The notes below the pieces were generated by a model that saw nothing but the letters and a program-made list of their open reading frames with translations, searched no databases and was not told the DNA's origin. Source: Verrucomicrobiota bacterium (GTDB lineage: Bacteria > Verrucomicrobiota > Verrucomicrobiia > Limisphaerales > SIBE01). Taken from it: a DNA stretch of 64,000 nt. Positions 1 through 64,000 of the stretch are shown one piece after another. How positions within the stretch are numbered: the stretch's first letter is position 1; every line of letters starts with the position of its first letter. Position numbers and translations under genes: made by a program. Location of the stretch: contig VHCZ01000002.1 of NCBI GenBank assembly GCA_016871535.1, positions 6,180-70,179 on the forward strand, given 5' to 3'.

Positions 1-701
1 CGCGGGAGCAACATCGATTCGCGGCCGCGCGCCTCGCGCAAATCTTGCACCTCGATCCGGCGGTCGAACTCCGCGGCGCCGATGGCGAACTTGTGCCGCT
101 TGGACTCATCGCCACGAACACGGTTCTGAGCTCGCTGGTTCAGGAGGCCATCGTGAATCGACCGGACGCAAAGCAAAGCCAATCGCTGATCGCCGCGGCG
201 GAGAAATCCCGGAGCGGAGTGACCTACGGTCCGTGGATTCCGTCGGTCGGCGCACAGGCTTTCGTGGGCGGGTTGGGCGGAGGACGCGGAAGCGGCTCCG
301 GGAATTTCGGGGCCACGGAGGATTACGCGCTGACGCTCGGCTGGCGGATTGGCCCGGGCGGGCTTTTCGATCAGGGAAGGAAACGGTCGGCTGAATCGCG
401 GTTGAACGTGGCCAAGCTTGGCCAGGAGAAACTCCGCGATGAAATCGTCCGGCAAGTCATCGAGGCGCACACCCGGTTCGTCTCGCTCGCCGACCAGATC
501 GCGATCGTGGAGCGCGCTCTGAAAGCGGCTGAGAGGAGCCAGCAACTCGCGCAGGATCGAAAACAGTTCGGCGTCGGCGCGGTGTTGGAAACCATCCAGG
601 CGGAACAGGACCTGACGCGCGCCCGGCTGGATTATGCCAAAGCGATTGCCGATTTCGACCGCGCGCAGTACGCGTTAAGCAAAGCGATCGGAAAGCTTTA
701 G
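1..701 (+). CDS. TolC-family outer-membrane efflux protein, C-terminal part (5' end outside window)
   Basis: Frame 3 is open from the window edge. The C-terminal text ...IQAEQDLTRARLDYAKAIADFDRAQYALSKAIGKL is typical of OEP/TolC helical repeats. Confidence 0.7.
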   Translation, partial: REQHRFAAARLAQILHLDPAVELRGADGELVPLGLIATNTVLSSLVQEAIVNRPDAKQSQSLIAAAEKSRSGVTYGPWIPSVGAQAFVGGLGGGRGSGSGNFGATEDYALTLGWRIGPGGLFDQGRKRSAESRLNVAKLGQEKLRDEIVRQVIEAHTRFVSLADQIAIVERALKAAERSQQLAQDRKQFGVGAVLETIQAEQDLTRARLDYAKAIADFDRAQYALSKAIGKL

Positions 702-704
702 TGT

Positions 705-1097
705 TCAGCTATTCAGGATTTTCAACGCTTTGTGCGGATTCGACACGCGGAGGATCAGGAGCCCCTTTTTGGCGTCCGGAGTAGTGGCGCAGTAAGCGTA
801 TTCGATGTTCATGCCGGCGTCCGCCAGTTTGTGGGCCATGGCCGCCAGGGAACCGGGTTTATTGCTGCCTTCGATCATCAACACGTCGGTGGCAAGGACC
901 AGCGAGCCGTGATCCTCGAAAATCCGGAGAGCCTCTTTGGGATCACTGAGCACCATCCGGACGACGATATGGTCCACGGTGTCGCTGGTTGAAATCGCGT
1001 AGATATTGATCTTTGCCGCTCCCAGGACGTCGCACACGCGGGCCAGCGTGCCGGGCCGATTAGCCAGGAATAAAACAAGTTGTTTGGCAATTTGCAT
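705..1097 (-). CDS. ACT domain-containing protein (tandem ACT)
   Basis: MQIAKQLVLFLANRPGTLARVCDVLGAAKINIYAIS...IEGSNKPGSLAAMAHKLADAGMNIEYAY gives two ACT-like units. ATG (cat 1095-1097) was chosen because the upstream 74 codons run into a palindromic repeat. Confidence 0.8.
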   Translation of the reverse strand: MQIAKQLVLFLANRPGTLARVCDVLGAAKINIYAISTSDTVDHIVVRMVLSDPKEALRIFEDHGSLVLATDVLMIEGSNKPGSLAAMAHKLADAGMNIEYAYCATTPDAKKGLLILRVSNPHKALKILNS

Positions 1098-1136
1098 GTT
1101 CGCTGGTATGCGGGCGGTTGTTAAGGCCGGGACAAA

Positions 1137-1404
1137 GTGGTCATGGACATAAATACGATGACGTTCGCGGCAAGGGATTTTGCGGCCAGACGAGGCGCGA
1201 GCGACGCGCATACCCCTCGGCGGTCTGCAAGGAGCGAGCCACGAAGTCTGGCTGCAAAAGACCTGCCGCCCTTCGGGTTTCGCCCCATTTGGCCTGTGGC
1301 TTCGTTGCGCCTCGGTCACAGAGCCGTGCGGCTATGCTCCCTCGTCGCGCCTGATACGCCAAATGGGGCGAAACGAACGTCATCGTATTTATGCCCATGA
1401 CCAC
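1137..1404. repeat. ~270-nt multi-helix palindromic interspersed element, copy A (candidate structured RNA)
   Basis: 31-nt terminal arms GTGGTCATGGACATAAATACGATGACGTTCG / CGAACGTCATCGTATTTATGCCCATGACCAC pair 30/31. Internal helices and conserved blocks are shared with 21220-21494 and 55685-55958. The mirror-image ORFs on both strands are artefacts of the palindrome. Confidence 0.85.
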
Positions 1405-1541
1405 TAAGCATTGCGAGCAATTCCAAGAGAGCCTTTACCACCCGCACCACCGGATAGCAAGAGCCGCAAAAGCAAAGCCAAGCCGCGCCGTTCACTTCCC
1501 TTTCGACTGGCAGAGCGAGGCGATTCGGCTAATGTGCGAGC

Positions 1542-1853
1542 ATGCTTGGCCCTGCCGATTCCCGCCGCCGATGGTTCGGCATGTTTTATTTGCTGGTCGC
1601 GGGCGGGCTGCTGATCTGGGGACAGACGATATTGGAGCCGCGCCTGGGCAAAGGGCTTGGATTCATCCTGTACTGGCTCATCTGTTTTCTGTTCACAGCG
1701 CTGGCGATACTGACCGCGTTGCTCGACCTCTGGATTGTGAGAACACGCGCCCGTGTTGAGAAGAAACGGCTCCTCCGGCAGTCCGGGATTGAACCCCAAC
1801 CTCCCCCTGAAGAACCGGAGACACGGATTGGCGTGAAACGAAACGAAAGCTGA
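1542..1853 (+). CDS. small hypothetical membrane protein (2 predicted TM helices)
   Basis: Hydrophobic stretches FGMFYLLVAGGLLIWG and LGFILYWLICFLFTALAILTALLDLWIV. No recognisable family. Confidence 0.5.
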   Translation: MLGPADSRRRWFGMFYLLVAGGLLIWGQTILEPRLGKGLGFILYWLICFLFTALAILTALLDLWIVRTRARVEKKRLLRQSGIEPQPPPEEPETRIGVKRNES

Positions 1854-1865
1854 GCCGCCTCATTC

Positions 1866-2002
1866 ATCCTGGAAAACTTCCCGGTACGGTCACCCTGCTC
1901 CGCCCCATGAACCAGGCAGGGCAAGTCCATCCCGACGAGCCGCTCAACCACGTTGCGTGGAACACGTCCGACTCGGCTGGCTGGGGACAGGCTCGCCCTA
2001 CC
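1866..2002. repeat. hairpin repeat family 'GGTAGGGCGAG...CTCGCCCTACC', copy 1
   Basis: ...CCCATGAACC..GGCAGGGCAAGTCCATCCCGACGAGCCGCTC...GGAACACGTCCGACTCGGCTGGCTGGGGACAGGCTCGCCCTACC is homologous to 57111-57253. It lies between convergent genes. Confidence 0.7.
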
Positions 2003-2081
2003 TCCCATCTTCACCAGACAAAAAAAAGCCGCGCTCACCTGAGCGCGGCTGCAAGGAGAACCGATTTACCAAAGTGCGGAC

Positions 2082-3449
2082 TTAAGCGGACACCGGCACC
2101 ATGGAATCGTAGCTGATCGGCGATACGACTTTGCCGTCGCCCGTCTTGATGGTGCGCGCTTTCTCGTCGAAGAGCAGAGTCAAGCTCAAGCGTTCCGACA
2201 TTTCCGACAGGCAAAGCACCACATGGGCCTTGATCGCGAGGTCGATATTCGCGAACGGAGTGGCGCCCGACCGGATGCAATCGAACCAGTTCTTCTCCAG
2301 CGTGGGCACGTCGCCTATTTTTTGAGGGTGGGTGAATTTGTCGGCTTCGACTTCCTCAGAGAATATGCGCTCCGGTTTCAGTTCCGCGTAGTTGCTGCTG
2401 GAAGAGAACTCGATGCGCGCCTTGCGGCCGCGCAGAACGTCCGGCAAGCCAAATTCGTTGCAGGTCGTTCCGGCAATGACGAGTGTCAACCCGCTCGGAA
2501 ACTCGGTCAGCAAATGCGTGGTGTCGGTGATCTCACGATTTGTGGAAATCTTCCGTGTGCCAGTGCACACGACGCGCCGCGGGAATTCCGGATTCCCCGT
2601 CGCCAGCATCAGCGGCAGGAATTTATGCGGGAGCAAATTGCCGACGATCCCCGAATTGTAGGTGTAGTATTTGTGCCATGAGAAGTAATGCTGGGGATTG
2701 AAGGGGATTTTCGGGGCTTTGCCGAGCCAACGGTTCCAGTCGAGGTTGCTTTCATTCGCATCCGCATCGATCGGGTATTGCCATTCGTCGTTCTTGGGAT
2801 TGTTGCGGCAGTAAGAGCCTTGCCCCCAGACCAACGGGCCGAGCTTGCCTTCTTTGATCCATGTTGCAGCCTGGTGGATCATGGGATCGGCGCAGTACTG
2901 CGATCCGATCTGGAAAACCTTTTTGGTGCGCCGGACCGTGTCGTAAATCGCGAATCCTTCTTCCAGGTAGCGGGCAAGCGGTTTTTCGCCGTACACGTGC
3001 TTGCCGGCTTCCATGGCGTCAATCGCCACCTGCGCATGCCAGTTGTCCACTGTAGCAACGACAATGGCATCGATATCCTTTCGTTCGAGCAGCTTTCGGT
3101 GGTCGGCATATGCGTTCGAATCTGGCAAGCCAATGTACTTCTGGGCGGCTTGGAGGCGTTTCTGATAAAGGTCGCAAACGGCGGCCTGGACGATGTTGTT
3201 GGCCTGGGCGTGCGTTTTTTGGTGTCGCACGTGCGCCATACCCTGGCTGCCGACTCCGATATATCCGACAGCAATGCGATCGTTCGCGCCAATCACTTTC
3301 CCGGTGGAAGGAGCCTGGTTCTGTCCGTAAACCGGGGTTTTCAGGACGTTGGAGGCTGCCACGGCCGCCGCGGTCGCGGTCGCAGTTTTCTTGATGAATG
3401 AACGGCGCGATGCGTTGTCGGCCGAGAGGATATCAGAGTTTTCGTTCAT
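2082..3449 (-). CDS. Gfo/Idh/MocA family oxidoreductase with Tat signal
   Basis: N-terminal twin-arginine signal SRRSFIKKTATATAAAVAA. Rossmann motif IAVGYIGVGSQG. Typical Gfo/Idh/MocA length (455 aa). Confidence 0.9.
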   Translation of the reverse strand: MNENSDILSADNASRRSFIKKTATATAAAVAASNVLKTPVYGQNQAPSTGKVIGANDRIAVGYIGVGSQGMAHVRHQKTHAQANNIVQAAVCDLYQKRLQAAQKYIGLPDSNAYADHRKLLERKDIDAIVVATVDNWHAQVAIDAMEAGKHVYGEKPLARYLEEGFAIYDTVRRTKKVFQIGSQYCADPMIHQAATWIKEGKLGPLVWGQGSYCRNNPKNDEWQYPIDADANESNLDWNRWLGKAPKIPFNPQHYFSWHKYYTYNSGIVGNLLPHKFLPLMLATGNPEFPRRVVCTGTRKISTNREITDTTHLLTEFPSGLTLVIAGTTCNEFGLPDVLRGRKARIEFSSSSNYAELKPERIFSEEVEADKFTHPQKIGDVPTLEKNWFDCIRSGATPFANIDLAIKAHVVLCLSEMSERLSLTLLFDEKARTIKTGDGKVVSPISYDSMVPVSA

Positions 3450-3597
3450 AGACTTTAGCTCAGTTTGTCTTCAAGACGGTGCCATACCCTAACTTAGTCA
3501 CCGGAGGCAGGCAAGCTTCTTGGCCGAACTAATCAAGCAACGGGGAGAGGGAGCCGGGCTGGCGAGTTGCACGAAGCCAGCAATTCTTCCCATCAAC

Positions 3598-3671
3598 CGG
3601 AGCGCCGGTCTCCGATCCGGAGCGATTCTGAAGCCGCACCGATGCCCGTCGGGTCGGAGACCGGCGCTCCG
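3598..3671. repeat. 18-bp perfect inverted repeat separated by 38 nt
   Basis: CGGAGCGCCGGTCTCCGA (3598-3615) and TCGGAGACCGGCGCTCCG (3654-3671), in the divergent intergenic region between the genes starting at 3449 (-) and 3755 (+). Confidence 0.8.
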
Positions 3672-3754
3672 ATATACTTGACGGAATATATCGATTGAAC
3701 TAGAAGCTCGCCTAGCCGGGGCCGACAGCGCCCCTGGGAGCAGAGTCCCATCGC

Positions 3755-4510
3755 ATGAAGCCATCGAACACCTCAGCCTTCACGCTCGTCGAGCTACTGG
3801 TCGCGCTGGCGATCATCGCGGTGCTTGCCGGATTGCTCTTGCCCGCGCTGGCCAAGGCCAAGTCAAAGGCCAGGCAGACGCAATGCCTGAACAACCTCAA
3901 ACAAATCGGGCTGGCCTACACGATGTATCGAGGCGATTACGCGGACCTCAACATTCCCTACCGCTCGTGCCCGGATACCCCCAAGGATCGCAACGGTCTG
4001 GCTGCGGGCGTGCCCAGCGGGAACGGCCCCAACAACCGGCCGCCAACCGGACCCAACGAGCAGTGGTGGGCACCGTACGATCCAACGCAAGCGCCCGACG
4101 GTCCACCGGGAGCGGGGTTCAAGCAGGGCCTTCTCTACGGCTATTGTGGAACCACGAACCTTTTCAAGTGCCCAGTTGAAACGCAGTGGCAATGCGGCTA
4201 CGGCATGAATTATTCCACGGGGAGCCCGATGCTCCAGCGGGATTCCTTCGTCACCGAATCGAGCGACCGCCTCATCATTTGGGATCACCGGCGCAGTCCA
4301 GGTTGTTCGGACTCGCGTGTGCTCGCGCCGCCGAGGCCGCCGTGGCTCCCTTTCGGCGCGGCCAGCCATTACCCGCCACGCCACCATGGACGTTTCAACG
4401 GCCTTTTCTACGATGCGCACGCGACGCCGCTCAACCCCTCGTCGCTGCGCGTGCGTAACTTTCGCGAACCGGGTTCTGGCCCGCCTGTCGCCGGTTACTC
4501 TGGAGAGTGA
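3755..4510 (+). CDS. prepilin-type N-terminal cleavage/methylation domain protein (pseudopilin-like, H-X9-D(G/A) type)
   Basis: N-terminus [49 protein letters not shown]-terminal [13 protein letters not shown] resembles the H-X9-DG motif common in PVC bacteria. Confidence 0.85.
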
Positions 4511-4522
4511 GAGGCGAAACAA

Positions 4523-5350
4523 ATGGCAACGAGGCGAACAAAGGCCCGCGAACCCGGAACGTTCCTGGCTTTGCTCGCATCGCTGATATTCGCAATGTTG
4601 CCTGCCTGCCGCCAAACCGGGTCTGATGAGTCGAAGGCGCGGCAAACCGTGACCATTGCCGCGGCAGCGGACTTGAAGTTCGCGTTGGACGAGATCGCGC
4701 TCGAGTTCAAGCGTGCCAGGCCGGATATTAAAGTTCGAATCAGCTACGGCTCGTCCGGCAACTTTTACTCGCAACTCGCCCAGCGAGCGCCATTCGACAT
4801 TTTCTTCTCGGCGGACGTCTCTTATCCGATGCGTCTCATCGAGGCAGGGCTGGCGGACGCGAGCACCCAGTTCACTTATGCCACGGGACGAATTGTTGTC
4901 TGGACATTGAAGAGTTCACCGCTTGATCTACCCAGGATGGGCCTCGAAGCGTTCAAACACTCCTCCGTGCGAAAGATCGCGGTCGCCAATCCGGAACACG
5001 CGCCTTATGGGAAGGCCGCCATCGACGCGCTGCAGAAACTTGGAATCTATGGCTCGGTCAGGGAACGATTGGTGTATGGAGAGAATGTCGCGCAAACGGC
5101 TCAGTTCATCGAAAGTGGGGCGGCCGACATCGGCATCATCGCTCTGAGTCTGGCCTTGGGGCCAAGTTTGAAAGAGAAAGGGCGCTTCTGGGAAATCCCG
5201 CTCGACGCGTATCCCCGCATGCAACAAGGCGGTGTCATCCTGACATGGGCCAAACACCGGAAAGCCGCGCAGGAATTGCGGGCCTTCGTCTTGAGTCCCG
5301 CTGGCCAAAGCACGTTGCGGCGCTACGGGTTTTCTCCACCGAACGAATAG
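4523..5350 (+). CDS. modA: molybdate ABC transporter substrate-binding protein
   Basis: Lipobox-like MLPAC. VTIAAAADLKFALDEIALEFK...ISYGSSGNFYSQLAQRAPFDIFFSADV is a typical ModA signature. Followed by modB and modC. Confidence 0.9.
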   Translation: MATRRTKAREPGTFLALLASLIFAMLPACRQTGSDESKARQTVTIAAAADLKFALDEIALEFKRARPDIKVRISYGSSGNFYSQLAQRAPFDIFFSADVSYPMRLIEAGLADASTQFTYATGRIVVWTLKSSPLDLPRMGLEAFKHSSVRKIAVANPEHAPYGKAAIDALQKLGIYGSVRERLVYGENVAQTAQFIESGAADIGIIALSLALGPSLKEKGRFWEIPLDAYPRMQQGGVILTWAKHRKAAQELRAFVLSPAGQSTLRRYGFSPPNE

Positions 5351-5359
5351 GCGGTCAGC

Positions 5360-6037
5360 ATGGACTGGAACGCCATCATCCTTTCGCTCCGGCTCGCTTC
5401 GCTGACGACGCTGATTCTCTTCCTGGCGGGCCTGCCCGCGGCCTACTGGCTGGCGACTTCAAGATGGCGGTGGAAATTTCTTGTCGAGGCCGTCGTGGCG
5501 CTGCCGTTGGTGCTGCCGCCGACCGTGCTCGGCTTCTACCTCCTGCTTGCCATGGGGCCACGCAGTCCCTTCGGCCGATTTTATGAGAGCCTCACGGGTC
5601 AATTGCTGCCGTTCTCCTTCGAAGGCCTGCTGGTCGCATCCGTGCTCTACAGCATGCCATTCACGGTCCAGCCGTTTGCGGCGGCCTTCGCGGCGGTTGA
5701 CCGCAAATTCATCGAAGCTTCCTGGTGCTTGGGGGAAACACGAGCGGGGACGTTCTTCCGCGTCATTCTGCCGCTGTCCTGGCCTGGTGTGCTCACGGGA
5801 ATGATCCTCAGCTTCGCCCACACGATTGGCGAATTTGGCGTCGTGCTCATGGTGGGTGGCAATTTGCCCGGCGCCACGCGAACGGTTTCGATTTCCATCT
5901 ACGACGCGATGCAGAGTCTCGACTACTCAGCGGCGGGCAAGACATCGCTCCTGTTGCTCGTCCTGTCGTTTGCTGTCCTCGCCGTCACCTACACGTTGCA
6001 ACGGAATGTCTGGGCAGTATGGCCGAAAAAATCGTAG
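5360..6037 (+). CDS. modB: molybdate ABC transporter permease
   Basis: 225 aa, 5-6 TM helices. The EAS..LG motif region FIEASWCLGETRAGTFFRVILP is typical of ModB/CysTW-family permeases. Confidence 0.9.
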   Translation: MDWNAIILSLRLASLTTLILFLAGLPAAYWLATSRWRWKFLVEAVVALPLVLPPTVLGFYLLLAMGPRSPFGRFYESLTGQLLPFSFEGLLVASVLYSMPFTVQPFAAAFAAVDRKFIEASWCLGETRAGTFFRVILPLSWPGVLTGMILSFAHTIGEFGVVLMVGGNLPGATRTVSISIYDAMQSLDYSAAGKTSLLLLVLSFAVLAVTYTLQRNVWAVWPKKS

Positions 6038-7113
6038 CGCAATTTGCCAGGCGATTTCCCGGCGGGCCGCTCCTCAACGTGGACGCGTTAAGCATCGCCT
6101 GCGGCCAACCATCGATCACGGTCCTTTTCGGCGCTTCCGGGGCAGGGAAGACTACGGTTCTCCGATGTCTGGCCGGGCTCGAACGGCCCGATTCCGGCGT
6201 GATCCGGTGCGGCGAGGAACTCTGGTTTGACGCCTCGACATCTGTCTTCCTGCCACCGCAAAAGCGAAACATCGGCTCGCTTTCCCAGGACTACGCGCTG
6301 TTCCCGCACCTGACCGTCGAAGCCAATATCGCCTACGGTCTGCGTGGCCTCGCGGCAAACGAACATTGCGCGCGGATCGGCGAAGTTGTGCACCTGCTCG
6401 ATCTGGCCGGACTGGAACGCCGTCTTCCCGCGCAGCTTTCCGGAGGCCAGCAACAACGCGTCGCCCTCGCCAGAGCCGTCGTGCGCCGGCCGCGCTTGCT
6501 CCTGCTCGACGAACCGCTGTCCGCGCTCGATTCGCCCACGCGCCTCCGCCTGCGCCGTGAACTGCGCCGTTTGCTCCTGCACCTGGGGATTCCCACTTTG
6601 CTCGTGACTCACGACCGACTCGAAGCGCTTTCGCTGGGCGACGATCTCGTGGTGATCGACAACGGAATGCTCGTGCAACGGGGCCCGGTGCAAGTGGTGT
6701 TCAGCCGTCCCGCAAACTTGGCGGTCGCATCCATCGTCGGCATTGAAACCGTGCTACCGGGTCACGTCGAAAGCGCCGCCGAAGGGCTGCTCGTGGTGTC
6801 CGTCGGCGAAGCCAAACTGGCCGCACTCGCATCGGACTTTCCCGCGCAGACGCGCGACGTATTCGTCTGTATCCGGGCCGAGGACGTCATGATTCAAAAG
6901 GGCGAGGATCGACCGAGCAGCGCGCGCAATCATCTGGCCGCGACGGTTGGATCTTTGACCCGAGAAGGTCCCATGGTGCGAATCGAGCTCGACTGCGGAT
7001 TCCCGCTCGCGGCCTGGCTCACCAAACAGGCGTGCGAGGAACTCGCCTTGAATTCCGGAGACCGGGTCGTGGCGTTGGTGAAGGCGCCCAACGTTCACAT
7101 TATACCCCGCTAA
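6019..7113 (+). CDS. modC: molybdate ABC transporter ATP-binding protein with C-terminal TOBE/Mop-like domain
   Basis: Walker A GASGAGKTT, signature LSGGQQQRVALARA, Walker B LLLLDEP. Start ATG 6019 overlaps the modB end; the longer ORF from 5725 is an overlap artefact. Confidence 0.9.
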   Translation: MAEKIVAQFARRFPGGPLLNVDALSIACGQPSITVLFGASGAGKTTVLRCLAGLERPDSGVIRCGEELWFDASTSVFLPPQKRNIGSLSQDYALFPHLTVEANIAYGLRGLAANEHCARIGEVVHLLDLAGLERRLPAQLSGGQQQRVALARAVVRRPRLLLLDEPLSALDSPTRLRLRRELRRLLLHLGIPTLLVTHDRLEALSLGDDLVVIDNGMLVQRGPVQVVFSRPANLAVASIVGIETVLPGHVESAAEGLLVVSVGEAKLAALASDFPAQTRDVFVCIRAEDVMIQKGEDRPSSARNHLAATVGSLTREGPMVRIELDCGFPLAAWLTKQACEELALNSGDRVVALVKAPNVHIIPR

Positions 7114-7207
7114 CCTCTCGCGCCGCTCCAGTCTGGTCCGGCATGGTCCGGCTGGTTTCGGATTTAATCGGTTGCATTTGTCCACTTACGCTCTAGACTT
7201 TGCAGGC

Positions 7208-7762
7208 ATGCGACTGACAAAACGTGGCGAATACGCACTTCGAGCGATGATCGACCTGGGCATGGCTCAGGAAACGGGCCGGCCCATGCTGCAGATCGCC
7301 GAAGTGGCCAACAAAGAGAATATCCCGATCAAATTCCTGGAAGCCATCCTGGTCGAATTGAAGGAAGCCGGATATCTGGACAGCAAGCGGGGCAAACACG
7401 GGGGCTATTTCCTGGCCAAACCGATGGATGCCATCCGCATCGGCGACGTCGTGAGAAAACTGGAAGGGCCCCTGGCGCCCATTGCCTGCGTCAGCCAGAA
7501 CTTCTACGAACGCTGTTCGTGTCCGGACGAGGCGCATTGCGGCTTGCGAATGCTGATGCTCGATGTGCGCAACGCCATCGCGAATATTCTGGATCGCTAC
7601 ACCCTCGCCCAGACGGTCCAGGTAGCCTTGCAGAAAATCCGGCGCGATGGATTGCCGGTCCCTTTCGCCAAACAGAACAGACCCAAGGACGCACGGCGCG
7701 ACGGATTCGCGCGCTCAGGAAAGAGCAAGCCCGGAAAGGATCGGGCAATCCGACGAGGTTAG
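7208..7762 (+). CDS. Rrf2 family transcriptional regulator (Cys-containing, possibly Fe-S binding)
   Basis: MRLTKRGEYALRAMIDLGMAQ...IPIKFLEAILVELKEAGYLDSKRGKHGGYFLA is the Rrf2 wHTH. Cys cluster CVSQNFYERCSCPDEAHC. Confidence 0.85.
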   Translation: MRLTKRGEYALRAMIDLGMAQETGRPMLQIAEVANKENIPIKFLEAILVELKEAGYLDSKRGKHGGYFLAKPMDAIRIGDVVRKLEGPLAPIACVSQNFYERCSCPDEAHCGLRMLMLDVRNAIANILDRYTLAQTVQVALQKIRRDGLPVPFAKQNRPKDARRDGFARSGKSKPGKDRAIRRG

Positions 7763-7764
7763 AC

Positions 7765-8865
7765 ATGTTAAATGAGTTAAATGGATTAAGAGGGTTGGCC
7801 TGGACAGCAAGCGTTTTGAGAGCCGGCTTCACGAAACTGCTCGGCATATTTGTAGGTCTCGGACTGACGGCAGCACAGACGGTCGAGGCAGAAAAGATCG
7901 TGGTTCGCGTAGGGCACTTCCCCAACTTGACTCACGCGCAGGCGGTGATTGCCCACGGGTTGTCGCGTCAAGGCAAGGGCTGGTTTGAACAGCGCTTAGG
8001 GCCCGGCATCGAAATTCAATGGTTTGTCTATAACGCAGGCCCGTCCGCGATGGAGGCGATCTTCACCAAGGCCATCGATCTCACCTACGTTGGCCCAAGC
8101 CCCGCGATCAACGCCCATCTCAAAGCGCGCGGGGAAGAAATCCGGATCGTGGCCGGAGCGTGCAGCGGCGGCGCGGCGCTCGTTGTCCAACCGGACGGAC
8201 GCATCAACGCCGACGAAGATTTCAAGGGAAAGAAAGTGGCGACGCCTCAGTTTGGCAACACGCAAGACGTCGCGGCACGCTCGTGGCTGCGATCCAGGGG
8301 GCATCGAGTCACCATGACCGGGGGCGACGTTTTGGTCGTCCCGACGTCCAACCCGGACCAGCTCGCGCTCTTCCAAAAAGGCGAGTTGGATGCGGTATGG
8401 ACGGTTGAACCCTGGGTGACCCGACTGATGCTTGAAGCCAAGGGCAAGGTCTATTTCGAGGAAAGCAAGCTTTGGCCGGAAACCAGGGGGCAATACGTCA
8501 CGACCCATTTGGTCAGCAGCGTGCGGTTTCTCAAGGAGCGGCCTGACCTTCTCAAAAAGTGGATCGCCGCGCACGTTGAACTGACGGATTGGATCAATCG
8601 GAATCCTGACGACGCCAAAAGGGCGCTTAACGAGGAAATCAAAGCGGAAACCACGCGCGCCCTCCCGCAGACCATACTCGACAGCGCGTGGAAGCGCCTG
8701 GAACTTACGCCGGATCCGATTCGTGCGTCGCTCTTAAAGTCCGCCGAAGACGCGCATCGAATCGGCTTCCTCCGCCAGAAACCCGACCTTTCGCGCATTT
8801 ACGAATTGAGGCTGCTGAACGAAGTGCTCAGAGAAAAAGGCCCGCAGCAGGAAGTGCTTCCATGA
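7765..8865 (+). CDS. ABC transporter substrate-binding protein, NitT/TauT (NMT1/SsuA-like) family
   Basis: KIVVRVGHFPNLTHAQAVIAHG...YNAGPSAMEAIFTKAIDLTYVGPSP is typical of SsuA/TauA-like SBPs. The start is uncertain: ATG 7765 lies inside the 9-mer repeat, while TTG 7816 gives the cleaner signal peptide MRAGFTKLLGIFVGLGLTAAQ. Confidence 0.85.
   Translation: MLNELNGLRGLAWTASVLRAGFTKLLGIFVGLGLTAAQTVEAEKIVVRVGHFPNLTHAQAVIAHGLSRQGKGWFEQRLGPGIEIQWFVYNAGPSAMEAIFTKAIDLTYVGPSPAINAHLKARGEEIRIVAGACSGGAALVVQPDGRINADEDFKGKKVATPQFGNTQDVAARSWLRSRGHRVTMTGGDVLVVPTSNPDQLALFQKGELDAVWTVEPWVTRLMLEAKGKVYFEESKLWPETRGQYVTTHLVSSVRFLKERPDLLKKWIAAHVELTDWINRNPDDAKRALNEEIKAETTRALPQTILDSAWKRLELTPDPIRASLLKSAEDAHRIGFLRQKPDLSRIYELRLLNEVLREKGPQQEVLP
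7767..7797 (+). repeat. 9-bp periodic GTTAAAT array, locus 1
   Basis: GTTAAATGA GTTAAATGG ATTAAGAGG GTTGG starts 5 nt after the Rrf2 stop (TAG 7760-7762). Confidence 0.6.
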
Positions 8866-9674
8866 GCGTCGATACCGAACTGCTCAACGTCCCTCCCGAA
8901 AAACTGGTCGTGGAAGGAGTGTCCAAAACCTTCCGGACCCAGCGCGGCTCGGTGCATGCGCTGGACAACGTCACTTTGCACGTGCGTGAGGGCGAATTCG
9001 TCTGCCTGGTCGGCCCGAGCGGTTGCGGCAAATCGACTTTGCTCAACATCATCGCTGGCCTGGAGATGCCAGATACCGGCAAAGTCCTGGCTGACGGCAA
9101 AGCGGTGACCGGCGCCGGCAGCGACCGGATGATGATGTTCCAAGAATCGGCGCTCTTTCCCTGGCTGGATGTGATGGGCAACGTTCTTTTTGGCCTGAAG
9201 CTCAAGCCCAATCTGGGGAACAAAGAGCGCCGCGAGGTCGCCAGATTTTACCTGCATCTGGTCGGGTTGGACAAATTCATGCGCTCGAACATTCATGAAT
9301 TGTCGGGGGGCATGAAACAACGCGTGGCTCTGGCTCGGGCTCTGGCGCCGAACCCTCGCGTCCTGTTAATGGACGAACCGTTCGCTTCCCTTGACGCTTT
9401 GACGCGCGAACAACTTTACGGCGATATCCAGGGAATCTGGGCGAAACGCCAGAAAACAATTGTCTTCGTGACTCACAACGTCCGGGAAGCCGCCTGTCTG
9501 GGCGATCGGGTGGTTTTATTCTCGCCGCATCCCGGACGCATCCAGGAGCAGTTCACGGTCGATCTCCCAAGGCCGCGCGACATCAGCAGCGTCGATCTGG
9601 CCAAATATTCCACGGAGATCACGCGCGCGTTGAAGCGCCATTTGAAGACCGAGACGTTGGAGGTGACCGAATGA
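8862..9674 (+). CDS. ABC transporter ATP-binding protein, NitT/TauT family
   Basis: Walker A GPSGCGKST, signature LSGGMKQRVALARAL, Walker B VLLMDEP. ATG overlaps the upstream stop (ATGA). Confidence 0.9.
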   Translation: MSVDTELLNVPPEKLVVEGVSKTFRTQRGSVHALDNVTLHVREGEFVCLVGPSGCGKSTLLNIIAGLEMPDTGKVLADGKAVTGAGSDRMMMFQESALFPWLDVMGNVLFGLKLKPNLGNKERREVARFYLHLVGLDKFMRSNIHELSGGMKQRVALARALAPNPRVLLMDEPFASLDALTREQLYGDIQGIWAKRQKTIVFVTHNVREAACLGDRVVLFSPHPGRIQEQFTVDLPRPRDISSVDLAKYSTEITRALKRHLKTETLEVTE

Positions 9675-10435
9675 AGCGATGGATGGTTTTCGCGCTCTTT
9701 TTCGCGGTGGTGGTTGGCATCTGGGAAATCTTGGTGCGCGAAGGGATCTGGCCGCCGGTGATGGCCCCATCGCCGCTGGGGATTGGGAAATATTTTTTTG
9801 AATCCATCAAAGACCGCTCTCTGCTGGACGCCAGCTTCATCACTTTGAAACGGCTCCTGCTCGGATATGCCATTGGCCTGGGAGCCGGCCTGCCCTTGGG
9901 ATTGCTGAACGCGCGATTCAAATTCTGTGAAGATACCATCGGACTGCTAGCTCTGGGTTTGCAGACGTTGCCTAGCGTTTGTTGGGCGCCGCTGGCGTTG
10001 CTCTGGTTTGGCCAGACCGAAGCTGCCATTTTCTTCATCGTTATCATGGGATCCGTTTGGTCCATCATCCTGGCCACGGACGCGGGAGTTCGCAACGTGC
10101 CCCCTATTTACGCTCGCGCGGCACGGACCATGGGTTCGTCCGGTCTTCACACGTGGTTCAAGGTCATTTTCCCGGCCTCGCTACCTTTCATCGTCAGCGG
10201 TATGAAGCAGGGCTGGGCCTTTTCCTGGCGTTCCTTGATGGCGGCGGAGATTTACGTGACCATCATGACCGGAATTGGGCTCGGCCAAGTCCTGCACTAT
10301 GGTCGCGAACTGCATGAAATGGACCAGGTCCTCGGCATTATGATCGTGATTGTTCTCATCGGGTTGTTGGCAGACAAAATCCTGTTCTCGCCGATGGAGC
10401 GTTTCTTGCATCGGCGCTGGGGAACGGCGAAGTAG
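9671..10435 (+). CDS. ABC transporter permease, NitT/TauT family
   Basis: 254 aa with 6 hydrophobic segments. ARAARTMGSSGLHTWFKVIFPASLP is an EAA-like loop. 4-nt overlap with the ATPase gene. Confidence 0.9.
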   Translation: MKRWMVFALFFAVVVGIWEILVREGIWPPVMAPSPLGIGKYFFESIKDRSLLDASFITLKRLLLGYAIGLGAGLPLGLLNARFKFCEDTIGLLALGLQTLPSVCWAPLALLWFGQTEAAIFFIVIMGSVWSIILATDAGVRNVPPIYARAARTMGSSGLHTWFKVIFPASLPFIVSGMKQGWAFSWRSLMAAEIYVTIMTGIGLGQVLHYGRELHEMDQVLGIMIVIVLIGLLADKILFSPMERFLHRRWGTAK

Positions 10436-10463
10436 AGTTTTTCTCAACTAACGCCTTGACCCA

Positions 10464-11048
10464 ATGACCATTCAACGTGTCTGCGTTTACTGCGCGTCGA
10501 GCCGCCAAATTGACGCCGCGTATCTGAAAGCTGCGAATCGGCTTGGCCAGGTGCTTGCGCAGCATTCCGTGACCATCGTGTATGGCGGTGGAGCGGTGGG
10601 TTCGATGGGCCAGCTCGCAGACGGCGCCCTCGCCGAGGGCGGAAAGGTGATCGGCATTCTGCCGCGCTTCATGAACGACCTGGAATGGGGGCACAAAGGT
10701 CTGACGGAACTGCGGTTGGTCCACGATCTCCATGAACGCAAGCGCCTCATGATCGGAGGCGCCGATGCGGTCATCGCGCTGCCGGGCGGTTGCGGAACGC
10801 TGGAAGAACTGTTCGAGGCTATCACATGGAAACGCCTGGGGCTCTACTTCAATCCTATCGTGATCGTGAACACGCGCGATTTCTTCCGGCCCGCCTTGGA
10901 GTTGCTTGAGCGCTGCATCCAGGAGCGCTTCATGGATCCAAGGCATCGGGAGTTGTGGAGCGCGGCTGAACTGCCGGAGGATGTGATTCCCGCGATTCAA
11001 AATGCGCCACGCTGGCCAGCCGAAGCCCGCGAATTCGCGGCGATTTGA
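10464..11048 (+). CDS. LOG family (TIGR00730) nucleotide phosphoribohydrolase
   Basis: VCVYCASS...IVYGGGAVGSMG...PGGCGTLEELFEAITWKRLG are LOG family signature motifs. Confidence 0.85.
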   Translation: MTIQRVCVYCASSRQIDAAYLKAANRLGQVLAQHSVTIVYGGGAVGSMGQLADGALAEGGKVIGILPRFMNDLEWGHKGLTELRLVHDLHERKRLMIGGADAVIALPGGCGTLEELFEAITWKRLGLYFNPIVIVNTRDFFRPALELLERCIQERFMDPRHRELWSAAELPEDVIPAIQNAPRWPAEAREFAAI

Positions 11049-11182
11049 AAACGCCGGCATCCCATATCCCAATCTCCAGAAAGAATTTTGAAGAAAAGAG
11101 TTGAAATGTGGTTACATGTGACTACATTGGGCGCGTGAAGAGAAAAAAGACATTCCAATTCCCGGAGCATGTGCCATCAGCC

Positions 11183-11464
11183 ATGATCTTGAAAGAGACC
11201 GTGGCTCTGCCTGGGGTAGGCCTTTCGATTCCAGTGCGGGCCGCGAAGGCCAAGCTTTCGGCGCTCCTGGAGCTGGTGGCAAGCGGACGCGAGATCACCA
11301 TCACCAGCGATGGCAACCCGAAGGCGGTGCTTTCGCCAGTGCACAAACCGGCTCGCAAAAAATTCACCGGCACCTGGGAACATCTCAAGACGATGCCCGT
11401 GCAAACCGCGGGTCCGTTCGCGGAGGAAATCATTCGCGCTGATCGTGATGGTCGAGGCTGGTAA
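11183..11464 (+). CDS. type II antitoxin, Phd/YefM family
   Basis: IPVRAAKAKLSALLELVASGREITITSDGNPKAVLSP is a typical Phd/YefM N-terminal fold. It sits 5 nt upstream of a PIN toxin gene. Start ATG 11183 was chosen over GTG 11108. Confidence 0.7.
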   Translation: MILKETVALPGVGLSIPVRAAKAKLSALLELVASGREITITSDGNPKAVLSPVHKPARKKFTGTWEHLKTMPVQTAGPFAEEIIRADRDGRGW

Positions 11465-11469
11465 GGTCC

Positions 11470-11904
11470 ATGTACCTCGACTCGTGCGTCATTGTCAAAC
11501 TGGTCAGTCGCGAACCGGAAAGCGAAGCGTATCACCGCCTGGTGATCGGCCAATTCCTTGTTACATCGGAACTGGCCGTGGCGGAGGTTCGATCCGCCCT
11601 GCTCAGCAAAGAGCGGGCAGGGCGGATTTCCCGTCGCGACCGCCTTACTGGTTGGGCCTTGTTTCAGGAGAAGGTCCGCGATCAAGAGTTCTTGTTGCTT
11701 CCTCTGGATCGCCATGTGATCGAGCGGGCGGGCGCTGTCATTGAACAATGCCATCCGCAAGTGCCGCTCCGAACTTTCGATGCGATTCATGTTGCAACTG
11801 CGGAATTACATGGTGGCGATCAAATGTGCAGCAGTGACCAGCGTGTCTGCGACGCGTCGGATTTGATCGGGCTCTCGCTTATTCGGCTCCCGCAAGCAGA
11901 ATAG
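11470..11904 (+). CDS. vapC: type II toxin, PIN-domain ribonuclease VapC
   Basis: MYLDSCVIVKL (first acidic residue) ... FDAIHVATAELHGGDQMCSSDQR are PIN acidic motifs. Pairs with the upstream antitoxin. Confidence 0.8.
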   Translation: MYLDSCVIVKLVSREPESEAYHRLVIGQFLVTSELAVAEVRSALLSKERAGRISRRDRLTGWALFQEKVRDQEFLLLPLDRHVIERAGAVIEQCHPQVPLRTFDAIHVATAELHGGDQMCSSDQRVCDASDLIGLSLIRLPQAE

Positions 11905-12345
11905 CTCCGGGAGAAATTCTTCGTCCTGAGTTCGCCAGAACGGTCTCCCAAAACGAGAAAGCATCGAAACGGCTGTTTGCTCCAAGTTCGATCCGGCAAA
12001 AGGTGGATTCGATCCCAAAACGAGCCTGCTGGAATTCCACACTTTGGCATTTCACCCCCTGATCCCTCAGACTGCCCCTCGCCGAACGCCTGTCGCCCCT
12101 CGGCGGTTTCGATCCCTCGGTTCCTGGGAGAAAAATATCTCACTGGCGCGCCATGTCAGTGCCGGAACAGATTGCCAATAACGCTGGCCTCGGGACCGTA
12201 AGTTGCGAGCCTGGTCTTGCGGTCTATGGAGCAGGAATGCCTCGATGTCTGTTTGCCGGCAGGTTTTCCAGTGTCGCCATGCGCTGCTTGCCGCAGACGG
12301 AAAAGAATAGCATGATTCCTTTGCTGGCCTTCAAGGCCATGACTC

Positions 12346-15192
12346 ATGACTGCTGAGAATACTCCACCGATCGGCAATGGGCCGAAAAGAAAATACTTCC
12401 GCGCGGTTGGCCCGCGCCTGCGAGTTTTGCTGTTCTTTGTCTTTGGACTGGTCGCAATCCTTGGCGCCAATTCCGCCTATCTTCTCAGCGTTACGATTCT
12501 GGAATGGGCCACGAAGCTGACTTACCAGAATTATTTCTATCAGTACATGTTCCTCGCCCACCTCGTGTTGGGCCTGGTTTTGATTGTGCCTTTTCTAGTT
12601 TTTGCCGCGGTTCACATCAAGAACTCCTATCATCGCCCGAATCGGCGAGCCGTGCGGGTGGGGCTTGGTTTGTTCGGAGTGTGTCTCGTGCTCCTCTTTT
12701 CCGGAGTGGCGTTGACCCGGCTGGATTTCTTTGAAATCAAGAACCCGAATGTCCGGTCGATGGCTTACTGGGCGCACGTCATCACGCCGGTGCTTGCGGT
12801 CTGGCTTTACATCCTTCATCGGCTGGCGGGACCCCGAATCAAATGGCGCGTCGGCTTGGCCTGGGCCGGCGTCGTGGGCGTGGTCGTGGCCGCGATGGTC
12901 CTGTTGCATGCGCAGGATCCGCGGAAGTGGAACGTGCAAGGGCCAAAGGAAGGGGAAAAATATTTTCTGCCCTCGCTGGCGCGGACTGCATCCGGAAATT
13001 TCATCCCCGCCCGGACGCTGATGATGGACGATTACTGTCTAAAATGCCATCAGGACGCTTACGCCGGCTGGTTTCACAGCGCGCATCACTTCAGTTCCTT
13101 CAACAACAAGCCGTACCTGTTCAGCGTCCGCGAGACGCGCCAGGTGTCACTGAAACGGGATGGCTCGGTGAAGGCGTCGCGGTGGTGCGCGGGTTGCCAC
13201 GACGTGGTGCCGTTCTTCAGCGGCGCGTTTGACGATCCCGATTTCGACCTGGAGAAGCATCCGACCTCGCAGGCGGGCATCACGTGCACGGCCTGCCACG
13301 CGATCGTCAATGTCAACAGCACGCAAGGCAACGCGGACTACACGATCGAGGAGCCGATTCACTACCCGTTCGCTTTCAGCACGAACGGATTCCTTCAGTT
13401 CATCAACCAGCAACTCGTCAAAGCCAAACCGGAGTTTCACAAGAAAACCTTCCTGAAGCCGCTGCACAAGAACGCGGAGTTCTGCTCGACCTGCCACAAG
13501 GTCAGCCTTCCCTACGAACTGAATCACTACAAGGAATTCCTTCGCGGCCAGAATCACTACGACACCTTTCTGTTAAGCGGCGTGTCCGGTCACAACGCCA
13601 AAAGCTTTTACTATCCGCCGAAGGCCAAGGAGAATTGCGCGAGCTGCCACATGCCGCTGAAGGCGTCGGAAGATTTCGGCGCGAACTTCTTCAATCCGAC
13701 GAACCGCTCCACGCGGTTCATCCACGATCATCTGTTTCCGGCGGCGAACACGGGCGTGGCTCACCTCCGCAACCAGCCGGACATCGTGAAGGCGCATCAG
13801 GATTTTCTGAAGGACTGCGCGCGGGTCGATATTTTCGGGGTCAAGGAAGGCGGCACGATTGACAGCCCCCTCATTGCGCCGCTGCGGCCCAACGTGCCGG
13901 CATTGAAACGCGGCCAAACTTACCTGTTGGAAGTGGTTTTGCGGACTCTGACCGTGGGGCACCCCCTGACGCAAGGCACCGCCGATTCAAACGAACTTTG
14001 GACCGACGTGAAAGTCAGCAGCGGTGGACGGGTGATCGGCCGCAACGGGGGTCTCGGCCCGTTCAACGAAGTCGATCCCTGGTCGCACTTCGTCAACGTG
14101 TACATGCTCGACAAGGACGGGAATCGGATCGACCGCCGGAATCCGCAGGACATTTTCACGCCGCTCTACAATAACCAGATTCCGCCAGGCGCCGCGCAGG
14201 TCGTGCACTATGCGCTCACGGTTCCGGAGGATGCGACGGAGCCGCTCACGGTCGAGGTGAAATTCCAATATCGGAAGTTCGACACGATTTACATGAACTA
14301 CGTCCTGGGGCAGGGCTACACCAACGGGGCGCCACTCCAGGTGATCAACGACCTCCCAATAACAACGATCGCCTCGGACAAAGTGACGTTCCAGGTCGAA
14401 GGTGGCCAGGCGCTGCCCTCAACTCTCAACTCCCAACTCTCAACCATTCCCGAATGGCAGCGCTGGAATGACTACGGCATCGGCCTCTTGCTCAAAGGCG
14501 ACAAAGGCAGCGAAAAAGGCGAATTGATCCAGGCGGCCCAGGCCTTTTCCGAAGTGGAAAAACTGGGCCACGCGGACGGCCCGCTCAACCAGGCCCGTGT
14601 TTTCTTCAAAGAAGGCCGCCTGGACGACGCCGTGACCGCCCTGCAGCGCGCAGTCAAATTCAACCCGCCCGCCCCGCGCTGGACGGTGGCGTGGTTCAAC
14701 GGACTGGTGAACAAACAGAACGGATTTCTGGACAAAGCGATCACGGAATTCCGCAGCATCCTGGAAGACCGCTATCCGGAGTTGGAGAAGCGCGGATTCG
14801 ATTTCAGCAAGGATTACGAAGTCATCAACGAACTCGGCCAGACGCTGGTCGAGCGCGCCAAACTGGAGCAAGGCGAAGAAAACAAGGAACGCCGGCGCGA
14901 GTTCCTGCTCCAGGCCCAAGCTCAATTTGAAAGAACACTCGCGCTCGACAGCGAGAATCTCACGGCTCACTACAATCTGATGCTGATCCACACCCAGCTT
15001 GGCGACGACGCCAAGGCCGCCGAGCATCGGAAGCTTCACGAGCGGTACCGCCCCGACGACAACGCGCGCGACCGCGCCATCGCGATCCATCGCCGCGCCA
15101 ACGCCGCCGCCGATCACGCCGCGCAGGCGATCGTGATTTATCCGCTCCAACGGCCACAGGCGCTCGGATTGTCCAGTGCAGGGAAGCCATGA
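12346..15192 (+). CDS. membrane-anchored multiheme (5x CXXCH) cytochrome c with C-terminal TPR repeats
   Basis: About 5 N-terminal TM helices rich in His. Heme motifs CLKCH, CAGCH, CTACH, CSTCH, CASCH. C-terminal TPR text (AHYNLMLIHTQLGDDAKAAEH). Confidence 0.85.
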   Translation: MTAENTPPIGNGPKRKYFRAVGPRLRVLLFFVFGLVAILGANSAYLLSVTILEWATKLTYQNYFYQYMFLAHLVLGLVLIVPFLVFAAVHIKNSYHRPNRRAVRVGLGLFGVCLVLLFSGVALTRLDFFEIKNPNVRSMAYWAHVITPVLAVWLYILHRLAGPRIKWRVGLAWAGVVGVVVAAMVLLHAQDPRKWNVQGPKEGEKYFLPSLARTASGNFIPARTLMMDDYCLKCHQDAYAGWFHSAHHFSSFNNKPYLFSVRETRQVSLKRDGSVKASRWCAGCHDVVPFFSGAFDDPDFDLEKHPTSQAGITCTACHAIVNVNSTQGNADYTIEEPIHYPFAFSTNGFLQFINQQLVKAKPEFHKKTFLKPLHKNAEFCSTCHKVSLPYELNHYKEFLRGQNHYDTFLLSGVSGHNAKSFYYPPKAKENCASCHMPLKASEDFGANFFNPTNRSTRFIHDHLFPAANTGVAHLRNQPDIVKAHQDFLKDCARVDIFGVKEGGTIDSPLIAPLRPNVPALKRGQTYLLEVVLRTLTVGHPLTQGTADSNELWTDVKVSSGGRVIGRNGGLGPFNEVDPWSHFVNVYMLDKDGNRIDRRNPQDIFTPLYNNQIPPGAAQVVHYALTVPEDATEPLTVEVKFQYRKFDTIYMNYVLGQGYTNGAPLQVINDLPITTIASDKVTFQVEGGQALPSTLNSQLSTIPEWQRWNDYGIGLLLKGDKGSEKGELIQAAQAFSEVEKLGHADGPLNQARVFFKEGRLDDAVTALQRAVKFNPPAPRWTVAWFNGLVNKQNGFLDKAITEFRSILEDRYPELEKRGFDFSKDYEVINELGQTLVERAKLEQGEENKERRREFLLQAQAQFERTLALDSENLTAHYNLMLIHTQLGDDAKAAEHRKLHERYRPDDNARDRAIAIHRRANAAADHAAQAIVIYPLQRPQALGLSSAGKP

Positions 15193-15515
15193 GCCAGAAC
15201 AAGACCACCGCCCGTCAAGCTCCGGCTCGACGAGAACGATTTGGTGCAGTGGCAATCATTCTCTAGGCCAGCGGATGATCTGCGGCGAAGTGTTGGTGTG
15301 ATTCGCCCTACGCTGGCCATCCATCCAGATGGATGGCACGGTCGGGGGGGGCGCACAGAAATCCCAATTGTTGCCACCATCAGCTTCAACGCATTCAGTG
15401 AGCATGAGTGCAAACGTGTTCGACCGGGAAGGCACAGTAAATCCGCTTGGCTGCTCGGACTGGATTGGTGAAACTTGCGCTCGGCCCTAAAGTGCCGCAC
15501 GGTTTCCGACCCAAG

Positions 15516-16070
15516 ATGAACATCGTTATTTGCCCGACTCTGGATGGCCTCGCACGAATATGGCGACAGGGCTCGACCTTCACCGTGACTCTCCCGGCCG
15601 AGGCGCCCCGTCTCCCGGACAACGAAACGAGCAAGGCCGCGCCGGCCGATCCGTCCAACCTGTTGCCATCCGCGAGCACGACGGTGTTGGTCGTGGACGA
15701 CGATCCCGCGGTGCTCGACTTGATGAGCCGCGTCCTCGCCAAAGAGGGGTGGCGCGTGGCGACGGCCAACAACGGCCCGGCGGGACTGGACCTCGCGCGG
15801 AAGCTGCAACCCGACGTCATCACGCTCGACGTGATGATGCCGGAGATGGACGGCTTCGAGTTCGTCCGGGAATTTCGCCGACAGCCGGAGGGCCAGGCTG
15901 TGCCGATCATCGTCATCACGGCCAAAGACCTCACGGAAGATGATCGCCGCCGGCTCAACGGCTACGTCACGCAAGTCCTCGAAAAGGGCGCTTACCGTCT
16001 CGATCAACTCCTCCATGAAATCCGGCGCTTGGTCATGGCCCACGCCCCGCACCGACGCAAAGAAAGGTAA
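15516..16070 (+). CDS. receiver (REC) domain protein carrying a remnant of a histidine-kinase ATPase C-terminus
   Basis: REC: VLVVDDDPAVLDLMSRVL...DVITLDVMMPEMDGFEF...IIVITAKD. It is preceded by ...GLARIWRQGSTFTVTLP, the end of HATPase_c, but no DHp or N/G1 boxes lie upstream. Start is uncertain. Confidence 0.65.
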   Translation: MNIVICPTLDGLARIWRQGSTFTVTLPAEAPRLPDNETSKAAPADPSNLLPSASTTVLVVDDDPAVLDLMSRVLAKEGWRVATANNGPAGLDLARKLQPDVITLDVMMPEMDGFEFVREFRRQPEGQAVPIIVITAKDLTEDDRRRLNGYVTQVLEKGAYRLDQLLHEIRRLVMAHAPHRRKER

Positions 16071-16076
16071 CCTCCT

Positions 16077-16454
16077 ATGGCCCGCATCCTCCTCGTCGAA
16101 GATAACGAAATGAACCGCGACATGCTTTCACGGCGGTTGGAACGCCGCGGCCATCAGGTCGTCCTCGCGCTCGACGGCCAGCAAGGCCTGGACGCCGCCC
16201 GTCAACAGCAGCCCGACGTGATCCTCATGGACATGAGCCTGCCCGTCGTGGATGGCTGGGAAGCCACGCGCCAGTTGAAGAAGGACGCCGCCACTCAAGC
16301 CATTCCCATCATTGCCCTGACCGCGCATGCCATGTCGAGTGACGAACAGAAAGCGCGCGAAGCCGGGTGCGACGATTTCGACACCAAGCCCATCGAACTG
16401 GACCGGCTCTTGGGGAAGATTCAGGCGCAACTGGACCGGCGCCCGCGCGCATGA
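16077..16454 (+). CDS. single-domain response regulator (CheY-like)
   Basis: [17 protein letters not shown]...[17 protein letters not shown]...IIALTAHAM...DDFDTKP are complete REC motifs. Confidence 0.9.
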
Positions 16455-17977
16455 GTTCGACCGCTTCACCTGGAACTCCGGCAGCCGAGGTTCGCCGTTC
16501 CAAGCCCGAGTCGGCCCGCGCGCGGAGTTTGCATTTGGCCAAAGTGCGGCACGACCTGCGCACGCCCATCAACCATGTCTTGGGTTATTGCGAAATGCTG
16601 CAAGACGAGCCCGAGGATCCGGCCTGGCCCAACCTCGCGGAGGATCTCCAGAGAATTCTCACCGGCGGAAAGCAGGTTTTGTCGCTGGTCAATTACTACT
16701 TCGACCCCGAGCAAGTAAAGCCGGCCAATCCCGATCTTCGTCAAGTGCAGCACGAGTTGCGCACGCCGTTGAACCACATCATCGGCTACAGCGAAATTCT
16801 CCAAGAGCAAGCGCTCGAGCTCGGCCGCGCCATGGTGCACGCTGACCTCGGCAAAATCCGCGCCGCCGCGTTCCTCCTGCTGGACCTCTTGGAGATGTAT
16901 CTGATCCGCGGTCAAGGCGCGCCGTCGGCCGACCCGGGCCTTCTCGAATCCATCTGGCCCGCGCCGCCCGCCCAGGCCGCGGCGCTGCCCGATACCACCC
17001 TTTCCCCGGTTTGGGCCGACGCCGCCATTTTGGTTGTGGATGACGATCCGTTGAACCGGGAAATGCTGGAGCGGCGGTTGCGGCGGCAAGGCTGCAAAGT
17101 CTTTTTGGCCGAGAATGGCGACCAAGCGTTGACGGCGCTGCGCGGCCGGTCCGTCGATCTCATCCTCTTGGACATGGTCATGCCGGGACTGGACGGCTTC
17201 CAAGTCATTGCTCAGTTGAAAGCCGACGCCGCGCTCGCCCCCATCCCGGTCATCATGCTCTCGGCTTCCGACGAAGCCGCCACGGCCGTGCATTGCATCA
17301 AAATGGGGGCCGACGATTTCCTGCCCAAACCCTGCAACACGACGCTCCTGCTGGCGCGCATCGAGTCTTCCCTGGCCAAGAAACGGCTGCAGGAATTGCA
17401 CCGCGCCGGCGCCGGCTATTTCCACGACAAAGGCACGCTGCGTCCGGATTCGCCTTCCTACGTGGAGCGGCAGGCGGATCGAGAACTGTTCGAGGGCCTG
17501 CTCCGCGGCGAATTGTGCTACGTCCTTACTTCGCGGCAAATGGGCAAATCCTCGCTCATGGTCCGCACCGCGCACAAACTGCGCGAGCGCGGCGTCAGTG
17601 TCGTCGCCCTCGATTTGACCGCCATCGGCCAGAACGTGACCCCGGAGCAATGGTACGACGGGTTGCTCAGCCGCATCGGACGCGCGTTGCGATTGGAAGA
17701 TGAGTTCGAGGATTTTTGGCTGCGGCATGAGCGACTCGGCCCCGTGCAGCGCTTGTTCACGGCCCTCCGCGAGGTCGAACTAAAACGCCACGCCCGGTCG
17801 CTCGTCATCTTCGTGGATGAAGTCGATGCCGTGCGGAACCTGCCGTTCAACACCGATGAATTCTTTGCCGCCGTGCGCAATCGCATCTACGCGCGCGTCT
17901 TCGATGACGCCTGGGTTGCGGAACAACTCGGCCTGATTTCAACCGCGGACCATTCGACGCGATCGGAGCGCGAATGA
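16451..17977 (+). CDS. tandem HisKA(DHp)-REC-AAA-like(STAND-type) protein lacking an HATPase_c domain, probably 3'-truncated
   Basis: Two H-boxes [15 protein letters not shown] and [32 protein letters not shown]...[15 protein letters not shown]-like [10 protein letters not shown]...[11 protein letters not shown]...[12 protein letters not shown] 16451 overlaps the upstream stop. Confidence 0.8.
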
Positions 17978-18062
17978 AACCGGGCCAAATCGCAATTCCT
18001 GGCCAGCAGAACGCGAACCAGCTGGAGGTCGATTGCCGGGCGGACATCGGCATTCCTGCGCT

Positions 18063-19574
18063 TTACGGCGACACAACCCGCCAGGTTCCGCCGGGGCGGT
18101 GCGGGGTCAGGAATTCGGTTCGAGTCAGCCTGATGCCGTGGAGATACCAAACGGCCAGTGTTCCCTCGGTTCGATGCTGAAAGAGAAAATCCGTGTTCCC
18201 GTCCGAATCCCAATCTGCCGTCGCAACCAATCGCCATTCTGCGTCGCCGGTCTCCGCGGGATGAGGAATACCTACGCCGATGAGTTTTTTGCCTTGCAGA
18301 TACCACACAGCGAGCGCGCCGTCTGAGAATTGCAGCGCCAGGTCCACATAGCCATCTGCGTTGAAGTCGCCGCTGCCCACGATGAGGAAGTCCCGGTCCC
18401 CGACGTTGCTCGGAACGAGAAATTCGACCGCTTTCATGGTTTGCAGGTTCACCAACCAGGCCGCCAGAAATCCGTCCGCATCCTGGAAGATGAGATCCGG
18501 CAATCCGTCGCCATTGAAATCGCCCTTCTGCGCCGGCGCGTCTTCGACCCGCACCTGAAAAGAAGCGGTTGCCGCCCGGCCTTCGGAATCCATGACCGAA
18601 AGCGTGATGCGCGCCCCACCGACCTGATCTGTCGCCGGCGTGATCACGAGCGTTCGATCCGCCCCGTCGCCGCCGAAGACGAAACTGGAGTCCCGCAGCA
18701 ACGCCGGATTGTCGGAGGTGGCCGAAACCGTCAAGAACTCCGGCGCGGTCTCGGCATCGGCGATCTCTGTCGGGCAGTGCAGCCAAGTGGGATGACTACC
18801 GCACGCTCGAAGGAGATGTGCCGGAGTCGGTCACGATTCCGGCCGGGGCAACCACCGCGAGGATTTCTTTATCAGCGCCGGCGACGGTGACCATCCAGAT
18901 TACGCGGCATAACGAGCCGCCGAGCCTTTCGTTCCTTGGCGATCTGATAGGAGCCGTGCTTGCCGTGCTTAGCGATGGCGCTCGCCAGGAATTCCCAAGC
19001 CTTTTTGGCCTTCTCCAGATACGCTCGCGCCGCTTCAGGGTAACTTCGTTGAAACCGGCGACGAAGCGCATTGAGCCAGCGCCGCCGCCGCGGCCGCCGT
19101 CACTGAGGTCGTTTTCGGCCAGACAATTTGCGGATCGCCCCGGTCCGGCAGCACGTCGGTCTCATACGCGCGGTTGCGGGGATAAACCAGGAAATACAAC
19201 CCGCCGTCCGCGTCCTGCATTTTGGCGAGGAAATCGGCCTCCCATTTCGCTTCCTGAATCAGGTCGCTGATTCCATCCCCGCTTTCGGGAATCCCCAAAT
19301 TGTCCAGCTCCGCGACTCCGGTGAACGCGTCCGCGGCGAAGACCAGCGTGTGAATCAAGGCCGCGGAATTGATCGTGTATTTGCTGTAATCGCCCGCGTC
19401 GTGGTGGCCGCCGGAAACATCGATGCGCCCCCGGTTGACGAAAGCGAACAGGCTGGATTCAAAATCCTTCAGGCGCGGCGCGGTGTGGCGCAAAATAATT
19501 GAGAAATTAATCCGCGTCAGTTCCAGCACCGCAGGGGAAAGAATTCGCAACTGGTGCGACCCCGGCTCGGGCAA
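18063..19574 (-). pseudogene. mosaic of gene fragments: GH9 glycoside-hydrolase N-terminal piece (frameshifted) joined to a cadherin/FG-GAP(VCBS)-repeat fragment
   Basis: 19035-19574: ...VSGGHHDAGDYSKY...EAKWEADFLAKMQDADGGLYF (GH9). GH9-like text continues in another frame (SYPEAARAYLEKAKKAWEFL). 18063-18790: GDFNGDGLPDL, GDFNADGYVDL, ADWDSDGNTDF (FG-GAP). Confidence 0.55.
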
Positions 19575-19808
19575 GAATCAGACAAGCGTCATTCTCTCCT
19601 ACTCTTAATCCTAATCCGTGTGTCCGCTGGGGAGAGATGAAGATTATGAGTAAGATTAGGAGCAGGAGACCCTGACAGACGTCTGCCGCGCACCGTGGCC
19701 TATTCAGCGAGATTCTCGGACGCCCCTCCGTGGAATGAGATTGCAGGGACCGGCCGAGTTGACAATAATCCAATTGAACCAAATGGTTAACGCATCAGCG
19801 CCTGTCCA

Positions 19809-20453
19809 ATGATCGAGTGGAACATTCAGAGCCGCGCGCATGCCTGTCAGGCGTGCCACAAGCCGTTCGCCGACAAGGAACCTTTTCACACCTTGCTGTT
19901 CGATCACAAAAGCGCTTACGAGCGGCTGGATGTCTGCGAGAACTGCTGGAGCACCCAATACAGCCAGGGCGCGACGGACCGCAAAGGTTTCATTTCCTAC
20001 TGGCAGAGCATCTATACCGTGCCTCCCGCGGCGCCGCCGGATCCGATCCAGAAGGAAACGGCCGAGTCACTGTTGCGCAAACTCATCGAGCAGAATGATC
20101 CGAGCCATGCGGCGGCCCGGTTTATCCTCGCCGTCATGCTCGAACGGAAGCGTCTGCTGAAGGTCAAAGCCCAGCTTTTGGAGCATCAGCAAAGGATTTT
20201 TGTTTACGAGCACGCGGGCACCGGCGACCTGTTCCAAATTCCCGATCCGAACCTGAAGTTGGATAAACTCGAGGAGGTGCAGCGTGAAGTCGCCCGGTTG
20301 CTCGAGCATGGCGTGAACCCGCGTGCCCCCGCGGCGTCGGGAACCGAGGCGCAAAAGGAGAGCGGTTCCGGCCCCGGAGGAACCGAGAACAAGACGGACG
20401 GATCGCAATCGACTGAAGAATCTATCGCGGTGGCGCAATCCTCTACCGTTTGA
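19809..20453 (+). CDS. conserved hypothetical protein with N-terminal CxxC...CxxC zinc-ribbon-like motif
   Basis: HACQACHKPF...LDVCENCW. Ungapped ORF of 214 aa with coding-like composition, directly upstream of rnc. Confidence 0.6.
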   Translation: MIEWNIQSRAHACQACHKPFADKEPFHTLLFDHKSAYERLDVCENCWSTQYSQGATDRKGFISYWQSIYTVPPAAPPDPIQKETAESLLRKLIEQNDPSHAAARFILAVMLERKRLLKVKAQLLEHQQRIFVYEHAGTGDLFQIPDPNLKLDKLEEVQREVARLLEHGVNPRAPAASGTEAQKESGSGPGGTENKTDGSQSTEESIAVAQSSTV

Positions 20454-20463
20454 ACTTTGGACT

Positions 20464-21201
20464 GTGTCGGACCTTGGCCCACTTCAGAGTCGTTTAGGCT
20501 ACGCCTTTCGAGATGTCGAACTGCTGCGTCTGGCGGTGACGCATCCGTCGGTCGCGCACGAGCACGGCAACAACGTCCACCACAACCAGCGGCTCGAATT
20601 TCTGGGGGATGCGGTTCTGCAGTTGGTTCTGACGCGCGTGTTGTATGAAAGATTCCCGGACTTCGGCGAAGGGCCGTTGACCAAAGCCCGCGCGCAATTG
20701 GTCAACCGCCGTTCGCTGGCCGAACATGGCCGCCGCCTCGAACTGGGACAGCACCTGATCCTCAGCCGCGGCGAGGAACTCAACGGAGGACGAGATCGTC
20801 CGTCCACGCTTGCCGACGCGTTTGAAGCGTTGCTGGGCGCGATCTTCATGGACGGCGGATTTGAATCGGCTCAGGAATTTATTCTCCGCCAGTTTCGCGA
20901 TGTGTTCGGCGATCTGGAAGTGTTGCCCAATCTGGAAAACCCGAAAGGCGAACTCCAGGAGGTCCTGCAAGCCCGCTCGCCTGAGCCGCCACGTTATATC
21001 ATGTTGTCCGTGTCTGGCCCGGACCACGATCGCGTCTTCGAGTGCGCCGTGTTTTATCGAAAGGAAGAACTCGGCCGGGGAAGCGGCAAGAGCAAGAAGG
21101 AGGCGGAATCTCAAGCCGCGCTCAACGCTCTGGTGGCGCTCCACCAGTCCACGACAGAAGCGAATGAACCGGAGGAATCAGAGGCCGGTGATAATCCGTG
21201 A
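20464..21201 (+). CDS. rnc: ribonuclease III
   Basis: LGYAFRDVELLRLAVTHPS...NQRLEFLGDAVLQLV (RNase III signature) and the C-terminal dsRBD GSGKSKKEAESQAALNAL. GTG 20464 was chosen as start; the longer ORF from 20323 overlaps the upstream gene. Confidence 0.9.
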   Translation: MSDLGPLQSRLGYAFRDVELLRLAVTHPSVAHEHGNNVHHNQRLEFLGDAVLQLVLTRVLYERFPDFGEGPLTKARAQLVNRRSLAEHGRRLELGQHLILSRGEELNGGRDRPSTLADAFEALLGAIFMDGGFESAQEFILRQFRDVFGDLEVLPNLENPKGELQEVLQARSPEPPRYIMLSVSGPDHDRVFECAVFYRKEELGRGSGKSKKEAESQAALNALVALHQSTTEANEPEESEAGDNP

Positions 21202-21219
21202 GCCGCGTTTGTATGCCTT

Positions 21220-21494
21220 AGAGCGTGTCCGAAAATTGCGCGGGGTCCTGCGGCGAGGGATTTTGGCTGTGGCCAAGGCGGCGAGGTCCGAGCATCCCCA
21301 ACGCGGGCTGTAAGGACCGAGCCAACGCAGGCCACGGACAAAAGACCCGCCGCCCGGAGGGTTTTCGCGCCAAAGGCCGCCTGGCTTCGTTGCTCCTCAG
21401 TCGAAGATCCAGGGAGGATATTCTCCTTCGTCGCGCCTCGCCATCCGGCCTTTGGCGCGAAAACAGGACCCCGCGGAATTTTCGGACACGCTCT
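21220..21494. repeat. ~270-nt multi-helix palindromic interspersed element, copy C
   Basis: Arms AGAGCGTGTCCGAAAATTGCGCGGGGTCCTG / CAGGACCCCGCGGAATTTTCGGACACGCTCT pair 30/31. Internal 18-bp helix TTTTCGCGCCAAAGGCCG/CGGCCTTTGGCGCGAAAA. Core blocks are shared with copies A and B. Confidence 0.85.
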
Positions 21495-21543
21495 TAAATA
21501 AGTTGAATGGTTGAATGGTCAAATCAGTAGCCCAGTTCCAGTT

Positions 21544-21579
21544 CATTTCACCTATTTAACCCATTTAACTCGTTTAACC
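21544..21579 (-). repeat. 9-bp periodic GTTAAAT array, locus 2
   Basis: Plus strand reads CATTTCACC TATTTAACC CATTTAACT CGTTTAACC, which is GTTAAA-type on the minus strand. It lies 36 nt after the stop of the minus-strand dehydratase gene. An adjacent TTGAATGG x2 sits at 21503-21518. Confidence 0.6.
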
Positions 21580-21615
21580 GCTCTATACGCTGTAACGCTC
21601 CCACGCTCTCGCGAA

Positions 21616-22794
21616 TTACCAATCCCCCGCAGCGCCATCTTTGTAGAACGTCCGCTGCACAATCTCTTGCTGGAACGGATGCTTCGCCACTACTTTCTCG
21701 TCGATCTCAATGCCCAGCCCGGGTTTGATGTTCGGACGAACGATGCGTCCCGTCTTTTCCACGGTGAAACCTTCGCGAACGATGTCCTGCCGCCAGGGCA
21801 CGTCACTGTGCACCGTCTCGCAGATGATGTAGGACGGCGTGGCGAAGCCGAATTCCAGCGAGGCCGCAGTGCTGACCGGCCCCTGCGGATTGTGCGGGGC
21901 CATCGCCACCCGATACGCCTCGGCCATCGCCGCGATGCGCCGCGCTTCGCTTAAGCCGCCGCAATGGGTGATGTCCGGCTGGATTACGCTCGCGGCGCGC
22001 TTTTCGAGCAACTCTCGGAAGGCGTGAATTCCGATGAGCCGTTCGCCCGTGGCAATCGGTGTTTTGACGGAGCGCTGGATGAGCGCGATGTCGTCCATCA
22101 CTTCCGGCCAGCACGGCTCCTCGAACCAGTAAAGGTTGTAAGGTTCAAGCGCCTGGGCGAACAGCATCCCCATGCGCGGACTGGGCCGGGCGTGACAATC
22201 AACCATGATGTCAATACCGTCGCCCACGGCTTCGCGCATCGCGCGCACGCAGGCCTCCGCATAACGGATCGGCTGCAAACCCTCCAGCGGCATTGTCTCC
22301 GGCACAGCCATGGATTTGAAAGCGGTGAAACCTTCCTCCACCGCCTTCTTCGCCAGGTCCGCGAAGCGCGACGCGTCCGCCGGGCTGGTGCAATAAAAGT
22401 CTTCCATCTTTCCGCCGCCCAAATGGCAGTAGAGGCGGATGTAATCGCGCACGGGACCACCCCAAAGTTTGTGGCACGGCACGCCGTGAATTTTGCCGGC
22501 GATATCCCAAAGCGCGAGATCGATGCCGCTGATGGCTGTGCCGCGGATCGCGCCGTTGCCGTGCCAGAAATGCTGGCGATACATGATTTGCCAAAGATGC
22601 TCGATGCGCGTCGGGTCCTGGCCAATCAGCAAATGAGAGATGTCCTCGACGGCGCCGATGACCGAGCGGGTGTGCCATTCCAGCGTGGCTTCGCCCCAGC
22701 CCCACAGGCCGTCCTGGTCCGTGAGCACTTTGACAAAAACCCAATTGCGCATGCGCGCGTGACAAACGAGCGTCTGGATGGCGGTGATCTTCAT
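21616..22794 (-). CDS. enolase-superfamily sugar-acid dehydratase (galactonate/mannonate dehydratase family)
   Basis: [11 protein letters not shown]...[17 protein letters not shown]...[29 protein letters not shown] is typical of the MR/MLE N- and C-domains. Confidence 0.9.
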
Positions 22795-24284
22795 GGAAAT
22801 GCCGAGGAAAGAGGAAGTGGAGAAATCGCAGAGGCGATAACCTCATGCACGACCTCGCCGTGAACGTCCGTCAACCGCATGTCGCGACCGGAGAATCGGA
22901 AGGTAAGTTGCGTGTGGTCGACCCCCAGCAGGTGCAGCATGGTGGCGTGAAGATCGTGGATGTGGACTTTGTTCTCGATCACCTTGTAGCCGTATTCGTC
23001 GGTGGCGCCATAGATCATGCCGCCTTTGACTCCGCCGCCGGCCAGCCAGATGGAGAAACCGAAAGGATTGTGATCGCGGCCGTCCGAGCCTTGGGCAAAC
23101 GGAGTTCGGCCGAATTCGCCGGCCCAGATCACGAGGGTCTCGTCCAACAGCCCGCGAGCCTTCAGATCCTTCAGCAAAGCGGCGATCGGTTGATCGACGG
23201 CGCGAGCGTTGTTTTCGTGTCCGACCTTCAATTGCCCATGCTGGTCCCAGCGGTCTCCGCCGACGACAGGGCAGGTGAGTTCGACGAAGCGCACACCACG
23301 TTCGATCAGGCGCCGCGCGATCAAGCATTCGGCGCCAAAGATGCGGGTCGGTTCGTAGGCCGCGTCCAGCGCGTAGAGCTTTTGGGTGGCTTCGGATTCG
23401 CCTTTGATCTCCATCAGTTCGGGCACCGCAGCTTGCATCCGGAAAGCCAGTTCGTAATTGGCGATGGCCGATTCGAGCTGATCCACGGGGCCGGCACGAT
23501 CCAGGAGCCGGCGATCCAGCGACCGCATGAGAGCCAGTTTGTTTTGCTGCAATTCCGGTCCGGCTTCGGCGGGTTTGATGTTCGCCAGCGGATTTGGCCC
23601 GGCGCGAAAAATCGAAGCTTGAAAGGTCGCCGGCAAAAAGCCGCTGCCGAAATTCTCCAGGCCGCCCGGCGGAATCAGACCTCCATTCAGGACGACGAAT
23701 CCCGGAAGATTCTGGTTTTCCGTTCCGAGGCCATAGCCCACCCAGGCGCCCATGCTCGGCCTTCCGGAAAGGCCGAGTCCCGTGTGAAGAAAGTAATTCG
23801 CATTCGTGTGCTCCGAGAAATTCGAGACCATCGACCGGATCACGCAGAGGTCATCGGCGCATTCGGCGACGTGTGGGAAAAGACTGCTGACAGGAATCCC
23901 GCCGGCGCCGTGTTGCCGGAACGTCCACGGACTCGCGAAGGTGCTGCCGTTGTTGTTGAACTGCGTGGGTTCGACCTTCATTTTGAACGGCTGCCCATGC
24001 TCGGACGTGAGCCGAGGTTTGGGATCGAACGTGTCCACTTGCGAAGGGCCGCCGTCCATGTAGAGAAAAATGACGTTGCGAGCTCTGGCAGGAAACTGAG
24101 GCGGGCGGGGCAAGAGCGGGTTGGATTTTCCGGGAAGCCCTGGAGCCGACGTTGTGCCAAACGCCTTGCTGCTCAACAAACCAAGTAGAGCCACCATTCC
24201 GAAGCCGTCAGCGCATTGGCCAAGCATTTCGCGCCGGGTCAACGGGCGATTCAGAAATCTGCCGCAATGGCGCAGAGGCTTCAC
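22791..24284 (-). CDS. DUF1501 domain-containing protein (sulfatase-fold, Tat signal)
   Basis: [15 protein letters not shown]...[21 protein letters not shown]...[21 protein letters not shown] are canonical DUF1501 text. 4-nt overlaps with both neighbours. Confidence 0.9.
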
Positions 24285-27200
24285 TCGATGAAGATAAATT
24301 CCTTCGCGTTAAAAATCACGTGGCACAAATCGGCCCAGGGCTGTTCTCTGTCCTCCAGCGACGGGCCGCTCAAAGCATAGGATTCGGTCTGACGCTTGAG
24401 AAAATCCAGCGCGTCGGAAAGTTCCGCCGGCGACGGCGGACGGCCAAAAGCGGCGTAGAACATGTCCGCGATGCGTGCCTCCGATTTCTGTTCCGGATGG
24501 CGAAGCAACCGCCTGGCCCAGGTGCGCGCCTGCTCCGCAACGAAAGGATCGTTCATCAGGATCAAGGATTGGGCCGGGACGTTCGACACCGTGCGTCTGC
24601 CCACGGTCGTGAAGGGAACCGGCGCATCGAAGGTGCGCATCATCGGCGAAAGAAAATTACGCCGAACTTCGAGATAAATGCTGCGCCGTCCGGCGCCATC
24701 GGGCGGTCCGCTTTTCGCCGGGCGGCCTCGGCCATCCATGAACTCATTCAAATGCACGGGCACGGAGGGACCGAACATCGTCGGATCCAATCGTCCAGAG
24801 ACGGCGAGCACGGCGTCGCGGATGACCTCGCCTTCGAGACGGCGGACGCGCATACGATGGAGCAAGGCGTTGTCCGGGTCCTTCGCTTCGAGCGCGGCGT
24901 CTGACGGCTTGCTGGACATCCGATACGCGCTCGAAGTCACCAGCAGATGGATCAGCTTCTTCATCGACCAACGGGCTTCGTCGCGAAAATAGGCCGCGAG
25001 CCAGTCGAGAAGTTCCGGATGGGTCGGAGGTTGGCCCAGGACACCAAAATCGTCCGGCGTAGCGACGAGGCCGCGACCGAAGAGGTGATGCCAAACACGG
25101 TTGACCATGACTCGCGCCAGGAAAGGGTTTGCGGGATCGGTGATTCGACGCGCGAGTTCGAGCCGCCCGCTGCCTTCTCTGAAAATTGGTTGATCGGCCC
25201 CGCCAATCGCTTCCAGGAAACGGCGCGGGACTGCCTCGCCCAGGTTCTTCGGATTGCCGCGGATGAAGACGTGTTCGTCAAGACCAGTCCCATCGGCCAT
25301 GCCGGGCGTGCGCGCCGGAACGGGAAGAGCGGACTCCAACTGATGAAAGTCGTTCCAGAGTTTTCCGAGTCGCGCGACTTGTTCTGCCGTCACGCCTGGG
25401 GGCGACGCGTCGAGCAGGCGATGTTGAATGAGCCAATTCAGCAAAGCGATTTGCGCGCGTCCCTTTTCCGATTTGGCGAGAGTCGCCGACGTCCAGGCAT
25501 CCACCGCGTCGCTAACCGCCTGTTGGTAGCGTTCGGCGAGGGCCTCAATGGAATCAACCGGGGCCTCGCCCAGCAACGGCAATGCGGTGTTCGAAGTTGG
25601 CTCCGTCGGCGGAGATTTGTCGTCCGAAAAAAGAATCCGGCTGACTGCCACGAAGCCTTTTGGGCTGTAACCTTCCGTTTTCCCGCCGCCGGCCAAGTCG
25701 GGAGTCGAGATGTCGCTGAATTCGAGGTAGGCGCGGTGGCCTATCCACATGCTCACATCAATCGTCAGCCAGCGGAAATTGTCATGATTCAAGACCTGGC
25801 GCAGCGCGCCGTAGATCGGGCTTTGAATCAGCCCGAAATTATCGACGAACAGGTTTATCCGGGCGTCGCGACCGCTTGCGAGCAGGTGGAGGAACCGGTT
25901 CGTAATCGTGAAGGTTGAAGACCGGAGTGTGCCTTGCAGGCGCAACGAAACCACGCCGCTGTGCGCGGAGGGTTCGGCCAGGATCTTCACCACGGGCTGG
26001 TTGGTGGTGCCGGTGATCCACTCTCCAGCAGGACTAGGCGCATGCCCGAACCCTTCTCCATCGAGACACCAGCCGCTGTAGTCCTGGGAGCGGAAATCAG
26101 CAAACACGCTAAGCGCGCTCGGACTTGCGGAGCTGGTCTCAGCCGGCGGCTTCGATTCGGATCGCAGCGCGCTCCATTGCTCCGCAAATGCCTCTGGATT
26201 TTCAGCGACTGCGCAAGCGCTGAAGCGCTTCCAGATTTGCAGGGGATGGGCTTGCGCCGAATTTGTTGTTTGCTGGAGCGCCGTGCGCCAACGCGAAAGG
26301 CGGCCTGCATCGAGCCGCAATTCACGGGCAACCTGCTCGCACGATTCTCCGGAAGGTGCCTGCAGCGCTCGTTCAGCCAAAAGATATTGAGCGACATTCT
26401 TGGTCTGCCGGGCCCACATGCCTGAAAGCGCGCTTCTGATCTCGACCTTGAGCCACTTCAATCTATCGACAACCTCTGCTGTTGCCTCGACCGGTTCGAT
26501 TGAGCGCTGGGCATATCGCGAGCTCGCGAAAACGCCGTACAGAGCGTAAAAGTCACGCGTTGAGATGGCGTCGAATTTGTGGTCGTGGCAACGCGCGCAG
26601 GCCACGGTCACGCCGAGGAAAGTTTTCGCGAGCACGTCGATCTGGTTTTCGATCACCTCCGCCTGGTGCTGCCGGACATCGACCGGTGAGTGCGTCTGTT
26701 GGGCGAACCAGAAGAATGCCGTGCCGATGATGGATTCGTTGAAGCCATCGGTGGGATGCCGCCGAGGGACTGGGACCAAATCGCCGGCAATATGCTCCAT
26801 CACGAATTCGTCGTAAGGCACATCAGCATTGAACGCGCGGATGACATAATCGCGATAGCGCCAGGCGTTGTGAATCGGGTAGTCAAACTCGTGACCCAGG
26901 GTCTCGGCGTAACGGACCAAATCCAGCCAATGCCGTGCCCAGCGCTCGCCAAAGTGGGGCGAAGCAAGGAGCCGGCCCACGAGTTGGTCATAGGCGCCGG
27001 GTGAACGGTCTTGAAGAAAGGACTCCACCTCCTGACGCAGAGGGGGAAGACCAACCAAATCAAAATAGAGCCGACGGATCAGGGTCCTCTTATCTGCCAC
27101 AGCCGCAAATCGGGCTCCGGATTTCTCCAGAGTCGCCAGAAGGAATTGATCAACGGGACTGCGAACCCAGCCGGTGTCGATCACGGGCGGCGGTCGCGTC

Positions 27201-27700
27201 GATTCGATCGGACGCCAGGCCCAATGTGAGCGACGCCGTTGGTTCAGATCGACCGCTCCGGTTTGCACCGTTTGCCGGGCGGCGGCCTCCGCTGGCCAGA
27301 CGGCGCCCTGCTGAATCCATTCGACAAAGTCCGCGACTTGCTGATTCGGCAACCGGCTCTTGGGCGGCATCTGAAGGTCCGGTTTGGAATAACGTATCGC
27401 TTGGATCAGCAGGCTTTTTTCAGGATCGCCAGGAACAACAGCCGGACCGGTATCGCCTCCGCGAAGCATGCCCGCGCGCGAATCCAGGCGGAGATTCCCT
27501 TTGAGCTTTTCGCTGGCCGCACTGTGACACTTGACGCATTGCTCAACCAGGACGGGCCGGATCTTCTTCTCGAAGAATTCAACGTCCTCAGAGATCGTGG
27601 CCCCTTGGAGTCCGATCGACCCTGTCACCGAAGCGAGCCAGGCAACGCTTGCCAAAGCCGCTGGACGCAACAGGAAAGGCACGTGGCTGGCGGTGTTCAT
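24281..27700 (-). CDS. PSCyt1/PSCyt2(DUF1549)/PSD1(DUF1553) planctomycete-type cytochrome c domain protein
   Basis: FFEKKIRPVLVEQCVKCHS (heme motif), DRFLLATLEK.. (DUF1549), CARCHDHKFDAIS, and C-terminal NAKEFIFIE (DUF1553). ATG 27700 precedes a signal peptide. Confidence 0.9.
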   Translation of the reverse strand: MNTASHVPFLLRPAALASVAWLASVTGSIGLQGATISEDVEFFEKKIRPVLVEQCVKCHSAASEKLKGNLRLDSRAGMLRGGDTGPAVVPGDPEKSLLIQAIRYSKPDLQMPPKSRLPNQQVADFVEWIQQGAVWPAEAAARQTVQTGAVDLNQRRRSHWAWRPIESTRPPPVIDTGWVRSPVDQFLLATLEKSGARFAAVADKRTLIRRLYFDLVGLPPLRQEVESFLQDRSPGAYDQLVGRLLASPHFGERWARHWLDLVRYAETLGHEFDYPIHNAWRYRDYVIRAFNADVPYDEFVMEHIAGDLVPVPRRHPTDGFNESIIGTAFFWFAQQTHSPVDVRQHQAEVIENQIDVLAKTFLGVTVACARCHDHKFDAISTRDFYALYGVFASSRYAQRSIEPVEATAEVVDRLKWLKVEIRSALSGMWARQTKNVAQYLLAERALQAPSGESCEQVARELRLDAGRLSRWRTALQQTTNSAQAHPLQIWKRFSACAVAENPEAFAEQWSALRSESKPPAETSSASPSALSVFADFRSQDYSGWCLDGEGFGHAPSPAGEWITGTTNQPVVKILAEPSAHSGVVSLRLQGTLRSSTFTITNRFLHLLASGRDARINLFVDNFGLIQSPIYGALRQVLNHDNFRWLTIDVSMWIGHRAYLEFSDISTPDLAGGGKTEGYSPKGFVAVSRILFSDDKSPPTEPTSNTALPLLGEAPVDSIEALAERYQQAVSDAVDAWTSATLAKSEKGRAQIALLNWLIQHRLLDASPPGVTAEQVARLGKLWNDFHQLESALPVPARTPGMADGTGLDEHVFIRGNPKNLGEAVPRRFLEAIGGADQPIFREGSGRLELARRITDPANPFLARVMVNRVWHHLFGRGLVATPDDFGVLGQPPTHPELLDWLAAYFRDEARWSMKKLIHLLVTSSAYRMSSKPSDAALEAKDPDNALLHRMRVRRLEGEVIRDAVLAVSGRLDPTMFGPSVPVHLNEFMDGRGRPAKSGPPDGAGRRSIYLEVRRNFLSPMMRTFDAPVPFTTVGRRTVSNVPAQSLILMNDPFVAEQARTWARRLLRHPEQKSEARIADMFYAAFGRPPSPAELSDALDFLKRQTESYALSGPSLEDREQPWADLCHVIFNAKEFIFIE

Positions 27701-27845
27701 TGCGGTGCGACTCCACGCAGCATAGGCTATCCGCCATCTTCCATCAAGGAAGGTTGAAGCCAGCCCGCGGGGGCCTGTGGGACCTGGTCTGAGCTGTCTT
27801 GAGGTTCGTGACCTGTGCCGAGGCAAGTATCCGCCTCACGGACCT

Positions 27846-28505
27846 TCACAGCTTCCGGCAAAACTGGATGCCGTCCGCGATGGGTAGCAACACCGTTTCG
27901 ACGCGCCGGTCACTGGACAGTTTGCGATTCAACGCGTCTATGGCGCGACCCTCCGGGTCCTCCGCGGATTGCGCGCCGAGTCTCCCGCCCCAGAGCATAT
28001 TGTCGAACAAGACCAAACCGTTTCGTTTCAGGCGCGGCAGAATCAGTTCGTAATAGGCGTCATACTCAGTTTTGTCACCGTCGATAAACGCAAGGTCGAA
28101 CACCAGATTGGGGTCGATCCCTTCGAGCACCGAGATCGCCTCTCCCAAACGGAGATCTATTTTGGCTTCCACGCCAGCCTGAATCCAAAACCTCCTCGCA
28201 ATCGCGGTCCACTCCGGGCTCCGGTCGATCGCAATTATCTGTCCCCCATCTGCCAATCCACGCGCAATGCAGAGGGCGCTGTAACCAGTAAAAGTGCCGA
28301 TCTCTATGGCAAGTCGAGCCCCAACCGCCGTCGTGAGGATAGTAAGAAAACTGCCTTGTTCACGGCTGATTTGCATCCGGCTGACATCCCCCAGGGCTTC
28401 AGTCTGCGTCCGCAAAGACTCCAGAACGGGATCACCAGCGGCGCTTCGGCATTCAGCCAGATAGGCGTAAAGCGCGTCGGTCAGCCGTGTGTATTTTGCT
28501 TTCAT
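27846..28505 (-). CDS. class I SAM-dependent O-methyltransferase (family 3, caffeoyl-CoA OMT-like)
   Basis: LAIEIGTFTGYSALCIARGL...DLAFIDGDKTEYDAYYELILPRLKRNGLVLFDNMLWGG. Confidence 0.85.
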   Translation of the reverse strand: MKAKYTRLTDALYAYLAECRSAAGDPVLESLRTQTEALGDVSRMQISREQGSFLTILTTAVGARLAIEIGTFTGYSALCIARGLADGGQIIAIDRSPEWTAIARRFWIQAGVEAKIDLRLGEAISVLEGIDPNLVFDLAFIDGDKTEYDAYYELILPRLKRNGLVLFDNMLWGGRLGAQSAEDPEGRAIDALNRKLSSDRRVETVLLPIADGIQFCRKL

Positions 28506-28865
28506 GGCCTTTGCGAATTATCATTGCGAACCGCACCAATTGGTGGGCGGCAAAGAAAAGTTGCAAGAGGATTTGGTCGCGTGGCGACATCCTATTGGCG
28601 GCTCTAGCGCCTAAATCTAGCCCGCCAAAAGTGACGCGACTTCGTGACGCATCGCGCCAGGAATGCCTCCATGAGAATCATTCTAAGCAGAAATAGCCAA
28701 AGCACTTCCGCAGCCAATTTGGCATTTGAATCAGCGCCGAAAATCGCAAGAAATCACTTGACTTGACCGCCTGAAACGAATAAAAGCCTGACCAGATAAG
28801 CAATTAATGCCGCGAGTTCTGGAGTATAGAAAACGCGTAGAATTTTGAAAAACTCTCAGGGAACT

Positions 28866-29522
28866 ATGACTAATACTAAAGCTCACCTATCGAAGTCGGT
28901 TGTCTTGGCGGCCTCCTTACTGTTTTGTGCGAACGGTTTTGGGGCAACAGTTTTTGACAATACGGCGTCCACGAACTACCTGGATCGAACGTTTTTTCCA
29001 GGCAATGCCATTGAGTTCGGCGACCAAGTGTTCCTGGCTGGAAACGAGCGGCGCATTACTGACTTCCAGTTTGAGTACTTTCTTGGCGCAAATGCCAACG
29101 GCAATGAGCAAGCCGAGCTGTTCTTCTATCAGAATAACGGCGCGGGTGGAACGGCACCAGGAACTCGGCTCTATAGCAGCGGTGCTTTCCCGCTGGACAA
29201 GGGTTTCCAAACAGTCCTCGCGCAAGGCCTTTCCGTGACGGTCGGCAACACATTTACCTGGGCGGTGCGGTTTGCGGGTATTGATCTCGGCGAGCAGGCT
29301 GGTCTGTTAGTGTTTGACCCCCCGATCGTTGGCGCAAGCTTTGATGATTTCTGGGTGAGGGACACGGCAGGCAATTGGACGACGTTTCTGATCGACGGTG
29401 GTGCTGTCCCGGCCAATTTCTCAGCGCGTGTCATCGCCGTGCCGGAACCTACGACCCTTGCGTTCGCGATTTCAATGGGGCTCGTTTGGCTTGGATTCAG
29501 GGCCTATAGGAAACGCGCATAA
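28866..29522 (+). CDS. PEP-CTERM sorting domain-containing secreted protein
   Basis: Signal peptide ...AASLLFCANGFGA. C-terminus VPEPTTLAFAISMGLVWLGFRAYRKRA has the PEP motif, a TM helix and a basic tail. Confidence 0.85.
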   Translation: MTNTKAHLSKSVVLAASLLFCANGFGATVFDNTASTNYLDRTFFPGNAIEFGDQVFLAGNERRITDFQFEYFLGANANGNEQAELFFYQNNGAGGTAPGTRLYSSGAFPLDKGFQTVLAQGLSVTVGNTFTWAVRFAGIDLGEQAGLLVFDPPIVGASFDDFWVRDTAGNWTTFLIDGGAVPANFSARVIAVPEPTTLAFAISMGLVWLGFRAYRKRA

Positions 29523-29540
29523 GGATCGGCTTCTTCTGAA

Positions 29541-29567
29541 AGGCGCAGCCTGGGCTGCGCCTTTTTT
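29541..29567 (+). terminator. rho-independent terminator
   Basis: AGGCGCAGCC TGG GCTGCGCCT followed by TTTTTT, 19 nt after the PEP-CTERM gene stop and between convergent genes. Confidence 0.75.
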
Positions 29568-29603
29568 GTTGGAACTGGTTCCCCGGACAAAGACTCAACG
29601 GCC

Positions 29604-31172
29604 CTATGCTTTAGCCGCCTCCTCTGCTCCGCGGTAGCTCTTCACGACCCAATCGCTCAGAACCTTGTCTGGAGCTTCCACCGCGTCCCGGTCAATTGTG
29701 AATTCGCGCTGCCCGGTGTTCTGCGCGATAAGTTTCAAACCGAACTGGAAGTCCTTGAACTTGGAGGAACAGTGATCTCGCACTGAAAGGCCTTGCGCCA
29801 GCGCCGTGGCCACAAGCAGATCGGCGGCTCCTTCTGTGAAGCGGATTCTCAAACCGTGGTTCTCAGTAAACCGGGCTGCAAAATCATTCACCAACTGGTG
29901 GCCGACGGCGTTTTCCTCCATCGCTTGCTGAGCGAGCACGCTTTCCAGTCCGGCGCTTGGATTCTCAATCAACGCACGGTTCACAACGAACCGCTTGACC
30001 TTCGTCGAAGGCAGTTCGTATTTGAAACCCCGAAAGACGCGTTCACACACCGTCATCAAGCCGCGGGCTCCGGTTTGCTCGTCGCCCGCGAGCCGGGCGA
30101 TTTCTCGCAAGCCGTCGTCGCGGAACAGAACTTCAATCCCGTAAGCCGCGAAAGTCTGTTCGTATTGTTTGATGAGACTGCCTTCGGATTGTTTCAGGAT
30201 CGTGAACAAATCGTCCACCGCCAGGGCTTGGCATACGACTCGGACGGGCAAACGCCCGATGAATTCCGGCTCGAATCCAAACTCAATAAAATCACGGGTG
30301 GTCACATGCTCCAGGCATGATTGGTCCTCGATCGTCTGATTGCGCGCCGCGAAACCGATCGTCGCCTCCCGCAAACGTCGGCGCACGATCTTCTCCAGCC
30401 CGTCGAATGCGCCGCTGACAATGAACAGAATGTGCTTTGTGTTGATGGCGGCCGGTGACCGTTTGCCGCGTTGCTGCATTTCGAGCAAAGCCTGCACCTG
30501 ACCGGCAATGTCTTGTGGGGATCGCGCCGGAACCTCCGTTTCTTCCATCAATTTGAGCAGATTCGTCTGCACACCGCGTCCGCTGACGTCCCGGCCCGTC
30601 AGATTGCTCGCGGCCGCGATTTTGTCGATCTCATCGACGTAGATGATTCCATATTGCGCCCGCTCGACGTCTCCGTCGGCGCGACGCACCAACTCCCGAA
30701 CCAGGTCTTCAACATCCCCGCCGACGTAGCCGGTTTCAGAGAATTTCGTGGCATCCCCCTTTACGAATGGGACGCCGATCAACTCGGCGGCGCTTCGGAT
30801 CAAATACGTTTTGCCTACCCCGGTCGGACCAATCAGAATGATATTCTGCTTGGTGTAGTTCGGCTGTTCTTGACCCTGGATGGCGAGCCGCACGTGGTGA
30901 TAGTGATCGCACAAGGCCACGCTCAACACCTTCTTGGCCTCCTCTTGTTTAATCACGAATCGATCCAGGTAAGCCTTGACGTCGCGCGGTTTCTTGTCGA
31001 ATTGCAATTCCTGCTCAGCCGGCTTTGAAGGCGGGTCCTCGGCCGAGCCGGCCTCTTCCGCTTGAGGGGCGGGCTTGACGCCCATCGTCTGAAATTGCTG
31101 GCGCATGAAATCCGCGAATTGCCGTTGAAATTCCTCCGGTGAAGGCGGGAGATTGGAAGCCATATCGCGCAT
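29604..31172 (-). CDS. ClpX-like AAA+ ATPase lacking the N-terminal zinc-binding domain
   Basis: Walker [11 protein letters not shown], Walker [30 protein letters not shown] tripeptide (EATIGFAA). No C4 zinc ribbon at the N-terminus. Confidence 0.85.
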
Positions 31173-31233
31173 ATCAGTTCAAATGGAAGCGGTCTCGCCG
31201 CTCGCGGCTAATATGCACCAGGCGCACCGGGGG

Positions 31234-31854
31234 TCAATCTGCGCCCAGTCCGCCAGCCAGCGAACAAGGAAACCGGTGTTCGATGATCCGCTGAAGCTGC
31301 GTAGCATGGACCTCGATGGCGCCCTCGGTCCAGACCACGTAATCGGCAGCTCTCATCTTGTTCTCTGTCGGCCATTGGGCTCGGCAGCGCTGCTTGATCT
31401 GTTCGATAGTCCAACCCCGATTCTTCAGCCGTTCGGCCTGGGTTTTCGCGGAGCAAGCCACGCAGATCGTGGCGTCAAAATGAGCGGCCGCGTTCGTCTC
31501 GAACAACAACGGGATGACCACCACCACCGCGGGCAGCCCGTCGGAGCGGCGCAATTCCAGTTGATGCAGCCAGGCCGCGCGGATTCGGGGATGCAAAATT
31601 GCCTCAAGTTTGCGGCGTGATTCCGGATCGGTAAACACGATTTCGGCGAGCTTCTCCCGAATGAGTCTGCCATCCTGGCCAATGATCTCTCCGCCAAATA
31701 CCGATTCCAATTCACCGAGGGCCGGCTGACCGGGTTCCACCACTTGGCGGGCAATCAAGTCCGTATCGATGACCGCAACGCCGCGCTCCATCAACAGGGT
31801 CGCGGCTGCGGATTTTCCCATGCCGATCCCACCAGTAAGGCCGTATATCTTCAT
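31234..31854 (-). CDS. coaE: dephospho-CoA kinase
   Basis: MKIYGLTGGIGMGKSAAATLLMERGVAVIDTDLIARQVVEPGQPAL. Confidence 0.9.
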   Translation of the reverse strand: MKIYGLTGGIGMGKSAAATLLMERGVAVIDTDLIARQVVEPGQPALGELESVFGGEIIGQDGRLIREKLAEIVFTDPESRRKLEAILHPRIRAAWLHQLELRRSDGLPAVVVVIPLLFETNAAAHFDATICVACSAKTQAERLKNRGWTIEQIKQRCRAQWPTENKMRAADYVVWTEGAIEVHATQLQRIIEHRFPCSLAGGLGAD

Positions 31855-31856
31855 GT

Positions 31857-34800
31857 TCAGGGTGTGACCGCGCGATAAAACCTCGCGGGCGTATTGGAGG
31901 CAGCCGTCTCAATAAGCCGAAAAGTCCCATTGGTCGCAACGAGGGTCGAGAGCGTGGTCCAGGTTCTCAGATCGCCAGAGCTTTGAATTCGATACGCCTG
32001 CTGGATTTGGCCACCCCCGCGGATCAAGAACCTATCCGCTGCCACGGGGTCGATTCGGAGATTCGCAGGAGTTGTCGCATCCCTTGGAACATAGAGCGGA
32101 AGCTCCAAATTATCCAAAAACGCGGCATCAAGCCCCCCGCTTCGCCCACCCGCGTCCTTGGAGTAGCGCCACTCGAAAGTATTGACTCCATCTCGCACCG
32201 GGAACTCGAAGGTCGTCCAAGAGACTTCCCCGGACCAGCGCTGGATTTGGAGTCCGTTCAAATGAAACTCCAGGAAATCCCACCCGGACTCGGAACTGAC
32301 TTGCACCATGAACGAGCCGATCCCCGATCGGCAGGTCTCGACAACGGTGAGCGTGGTAGATTGCCCGTCTCCGACCGCGCCCGACCGCGCGGCGAATCGC
32401 CCAAAAGAAACGTGCTGATCCTGAACAATCCAAGGCGAATCACCCGAACCTTGCCACTTCAGCTTCTTCAGATCCCCACTTTCGAAGCCGTCGCTGAAAT
32501 CATAAGGTCGAAAGCGCGCCGTCAATTCAACATCGTTCGTCATCACCAGCAGAAGCGTATCCTCAATGGCGCTCAGGCTGCCATCCCAACGGTCGAATTG
32601 ATGGTTCGGCAACGGGACCGCAGTGACAAGAACAGGCGCGCGATCAACGTGCCATCCCGACTCCGGCGTCGCTATGCCCCCCGCGCTTGCGCTGACTTGA
32701 AGGCGATGCACCTTGGCGGGCGTGAACGTGTAGGCCAGGTTGATTGTTCCCGAGGCGCCGCCTCGTCCATCCACTGCGATCCGGTACGTCTCGAACGCTT
32801 TGACCGCCTGCCGAACCTCGCTGAAGGTGGCGCTTTCATTGGCGTCGTCGTTTTCCGCAACCCCGATCAGGTTCGTGGCGCGGTTCCCGACATAAAGCCC
32901 CAGGATCGTGTCGAAGCTCGATCCTTCAGTGCTCAGAGTCAGAAGCCCGTCTGAAGTGGGTTGGTAGCTCCACCAGACAGACTTGCCTCCACCAAGGCGT
33001 CCGCGGACGGGTTCGCCGAATTCGGCCGTCGCGCCGGTATTGTCTGCCTTCACAGCACCCTTGCGCCCCAGCAATTCGATGGCATTGGCCAGAAGATCAT
33101 TCGGGGACAAGAGTGGACGATAAAAAAGCGTCAACGAGGGAGTGGAGGATACGTTATGAGCAAAATCAACTGCGGCAATCTGGATGGAGTTCTCACCCAA
33201 GTCGAGAACGTTGGTGCTCGACCAGTTCGTCGTCCCAAATGCCCGGCTGGCCAGATTGCCGTTTACCCGCACCAACACTTCCTCTACACCGGAAGCGTTT
33301 GGCTCCGGATCAAACGCGATCCCGGTGAGGATGACGCGATTGATCGCTGGATCCGACAACGTCAATCCGCTCAATGGGCTGAGAATCCGAACTTCAGGCG
33401 GTCGATCGTCGGGAGCGCCAAAAGGCTGGACTCGCAAACGAACCGATCCCCGGTCGCGCGCCGAATAGCCAGCCACCGCGATGAAATAGGTCACTCCGGG
33501 TGCCGCCTCAAAGATAACATGTCCCTGCTTCTTCACGTCGGAATCGTCCACCGAAGCAACCTCCCGCAAACTCTGAAGCGTCGCGTTCGTATAAACTGCC
33601 AGGACCGTGTCGAAAGAACTGCCTGCCAAGTCCACAATCACGGGCGTGCGCCTGTGCGGAGTCCATTCCCACCACACCGAGCCAGCCGGCGTTGGCGCGC
33701 GGGCGTGCATTGGCTCGCCCGGTTCGAGCGTAGCCAGCTTGTTGGAGGCAAGAAATACGCCGCCAGACGCTGGCAAGCGGATCGCACTGGCAAAGTAGTC
33801 ATTGTCCGGAGGGGCGCTCACCGAATAAGCCAGAACTTCCTCCAACGGGTTCTTTCCCGGCACGGCCACACGAAGGCGCAAAGTGAAGGGGCCGGCGCCA
33901 TTCGGAGCAACCAGCAGCGCACGGTAGTTTGCTTCGGTTGCGCCACCGTTGCTGCGAAAAATCAGATCCTCGTTCGTGCCCTCAATTCGAGCGCTCACCG
34001 CCGCATTGGACACTGCCGCCAGATCGGTAACGGTCACCAGGATCTCCAGTGTCGCGCCGGCCCGCACTTCGGCGCCATTCTGCGGGGTGATAGTCAGCTC
34101 CAGGTTGCCGTCCGGCCGGGCCGTTAAGGCGTTGAAAGCATTCAATCGGCCTCCCGTTTGGGTCTTGTCGCGCAGGATTTCGACGGGCACCACGGTCCTC
34201 AGAATGCGATTTCGAATCTCCGGGAGAAGCGCATGGCTGGATCTGGCCAGGATCAAGGCCGCAACTCCGCTCACATATGGCGCAGCAGTGCTCGTCCCGT
34301 TCAAGATCCAGTACGCAGAGTCCGAGTGAGCGTAAGAGGAATAAATCTCGTGGCCTGGTGCAGCCAGGTGGACATGGCGCCGGCCAAAATTCGAGAACGC
34401 TGCAATCTGATTTCGACGATCCAACGCGGCCACGGCAATGATATTGTCCGCGTCGTAGCAAGCCGGGTATGCCGGTGACATATCCAGATCGCCGCGCTCA
34501 TTGCCCGCCGCGGTCACGAACAAGACTCCTCGGTTCCTGGCCTCGACGATGGCATCGAAAAGAGATTGAGAAAAAGCCCCGCTCTCCCAACTGGCATTGA
34601 TGATTCTTGCGCCGTTGCGAACCGCGAAGTTGATGCAGCGAATCGCGTCCGAGGTGACCCCAAAACCATCCGCAGCCATGAATTTGCAGGCCATCAATCG
34701 AACTTGCCAGGCGACCCCAACGAGCGGATTCCCGTCGTTCGCGGCGGCCCCGATGGTTCCGGCGGCGTGGGTCCCGTGACCGACATCATCGAACGGATCT

Positions 34801-35534
34801 CCCGAACCGTTCAGCGCGTTGATCCCAAAAATATTGTCGATGAATCCATCGCGGTCGTCGTCGATGCCGTTGGCCGGAATCTCACCGGGATTCCGCCACA
34901 TCTGTGAGACCAGATCTCTGTGAGTGTAACGAATCCCGCTGTCGATCACGGCGACAATCACATTCGTCGAGCCAGTCGTGATCTCCCAGGCGCGGGGAGC
35001 ATCGATGTCCGCGCCGCTCACGCCACCATCAAATCCGCGATTGCGGAGGCCCCAGAGCGTGTCGTCGCTGTATCGATCGTCGCCGGGTTCACGACACGCC
35101 CTTTGAACAAAGTCAGGTTCGACGTAATCAAACAGCCCCGAGGCCCTCAAGTAGCGGAGGCGCCCGAACAATTCGGCTTGCAAAGAACCGGCTTCCTCCT
35201 CGGGGCTGGATCGCTTGAGCTGGGGACCGCCAGGCCCCAACACCACGAGGCCGGGCACGAACTTGAGTTCCTCCTCTACGCGCAGCCCCAGCGAACTGAG
35301 TCTCGCCTTGTTCGCCGGATGAGCAGAATGATCGGAAAAGCGAGCGAGCAGCCGCGTCGGATGCGCCTTGGATTTGCCAAGCACGGCAAACTGCCGCTCA
35401 GAAGAAAAACCGTCGGAAGAAATCAGGAACAGGCAGAAAAGAGCGACTGCCGCCAGGCGAAACGCGCTGTCTCTACCGCAAAGGCCGGACGCGATAGAAG
35501 CGCTGGCCAGCCGCTGCGGGAATGGGTTCCTCAA
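31857..35534 (-). CDS. large secreted S8 (subtilisin-family) serine peptidase with two PPC-like domains and a C-terminal ...RFYRA domain
   Basis: Catalytic triad VAVIDSGI / HGTHAAGTIGA / NGTSTAAPYVSGVAAL. Two repeats of the type NDYFASAI..EPGEP..SVWWEW..GSSFDTVLAVY. The start is uncertain: TTG 35534 gives a signal peptide, and the ORF is open to 35684. Confidence 0.9.
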   Translation of the reverse strand: MRNPFPQRLASASIASGLCGRDSAFRLAAVALFCLFLISSDGFSSERQFAVLGKSKAHPTRLLARFSDHSAHPANKARLSSLGLRVEEELKFVPGLVVLGPGGPQLKRSSPEEEAGSLQAELFGRLRYLRASGLFDYVEPDFVQRACREPGDDRYSDDTLWGLRNRGFDGGVSGADIDAPRAWEITTGSTNVIVAVIDSGIRYTHRDLVSQMWRNPGEIPANGIDDDRDGFIDNIFGINALNGSGDPFDDVGHGTHAAGTIGAAANDGNPLVGVAWQVRLMACKFMAADGFGVTSDAIRCINFAVRNGARIINASWESGAFSQSLFDAIVEARNRGVLFVTAAGNERGDLDMSPAYPACYDADNIIAVAALDRRNQIAAFSNFGRRHVHLAAPGHEIYSSYAHSDSAYWILNGTSTAAPYVSGVAALILARSSHALLPEIRNRILRTVVPVEILRDKTQTGGRLNAFNALTARPDGNLELTITPQNGAEVRAGATLEILVTVTDLAAVSNAAVSARIEGTNEDLIFRSNGGATEANYRALLVAPNGAGPFTLRLRVAVPGKNPLEEVLAYSVSAPPDNDYFASAIRLPASGGVFLASNKLATLEPGEPMHARAPTPAGSVWWEWTPHRRTPVIVDLAGSSFDTVLAVYTNATLQSLREVASVDDSDVKKQGHVIFEAAPGVTYFIAVAGYSARDRGSVRLRVQPFGAPDDRPPEVRILSPLSGLTLSDPAINRVILTGIAFDPEPNASGVEEVLVRVNGNLASRAFGTTNWSSTNVLDLGENSIQIAAVDFAHNVSSTPSLTLFYRPLLSPNDLLANAIELLGRKGAVKADNTGATAEFGEPVRGRLGGGKSVWWSYQPTSDGLLTLSTEGSSFDTILGLYVGNRATNLIGVAENDDANESATFSEVRQAVKAFETYRIAVDGRGGASGTINLAYTFTPAKVHRLQVSASAGGIATPESGWHVDRAPVLVTAVPLPNHQFDRWDGSLSAIEDTLLLVMTNDVELTARFRPYDFSDGFESGDLKKLKWQGSGDSPWIVQDQHVSFGRFAARSGAVGDGQSTTLTVVETCRSGIGSFMVQVSSESGWDFLEFHLNGLQIQRWSGEVSWTTFEFPVRDGVNTFEWRYSKDAGGRSGGLDAAFLDNLELPLYVPRDATTPANLRIDPVAADRFLIRGGGQIQQAYRIQSSGDLRTWTTLSTLVATNGTFRLIETAASNTPARFYRAVTP

Positions 35535-53608: not shown

Positions 53609-54769
53609 ATGCCGATCCGGATTCTTTACGTCCACCATAACGCCGACGCCTACGGCGCGAGCCGCTCGCTGCTTCGCCTGCTCGCTCAGTTGCCGCGGGA
53701 CCAATTTCAACCTCTGGTTCTCCTCGCCGAAGACGGGCCGTTGCGCTCCAAGCTCGAAGCCCTGAACATCGAAGTGGTCCTGGGCCCTGTGAGCGTCATC
53801 ACACGACCGGTGTTTCATTCGTGGCGCGTCATTCCTTTCCTCGCCGGACTGCCACTCTCGGTTCTGTTCATCTGGCGGCTGATCCGAGCGAAGCGAATCG
53901 ACCTCGTGCACACGAACACCGGCGTCATCCTCACTTCTGGTCTGGCCGCGAAACTGGCCGGTGTTCCCCATGTCTGGCATATCCGCGACTGGTTTCAGGA
54001 GTTCAGAAGCGTTTGGTGGCTTTATTCTCGCTACATCACGGGCGCATCCAGCCGGGTTCTGGCCGTTTCGCGCGCTGTCGCCGAGCAATTCCAGGCCAGC
54101 CCCAAAGTCGAGGTGATCCACAACGGCTTTTCTCTGGAAGAATTCGCTGTGCCCAAGGCCAAGCTGGCGCGAGCTTTCCGAGACCAATTCAATCTGGGCA
54201 ACGAATTCGTCGTCGGCTGCGTGGGCCGCATCAAATGGGTCCGCAAAGGCCAGGAGATTCTCGTGCAAGCGGCAGCTCTTCTGGAAGCGAAGGGCCTTCG
54301 CGCCAAATATGTACTCGTCGGAGCGCCCTTCCCGGGCAATGAAGACCATCTCCATCGATTGCGCGGGTTGATTCAGGAGTTGAAACTGGAGTCGTCCGTC
54401 GTGCTGACCGGCGAGTTGGAGGATACCCGCCTCGCCTATGCGGCGATGGATGTGTTCGTCCTGCCGTCCGCGCAACCTGAACCCTTCGGTGGCGTGGTCA
54501 TGGAAGCGATGTCCATGGGCGTCCCGGTGATTGCCACCGCGATCGGCGGCTCCCTCGATCAGGTCGCAGACGGAGTCACCGGATTCCTCATCCCGCCGTC
54601 CGATCCGCAAGCGTTGGCCGAGAAGATCGAGTTGCTCATCCGCGACCCTGCCTTGCGTTCGCGCATGGCCCAGGCTGGTCCGGAACGAATCGGCCAGACT
54701 TTTTCATTGGAGGGCATGGTCCAGCGGCTCGAACGGCTTTACAGGGAAATCCTCCCTGCGCTCAGGTAG
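53609..54769 (+). CDS. glycosyltransferase family 4 (GT-B)
   Basis: MPIRILYVHHNADAYGASRSLLRL...DVFVLPSAQPEPFGGVVMEAMSMGVPVIATAIGG has the E-x7-E type motif. Confidence 0.9.
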   Translation: MPIRILYVHHNADAYGASRSLLRLLAQLPRDQFQPLVLLAEDGPLRSKLEALNIEVVLGPVSVITRPVFHSWRVIPFLAGLPLSVLFIWRLIRAKRIDLVHTNTGVILTSGLAAKLAGVPHVWHIRDWFQEFRSVWWLYSRYITGASSRVLAVSRAVAEQFQASPKVEVIHNGFSLEEFAVPKAKLARAFRDQFNLGNEFVVGCVGRIKWVRKGQEILVQAAALLEAKGLRAKYVLVGAPFPGNEDHLHRLRGLIQELKLESSVVLTGELEDTRLAYAAMDVFVLPSAQPEPFGGVVMEAMSMGVPVIATAIGGSLDQVADGVTGFLIPPSDPQALAEKIELLIRDPALRSRMAQAGPERIGQTFSLEGMVQRLERLYREILPALR

Positions 54770-55106
54770 TTAGTTTGAGCTTGTGGTTGGCCTCATCTCA
54801 CGGCTGTCCTTGCGAACTGAGGATGAATGGGCCGGCCAGGGTTACGGCGGTCTGCAGATTATGGGCCTTCCGCAGCTTCACCAGCCAATCGCGCTGCACG
54901 TCAGCCAGGGCTTGCGGCGCGTTGCGTGGTAACGCTCGTAGAAATCGGCCATGATTCTCGCTGTGCCGCGCTTATACTCAAACGGTCTGTGGAGGTATTC
55001 GCTGAAGGGGTGGTCGTTCTTTCAACCAACCCCGAGATCTTTGCTTTGACCAATCCAAAAACTTTTTGACAAAACCGCGTTCTTCGTGTTTCTTCCCCGC
55101 GCCAGA

Positions 55107-55217
55107 ATGAACAAAGCAATGTCCAACCAGTGCCTGGGCCAATCCTGCGCGACGGCGATGCCGATTGCCTGGAAGCGCGGGCACGTCGTCCCCGGCAACG
55201 TGGGGGGAGGATTCTGA
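55107..55217 (+). CDS. 36-codon small ORF (possible leader peptide); speculative
   Basis: ATG..TGA encodes MNKAMSNQCLGQSCATAMPIAWKRGHVVPGNVGGGF. It overlaps two segments complementary or similar to the downstream terminator arms. No clear SD. Confidence 0.25.
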   Translation: MNKAMSNQCLGQSCATAMPIAWKRGHVVPGNVGGGF

Positions 55218-55241
55218 CCAGATAACCAGAACTTTCACCAA

Positions 55242-55278
55242 CCCACGATTGCCAGGCAATCGTGGGTTTTTTGTTTTT
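55242..55278 (+). terminator. rho-independent terminator (possible attenuator)
   Basis: CCCACGATTG-CCAGG-CAATCGTGGG (10-bp stem) followed by TTTTTTGTTTTT. It lies 29 nt upstream of the ATG at 55307. Confidence 0.8.
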
Positions 55279-55306
55279 GGAACCCGTCTAACTAACTCGT
55301 GAATTT

Positions 55307-55684
55307 ATGAAAACAACGCAGAGAAACACGGACCGCCAGCAACAGTTATCCGCCCGGTTCGCGCCGGAGGTGGAGTTTGAACTCTCACCCGTGCCCGGCG
55401 CGGTGCCTCCGGAAACCGTCCGGATCAAGTTCGACGAACTCCAGAGCCGCCTGGTGGAGGCCACGCTGGGCGAGTCGAACAGCCGGTTTATCCGCGGCCG
55501 AATTGATCAAGCCGCCCGCGAAGCCGCGGCGCTGGCCTGGACGACTCCCTACCCGTTGCTGGTCTTGCCGGAGCTATTTCTCGAAAAAGCGCGTGAGGCC
55601 GGCCAGCGGTTGGACAAGCAACGCCGCGTGCTCCAGCGAAGCGAGCGGTTGGTTGAAGCGATCCACAACTGGGATGCAGGCTAA
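55307..55684 (+). CDS. hypothetical protein (125 aa)
   Basis: Ungapped ORF with ATG start just after the terminator/attenuator. No recognisable motif. The TAA stop abuts element copy B. Confidence 0.5.
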   Translation: MKTTQRNTDRQQQLSARFAPEVEFELSPVPGAVPPETVRIKFDELQSRLVEATLGESNSRFIRGRIDQAAREAAALAWTTPYPLLVLPELFLEKAREAGQRLDKQRRVLQRSERLVEAIHNWDAG

Positions 55685-55958
55685 GTGGTCCATTTCATAA
55701 ATACGCTCACGTTCGCGGCAAGGGATTTTTCGGCCAGACGAGGCGCGAGCGACGAGCATATCCCGAAGTGGATCTGTAAGGAGCAAGCAACGAAGTCTGG
55801 CGAAAAAGAACTGCCGCCCTTCGGGTTGCGCCCAATTTTGCCTGGGGCTGCGTTGCTCCTCGGTCACAGCCCCACTGGCGGGGGATGCTCGCTCGTCGCG
55901 CCTTGCCCCAGGCCAAATTGGGCGCAACGAACGTGAGCGTATTTACGAAACGGACCAC
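55685..55958. repeat. ~270-nt multi-helix palindromic interspersed element, copy B
   Basis: Arms GTGGTCCATTTCATAAATACGCTCACGTTCG / CGAACGTGAGCGTATTTACGAAACGGACCAC. The interior is largely collinear with copy A (many shared blocks). It overlaps the last codons of the MetE-like gene. Confidence 0.85.
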
Positions 55959-56989
55959 TCTTCTTGTGCGTAGGCGGGCAAGCCGAGATACCGGTTTCGG
56001 CCCGCGACGAGAGCCCGCATCTTCCGGTCCGCGACGCTGCGTTTCAACATCCAGAAGCCGCAGTCCGGGTGCACGTACCGGACGCGGCCTTCCCCAAGAA
56101 TCTTCTCCGCTGTTTCAATCCGGCGCGCCACGGTATCCGCGCTCTCCACCACGGTGGATTTGATGTCGATGACGCCAAGCCCAATCCCAATCCGGGGATC
56201 CAGCTCTCGCAACGATTCAATCTCTTGGGGTTCGCGCCGCGCCATTTCGAGGACGACGTGATCGACGCGAAGCTGGTTCATGAATTGAATCAAGCGCTTC
56301 CAACTTCCCTGCTGGATCGTTTGGCCGCCGTAGTTACCGAAACACAGGTGCAACGCTTTCTCTCCGCGAATCGAATCGAACACGTGATTCAACGCCGGGA
56401 CGGCCCAGGCAGCGTCTTCAGGCGAACCGGTGATGTTCGCTTCATCCAGTTGAATCACGCCGGCGTCGATCTGAGCAATCTGCGCGGCTAGCACGCGCGC
56501 CAGCGCCAGGGCGAGTTCACCTGGACTCTTGAAATGCCGGTCCAACAAAGTCTTGCTCAGCATGTGCGGTCCCGTGACGGTGAATTTCATGCGCCGTCGC
56601 GTGAGCGCGCGCGCGCGCTGGAAATCGCTGACCAGGTCGAGCGGGCCGGGCGCGATCGGTCCTTCAACCACCGCGGCGGGCCGGCTTCGGAATTTCATCG
56701 CCGCGATTTTGGAAAACGCTTCGATGTCCTCCCGGCCAATCTGCGACCGAACGCCGCCCAGCGGACGCACAAAATACTCGATCATCCCGTTCGTGTCCGG
56801 ATGATTGATGTCGAAGCGATAAAGCTCGCCATCGGCCACCACGTCAATTCCCGCCAGTTCCTGGATCTTGAACACGACCGAAGTCGCATCAACGAGCGCC
56901 TGCTGGCTGGGAAGAGCGGCGAGCCAATCGGGGACCGGATAACTCCCGACGACCGTCGTCAGGATGCGAGGAGGAGCGCAGGCATTCAT
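55943..56989 (-). CDS. cobalamin-independent methionine synthase (MetE C-terminal domain)-like methyltransferase
   Basis: TTVVGSYPVPDWL...LHLCFGNYGGQ...YVHPDCGFWML are Zn-ligand-type motifs of the MetE/UROD-like family. Confidence 0.85.
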   Translation of the reverse strand: MNACAPPRILTTVVGSYPVPDWLAALPSQQALVDATSVVFKIQELAGIDVVADGELYRFDINHPDTNGMIEYFVRPLGGVRSQIGREDIEAFSKIAAMKFRSRPAAVVEGPIAPGPLDLVSDFQRARALTRRRMKFTVTGPHMLSKTLLDRHFKSPGELALALARVLAAQIAQIDAGVIQLDEANITGSPEDAAWAVPALNHVFDSIRGEKALHLCFGNYGGQTIQQGSWKRLIQFMNQLRVDHVVLEMARREPQEIESLRELDPRIGIGLGVIDIKSTVVESADTVARRIETAEKILGEGRVRYVHPDCGFWMLKRSVADRKMRALVAGRNRYLGLPAYAQEEWSVS

Positions 56990-57110
56990 CGGAACCTCCC
57001 ATAGACCGGATCTCGGTACGCACGCGCACAGCCCTTTTGAGAATTCCCCTCTCCTGTCCTACGGACATCCTCTCCCCATCGGATGGGAAGAGGGACGGGT
57101 GACGGCGGTC

Positions 57111-57253
57111 GGTTCATGGGAAGCTCCCTCGGTTTCAAAACCTCGAACTCGGCCCATGAACCGGTCGCCGGTAGGGCGAGTCCGTCCCGGCGAGCCGCTC
57201 CACGCGCTTGGAACACGTCCGACTCCGCTCGCTGCGGACAGGCTCGCCCTACC
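57111..57253. repeat. hairpin repeat family 'GGTAGGGCGAG...CTCGCCCTACC', copy 2 (inside a composite repeat cluster about 57030-57330)
   Basis: GGTTCATGGG...CCCATGAACC hairpin, then GGTAGGGCGAGTCCGTCCCGGCGAGCCGCTC...GGAACACGTCCGACTCCGCT..GGACAGGCTCGCCCTACC. Another GGTTCATGGG at 57258. Confidence 0.7.
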
Positions 57254-57377
57254 GTCAGGTTCATGGGATGGGATAAGATGAGGGGAACGAACACGCCGCG
57301 CCGCCCGTCGCAATGGAATCTTGGCAACACGCGATACAGATACGCAACTCTGCCCCCAACCCGACGGCCGGGGGGCG

Positions 57378-57790
57378 TTACGATTTGCGATGGCGGCGCT
57401 TGACTTCGAGCTGCGTGAGCGAGTGGGCCAAGGAGGCTGTCACCGACGCCATTTCTTCTTCGGTGAGTTTTTCTTGCTGACGAGCCTCAGCGCGCTTTCG
57501 GGCTTCCTCGGCTTTGGCTTCATCGATGTTGTCCGAGTCGATGGCCATGTCCGTCAAGATCGCGACGCGTCCGCCCGTGATCTCCGCGAAGCCATCTCCG
57601 ACCGCGAAGAAATGCGGTTGGCCGTCTTTGAGCGCGCACAACTCGCCGGCGACAATCTGCGTCATCAGCGGCTCGTGCAAGGGATAGATGCCCATCTCGC
57701 CTTCCGTGCCGGGCAGCGTGACCATCTCGACGTCCTCCGAGTATGTCTTTGCCTCGGGCGTCACAATTTCGAGTCTGAGGGTATTGGCCA

Positions 57791-57791
<1 letters not shown>
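57378..57791 (-). CDS. atpC: F0F1 ATP synthase subunit epsilon
   Basis: LRLEIVTPEAKTYSEDVEMVTLPGTEGEMGIYPLHEPLMTQI. Follows atpD with a 1-nt overlap. Confidence 0.9.
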
Positions 57792-60092
<2,301 letters not shown>

Positions 60093-60095
60093 GAG

Positions 60096-61628
60096 CTATT
60101 TGTAAGTGGACTTGAATTCAGTCACCGCGGCTTTCACTTCCGCAGTTAAGGCATCGTTCAGCGCCTTTTCCTTGAGAATCTTCGCCAGCAAGTCGGGTTT
60201 GCGGTTCACCAGGTAGTCCGTCAGTTTCGTCTGGCAATCTTTCACCTTCTCGACCGGCACATTATCGATGTGGCCATTTTGCGCGGCCCAGAGAATCACC
60301 ACTTGGATCTCGACCGGCACGGGCTTGTACTGGGGCTGCTTGAAGATTTCGACGATCCGTTTGCCGCGCTCAAGTTTCGCCTGGGTCTGGGCGTCCAGAT
60401 CGGAACCGAACTGGGCGAAGGCCGCCAGTTCGCGGAATTGAGCCAGCTCCAGCTTCACGCGGCCCGCCACTTGTTTCATGGCTTTGACCTGAGCGGCCGA
60501 GCCGACGCGCGAAACTGACAAACCGACGGAAATCGCAGGCCGAATGCCCTGATAGAACAAGTCCGTTTCCAGGTAGATCTGGCCGTCCGTGATGGAAATC
60601 ACGTTTGTGGGGATGTAAGCGGAAACGTCGCCCAGTTGCGTCTCAATGATCGGCAGAGCGGTGAGCGAACCGTTGCCGTACTTTTCGCTCAACCGGGCCG
60701 CGCGTTCGAGCAACCGGCTGTGCAAGTAGAAGACGTCGCCGGGATACGCCTCGCGTCCGGAAGGACGCTTCAGCACCAGCGACACCTGGCGATACGCGGT
60801 CGCGTGCTTGGACAGATCGTCATAGATGATCAGCGCGTCCATGCCGTTGTCCATGAACCATTCGCCCATGGCCGCGCCGGCGAAGGGCGCGAGGTACTGG
60901 TTGGTCGCGGAATCCGAAGCGGAAGCCACGACGACGATGGCATAATCCATCGCGCCTTCCTGTTCGAGCACGCTGATGACGCGAGCAATATTCGACTGCT
61001 TCTGTCCCACCGCGACGTAAATCGAGTAGAGCGGGCGATAATCCTTGTCGCCCTTTTCCTGGGCCGCTTTGTTCAGCCGGGCGTTGTTGATCATCGTATC
61101 CACGCAGATGGTGGTTTTGCCCGTCGAACGGTCGCCGATGATAAGTTCGCGCTGCCCGCGGCCCACGGGAATCATGGCGTCGATCGGCATGATGCCTGTC
61201 TGCACCGGCTGGCTCACGGAACGCCGCCGGATGATGCCGGGGGCAATTTTTTCGACCGGGTAAGACGTCTCGTTCTTGACCGGCCCTTTGCCATCGACCG
61301 GCTGGCCCAGCGAATTGACGACGCGGCCGAGCAGCCCTTTGCCCACGGGCACTTGCAGCAGCTTTCCGGTAGTCCGCACTTCCTGGCCTTCCTTGACCTC
61401 GGTGTATTCGCCGAGAATGATCGCGCCGACTTCCGTCTCTTCGAGGTTCAGCGCGATGCCGGTCACGCCGTGCCCGAAGTCGAGCATCTCGTTCAGCATC
61501 GCGCCGGTCAGCCCTTCGATTTTGGCGACGCCGTCGCCGATTTCGCGGACGACGCCGACGTTTTGTTTGCCCACGGCCGTTTTGATTCCGGAGATCTGAC
61601 TCTCAATTTCCTGCAGTAACGTGCTCAT
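60096..61628 (-). CDS. atpA: F0F1 ATP synthase subunit alpha
   Basis: [19 protein letters not shown]...[33 protein letters not shown]. Confidence 0.95.
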
Positions 61629-61719
61629 AAACGCTTAAATTCCGCTCGAATTGATCAATGGTTTGCTGTGCCGGTGTAACGGGGTGTCGGAGTGTCGGAG
61701 TTACGATGCCATGTTGCAA

Positions 61720-61755
61720 CATTTTAACGATTTAACCTTTTAACTCATTTAACCC
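61720..61755 (-). repeat. 9-bp periodic GTTAAAT array, locus 4 (atpH-atpA spacer)
   Basis: Plus strand reads CATTTTAAC GATTTAACC TTTTAACTC ATTTAACCC, 13 nt after the atpH stop in transcript sense. An adjacent GTGTCGGA x2 sits at 61684-61699. Confidence 0.6.
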
Positions 61756-61768
61756 ACTCAGCATTGGC

Positions 61769-62161
61769 TCAAAGCCCTTCGGTCAACCCCGCCAACCGCG
61801 CCTGAACACTTCCGTCATACACGTCGCTCCCAACCTGAACGCGCATGCCGCCGATCAGCGCCGGACGTTCCGAAAAACTGATGCTCAGCCCGGCGCCGTA
61901 AATCCGATTCAGATTCGCCCGAACGCTTGCCTGCAAGGATTCCGGCAAAGCGACTGCGCTTTCCACTCGAGCCGTGCGCCGCGCCACGTCGAGCTTCACC
62001 AACCGCTGGAAGTGCGAGAGGATGTTGAAGTAGCCGCGGGGCTTGCGCTGGATCACTTGCTGCACGGCCTGCTGCACCTTGGTCTCGTCGAGCAACCCGT
62101 TCGTCAGGCAGCTTCGGAACAGCTCTTTGGCATCGCGGCGCGCTTGTTTTGAAATCTTCAT
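61769..62161 (-). CDS. atpH: F0F1 ATP synthase subunit delta (short, 130 aa)
   Basis: C-terminal OSCP-like text ...ALIGGMRVQVGSDVYDGSVQARLAGL. Positioned between atpF and atpA. Confidence 0.8.
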   Translation of the reverse strand: MKISKQARRDAKELFRSCLTNGLLDETKVQQAVQQVIQRKPRGYFNILSHFQRLVKLDVARRTARVESAVALPESLQASVRANLNRIYGAGLSISFSERPALIGGMRVQVGSDVYDGSVQARLAGLTEGL

Positions 62162-62196
62162 GCCTCGCTTCGCTCAAACGCTGCTGGTTTCGAGAA

Positions 62197-62344
62197 GGGG
62201 AGCGCACGCGCCTCGCGTGCAGTGGCCGGCGCCCTCGCCGTCCACACCTCTACGATAGAGAAGCTCGTCATTGCTGAACTCCCGACGCGGCCATTTCGGC
62301 CGGCGAGGCGCCGGTCGATACACGCGCGGGCGCGTGTGTTCCCC
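62197..62344. repeat. 150-nt palindromic repeat family 'GGGGAGCGCACGCGCC...', copy 2 (atpF-atpH spacer)
   Basis: GGGGAGCGCACGCGCCTCGCGTGCAGTGGCCGGCGCCCTCGCCG...GGCCGGCGAGGCGCCGGTCGATACACGCGCGGGCGCGTGTGTTCCCC. Same orientation and same conserved flank (GATT.TGAGTGCAT) as copy 1. Confidence 0.8.
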
Positions 62345-62388
62345 GATTCTGAGTGCATTCTCACGATTTACTTTGAAATATCAAATCT

Positions 62389-62919
62389 TCACGCCGCCAA
62401 TTGTCGGTTCGTTTCCTCCGCCAGGCGCCGTTGATCGTCCACGGTCAGAATCTTGCCGGTGACCTTGGCTGTCGTTTCCGCGACCAGACGGATCATCTCG
62501 CGGCGAAGCTCCGCTTTCATGCGAGCCAGTTCCGCTTCGCTCGATTCTTTGGCCTTGGCCAGGATCTGATTCACCTGGGCGATGGTTTCCTGATTCTTTT
62601 GCTCGCGGAGCCGTTCGGCGGCGGCGCGCGCCTCTTCAATCAGGCGATTGGCCTGAAGGTTGGCCTGGTTCAAGACCTCCTGGCGCGCGGCCTCGGTCTT
62701 GGCCAGTTCGGCTCTGATTTTCTCCGCATTGGCCAATCCTTCCGCGATGCGTTGCCGGCGTTCTTCGAGCACTTGCAGAATGGGTTTGTACGCGAATCGG
62801 TGCAGCAGAAACGCGACAATCCCAAAACTGATCACCTGGGAAATGAAGTGCGGCCAATCCACGCCGAATTGCTTGGCCGTGTCAGCGATGATGCCCGCCG
62901 CGAAAAAGTAAGGATCCAT
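62389..62919 (-). CDS. atpF: F0F1 ATP synthase subunit B
   Basis: N-terminal TM helix FISQVISFGIVAFLL, then a long charged helix (EERRQRIAEGLANAEKIRAELAK...). Confidence 0.9.
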   Translation of the reverse strand: MDPYFFAAGIIADTAKQFGVDWPHFISQVISFGIVAFLLHRFAYKPILQVLEERRQRIAEGLANAEKIRAELAKTEAARQEVLNQANLQANRLIEEARAAAERLREQKNQETIAQVNQILAKAKESSEAELARMKAELRREMIRLVAETTAKVTGKILTVDDQRRLAEETNRQLAA

Positions 62920-62982
62920 AAAACGATTTTCAAAGGCGGGCGCGAAACGGGAAGTTCCGCGCCCGCACTGTTGATCCAGTGG

Positions 62983-63234
<252 letters not shown>

Positions 63235-63329
63235 TCAGCGGCCTCCGCGATTGGTCACGGTCCGGCCGCCGAAATTGTTTGGTTTCTTGTGCAACGCTTT
63301 GCCCGCAATCGATTCTGTCCTGCCTCAAC

Positions 63330-64000
63330 CTAGTGATGGCCCTCTTCGTGGCCTTCCTCGTGTGTGCAAATCAAAAGCGTGAACACGGACGTCAGCAGCA
63401 TGAACACCAGCGCCTGCACGAGGCCCACGAGAACTTCCAAAAAGTAAAAAGGAATCGGGATCACCACGCTCGCCAGATGCTTGAGCCAGGCCGGTTCCTG
63501 AATCAGCGCCGCCATGGCCTCCAGCATATTCTCCCCCGCGAAGATGTTTCCGTAGAGACGAAAGCTGAGCGACACCGGCCGAAACAAGATGGAGACGACC
63601 TCCAGCACACCGACCGCGATGAACACCAGGATCATGAGCACTTTCAAGGCACCGGTCGTGTCGCCTTTCGGCCCGAACAGGTGGAGGATGAACCCGCCCG
63701 GCCCATTCACCTGGAGCGCCCAGATCGTCCAGCACACGAAGAACACCATCGCCATGGCCAGGGTCATGTTCAAATCCGCATTGGCGCCCCGCAAAAGCGG
63801 CTCTTGCACGCGAAACCCGCCTTCCTTCGGCGTTCCCCAACCAATCGTGCCGACACCAGGAATCAGACTGAGCCAATTACAGAAAAGGATGAAAATGAAG
63901 ATGCTGGCGAAAAACCAGAATGTTCGCTTCACCAAATCCGAGCCGATAATGCCTTCGAGGAATTCGTGAAGGCTTTCAACCAGCCACTCCCAAAAATTCT
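63330..64000 (-). CDS. atpB: F0F1 ATP synthase subunit A (5' end beyond window)
   Basis: LFCNWLSLIPG...FRPVSLSFRLYGNIFAGE (conserved Arg motif). The frame stays open upstream of the TTG at 63935 to the window edge (...NFWEWLVESLHEFLEGIIGSDL). Confidence 0.9.
   Translation of the reverse strand, partial: NFWEWLVESLHEFLEGIIGSDLVKRTFWFFASIFIFILFCNWLSLIPGVGTIGWGTPKEGGFRVQEPLLRGANADLNMTLAMAMVFFVCWTIWALQVNGPGGFILHLFGPKGDTTGALKVLMILVFIAVGVLEVVSILFRPVSLSFRLYGNIFAGENMLEAMAALIQEPAWLKHLASVVIPIPFYFLEVLVGLVQALVFMLLTSVFTLLICTHEEGHEEGHH

Follow-up and report, generated by a model that had tools for sequence, protein, structure and literature searches.

MITEs are usually seen as decayed transposons with freely drifting interiors. 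Among the short intergenic elements of bacteria, Correia (Neisseria), ERIC/IRU, RUP and BOX are bounded by inverted repeats, are flanked by TA-containing duplications and form long hairpins when transcribed; several of them have no known transposase. REP/BIME, ERIC, BOX and Correia elements have also been described as structures in host transcripts. The general features of bacterial palindromic MITEs have been summarised (PMC10969869). PIF/Harbinger and NuwaII elements insert at C|TNA|G targets with TWA duplications, and their DDE domain groups with that of bacterial IS5 (PMC4482050; PMC12730594). Duplications of 2 bp also occur in the IS5/PIF-Harbinger (PHIS) superfamily (PMC12730594). Here we describe three segments of a Verrucomicrobiota genome that are copies of a MITE, non-coding and not an RNA gene. 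In these and related elements compensatory change has preserved one irregular hairpin, on one strand only, through many replacements of the terminal inverted repeats (TIRs).

Three MITE copies and their insertion sites

The window, by which we mean the whole 64-kb stretch of DNA that was analysed, contains three copies of a segment of about 270 nt where the first-pass annotation had placed them. All are on the plus strand and, taken with G...C termini, have the positions given in Table 1. Motif scans and a covariance model detected no further copies within the 64 kb. The three copies have one very stable fold in common, in which every helix noted earlier is real: the fold energies of copies A, B and C are -158.6, -151.7 and -176.6 kcal/mol, with z-scores against shuffles of -10.4, -9.8 and -11.7. 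What had been described as a 31-bp outer helix corresponds to inverted repeats of 31-32 nt that are 94-97% complementary in the window copies. Copies A and B are 79% identical to each other and 54-56% identical to copy C, and for each of the three, copies in other genomes are closer (82-88%) than the other copies in the window. They belong to three different subfamilies (T1a, T1b and T2), and it is for this reason that their termini had looked unconserved. The earlier argument that the segments are not a MITE fails on this point since the termini are conserved inside each subfamily, the TIRs being 30-31 bp long, 94-100% complementary and common to the copies within a genome or subfamily.

Table 1. 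Positions of the three elements and their parts in the window (CM R1, covariance model of the hairpin module)
Feature	Position	Strand	Remarks
Copy A, complete double-module MITE, subfamily T1a, 268 nt	1137..1404	+	flanks AAA (1134-1136) / TAA (1405-1407), decayed 3-bp duplication
Copy A left TIR	1137..1167	+	GTGGTCATGGACATAAATACGATGACGTTCG; same TIR type in CAWELO and JACQWK MAGs
Copy A left-arm hairpin module and local stem (earlier 'helix 2' domain)	1177..1262	+	CM R1 81.6 bits, E 1e-19; outside the training alignment of CM R1
Copy A dyad centre	1269..1277	.	CCC-TTC-GGG
Copy A right-arm hairpin module (earlier 'helix 3' and apical hairpin)	1277..1372	- (sense)	CM R1 62.1 bits on -, 9.8 on +; arm alignments
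Copy A right TIR	1374..1404	-	
Copy C target-site duplication, left	21218..21220	.	TTA
Copy C, complete double-module MITE, subfamily T2, 273 nt	21221..21493	+	between convergent rnc and galactonate dehydratase genes
Copy C left TIR	21221..21250	+	GAGCGTGTCCGAAAATTGCGCGGGGTCCTG
Copy C left-arm hairpin module	21260..21346	+	CM R1 74.0 bits
Copy C right-arm hairpin module	21369..21454	-	CM R1 78.1 bits on -, 10.6 on +
Copy C right TIR	21464..21493	-	
Copy C target-site duplication, right	21494..21496	.	TTA
Copy B, complete double-module MITE, subfamily T1b, 274 nt	55685..55958	+	between convergent ORFs
Copy B flanks			TAA (55682-55684, doubling as stop codon of the upstream ORF) / TCT (55959-55961), decayed duplication
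Copy B left TIR	55685..55715	+	GTGGTCCATTTCATAAATACGCTCACGTTCG; identical TIR in metagenome locus L087
Copy B left-arm hairpin module	55725..55811	+	CM R1 76.9 bits
Copy B right-arm hairpin module	55832..55919	-	CM R1 75.6 bits on -, 9.8 on +
Copy B right TIR	55928..55958	-	supplies last four codons and stop of ORF 55943-56989(-)

Identical 3-nt flanks were found on both sides of 38 out of 92 elements, against 3.4 expected and a maximum of 9 in 500 flank permutations. With 17 TTA, 14 TAA, 2 TCA and 2 TGA, 35 of these 38 follow the pattern TNA. About 13 further elements have a TA inside CTAG, and some subfamilies duplicate TA. The insertion site is thus marked by a 3-bp TNA duplication, preferably as C|TNA|G, where a C is often found before and a G often after; DDE transposases of the IS5/PIF-Harbinger (PHIS) superfamily leave this mark on insertion. 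In the window the duplication is exact for copy C and decayed for copies A and B. Conserved termini, target-site duplications and a cognate transposase had been named beforehand as the marks of an ordinary MITE; the first two are present, and the third was sought and not found in the sequences searched. The window elements are also short (268-274 bp) and lack coding capacity, as MITEs do, and no Pfam family matched the ORFs of 83-90 aa that span the elements on both strands.

The suggestion that the element is interspersed genome-wide held up in a genome scan, which identified it as a genome-wide repeat in Verrucomicrobiota and matched 12 MAGs, 11 of them labelled Verrucomicrobiota (one Limisphaerales) and 1 Methylomirabilota. 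Copies matching the pattern number at least 10 in CAWBHS, 7 in DATMLG and 5 each in CAZFVY and CAWELO, and the window has 3 per 64 kb. Copies within one genome are 92-99% identical, indicating recent bursts. Truncated and chimeric copies exist, and breaks in assemblies of the source organism fall within copy C. Two related MAGs (loci L180 and L181, located by way of the flanking dehydratase, which is 96% and 93% identical) have no module in the orthologous interval between rnc and the galactonate dehydratase gene, where copy C lies; their intergenic spacer is too diverged to give a base-exact empty-site junction.

The hairpin module, its covariation and its strand

The element is dyad-symmetric and each arm consists of a TIR, a variable stem, a conserved irregular hairpin of ~55 nt and a second variable stem. 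The outer helix of the first-pass annotation is the pairing of TIR with TIR, and the two arm hairpins are what it had called 'helix 2' and 'helix 3' with the apical hairpin. The consensus of the hairpin module reads AGGCG(G)CGA, 7 nt, GCAU, a short variable stem-loop, (C/A)UGU(R)A, about 6 nt and GAG(C)CAACGAAG, with a conserved G·U pair and several tandem G·A mismatches inside it. The module runs 5' to 3' inward from the terminus in both arms, which places the two modules on opposite strands. The unpaired blocks that had been listed between the helices are indeed conserved but they are not independent of each other, being a single module seen from either strand: when reverse-complemented, GGCTKCGTTGCKCCTC and CTCNYTCGTCGCGCCT from the 3' half give the GAGGAGCAACGAAGCC- and AGGCGCGACGAG-type blocks of the 5' half. 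The conflicting strand signals reported for the whole element are genuine and have the same origin, since the module is oriented oppositely in the two arms. The module also caps single-module MITEs of ~165 nt (about 155-185), which have many unrelated TIR families and the same duplication. A metagenome scan with the module only gave more than 118 loci, many of them single-module MITEs of this size, and one locus was on a Myxococcota-like contig. Hairpin shape and core sequence are kept across many element families and in at least two bacterial phyla.

The helices had been proposed to covary and we confirmed this for 32 full copies, taken from the window and from about 11 Verrucomicrobiota MAGs. 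In the full element 58 of 88 pairs have changed on both sides, pairing is retained in 96.5% of cells as against 74.3% in shuffles, and the covariation score is 0.564 versus 0.160 (0/500 shuffles), with values of 0.05-0.11 when the partners are slid. The module, analysed in 109 non-redundant copies, gave a similar picture: 86.1% of cells are paired versus 61.1% in shuffles, and the covariation score is 0.553 versus 0.152 (0/500 shuffles), or 0.07-0.19 with partners slid. One module position is a G·U pair in 92 of the 109 copies, an extra G in one strand is matched by an extra C in the other, and inner pairs covary while the adjacent G·A positions stay fixed. A simple rod-like palindrome was considered and dropped; what covaries are the local hairpins of the arms.

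The module is also specific to one strand. With the covariance model the sense strand reaches 62-82 bits and the antisense strand about 10 bits. In single-module elements the sense strand is the more stable one in 34 of 35 cases with RNA parameters and in 33 of 35 with DNA parameters, and this advantage persists when the module is swapped for GAAA (G·U pairs 88 vs 36, p about 6e-7). The local stems of double elements show no strand bias (G·U pairs 22 vs 14; arms more stable 19 vs 20). Two features are looked for in a generic structured single-stranded motif, strand specificity and covariation that exceeds both shuffled and slid controls, and both are observed. Conserved pairing of this kind had been taken as the signature of selection on a fold. 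This stands for the inner hairpins, whose fold is conserved by compensatory changes; covariation of the outer helix needs no RNA and is expected from two ends that are bound by one transposase. Such binding does not explain why the inner hairpins covary, and their covariation does indicate that a folded single strand, be it RNA or ssDNA, is under selection.

We considered whether the complementarity could instead be an unselected by-product, where elements are born by fold-back, their arms are kept matched by template switching or mismatch correction, and the module is constrained as a protein-binding site in duplex DNA. The stems of double elements are near-perfect with few G·U pairs and without strand bias, and many pair changes are G-C to C-G swaps that have no stable intermediate, all of which would suit such an origin. 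However, module pairs covary next to fixed G·A positions, the G·U pair is kept, and the insertion of a base pair is compensated on the other strand. A drive towards perfect palindromes should moreover have removed the irregular loops, and duplex DNA offers no explanation for the advantage of the sense strand in 34 of 35 elements. We regard this origin as improbable.

The first-pass annotation had read the segments as a free-standing family of structured ncRNA (or ssDNA) genes of ~270 nt rather than a transposon. Strong compensatory variation in every helix, extreme stability and conserved internal loops agree with this reading, and its absence from Rfam would make the family new. The first-pass annotation had recognised no known RNA family in the segments, and this was upheld, as Rfam gave no match even at permissive E-values: none in the window at gathering thresholds, none for the copies at E up to 10 and none for eleven single-module loci at E up to 1, apart from sub-threshold matches of miRNA type that are due to chance only. 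Retron ncRNA, integron attC sites, group II intron fragments and known ribozymes were considered and dropped, and a literature search by sequence strings and by topic found no description of the module. Against an RNA gene, the copies are flanked by TNA or TA duplications, have termini conserved by subfamily and occur as near-identical copies inside genomes, as truncated and chimeric copies and at assembly breaks. The 270-nt fold is one hairpin present twice on opposite strands, so that no single transcript carries both in a functional sense. There is no promoter or terminator, and the single-module versions have unrelated termini. The duplications, together with the dyad symmetry, already refute an ncRNA gene family to a large extent, and we hold it to be very improbable.

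Proposed transposition in trans and a possible role of the hairpin

No autonomous partner was found in the window or in 1.1 Mb of fetched loci. A scan of six-frame translations for DDE motifs yielded no parent element, and neither did a generic search for inverted repeats with TNA flanks and a spacing of 0.7-2 kb. TIR seeds compared with all loci gave as sole extra match a solo T2-like end beside a non-transposase gene (L152), and no T1 TIR lacking the MITE junction turned up when a metagenome was scanned for it. BLAST searches of plasmids with a TIR and with the module yielded nothing relevant, matches in viral contigs were by chance only, and among the loci searched the module was never inside a full-length IS. 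Truncated copies at two loci (L026 and L042) were considered as full-length elements and rejected, their neighbouring ORFs looking unrelated to the element.

The explanation that we favour, and consider likely, is a MITE with a two-arm hairpin dyad that is moved in trans by a PHIS transposase and whose module is cis-acting. A DDE transposase of the IS5/PIF-Harbinger superfamily, encoded elsewhere in the genome, would move the element, and the hairpin would work as a folded single strand in the element's own propagation. We infer such a role because the module has outlived repeated TIR turnover, is found in selfish copies scattered over intergenic sites of every kind and is favoured on one strand only. 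One form of this may be that the hairpin is extruded from DNA, where it could draw the two ends of a very short element together and offer a recognition surface. Another may be that it acts within a transcript. To our knowledge DDE transposases do not require folded single strands, and we know of no precedent for a hairpin role in the PHIS superfamily. We do not think that the module is a host RNA gene. It is possible, and we offer this as a tentative idea, that the GA-rich hairpin of ~55-85 nt is itself the selected unit, an undescribed cross-phylum motif that acts as folded ssDNA or RNA, either as a cis structure for DDE/PHIS mobility or as a protein-binding RNA that hitch-hikes on MITEs. 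In either case, if this were true, the mobility or persistence of a whole superfamily of bacterial MITEs would be controlled by shape in addition to end sequence.

Alternatively the hairpins could serve host transcripts. Read-through RNA would form a compact fold that resists nucleases and that either stabilises or insulates the 3' ends of adjacent genes or simply makes the insertion harmless, in the manner described for REP/BIME, ERIC, BOX and Correia elements. With the double form, transcripts from both sides would be served. Stable stem-loops in the transcripts of MITEs are a recognised theme, in support of this possibility (PMC10969869). Copies B and C are located at convergent sites, abutting or near stop codons. 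Single-module elements lie between convergent genes in 12 of 26 cases and between divergent genes in 2, against a background of about 19% for each class (heuristic gene calls), which would fit a role at mRNA 3' ends. The modules read inward, the direction of incoming transcription, and G·U pairs are in excess on the sense strand. However, single-module elements in tandem gene contexts are sense in 6 cases and antisense in 6 by the same heuristic, imperfect gene calls, and double elements are not enriched at convergent sites, with 9 convergent, 11 divergent and 24 tandem locations that are close to background (again heuristic calls). Promoter and terminator scans revealed neither kind of signal in the elements, and the strand asymmetry is as strong under DNA parameters. 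A benefit to the host at dozens of scattered copies would also be a weak keeper of a cross-phylum consensus. On balance a service to host transcripts appears rather unlikely to us.

If the hairpin were required for movement, a transposase superfamily considered to read duplex ends only would gain a form of recognition that depends on structure, and this would suggest how elements shorter than the persistence length of DNA bring their ends together. If the hairpin were to act in RNA, a widespread motif would be missing from Rfam. On a practical level, the family breaks assemblies, creates spurious ORFs of ~87 aa on both strands and rewrites the 3' ends of genes, as copy B does.

Comparison with known systems

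Like the structured RNAs of Rfam, the elements conserve a secondary structure and its internal loops while their paired bases undergo compensatory changes, but no Rfam family matches either the double or the single form. REP/REPIN (RAYT) repeats and palindromes derived from IS200/IS605 are likewise interspersed hairpin repeats in which the structure is recognised on a single strand, and REPINs are doublets of inverted hairpin units similar to the double elements described here. The hairpins of our elements could then be recognition structures for single-strand movement by an HUH (Y1) enzyme, as in IS200/IS605-derived palindromes or RAYT-mobilised REPINs. Their conserved shape and strand specificity are what such movement would predict, and a DDE partner was not found in the sequences searched. 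HUH-dependent systems, however, have no target duplication or long terminal inverted repeats and carry both hairpins on the same strand, whereas here the two sides of the duplication share whichever middle base is present (TAA, TTA, TCA or TGA), TIRs of 30 bp occur and the modules are on opposite strands. The termini also lack a GTAG-type head. We give this mode of movement hardly any credence.

The elements resemble Tourist-like MITEs and the PHIS superfamily in their 3-bp TWA/TNA duplication at C|TNA|G, in TIRs that start with G, in being small, non-coding and of high copy number, and, for some subfamilies, in a 2-bp TA duplication. They differ in their bacterial host, in the length of their TIRs (30-31 bp), in that no transposase was found in the sequences searched, and in a conserved hairpin core that is common to families with unrelated TIRs. 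Such a shared core is not known to have been described for Tourist elements or IS5-derived MITEs, and the literature searched contained no description of one. Correia, ERIC/IRU, RUP and BOX are comparable as short intergenic palindromic elements with inverted repeats and TA-containing duplications. No sequence relation to the present elements was seen, and each of those families is confined to a narrow host group and one TIR type, whereas here a GA-rich irregular hairpin extends across TIR types and phyla and also occurs as a two-module dyad.

Dyad-symmetric copies in the window

The first-pass annotation had described three segments of about 270 nt, and all are present as described, each on the plus strand (see table). 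Their outer inverted repeats measure 31-32 nt with 94-97% complementarity, and folding of each copy compared with dinucleotide shuffles gave z scores of -9.8 to -11.7. Motif scans of the window returned copies A, B and C with no extra copies, and a covariance model run over the window with filters off matched only their six hairpin modules (the module being a conserved hairpin of about 55 nt rich in G·A mismatches).

Alignment showed that the element is dyad-symmetric: its left half aligns along the full length with the right half once the latter is reverse-complemented. Each arm runs from the terminal inverted repeat (TIR) through a variable stem into the conserved irregular hairpin and back along the second strand of that stem, and the arms meet at a CCC-NNN-GGG junction. 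The sequence blocks reported as conserved between the helices are therefore real but not separate, those of the 3' half being reverse complements of those of the 5' half.

The genes flanking the copies are ordinary (ACT-domain protein, RNase III, galactonate dehydratase, MetE-like protein). At copy B part of the right TIR (55943-55958) doubles as the end of the MetE-like ORF 55943-56989(-), encoding its final four codons and stop (..W S V S *), and the TAA stop (55682-55684) of the upstream ORF 55307-55684(+) abuts the left TIR, so that insertion remodelled both gene 3' ends. Six independent assemblies of the window organism (L174-L179, JGI and ENA samples) stop inside copy C, 216-258 nt beyond the dehydratase stop codon, as is typical of repeat-induced breaks. 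The rnc-dehydratase interval of two related MAGs contains no module, and its spacer is too diverged for a base-exact empty site; in the related MAG JACQWK (L181, 1700-1800) the interval orthologous to the copy C site carries a different small palindrome, GTAGTCCCGCCTTTAGGCGGACCGACTAAAGCCGGGACTAC.

Other repeats were seen in the window. The two repeats of ~80-110 nt share 92% identity over 48 nt and have palindromic GGTAGGGCGAG...CTCGCCCTACC ends, with a REP-like look and a GTAG-type head. The long CCG/CCA-rich imperfect runs would code for a Gly-rich repetitive protein stretch.

Repeat features of the window and TIR types
Feature	Position	Strand	Remark
Copy A (T1a)	1137-1404	+	G...C termini
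Copy B (T1b)	55685-55958	+	G...C termini
Copy C (T2)	21221-21493	+	G...C termini
TIR type T1			GTGGTCATGAACATAAATACGATGACGTTCG
TIR type T2			GAGCCTGTCTGAAAATTGCGAGGGGTCCTG
TIR type T3			GTGTAGTGTCTCATAAATAACTGGTCATTCG
Unrelated MITE-like element, 194 nt	52415-52608		TIRs GCCGTATCTATTCAG... and ...GCATAGATACGC
Degraded relative of 194-nt element	~62190-62350
~80-110-nt repeat	~1920-2002		0.5 kb right of copy A
~80-110-nt repeat	57175-57253		1.2 kb right of copy B
AT-rich short intergenic repeats	7760-7789, 21556-21585, 61731-61753		like 'GTTAAATGAGTTAAATGG'; one just past copy C
CCG/CCA-rich runs	42456-43666		within large ORF 41915-44956(-)

A conserved, covarying and strand-specific hairpin module

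Taken 5' to 3' from each terminus towards the centre of the element, the hairpin comprises AGGCG(G)CGA, 7 nt, GCAU, a stem of 3-6 bp capped by a variable loop, (C/A)UGU(R)A, some 6 nt and GAG(C)CAACGAAG. When paired it forms a rod of covarying Watson-Crick pairs interspersed with tandem G·A/A·G mismatches that stay fixed; a single G·U is conserved (at its position in 92 of 109 module copies), and in T2 left arms an additional G on one strand is met by an additional C on the other. Covariation was scored on 32 full double copies and on 109 non-redundant modules with a hand-drawn 27-pair structure. Paired cells amounted to 96.5% in the double element (74.3% shuffled) and 86.1% in the module (61.1% shuffled), and both sides had changed in 58 of 88 and 22 of 27 pairs, respectively. 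The helices that had been reported to covary do so, with scores of 0.564 versus 0.160 shuffled for the double element and 0.553 versus 0.152 for the module (0/500 each), and 0.05-0.11 and 0.07-0.19 when partners were slid. The TIR helix would covary even without folding, since one transposase binding both ends makes the ends change together; covariation within the arms does require folding and has no explanation in duplex DNA.

For each module the covariance model gave 62-82 bits on one strand against about 10 on its complement; in the window the three left modules are on the plus strand and the three right modules on the minus strand. In elements with a single module the module-sense strand was more stable in 34 of 35 non-redundant cases, and this advantage persisted when the module was swapped for GAAA (G·U pairs 88 versus 36, mean difference -9.8 kcal/mol, Wilcoxon p about 6e-7). 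With DNA parameters the sense strand was more stable in 33 of 35, so the asymmetry has no power to separate RNA from ssDNA. Local stems of double elements had no strand bias. Together these data show a conserved, covarying and strand-specific hairpin.

A metagenome scan with the module pattern only (no TIR) found at least 118 loci. Among the matches listed were additional double elements whose TIR types were new and many single-module elements of ~155-185 nt, ordered TIR, stem, module, stem, TIR, whose TIRs are mutually unrelated in sequence (GGGCCTGCGAATGG..., GCGTCCGGCGGGGAATAAACTG..., GTACAGGGCCCCGCAAATGAG... and others). One single-module contig encodes an RpoD that, among named relatives, is nearest at ~50% identity to those of Polyangiales and other Myxococcota; the module therefore crosses phyla, and it was shown to occur in at least two of them and with many families of TIR. 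Neither form matched Rfam, in agreement with the earlier remark that no known RNA family was recognised; plasmids and viral contigs gave nothing above chance for either form, and a literature search by conserved sequence strings found no paper.

Termini, subfamilies and target sites

Species-representative genomes, scanned once with an exact pattern, yielded 51 loci, of which about 40 are true copies and the remainder chance matches in other phyla. The true copies are spread over 12 MAGs, 11 labelled Verrucomicrobiota, the relatives in which a search had been proposed, and one Methylomirabilota. When ends were aligned the outer helix proved to be a TIR conserved per genome or subfamily, with 92-99% identity between same-subfamily copies of one genome. 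Copies A, B and C belong to three subfamilies, and each resembles copies from other genomes more than it resembles its window neighbours, which is why their termini appeared unconserved yet perfectly compensated in the window alone. One locus (L114, 2430-2730) is a chimera of a T1 left arm fused to a T3-type right end via an internal deletion and another (L152, ~4210) has a solo T2-like terminus adjoining a T1 element, showing that subfamilies coexist and recombine within one genome. Truncated copies inspected were merely truncated or chimeric.

The elements are flanked by direct repeats whose middle base depends on the site (CTTAG...CTTAG, C-TCA-G, TGA/TGA; TTA/TTA at copy C). Identical 3-nt flanks were found in 38 of 92 elements with defined ends, against a mean of 3.4 and a maximum of 9 in 500 left/right permutations, and 35 of the 38 were TNA (17 TTA, 14 TAA, 2 TCA, 2 TGA). 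Single-module elements have the TNA duplication too, and about 13 more elements, T3-like, have CTA|G...C|TAG, i.e. a TA duplication inside CTAG. The first-pass annotation had set the element apart from a classical MITE for want of conserved termini, a distinction that falls with the conserved TIRs and target-site duplications. The cognate transposase was sought: neither the window nor 1.1 Mb of fetched loci held a full-length partner with matching ends or an IS5-like transposase, and one metagenome scan for the T1 TIR without the MITE junction gave no full-length element.

The 194-nt element is flanked on both sides by TAA within CTAAG (52412-52414, 52609-52611) and thus has the insertion signature of the MITE studied here; the GA-rich module is absent (covariance model score at noise). 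The common signature suggests that one transposase type may serve several non-autonomous families.

Role of the hairpin and kinship of the element

In the main rival explanation the hairpins would work at the 3' ends of genes, as part of read-through RNA. It is supported by single-module elements, which are in excess at convergent sites (12 convergent, 6 tandem-sense, 6 tandem-antisense, 2 divergent). Double elements sit regardless of transcription context (24 tandem, 9 convergent, 11 divergent, near background). The evidence from gene context is mixed, and both counts are heuristic, from imperfect gene calls. Scans of the window copies gave no sigma-70-like promoters and no intrinsic terminators. 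The element is probably mobilised in trans by an IS5-superfamily DDE transposase. For the hairpin we favour a role, as a folded single strand, in the propagation of the element itself, because of the placement of double elements, because the consensus of selfish scattered copies mainly keeps what proliferation needs and because the module outlived repeated TIR changes. We speculate that hairpin extrusion would bring together the two ends of an element whose length is below or close to the persistence length of DNA, and that a double element would offer one sense module on either strand and so would work in any orientation.

The proposed RNA fold family thus rested on a pattern that is real and above chance, yet it is no new RNA gene family but a structured MITE, a known element type in an undescribed structured variant. 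The finding would gain weight if the hairpin proved necessary for mobilisation or proved to be a functional RNA.

PIF/Harbinger and NuwaII elements combine a TWA duplication with an extended C|TNA|G target, the DDE domain they carry clusters with that of bacterial IS5, and relatives with 2-bp duplications are known (PMC4482050; PMC12730594). The elements studied here resemble them in the TNA duplication and its C|TNA|G context, and this match to the published signature shows a MITE with an insertion signature of the PIF/Harbinger-IS5 (PHIS) type.

Follow-up and report, generated by a model that had tools for sequence, protein, structure and literature searches.

A cluster of two-component genes on the plus strand of a Verrucomicrobiota contig (positions 15193-17977 of the window, by which we mean the whole stretch of 64,000 nucleotides analysed) is very probably what deletions have left of a conserved Verrucomicrobial phosphorelay operon, and not a circuit designed to work without a kinase. 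The ancestral operon would have encoded an envelope-sensing hybrid kinase, a CheY-like receiver and a terminal regulator of ~670 aa, the last predicted to combine two tandem DHp units lacking a catalytic ATPase, a receiver, an archaeal-type Walker ATPase and a winged-helix-like hairpin at its end. Five lesions would account for the present state: the kinase was lost entirely upstream of its last HATPase strand; its two receivers recombined in frame into a single chimera; an in-frame deletion cost the regulator the second half of its ATPase core together with the lid and most of the winged helix; a second kinase copy or fragment 3' of the regulator was cut to about 100 bp; and the adjacent minus-strand glycoside hydrolase gene was also broken. 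The initial annotation of this DNA had offered a choice between a decaying phosphorelay and a DHp-only module coupled to a STAND-type switch. For this copy the evidence favours decay, the DHp-only combination exists as a real protein family, and the STAND label turned out to be only loosely apt.

Gene content of the locus

Three consecutive plus-strand genes had been described at this position, and ORF calling with a Pfam scan bears this out (genes 1, 2 and 3, of which gene 2 is CheY-like). All three carry a receiver scoring above the PF00072 gathering threshold of 30.2 bits, and HATPase_c is absent from all of them at E values up to 0.01. At the locus, neither a single protein nor the cluster as a whole supplies the HATPase_c with N, G1 and G2 boxes that defines a functional histidine kinase. 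The features are the following.

15193-15566, plus: unassignable spacer between a cytochrome/TPR gene and the kinase scrap (Pfam, shuffle-controlled alignment)
15468-16070, plus: gene 1, a 200-aa ORF with a single receiver and a GTG start (Pfam Response_reg, 85.5 bits)
15567-15602, plus: QGSTFTVTLPAE, aligned with the last beta-strand of HATPase_c in orthologous kinases
15678-15831, plus: N-terminal half of the gene 1 receiver, REC1-derived (blastn, half-domain identities)
15832-15853, plus: REC1/REC2 crossover zone with the ATGATGCCGGAGATGGACGG motif encoding MMPEMDG, where both alignments overlap
15854-16070, plus: C-terminal half, REC2-derived, with the native kinase C-terminus and stop (blastn, identities)
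16077-16454, plus: gene 2, CheY-like and intact, a single receiver domain in 125 aa (Pfam Response_reg, 93.9 bits)
16451-17977, plus: gene 3, a 508-aa tandem-DHp-REC-AAA_35 protein (Pfam), its ORF open from 16367
16523-16906, plus: tandem DHp (HisKA) units with two H-boxes (Pfam HisKA, two stretches)
17027-17365, plus: gene 3 receiver with DDD, the phospho-acceptor Asp in LILLDMVMP, and PKP (Pfam, 106.3 bits)
17429-17878, plus: N-terminal half of AAA_35, with Walker A SRQMGKSS and Walker B FVDEVD, ending in FFAAVR (Pfam)
17873-17878, plus: deletion junction with the short microhomology GTGCGCAA (blastn to L092 and L011)
17879-17977, plus: kept family C-terminus, a 15-codon extension and the stop (alignment to P0006)
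17978-18084, plus: second kinase scrap (alignment to the L011 kinase, blastn)
18063-19574, minus: fragments of a large secreted protein (Pfam)

Gene 2 had been annotated as a complete CheY-like receiver, which agrees with a Response_reg match spanning positions 1-110 of the 111 in the profile. It shares 86% identity with its CheY counterpart in the intact operon of L011, and a CheY-like gene lies immediately 5' of the family regulator in 8 of 11 other loci or contigs.

No mobile elements or long repeats able to explain the deletions were detected, the sole repeats being the paralogous REC and H-box motifs. A promoter and terminator scan returned no more sites than shuffled sequence, and Rfam gave zero matches between 14500 and 20500. 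NCBIfam yielded no family-level model, and PADLOC no link to a defence system.

Lesions in the kinase and regulator genes

Gene 1, by its alignments to orthologous kinases, is the leftover 3' end of a hybrid histidine kinase. Some 40 residues of a histidine-kinase ATPase domain had been placed before its receiver, a claim that does not hold: the HATPase_c remnant amounts to about 12 residues, the last strand only, in which QGSTFTVTLPAE pairs with KGSVFTVVFPAQ of the L011 kinase (residue 1777 onward) and with KGSAFTVILPRE of L092, and the rest aligns at shuffle level. TGLVKLALG, considered as a G2 box, did not rise above shuffled controls when aligned to three orthologous kinases and was rejected. 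Further upstream, the reported G8 tract (15344-15351) and in-frame TAA (15438-15440) are both present in the sequence, the former being invariant in all six assemblies covering it. The initial annotation had proposed domain scans of six-frame translations of 15193-15520; the plus frames were tested, and no kinase remnant was found upstream of 15567. Pfam was empty for the frames of the spacer (15193-15566) at E values up to 10, and Smith-Waterman alignment of its three plus frames to three orthologous kinases stayed at shuffle level (z below 1.5), on which grounds a divergent or frameshifted HATPase_c in this interval was rejected. The cytochrome/TPR gene 5' of the spacer is intact.

The native start of gene 1 is lost, and the ORF now begins with some 70 codons that could not be assigned, no ribosome-binding site being evident. 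We adopted the GTG start called in other assemblies; a longer ORF was scanned from a TTG at 15447. Gene calls in the six assemblies covering this stretch (L001-L006) all give the same gene of 200 aa, and in L005 a +C indel at 15461 puts the TTG out of frame.

The receiver annotated in gene 1 is confirmed by Pfam, and its two halves differ in their closest counterparts. The N-terminal half is 66-74% identical to the first receiver of the kinases (REC1) versus 42-47% to the second (REC2), and the C-terminal half is 64-66% identical to REC2 versus 25-26% to REC1. In blastn, window positions 15678-15853 aligned with L011 6255-6430 and positions 15681-15853 with L092 2639-2811, and positions 15832-15991 aligned with L011 6769-6928, so that 15832-15853 is covered by the REC1 as well as the REC2 alignment. 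The switch in half-domain identities and the overlap of the DNA alignments show that the receiver is an in-frame recombination product of the two tandem receivers of the kinase. The kinases of L011, L092 and L097 all carry two receivers, and the pair is therefore considered ancestral. No collinear single-REC relative of gene 1 was found above 61% identity.

Gene 3 starts with an ATGA that overlaps the stop of gene 2, and the identical 508-aa protein occurs on 18 contigs. The two H-box/DHp units and the receiver without HATPase_c that had been annotated here were recovered by Pfam (HisKA, PF00512, 67.9 bits against a threshold of 26.9) and by the H-box direct repeat D2 (16542-16605 and 16743-16806, 64 nt, 201 nt apart, 77% identical). 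The first H-box His is invariant and the second at least 90% conserved (43 proteins). Both H-boxes of gene 3 keep the H-[DE]-x-x-T pattern, which is required for phosphatase activity in HisKA kinases. AlphaFold2 modelled residues 1-160, as a monomer, with four helices (pLDDT 88.5, pTM 0.79). Foldseek returned only generic single-chain four-helix bundles for this tandem-DHp model, all non-significant (E above 0.05), and a specific HPt relationship is thus not claimed.

The AAA_35 match of gene 3 (PF14516, 64.8 bits against a threshold of 27) covers profile positions 3-166 of 331 only, and orthologues have the full domain, including the GHPYLTQ region. The initial annotation had described an NTPase that stops ~35 aa after Walker B, which is wrong in kind: a conserved C-terminal motif is kept, and 181 codons were lost internally. 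Gene 3 is 80% identical to P0006 over residues 16-467 of the latter, and its C-terminus matches P0006 residues 646-667 (68% identity, with RNRIY and a W nearly invariant in the family). Protein and DNA alignment map the lesion as a 543-bp in-frame deletion corresponding to P0006 residues 468-648. In blastn, the window aligns up to 17878 with L092 up to 5230, and from 17873 with L092 from 5774; L011 agrees. A premature stop was rejected as the lesion, given that the true family C-terminus follows the deletion, and the lost NTPase half was not found in other downstream frames. In the P0006 model (pLDDT 79), residues 468-648 comprise a strand (482-488), the GHPYLTQ helices and a C-terminal hairpin, and only three core strands of the gene 3 ATPase remain after the deletion. 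On this model, the deletion is predicted to have taken strands 4 and 5, the lid with GHPYLTQ and most of the winged helix. With the kinase lost and gene 3 so deleted, the output ATPase would therefore be dead and the cluster left without a kinase.

The receiver fusion and the gene 3 deletion are both in frame and no ORF contains a stop, an observation that speaks against decay. The fusion is in frame by construction, and for the deletion this had a one-in-three chance.

Two pieces make up the scrap 3' of gene 3 (17978-18084): NRAKSQFLA, with which an H-box begins, in the reading frame of gene 3, and, one frame over, NANQLEVDCRADIG..GDTTRQ, from the stretch that precedes the N-box. They match residues 1487-1495 and 1586-1612 of the L011 kinase, and blastn aligns 18021-18052 with L011 5591-5622 at 87.5% (E 3e-5); Pfam finds no domain in the scrap at E values up to 10. 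On the minus strand, an FG-GAP/cadherin-like fragment (18063-18734, FG-GAP_3) and a GH9 N-terminal fragment (19035-19574) were identified, the latter matching profile positions 43-164 of 444 only, with GH9-like text continuing in another frame.

The regulator family and its operons

Intact relatives of gene 3 form a family of about 40 database clusters of 650-700 aa that carry tandem DHp, REC and AAA_35, mostly labelled Verrucomicrobiota where the source names them. Orthologues at 74-79% identity measure 665-680 aa versus 508 aa here, and no full-length allele closer than 79% was found among 5.8 billion proteins. A scan of genome contigs gave mostly distant AAA_35-only relatives from other phyla and one full-length match only, which was of no use for orthology. 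The His of H-box 1, the receiver Asp and Lys and both Walker motifs are invariant in the 29 aligned members. All 29 also lack HATPase_c, and precomputed Pfam lists none in the ~40 family members; its lack in gene 3 is therefore ancestral and not a product of decay. The initial annotation had reasoned that orthologues with the same layout would argue against truncation, and such sharing was found for gene 3 only as regards HATPase_c. It had also noted that the combination had not been seen described. Literature searches on PF14516/AAA_35 and on CA-less DHp-REC proteins likewise found no description of the architecture, and the tandem-DHp-REC-AAA_35 family is a new, uncharacterised domain combination.

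The intact L011 operon encodes a 2057-aa hybrid kinase (Laminin_G_3, CarboxypepD_reg, Reg_prop/Y_Y_Y, HisKA, HATPase_c, REC1 and REC2), a 124-aa CheY and a 670-aa regulator. A Laminin_G_3 kinase adjoins CheY and the regulator in L011, L092, L094, L096, L097 and the P0020 contig. In the last it sits downstream of the regulator, an arrangement that explains why a kinase scrap follows gene 3. The orthologous kinase of L092 has independently lost residues ~1203-1754, the kinase core, next to a full regulator. The regulator stands alone in L095, L098 and L099, and the P0011 contig has a REC-only gene followed by CheY and the regulator, with no adjacent kinase. This P0011 layout is an observation against decay, as a kinase-less arrangement may be tolerated or even used. 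The DHp-DHp-REC cassette, ~48% identical, also precedes PP2C phosphatase and class III cyclase outputs.

Against these relatives, gene 1 has 200 aa versus 525-2057 aa for the kinases, and gene 3 falls short by its internal deletion. Parts essential in conserved full-length orthologues are thus lost, concordantly in ten assemblies, as is characteristic of pseudogenes or gene remnants.

Interpretation and comparison with known systems

That the truncations are artefacts of assembly or sequencing, through collapse of the receiver motif or homopolymer errors at G8, is extremely improbable. The REC1/REC2 junction does lie in a repeated 20-nt motif of the type that short-read assemblers can collapse; the gene 3 junction, however, has a microhomology of about 6-8 nt, far too short for collapse. 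We observed the locus in ten independent metagenome assemblies (JGI, ENA, Logan) at 99.94-100% identity, with both junctions and the G8 tract the same across different samples and three pipelines, and it is therefore not an assembly error. Elsewhere in the window, ORFs are long and intact (up to 1275 aa), so that decay is confined to the locus.

A remodelled but working minimal module, in which the chimeric REC, CheY and DHp-DHp-REC serve as a phosphate sink, shuttle or phosphatase node for a kinase encoded elsewhere, is unlikely, although several observations fit it. None of the three ORFs is interrupted, the catalytic residues (His, Asp, Lys) and the H-[DE]-x-x-T pattern of both H-boxes are preserved, and the sequence has changed at a normal rate; the P0011 contig, the solitary regulators of L095, L098 and L099 and the full regulator beside the coreless kinase of L092 offer parallels. 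What remains of gene 3 has a mean identity of 0.645 to outgroups (orthologue range 0.622-0.653), all family-invariant residues are kept, and a relative-rate test gave no signal of relaxed selection. This normal rate, an observation against decay, is compatible with a deletion of very recent date or with selection still acting on the DHp-REC part. Weighing against a working module, gene 1 has lost its native start and has no evident ribosome-binding site, and an indel polymorphism lies at 15461; the half ATPase, about 150 residues unable to complete a five-stranded sheet, resembles debris; and at least three other gene fragments lie in the surrounding 4.4 kb. If the cluster is a decaying operon, as we favour, the surviving ORFs are most likely recent leftovers in which stops have not yet accumulated.

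For the intact system, we infer that the kinase phosphorylates itself and hands the phosphoryl group on to CheY or to a receiver of its own. The regulator's tandem DHp, lacking CA, would serve as a histidine phosphotransfer station built into the protein, or as a phosphatase, and the regulator's own receiver would then gate its ATPase. Phosphotransfer is suggested by three things only: the conserved His, the missing CA and the genetic linkage with CheY and a hybrid kinase. Tentatively, the ~670-aa family might thus be an undescribed end-station of a phosphorelay, running from a pseudo-dimeric DHp relay through its own receiver to a Walker ATPase with a winged-helix tail. In the same speculative reading, the single-chain tandem DHp, as station or phosphatase, could take phosphate from the hybrid kinase's receiver or from CheY. 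If true, the DHp-DHp-REC cassette would be a portable 'relay-in-a-box' input module, and the repeated loss of the adjacent kinase core (here and in L092) would mean that regulators can be fed by other kinases.

Annotation should not present genes 1 and 3 as a circuit that functions without a kinase. The locus shows at good resolution how a two-component operon comes apart in nature, through two types of lesion: homologous recombination of tandem receivers and a microhomology deletion within an ATPase, each of them fixed in a Verrucomicrobial population from fresh water. Its wider value lies in the parent family, conserved and unstudied, in which a single chain unites a tandem DHp devoid of the catalytic domain with a receiver and an archaeal-type ATPase. 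Should the DHp pair be an internal phosphotransfer station, it would add a wiring option to multistep phosphorelays and give AAA_35, a domain of unknown function, its first regulatory context.

Among described systems, the histidine phosphotransferases ChpT and PhyT (PMC3433190, PMC5898713), together with Spo0B, are similar in having a HisKA/DHp-type hairpin with a phosphorylatable His and no working ATP-binding domain, placed between receivers in a phosphorelay. They differ in being stand-alone homodimers that keep a CA-like pseudo-domain, whereas the gene 3 family has two DHp units in tandem in one chain (a four-helix segment as modelled), lacks a CA-like domain and is fused to a receiver and an ATPase. 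The P2CS class of 'incomplete histidine kinases' (bioRxiv 10.64898/2026.02.27.708494), with HisKA but without HATPase_c, resembles gene 3 in this respect, yet it is a bookkeeping class that implies no mechanism. The Bacteroides HTCS type recalls the L011 kinase in its Reg_prop/Y_Y_Y-type sensor repeats, HisKA, HATPase_c and REC; the L011 kinase, however, lacks an AraC output and has two receivers and Laminin_G_3 and CarboxypepD_reg modules.

For the output half, a PDB sequence search gave receiver matches only. NtrC and NtrX likewise have a receiver N-terminal to a P-loop ATPase and are the best whole-chain Foldseek matches (5m7o, 1ny5), and a shared logic in which phosphorylation gates ATPase assembly would be expected. 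The whole-chain TM is, however, only 0.23-0.29 of the query, the family ATPase is AAA_35 and not Sigma54_activat, and the C-terminus is a winged-helix-like hairpin instead of a Fis-type HTH. As for the STAND label, the intact orthologue combines an NTPase with a helical region and a hairpin but lacks a C-terminal repeat or sensor domain, and AAA_16 scores 23.2 against a threshold of 32.6. The nearest solved folds are the PF01637-type archaeal Walker ATPases 2qen (PAB2304) and 2fna (SSO1545), which at domain level come structurally closest to the AAA_35 part (Foldseek TM 0.59-0.63, normalised to the target chain, over about 375-382 columns at 16-17% identity). Their own function is poorly known and they have neither receiver nor DHp input, but they share with the AAA_35 part the P-loop core, the helical lid and the C-terminal winged helix.

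Gene content and reproducibility of the cluster

The cluster comprises three plus-strand ORFs, which were searched for domains together with their neighbours:

12346-15192, plus strand: multihaem cytochrome/TPR gene, intact, 948 aa
15447/15468-16070, plus strand: gene 1, one Response_reg domain (85.5 bits)
16077-16454, plus strand: gene 2, CheY-like, complete Response_reg domain (93.9 bits)
16451-17977, plus strand: gene 3, HisKA in two stretches (67.9 bits), Response_reg (106.3 bits) and AAA_35 (64.8 bits)
within 18063-19574, minus strand: FG-GAP/cadherin-like fragment, 223 aa
within 18063-19574, minus strand: GH9 N-terminal fragment, 179 aa, profile positions 43-164 of 444

HATPase_c was not detected in any of the three ORFs, in agreement with the initial annotation of gene 3; the G8 tract (15344-15351) and the in-frame TAA (15438) that it described are also present. 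The AAA_35 match of gene 3 covers only profile positions 3-166 of 331, and its two H-boxes lie in a direct repeat of 64 nt whose copies are 201 nt apart. Directly upstream of the cluster and on the same strand, the 948-aa protein carries multihaem cytochrome motifs (Cytochrome_C554, MtrC-like) and C-terminal TPR repeats, with no terminator-like site found between its gene and the cluster. Upstream of it, a PhdYeFM-type antitoxin and PIN-domain toxin pair (~11108-11904, plus strand) is called in the matching loci L001-L005.

The exact 508-aa gene 3 protein is an NCBI-annotated response regulator of a Verrucomicrobia MAG and is carried by 18 contigs (JGI, ENA and Logan assemblies), ten of whose loci match the window at 99.94-100% identity over 2.4-13.5 kb, with a gene layout common to all. 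The G8 tract, for which the initial annotation had proposed a check of read support, is unchanged in all six matching assemblies that cover it. The sole difference within 15193-17977 is a C inserted at 15461 in one assembly (L005), which shifts the TTG at 15447 out of the receiver-ORF frame, so that gene 1 starts at or after the GTG at 15468. Since ORFs elsewhere in the window run without interruption for up to 1275 aa, which indicates that there is no general frameshift problem, and the assemblies agree, it is very unlikely that the truncations are an assembly artefact.

The intact regulator family

The closest relatives of gene 3 (74-79% identity) are regulators of 665-680 aa with HisKA, REC and a complete AAA_35. 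Across 29 aligned proteins, the first H-box His, the receiver Asp (LLDMxMP) and Lys (PKP), Walker A (QMGKSS) and Walker B (DE) are invariant, GHPYLTQ and a C-terminal RNRIY motif are nearly so, and the most distant members have no second H-box. Precomputed Pfam lists no HATPase_c in family members. In the AlphaFold2 model of the full-length orthologue P0006 (pLDDT 79), four long helices are accompanied by a receiver and by a P-loop domain that includes a helical region plus a terminal beta-hairpin; at the domain level, the structures closest to the model are those of the archaeal Walker ATPases 2qen and 2fna (TM 0.59-0.63 of target). The tandem-DHp segment of the window was modelled as four helices (pLDDT 88.5, pTM 0.79), and these scores, rather than coordinates, are compatible with a single-chain four-helix bundle; Foldseek returned only generic four-helix bundles as non-significant neighbours. 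In dozens of other proteins (P0073-P0120), the same DHp-DHp-REC cassette, ~48% identical and with conservation of at least 90% at each His, stands in front of PP2C (SpoIIE) or class III cyclase domains. Databases also contain many REC-AAA_35 proteins of 530-560 aa that lack DHp.

Genomic context of the regulator in relatives

L011: 2057-aa hybrid kinase (Laminin_G_3, CarboxypepD_reg, Y_Y_Y, HisKA, HATPase_c, two RECs), CheY, regulator
L097: Laminin_G_3 protein, HisKA-HATPase-REC-REC kinase, CheY, regulator
L094, L096: kinase genes divergent from CheY and regulator
P0020 contig: CheY and regulator, kinase downstream on the same strand
P0004 contig: cut ORF, CheY, regulator
P0011 contig: REC-only gene, CheY, regulator
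L095, L098, L099: regulator alone

From these layouts, Laminin_G_3-type kinases and CheY are frequent but not obligatory partners. In L097 (5845-12417), which belongs to a relative from a lake metagenome, a PilM/Amuc_1100/secretin (type IV pilus-like) cluster comes after the regulator.

Lesions in and around the cluster

The NTPase had been described as stopping shortly after Walker B; the lesion is instead an in-frame internal deletion and not a premature stop, as the orthologue's C-terminal residues are retained. P0006 residues 16-467 align with window 16523-17878 at 80% identity and residues 646-667 (YLAIRNRIYARAFDARWVREQL) with 17864-17929. At the DNA level, the alignment breaks at window 17878 (L092 5230) and resumes at window 17873 (L092 5774), so that 543 bp (181 codons) are missing, with a short microhomology at the junction. 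In the P0006 model, the deletion takes out strand 482-488, the GHPYLTQ-bearing lid helices and the greater part of the winged-helix-like element at the terminus. With just three core strands left, the gene 3 ATPase is predicted to be unable to fold or work.

Gene 1 is what is left of a kinase, and its receiver is chimeric. The supposed ~40-residue HATPase remnant shrinks to QGSTFTVTLPAE (15567-15602), the only stretch alignable to the final HATPase_c strand of orthologous kinases; the 374 bp upstream of 15567 match neither Pfam nor those kinases in any frame. The native start is lost, and the ORF begins in unassignable sequence. Orthologous hybrid kinases end in two tandem receivers, REC1 and REC2 (L011, L092). 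The N-terminal half of the gene 1 receiver is 66-74% identical to REC1 versus 42-47% to REC2, and the C-terminal half 64-66% identical to REC2 versus 25-26% to REC1. The DNA aligns with REC1 over 15678-15853 and with REC2 over 15832-15991, the overlap being the shared ATGATGCCGGAGATGGACGG motif. These alignments identify the receiver as the product of a homologous recombination event that joined REC1 and REC2 in frame. Among database proteins, no collinear single receiver of this kind exceeds 61% identity.

Immediately 3' of the gene 3 stop and in its frame, NRAKSQFLA (17978-18004) matches residues 1487-1495 of the L011 kinase, and one frame over, NANQLEVDCRADIG..GDTTRQ (18010-18084) matches residues 1586-1612 (blastn 87.5% over 32 nt, E 3e-5). 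The stretch 17978-18084 is a second histidine-kinase scrap (H-box start and pre-N-box segment) with its own internal deletion. It could stem from a second kinase flanking the pair, as the P0020 contig has a kinase downstream of the regulator, or from a rearranged upstream one. On the minus strand (18063-19574), GH9-like sequence carries on in another frame, and the fragments together suggest a large secreted glycoside hydrolase that has decayed. Two SNPs segregate here among assemblies, 18503 (A/G) and 19040 (G/T), the latter shortening the called 179-aa ORF to 164 aa. Taking the kinase scraps and minus-strand fragments together, decay is confined mainly to ~4.4 kb flanked by intact genes.

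A kinase core was also lost in L092, a 79%-identical lineage, where the ORF of the orthologous hybrid kinase (L092 1589-3367) joins residues 916-1202 directly to ~1755-2050; it has lost its transmembrane region along with HisKA and the bulk of HATPase_c, whereas its two receivers, CheY and the full-length regulator are kept. The window has other deletion endpoints, and if the 17978-18084 scrap stems from the orthologous kinase, the window would keep pieces absent in L092 and the two losses would be independent.

Probable decay, possible residual function and known systems

We consider it probable that the cluster is in recent decay, with its output dead and its kinase absent. What remains of gene 3 has diverged no faster than intact orthologues (mean identity to outgroups 0.645; intact range 0.622-0.653), and its best conserved part is, if anything, the useless ATPase half. 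Both points speak more for a recent deletion than for long-term selection, and are also compatible with continued DHp-REC use. The REC, CheY and DHp-REC parts might survive as a phosphate sink or shuttle; this is unlikely, given the missing native start of gene 1. The protein collection holds no full-length allele closer than 79%, so the deleted form appears fixed.

The gene 3 protein has no NCBIfam or PADLOC model, and no mention of PF14516 was found in the literature searched. The tandem-DHp protein fits the P2CS class "incomplete histidine kinases", and in function its tandem DHp would be most like the kinase-inactive DHp phosphotransferases Spo0B, ChpT and PhyT (PMC3433190, PMC5898713). 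In logic, the REC-ATPase part is comparable to NtrC-type regulators; in fold, its ATPase is like PF01637-type archaeal ATPases. The DHp-DHp-REC-AAA_35 architecture is best called a new arrangement of known parts, of which the window holds a broken copy.
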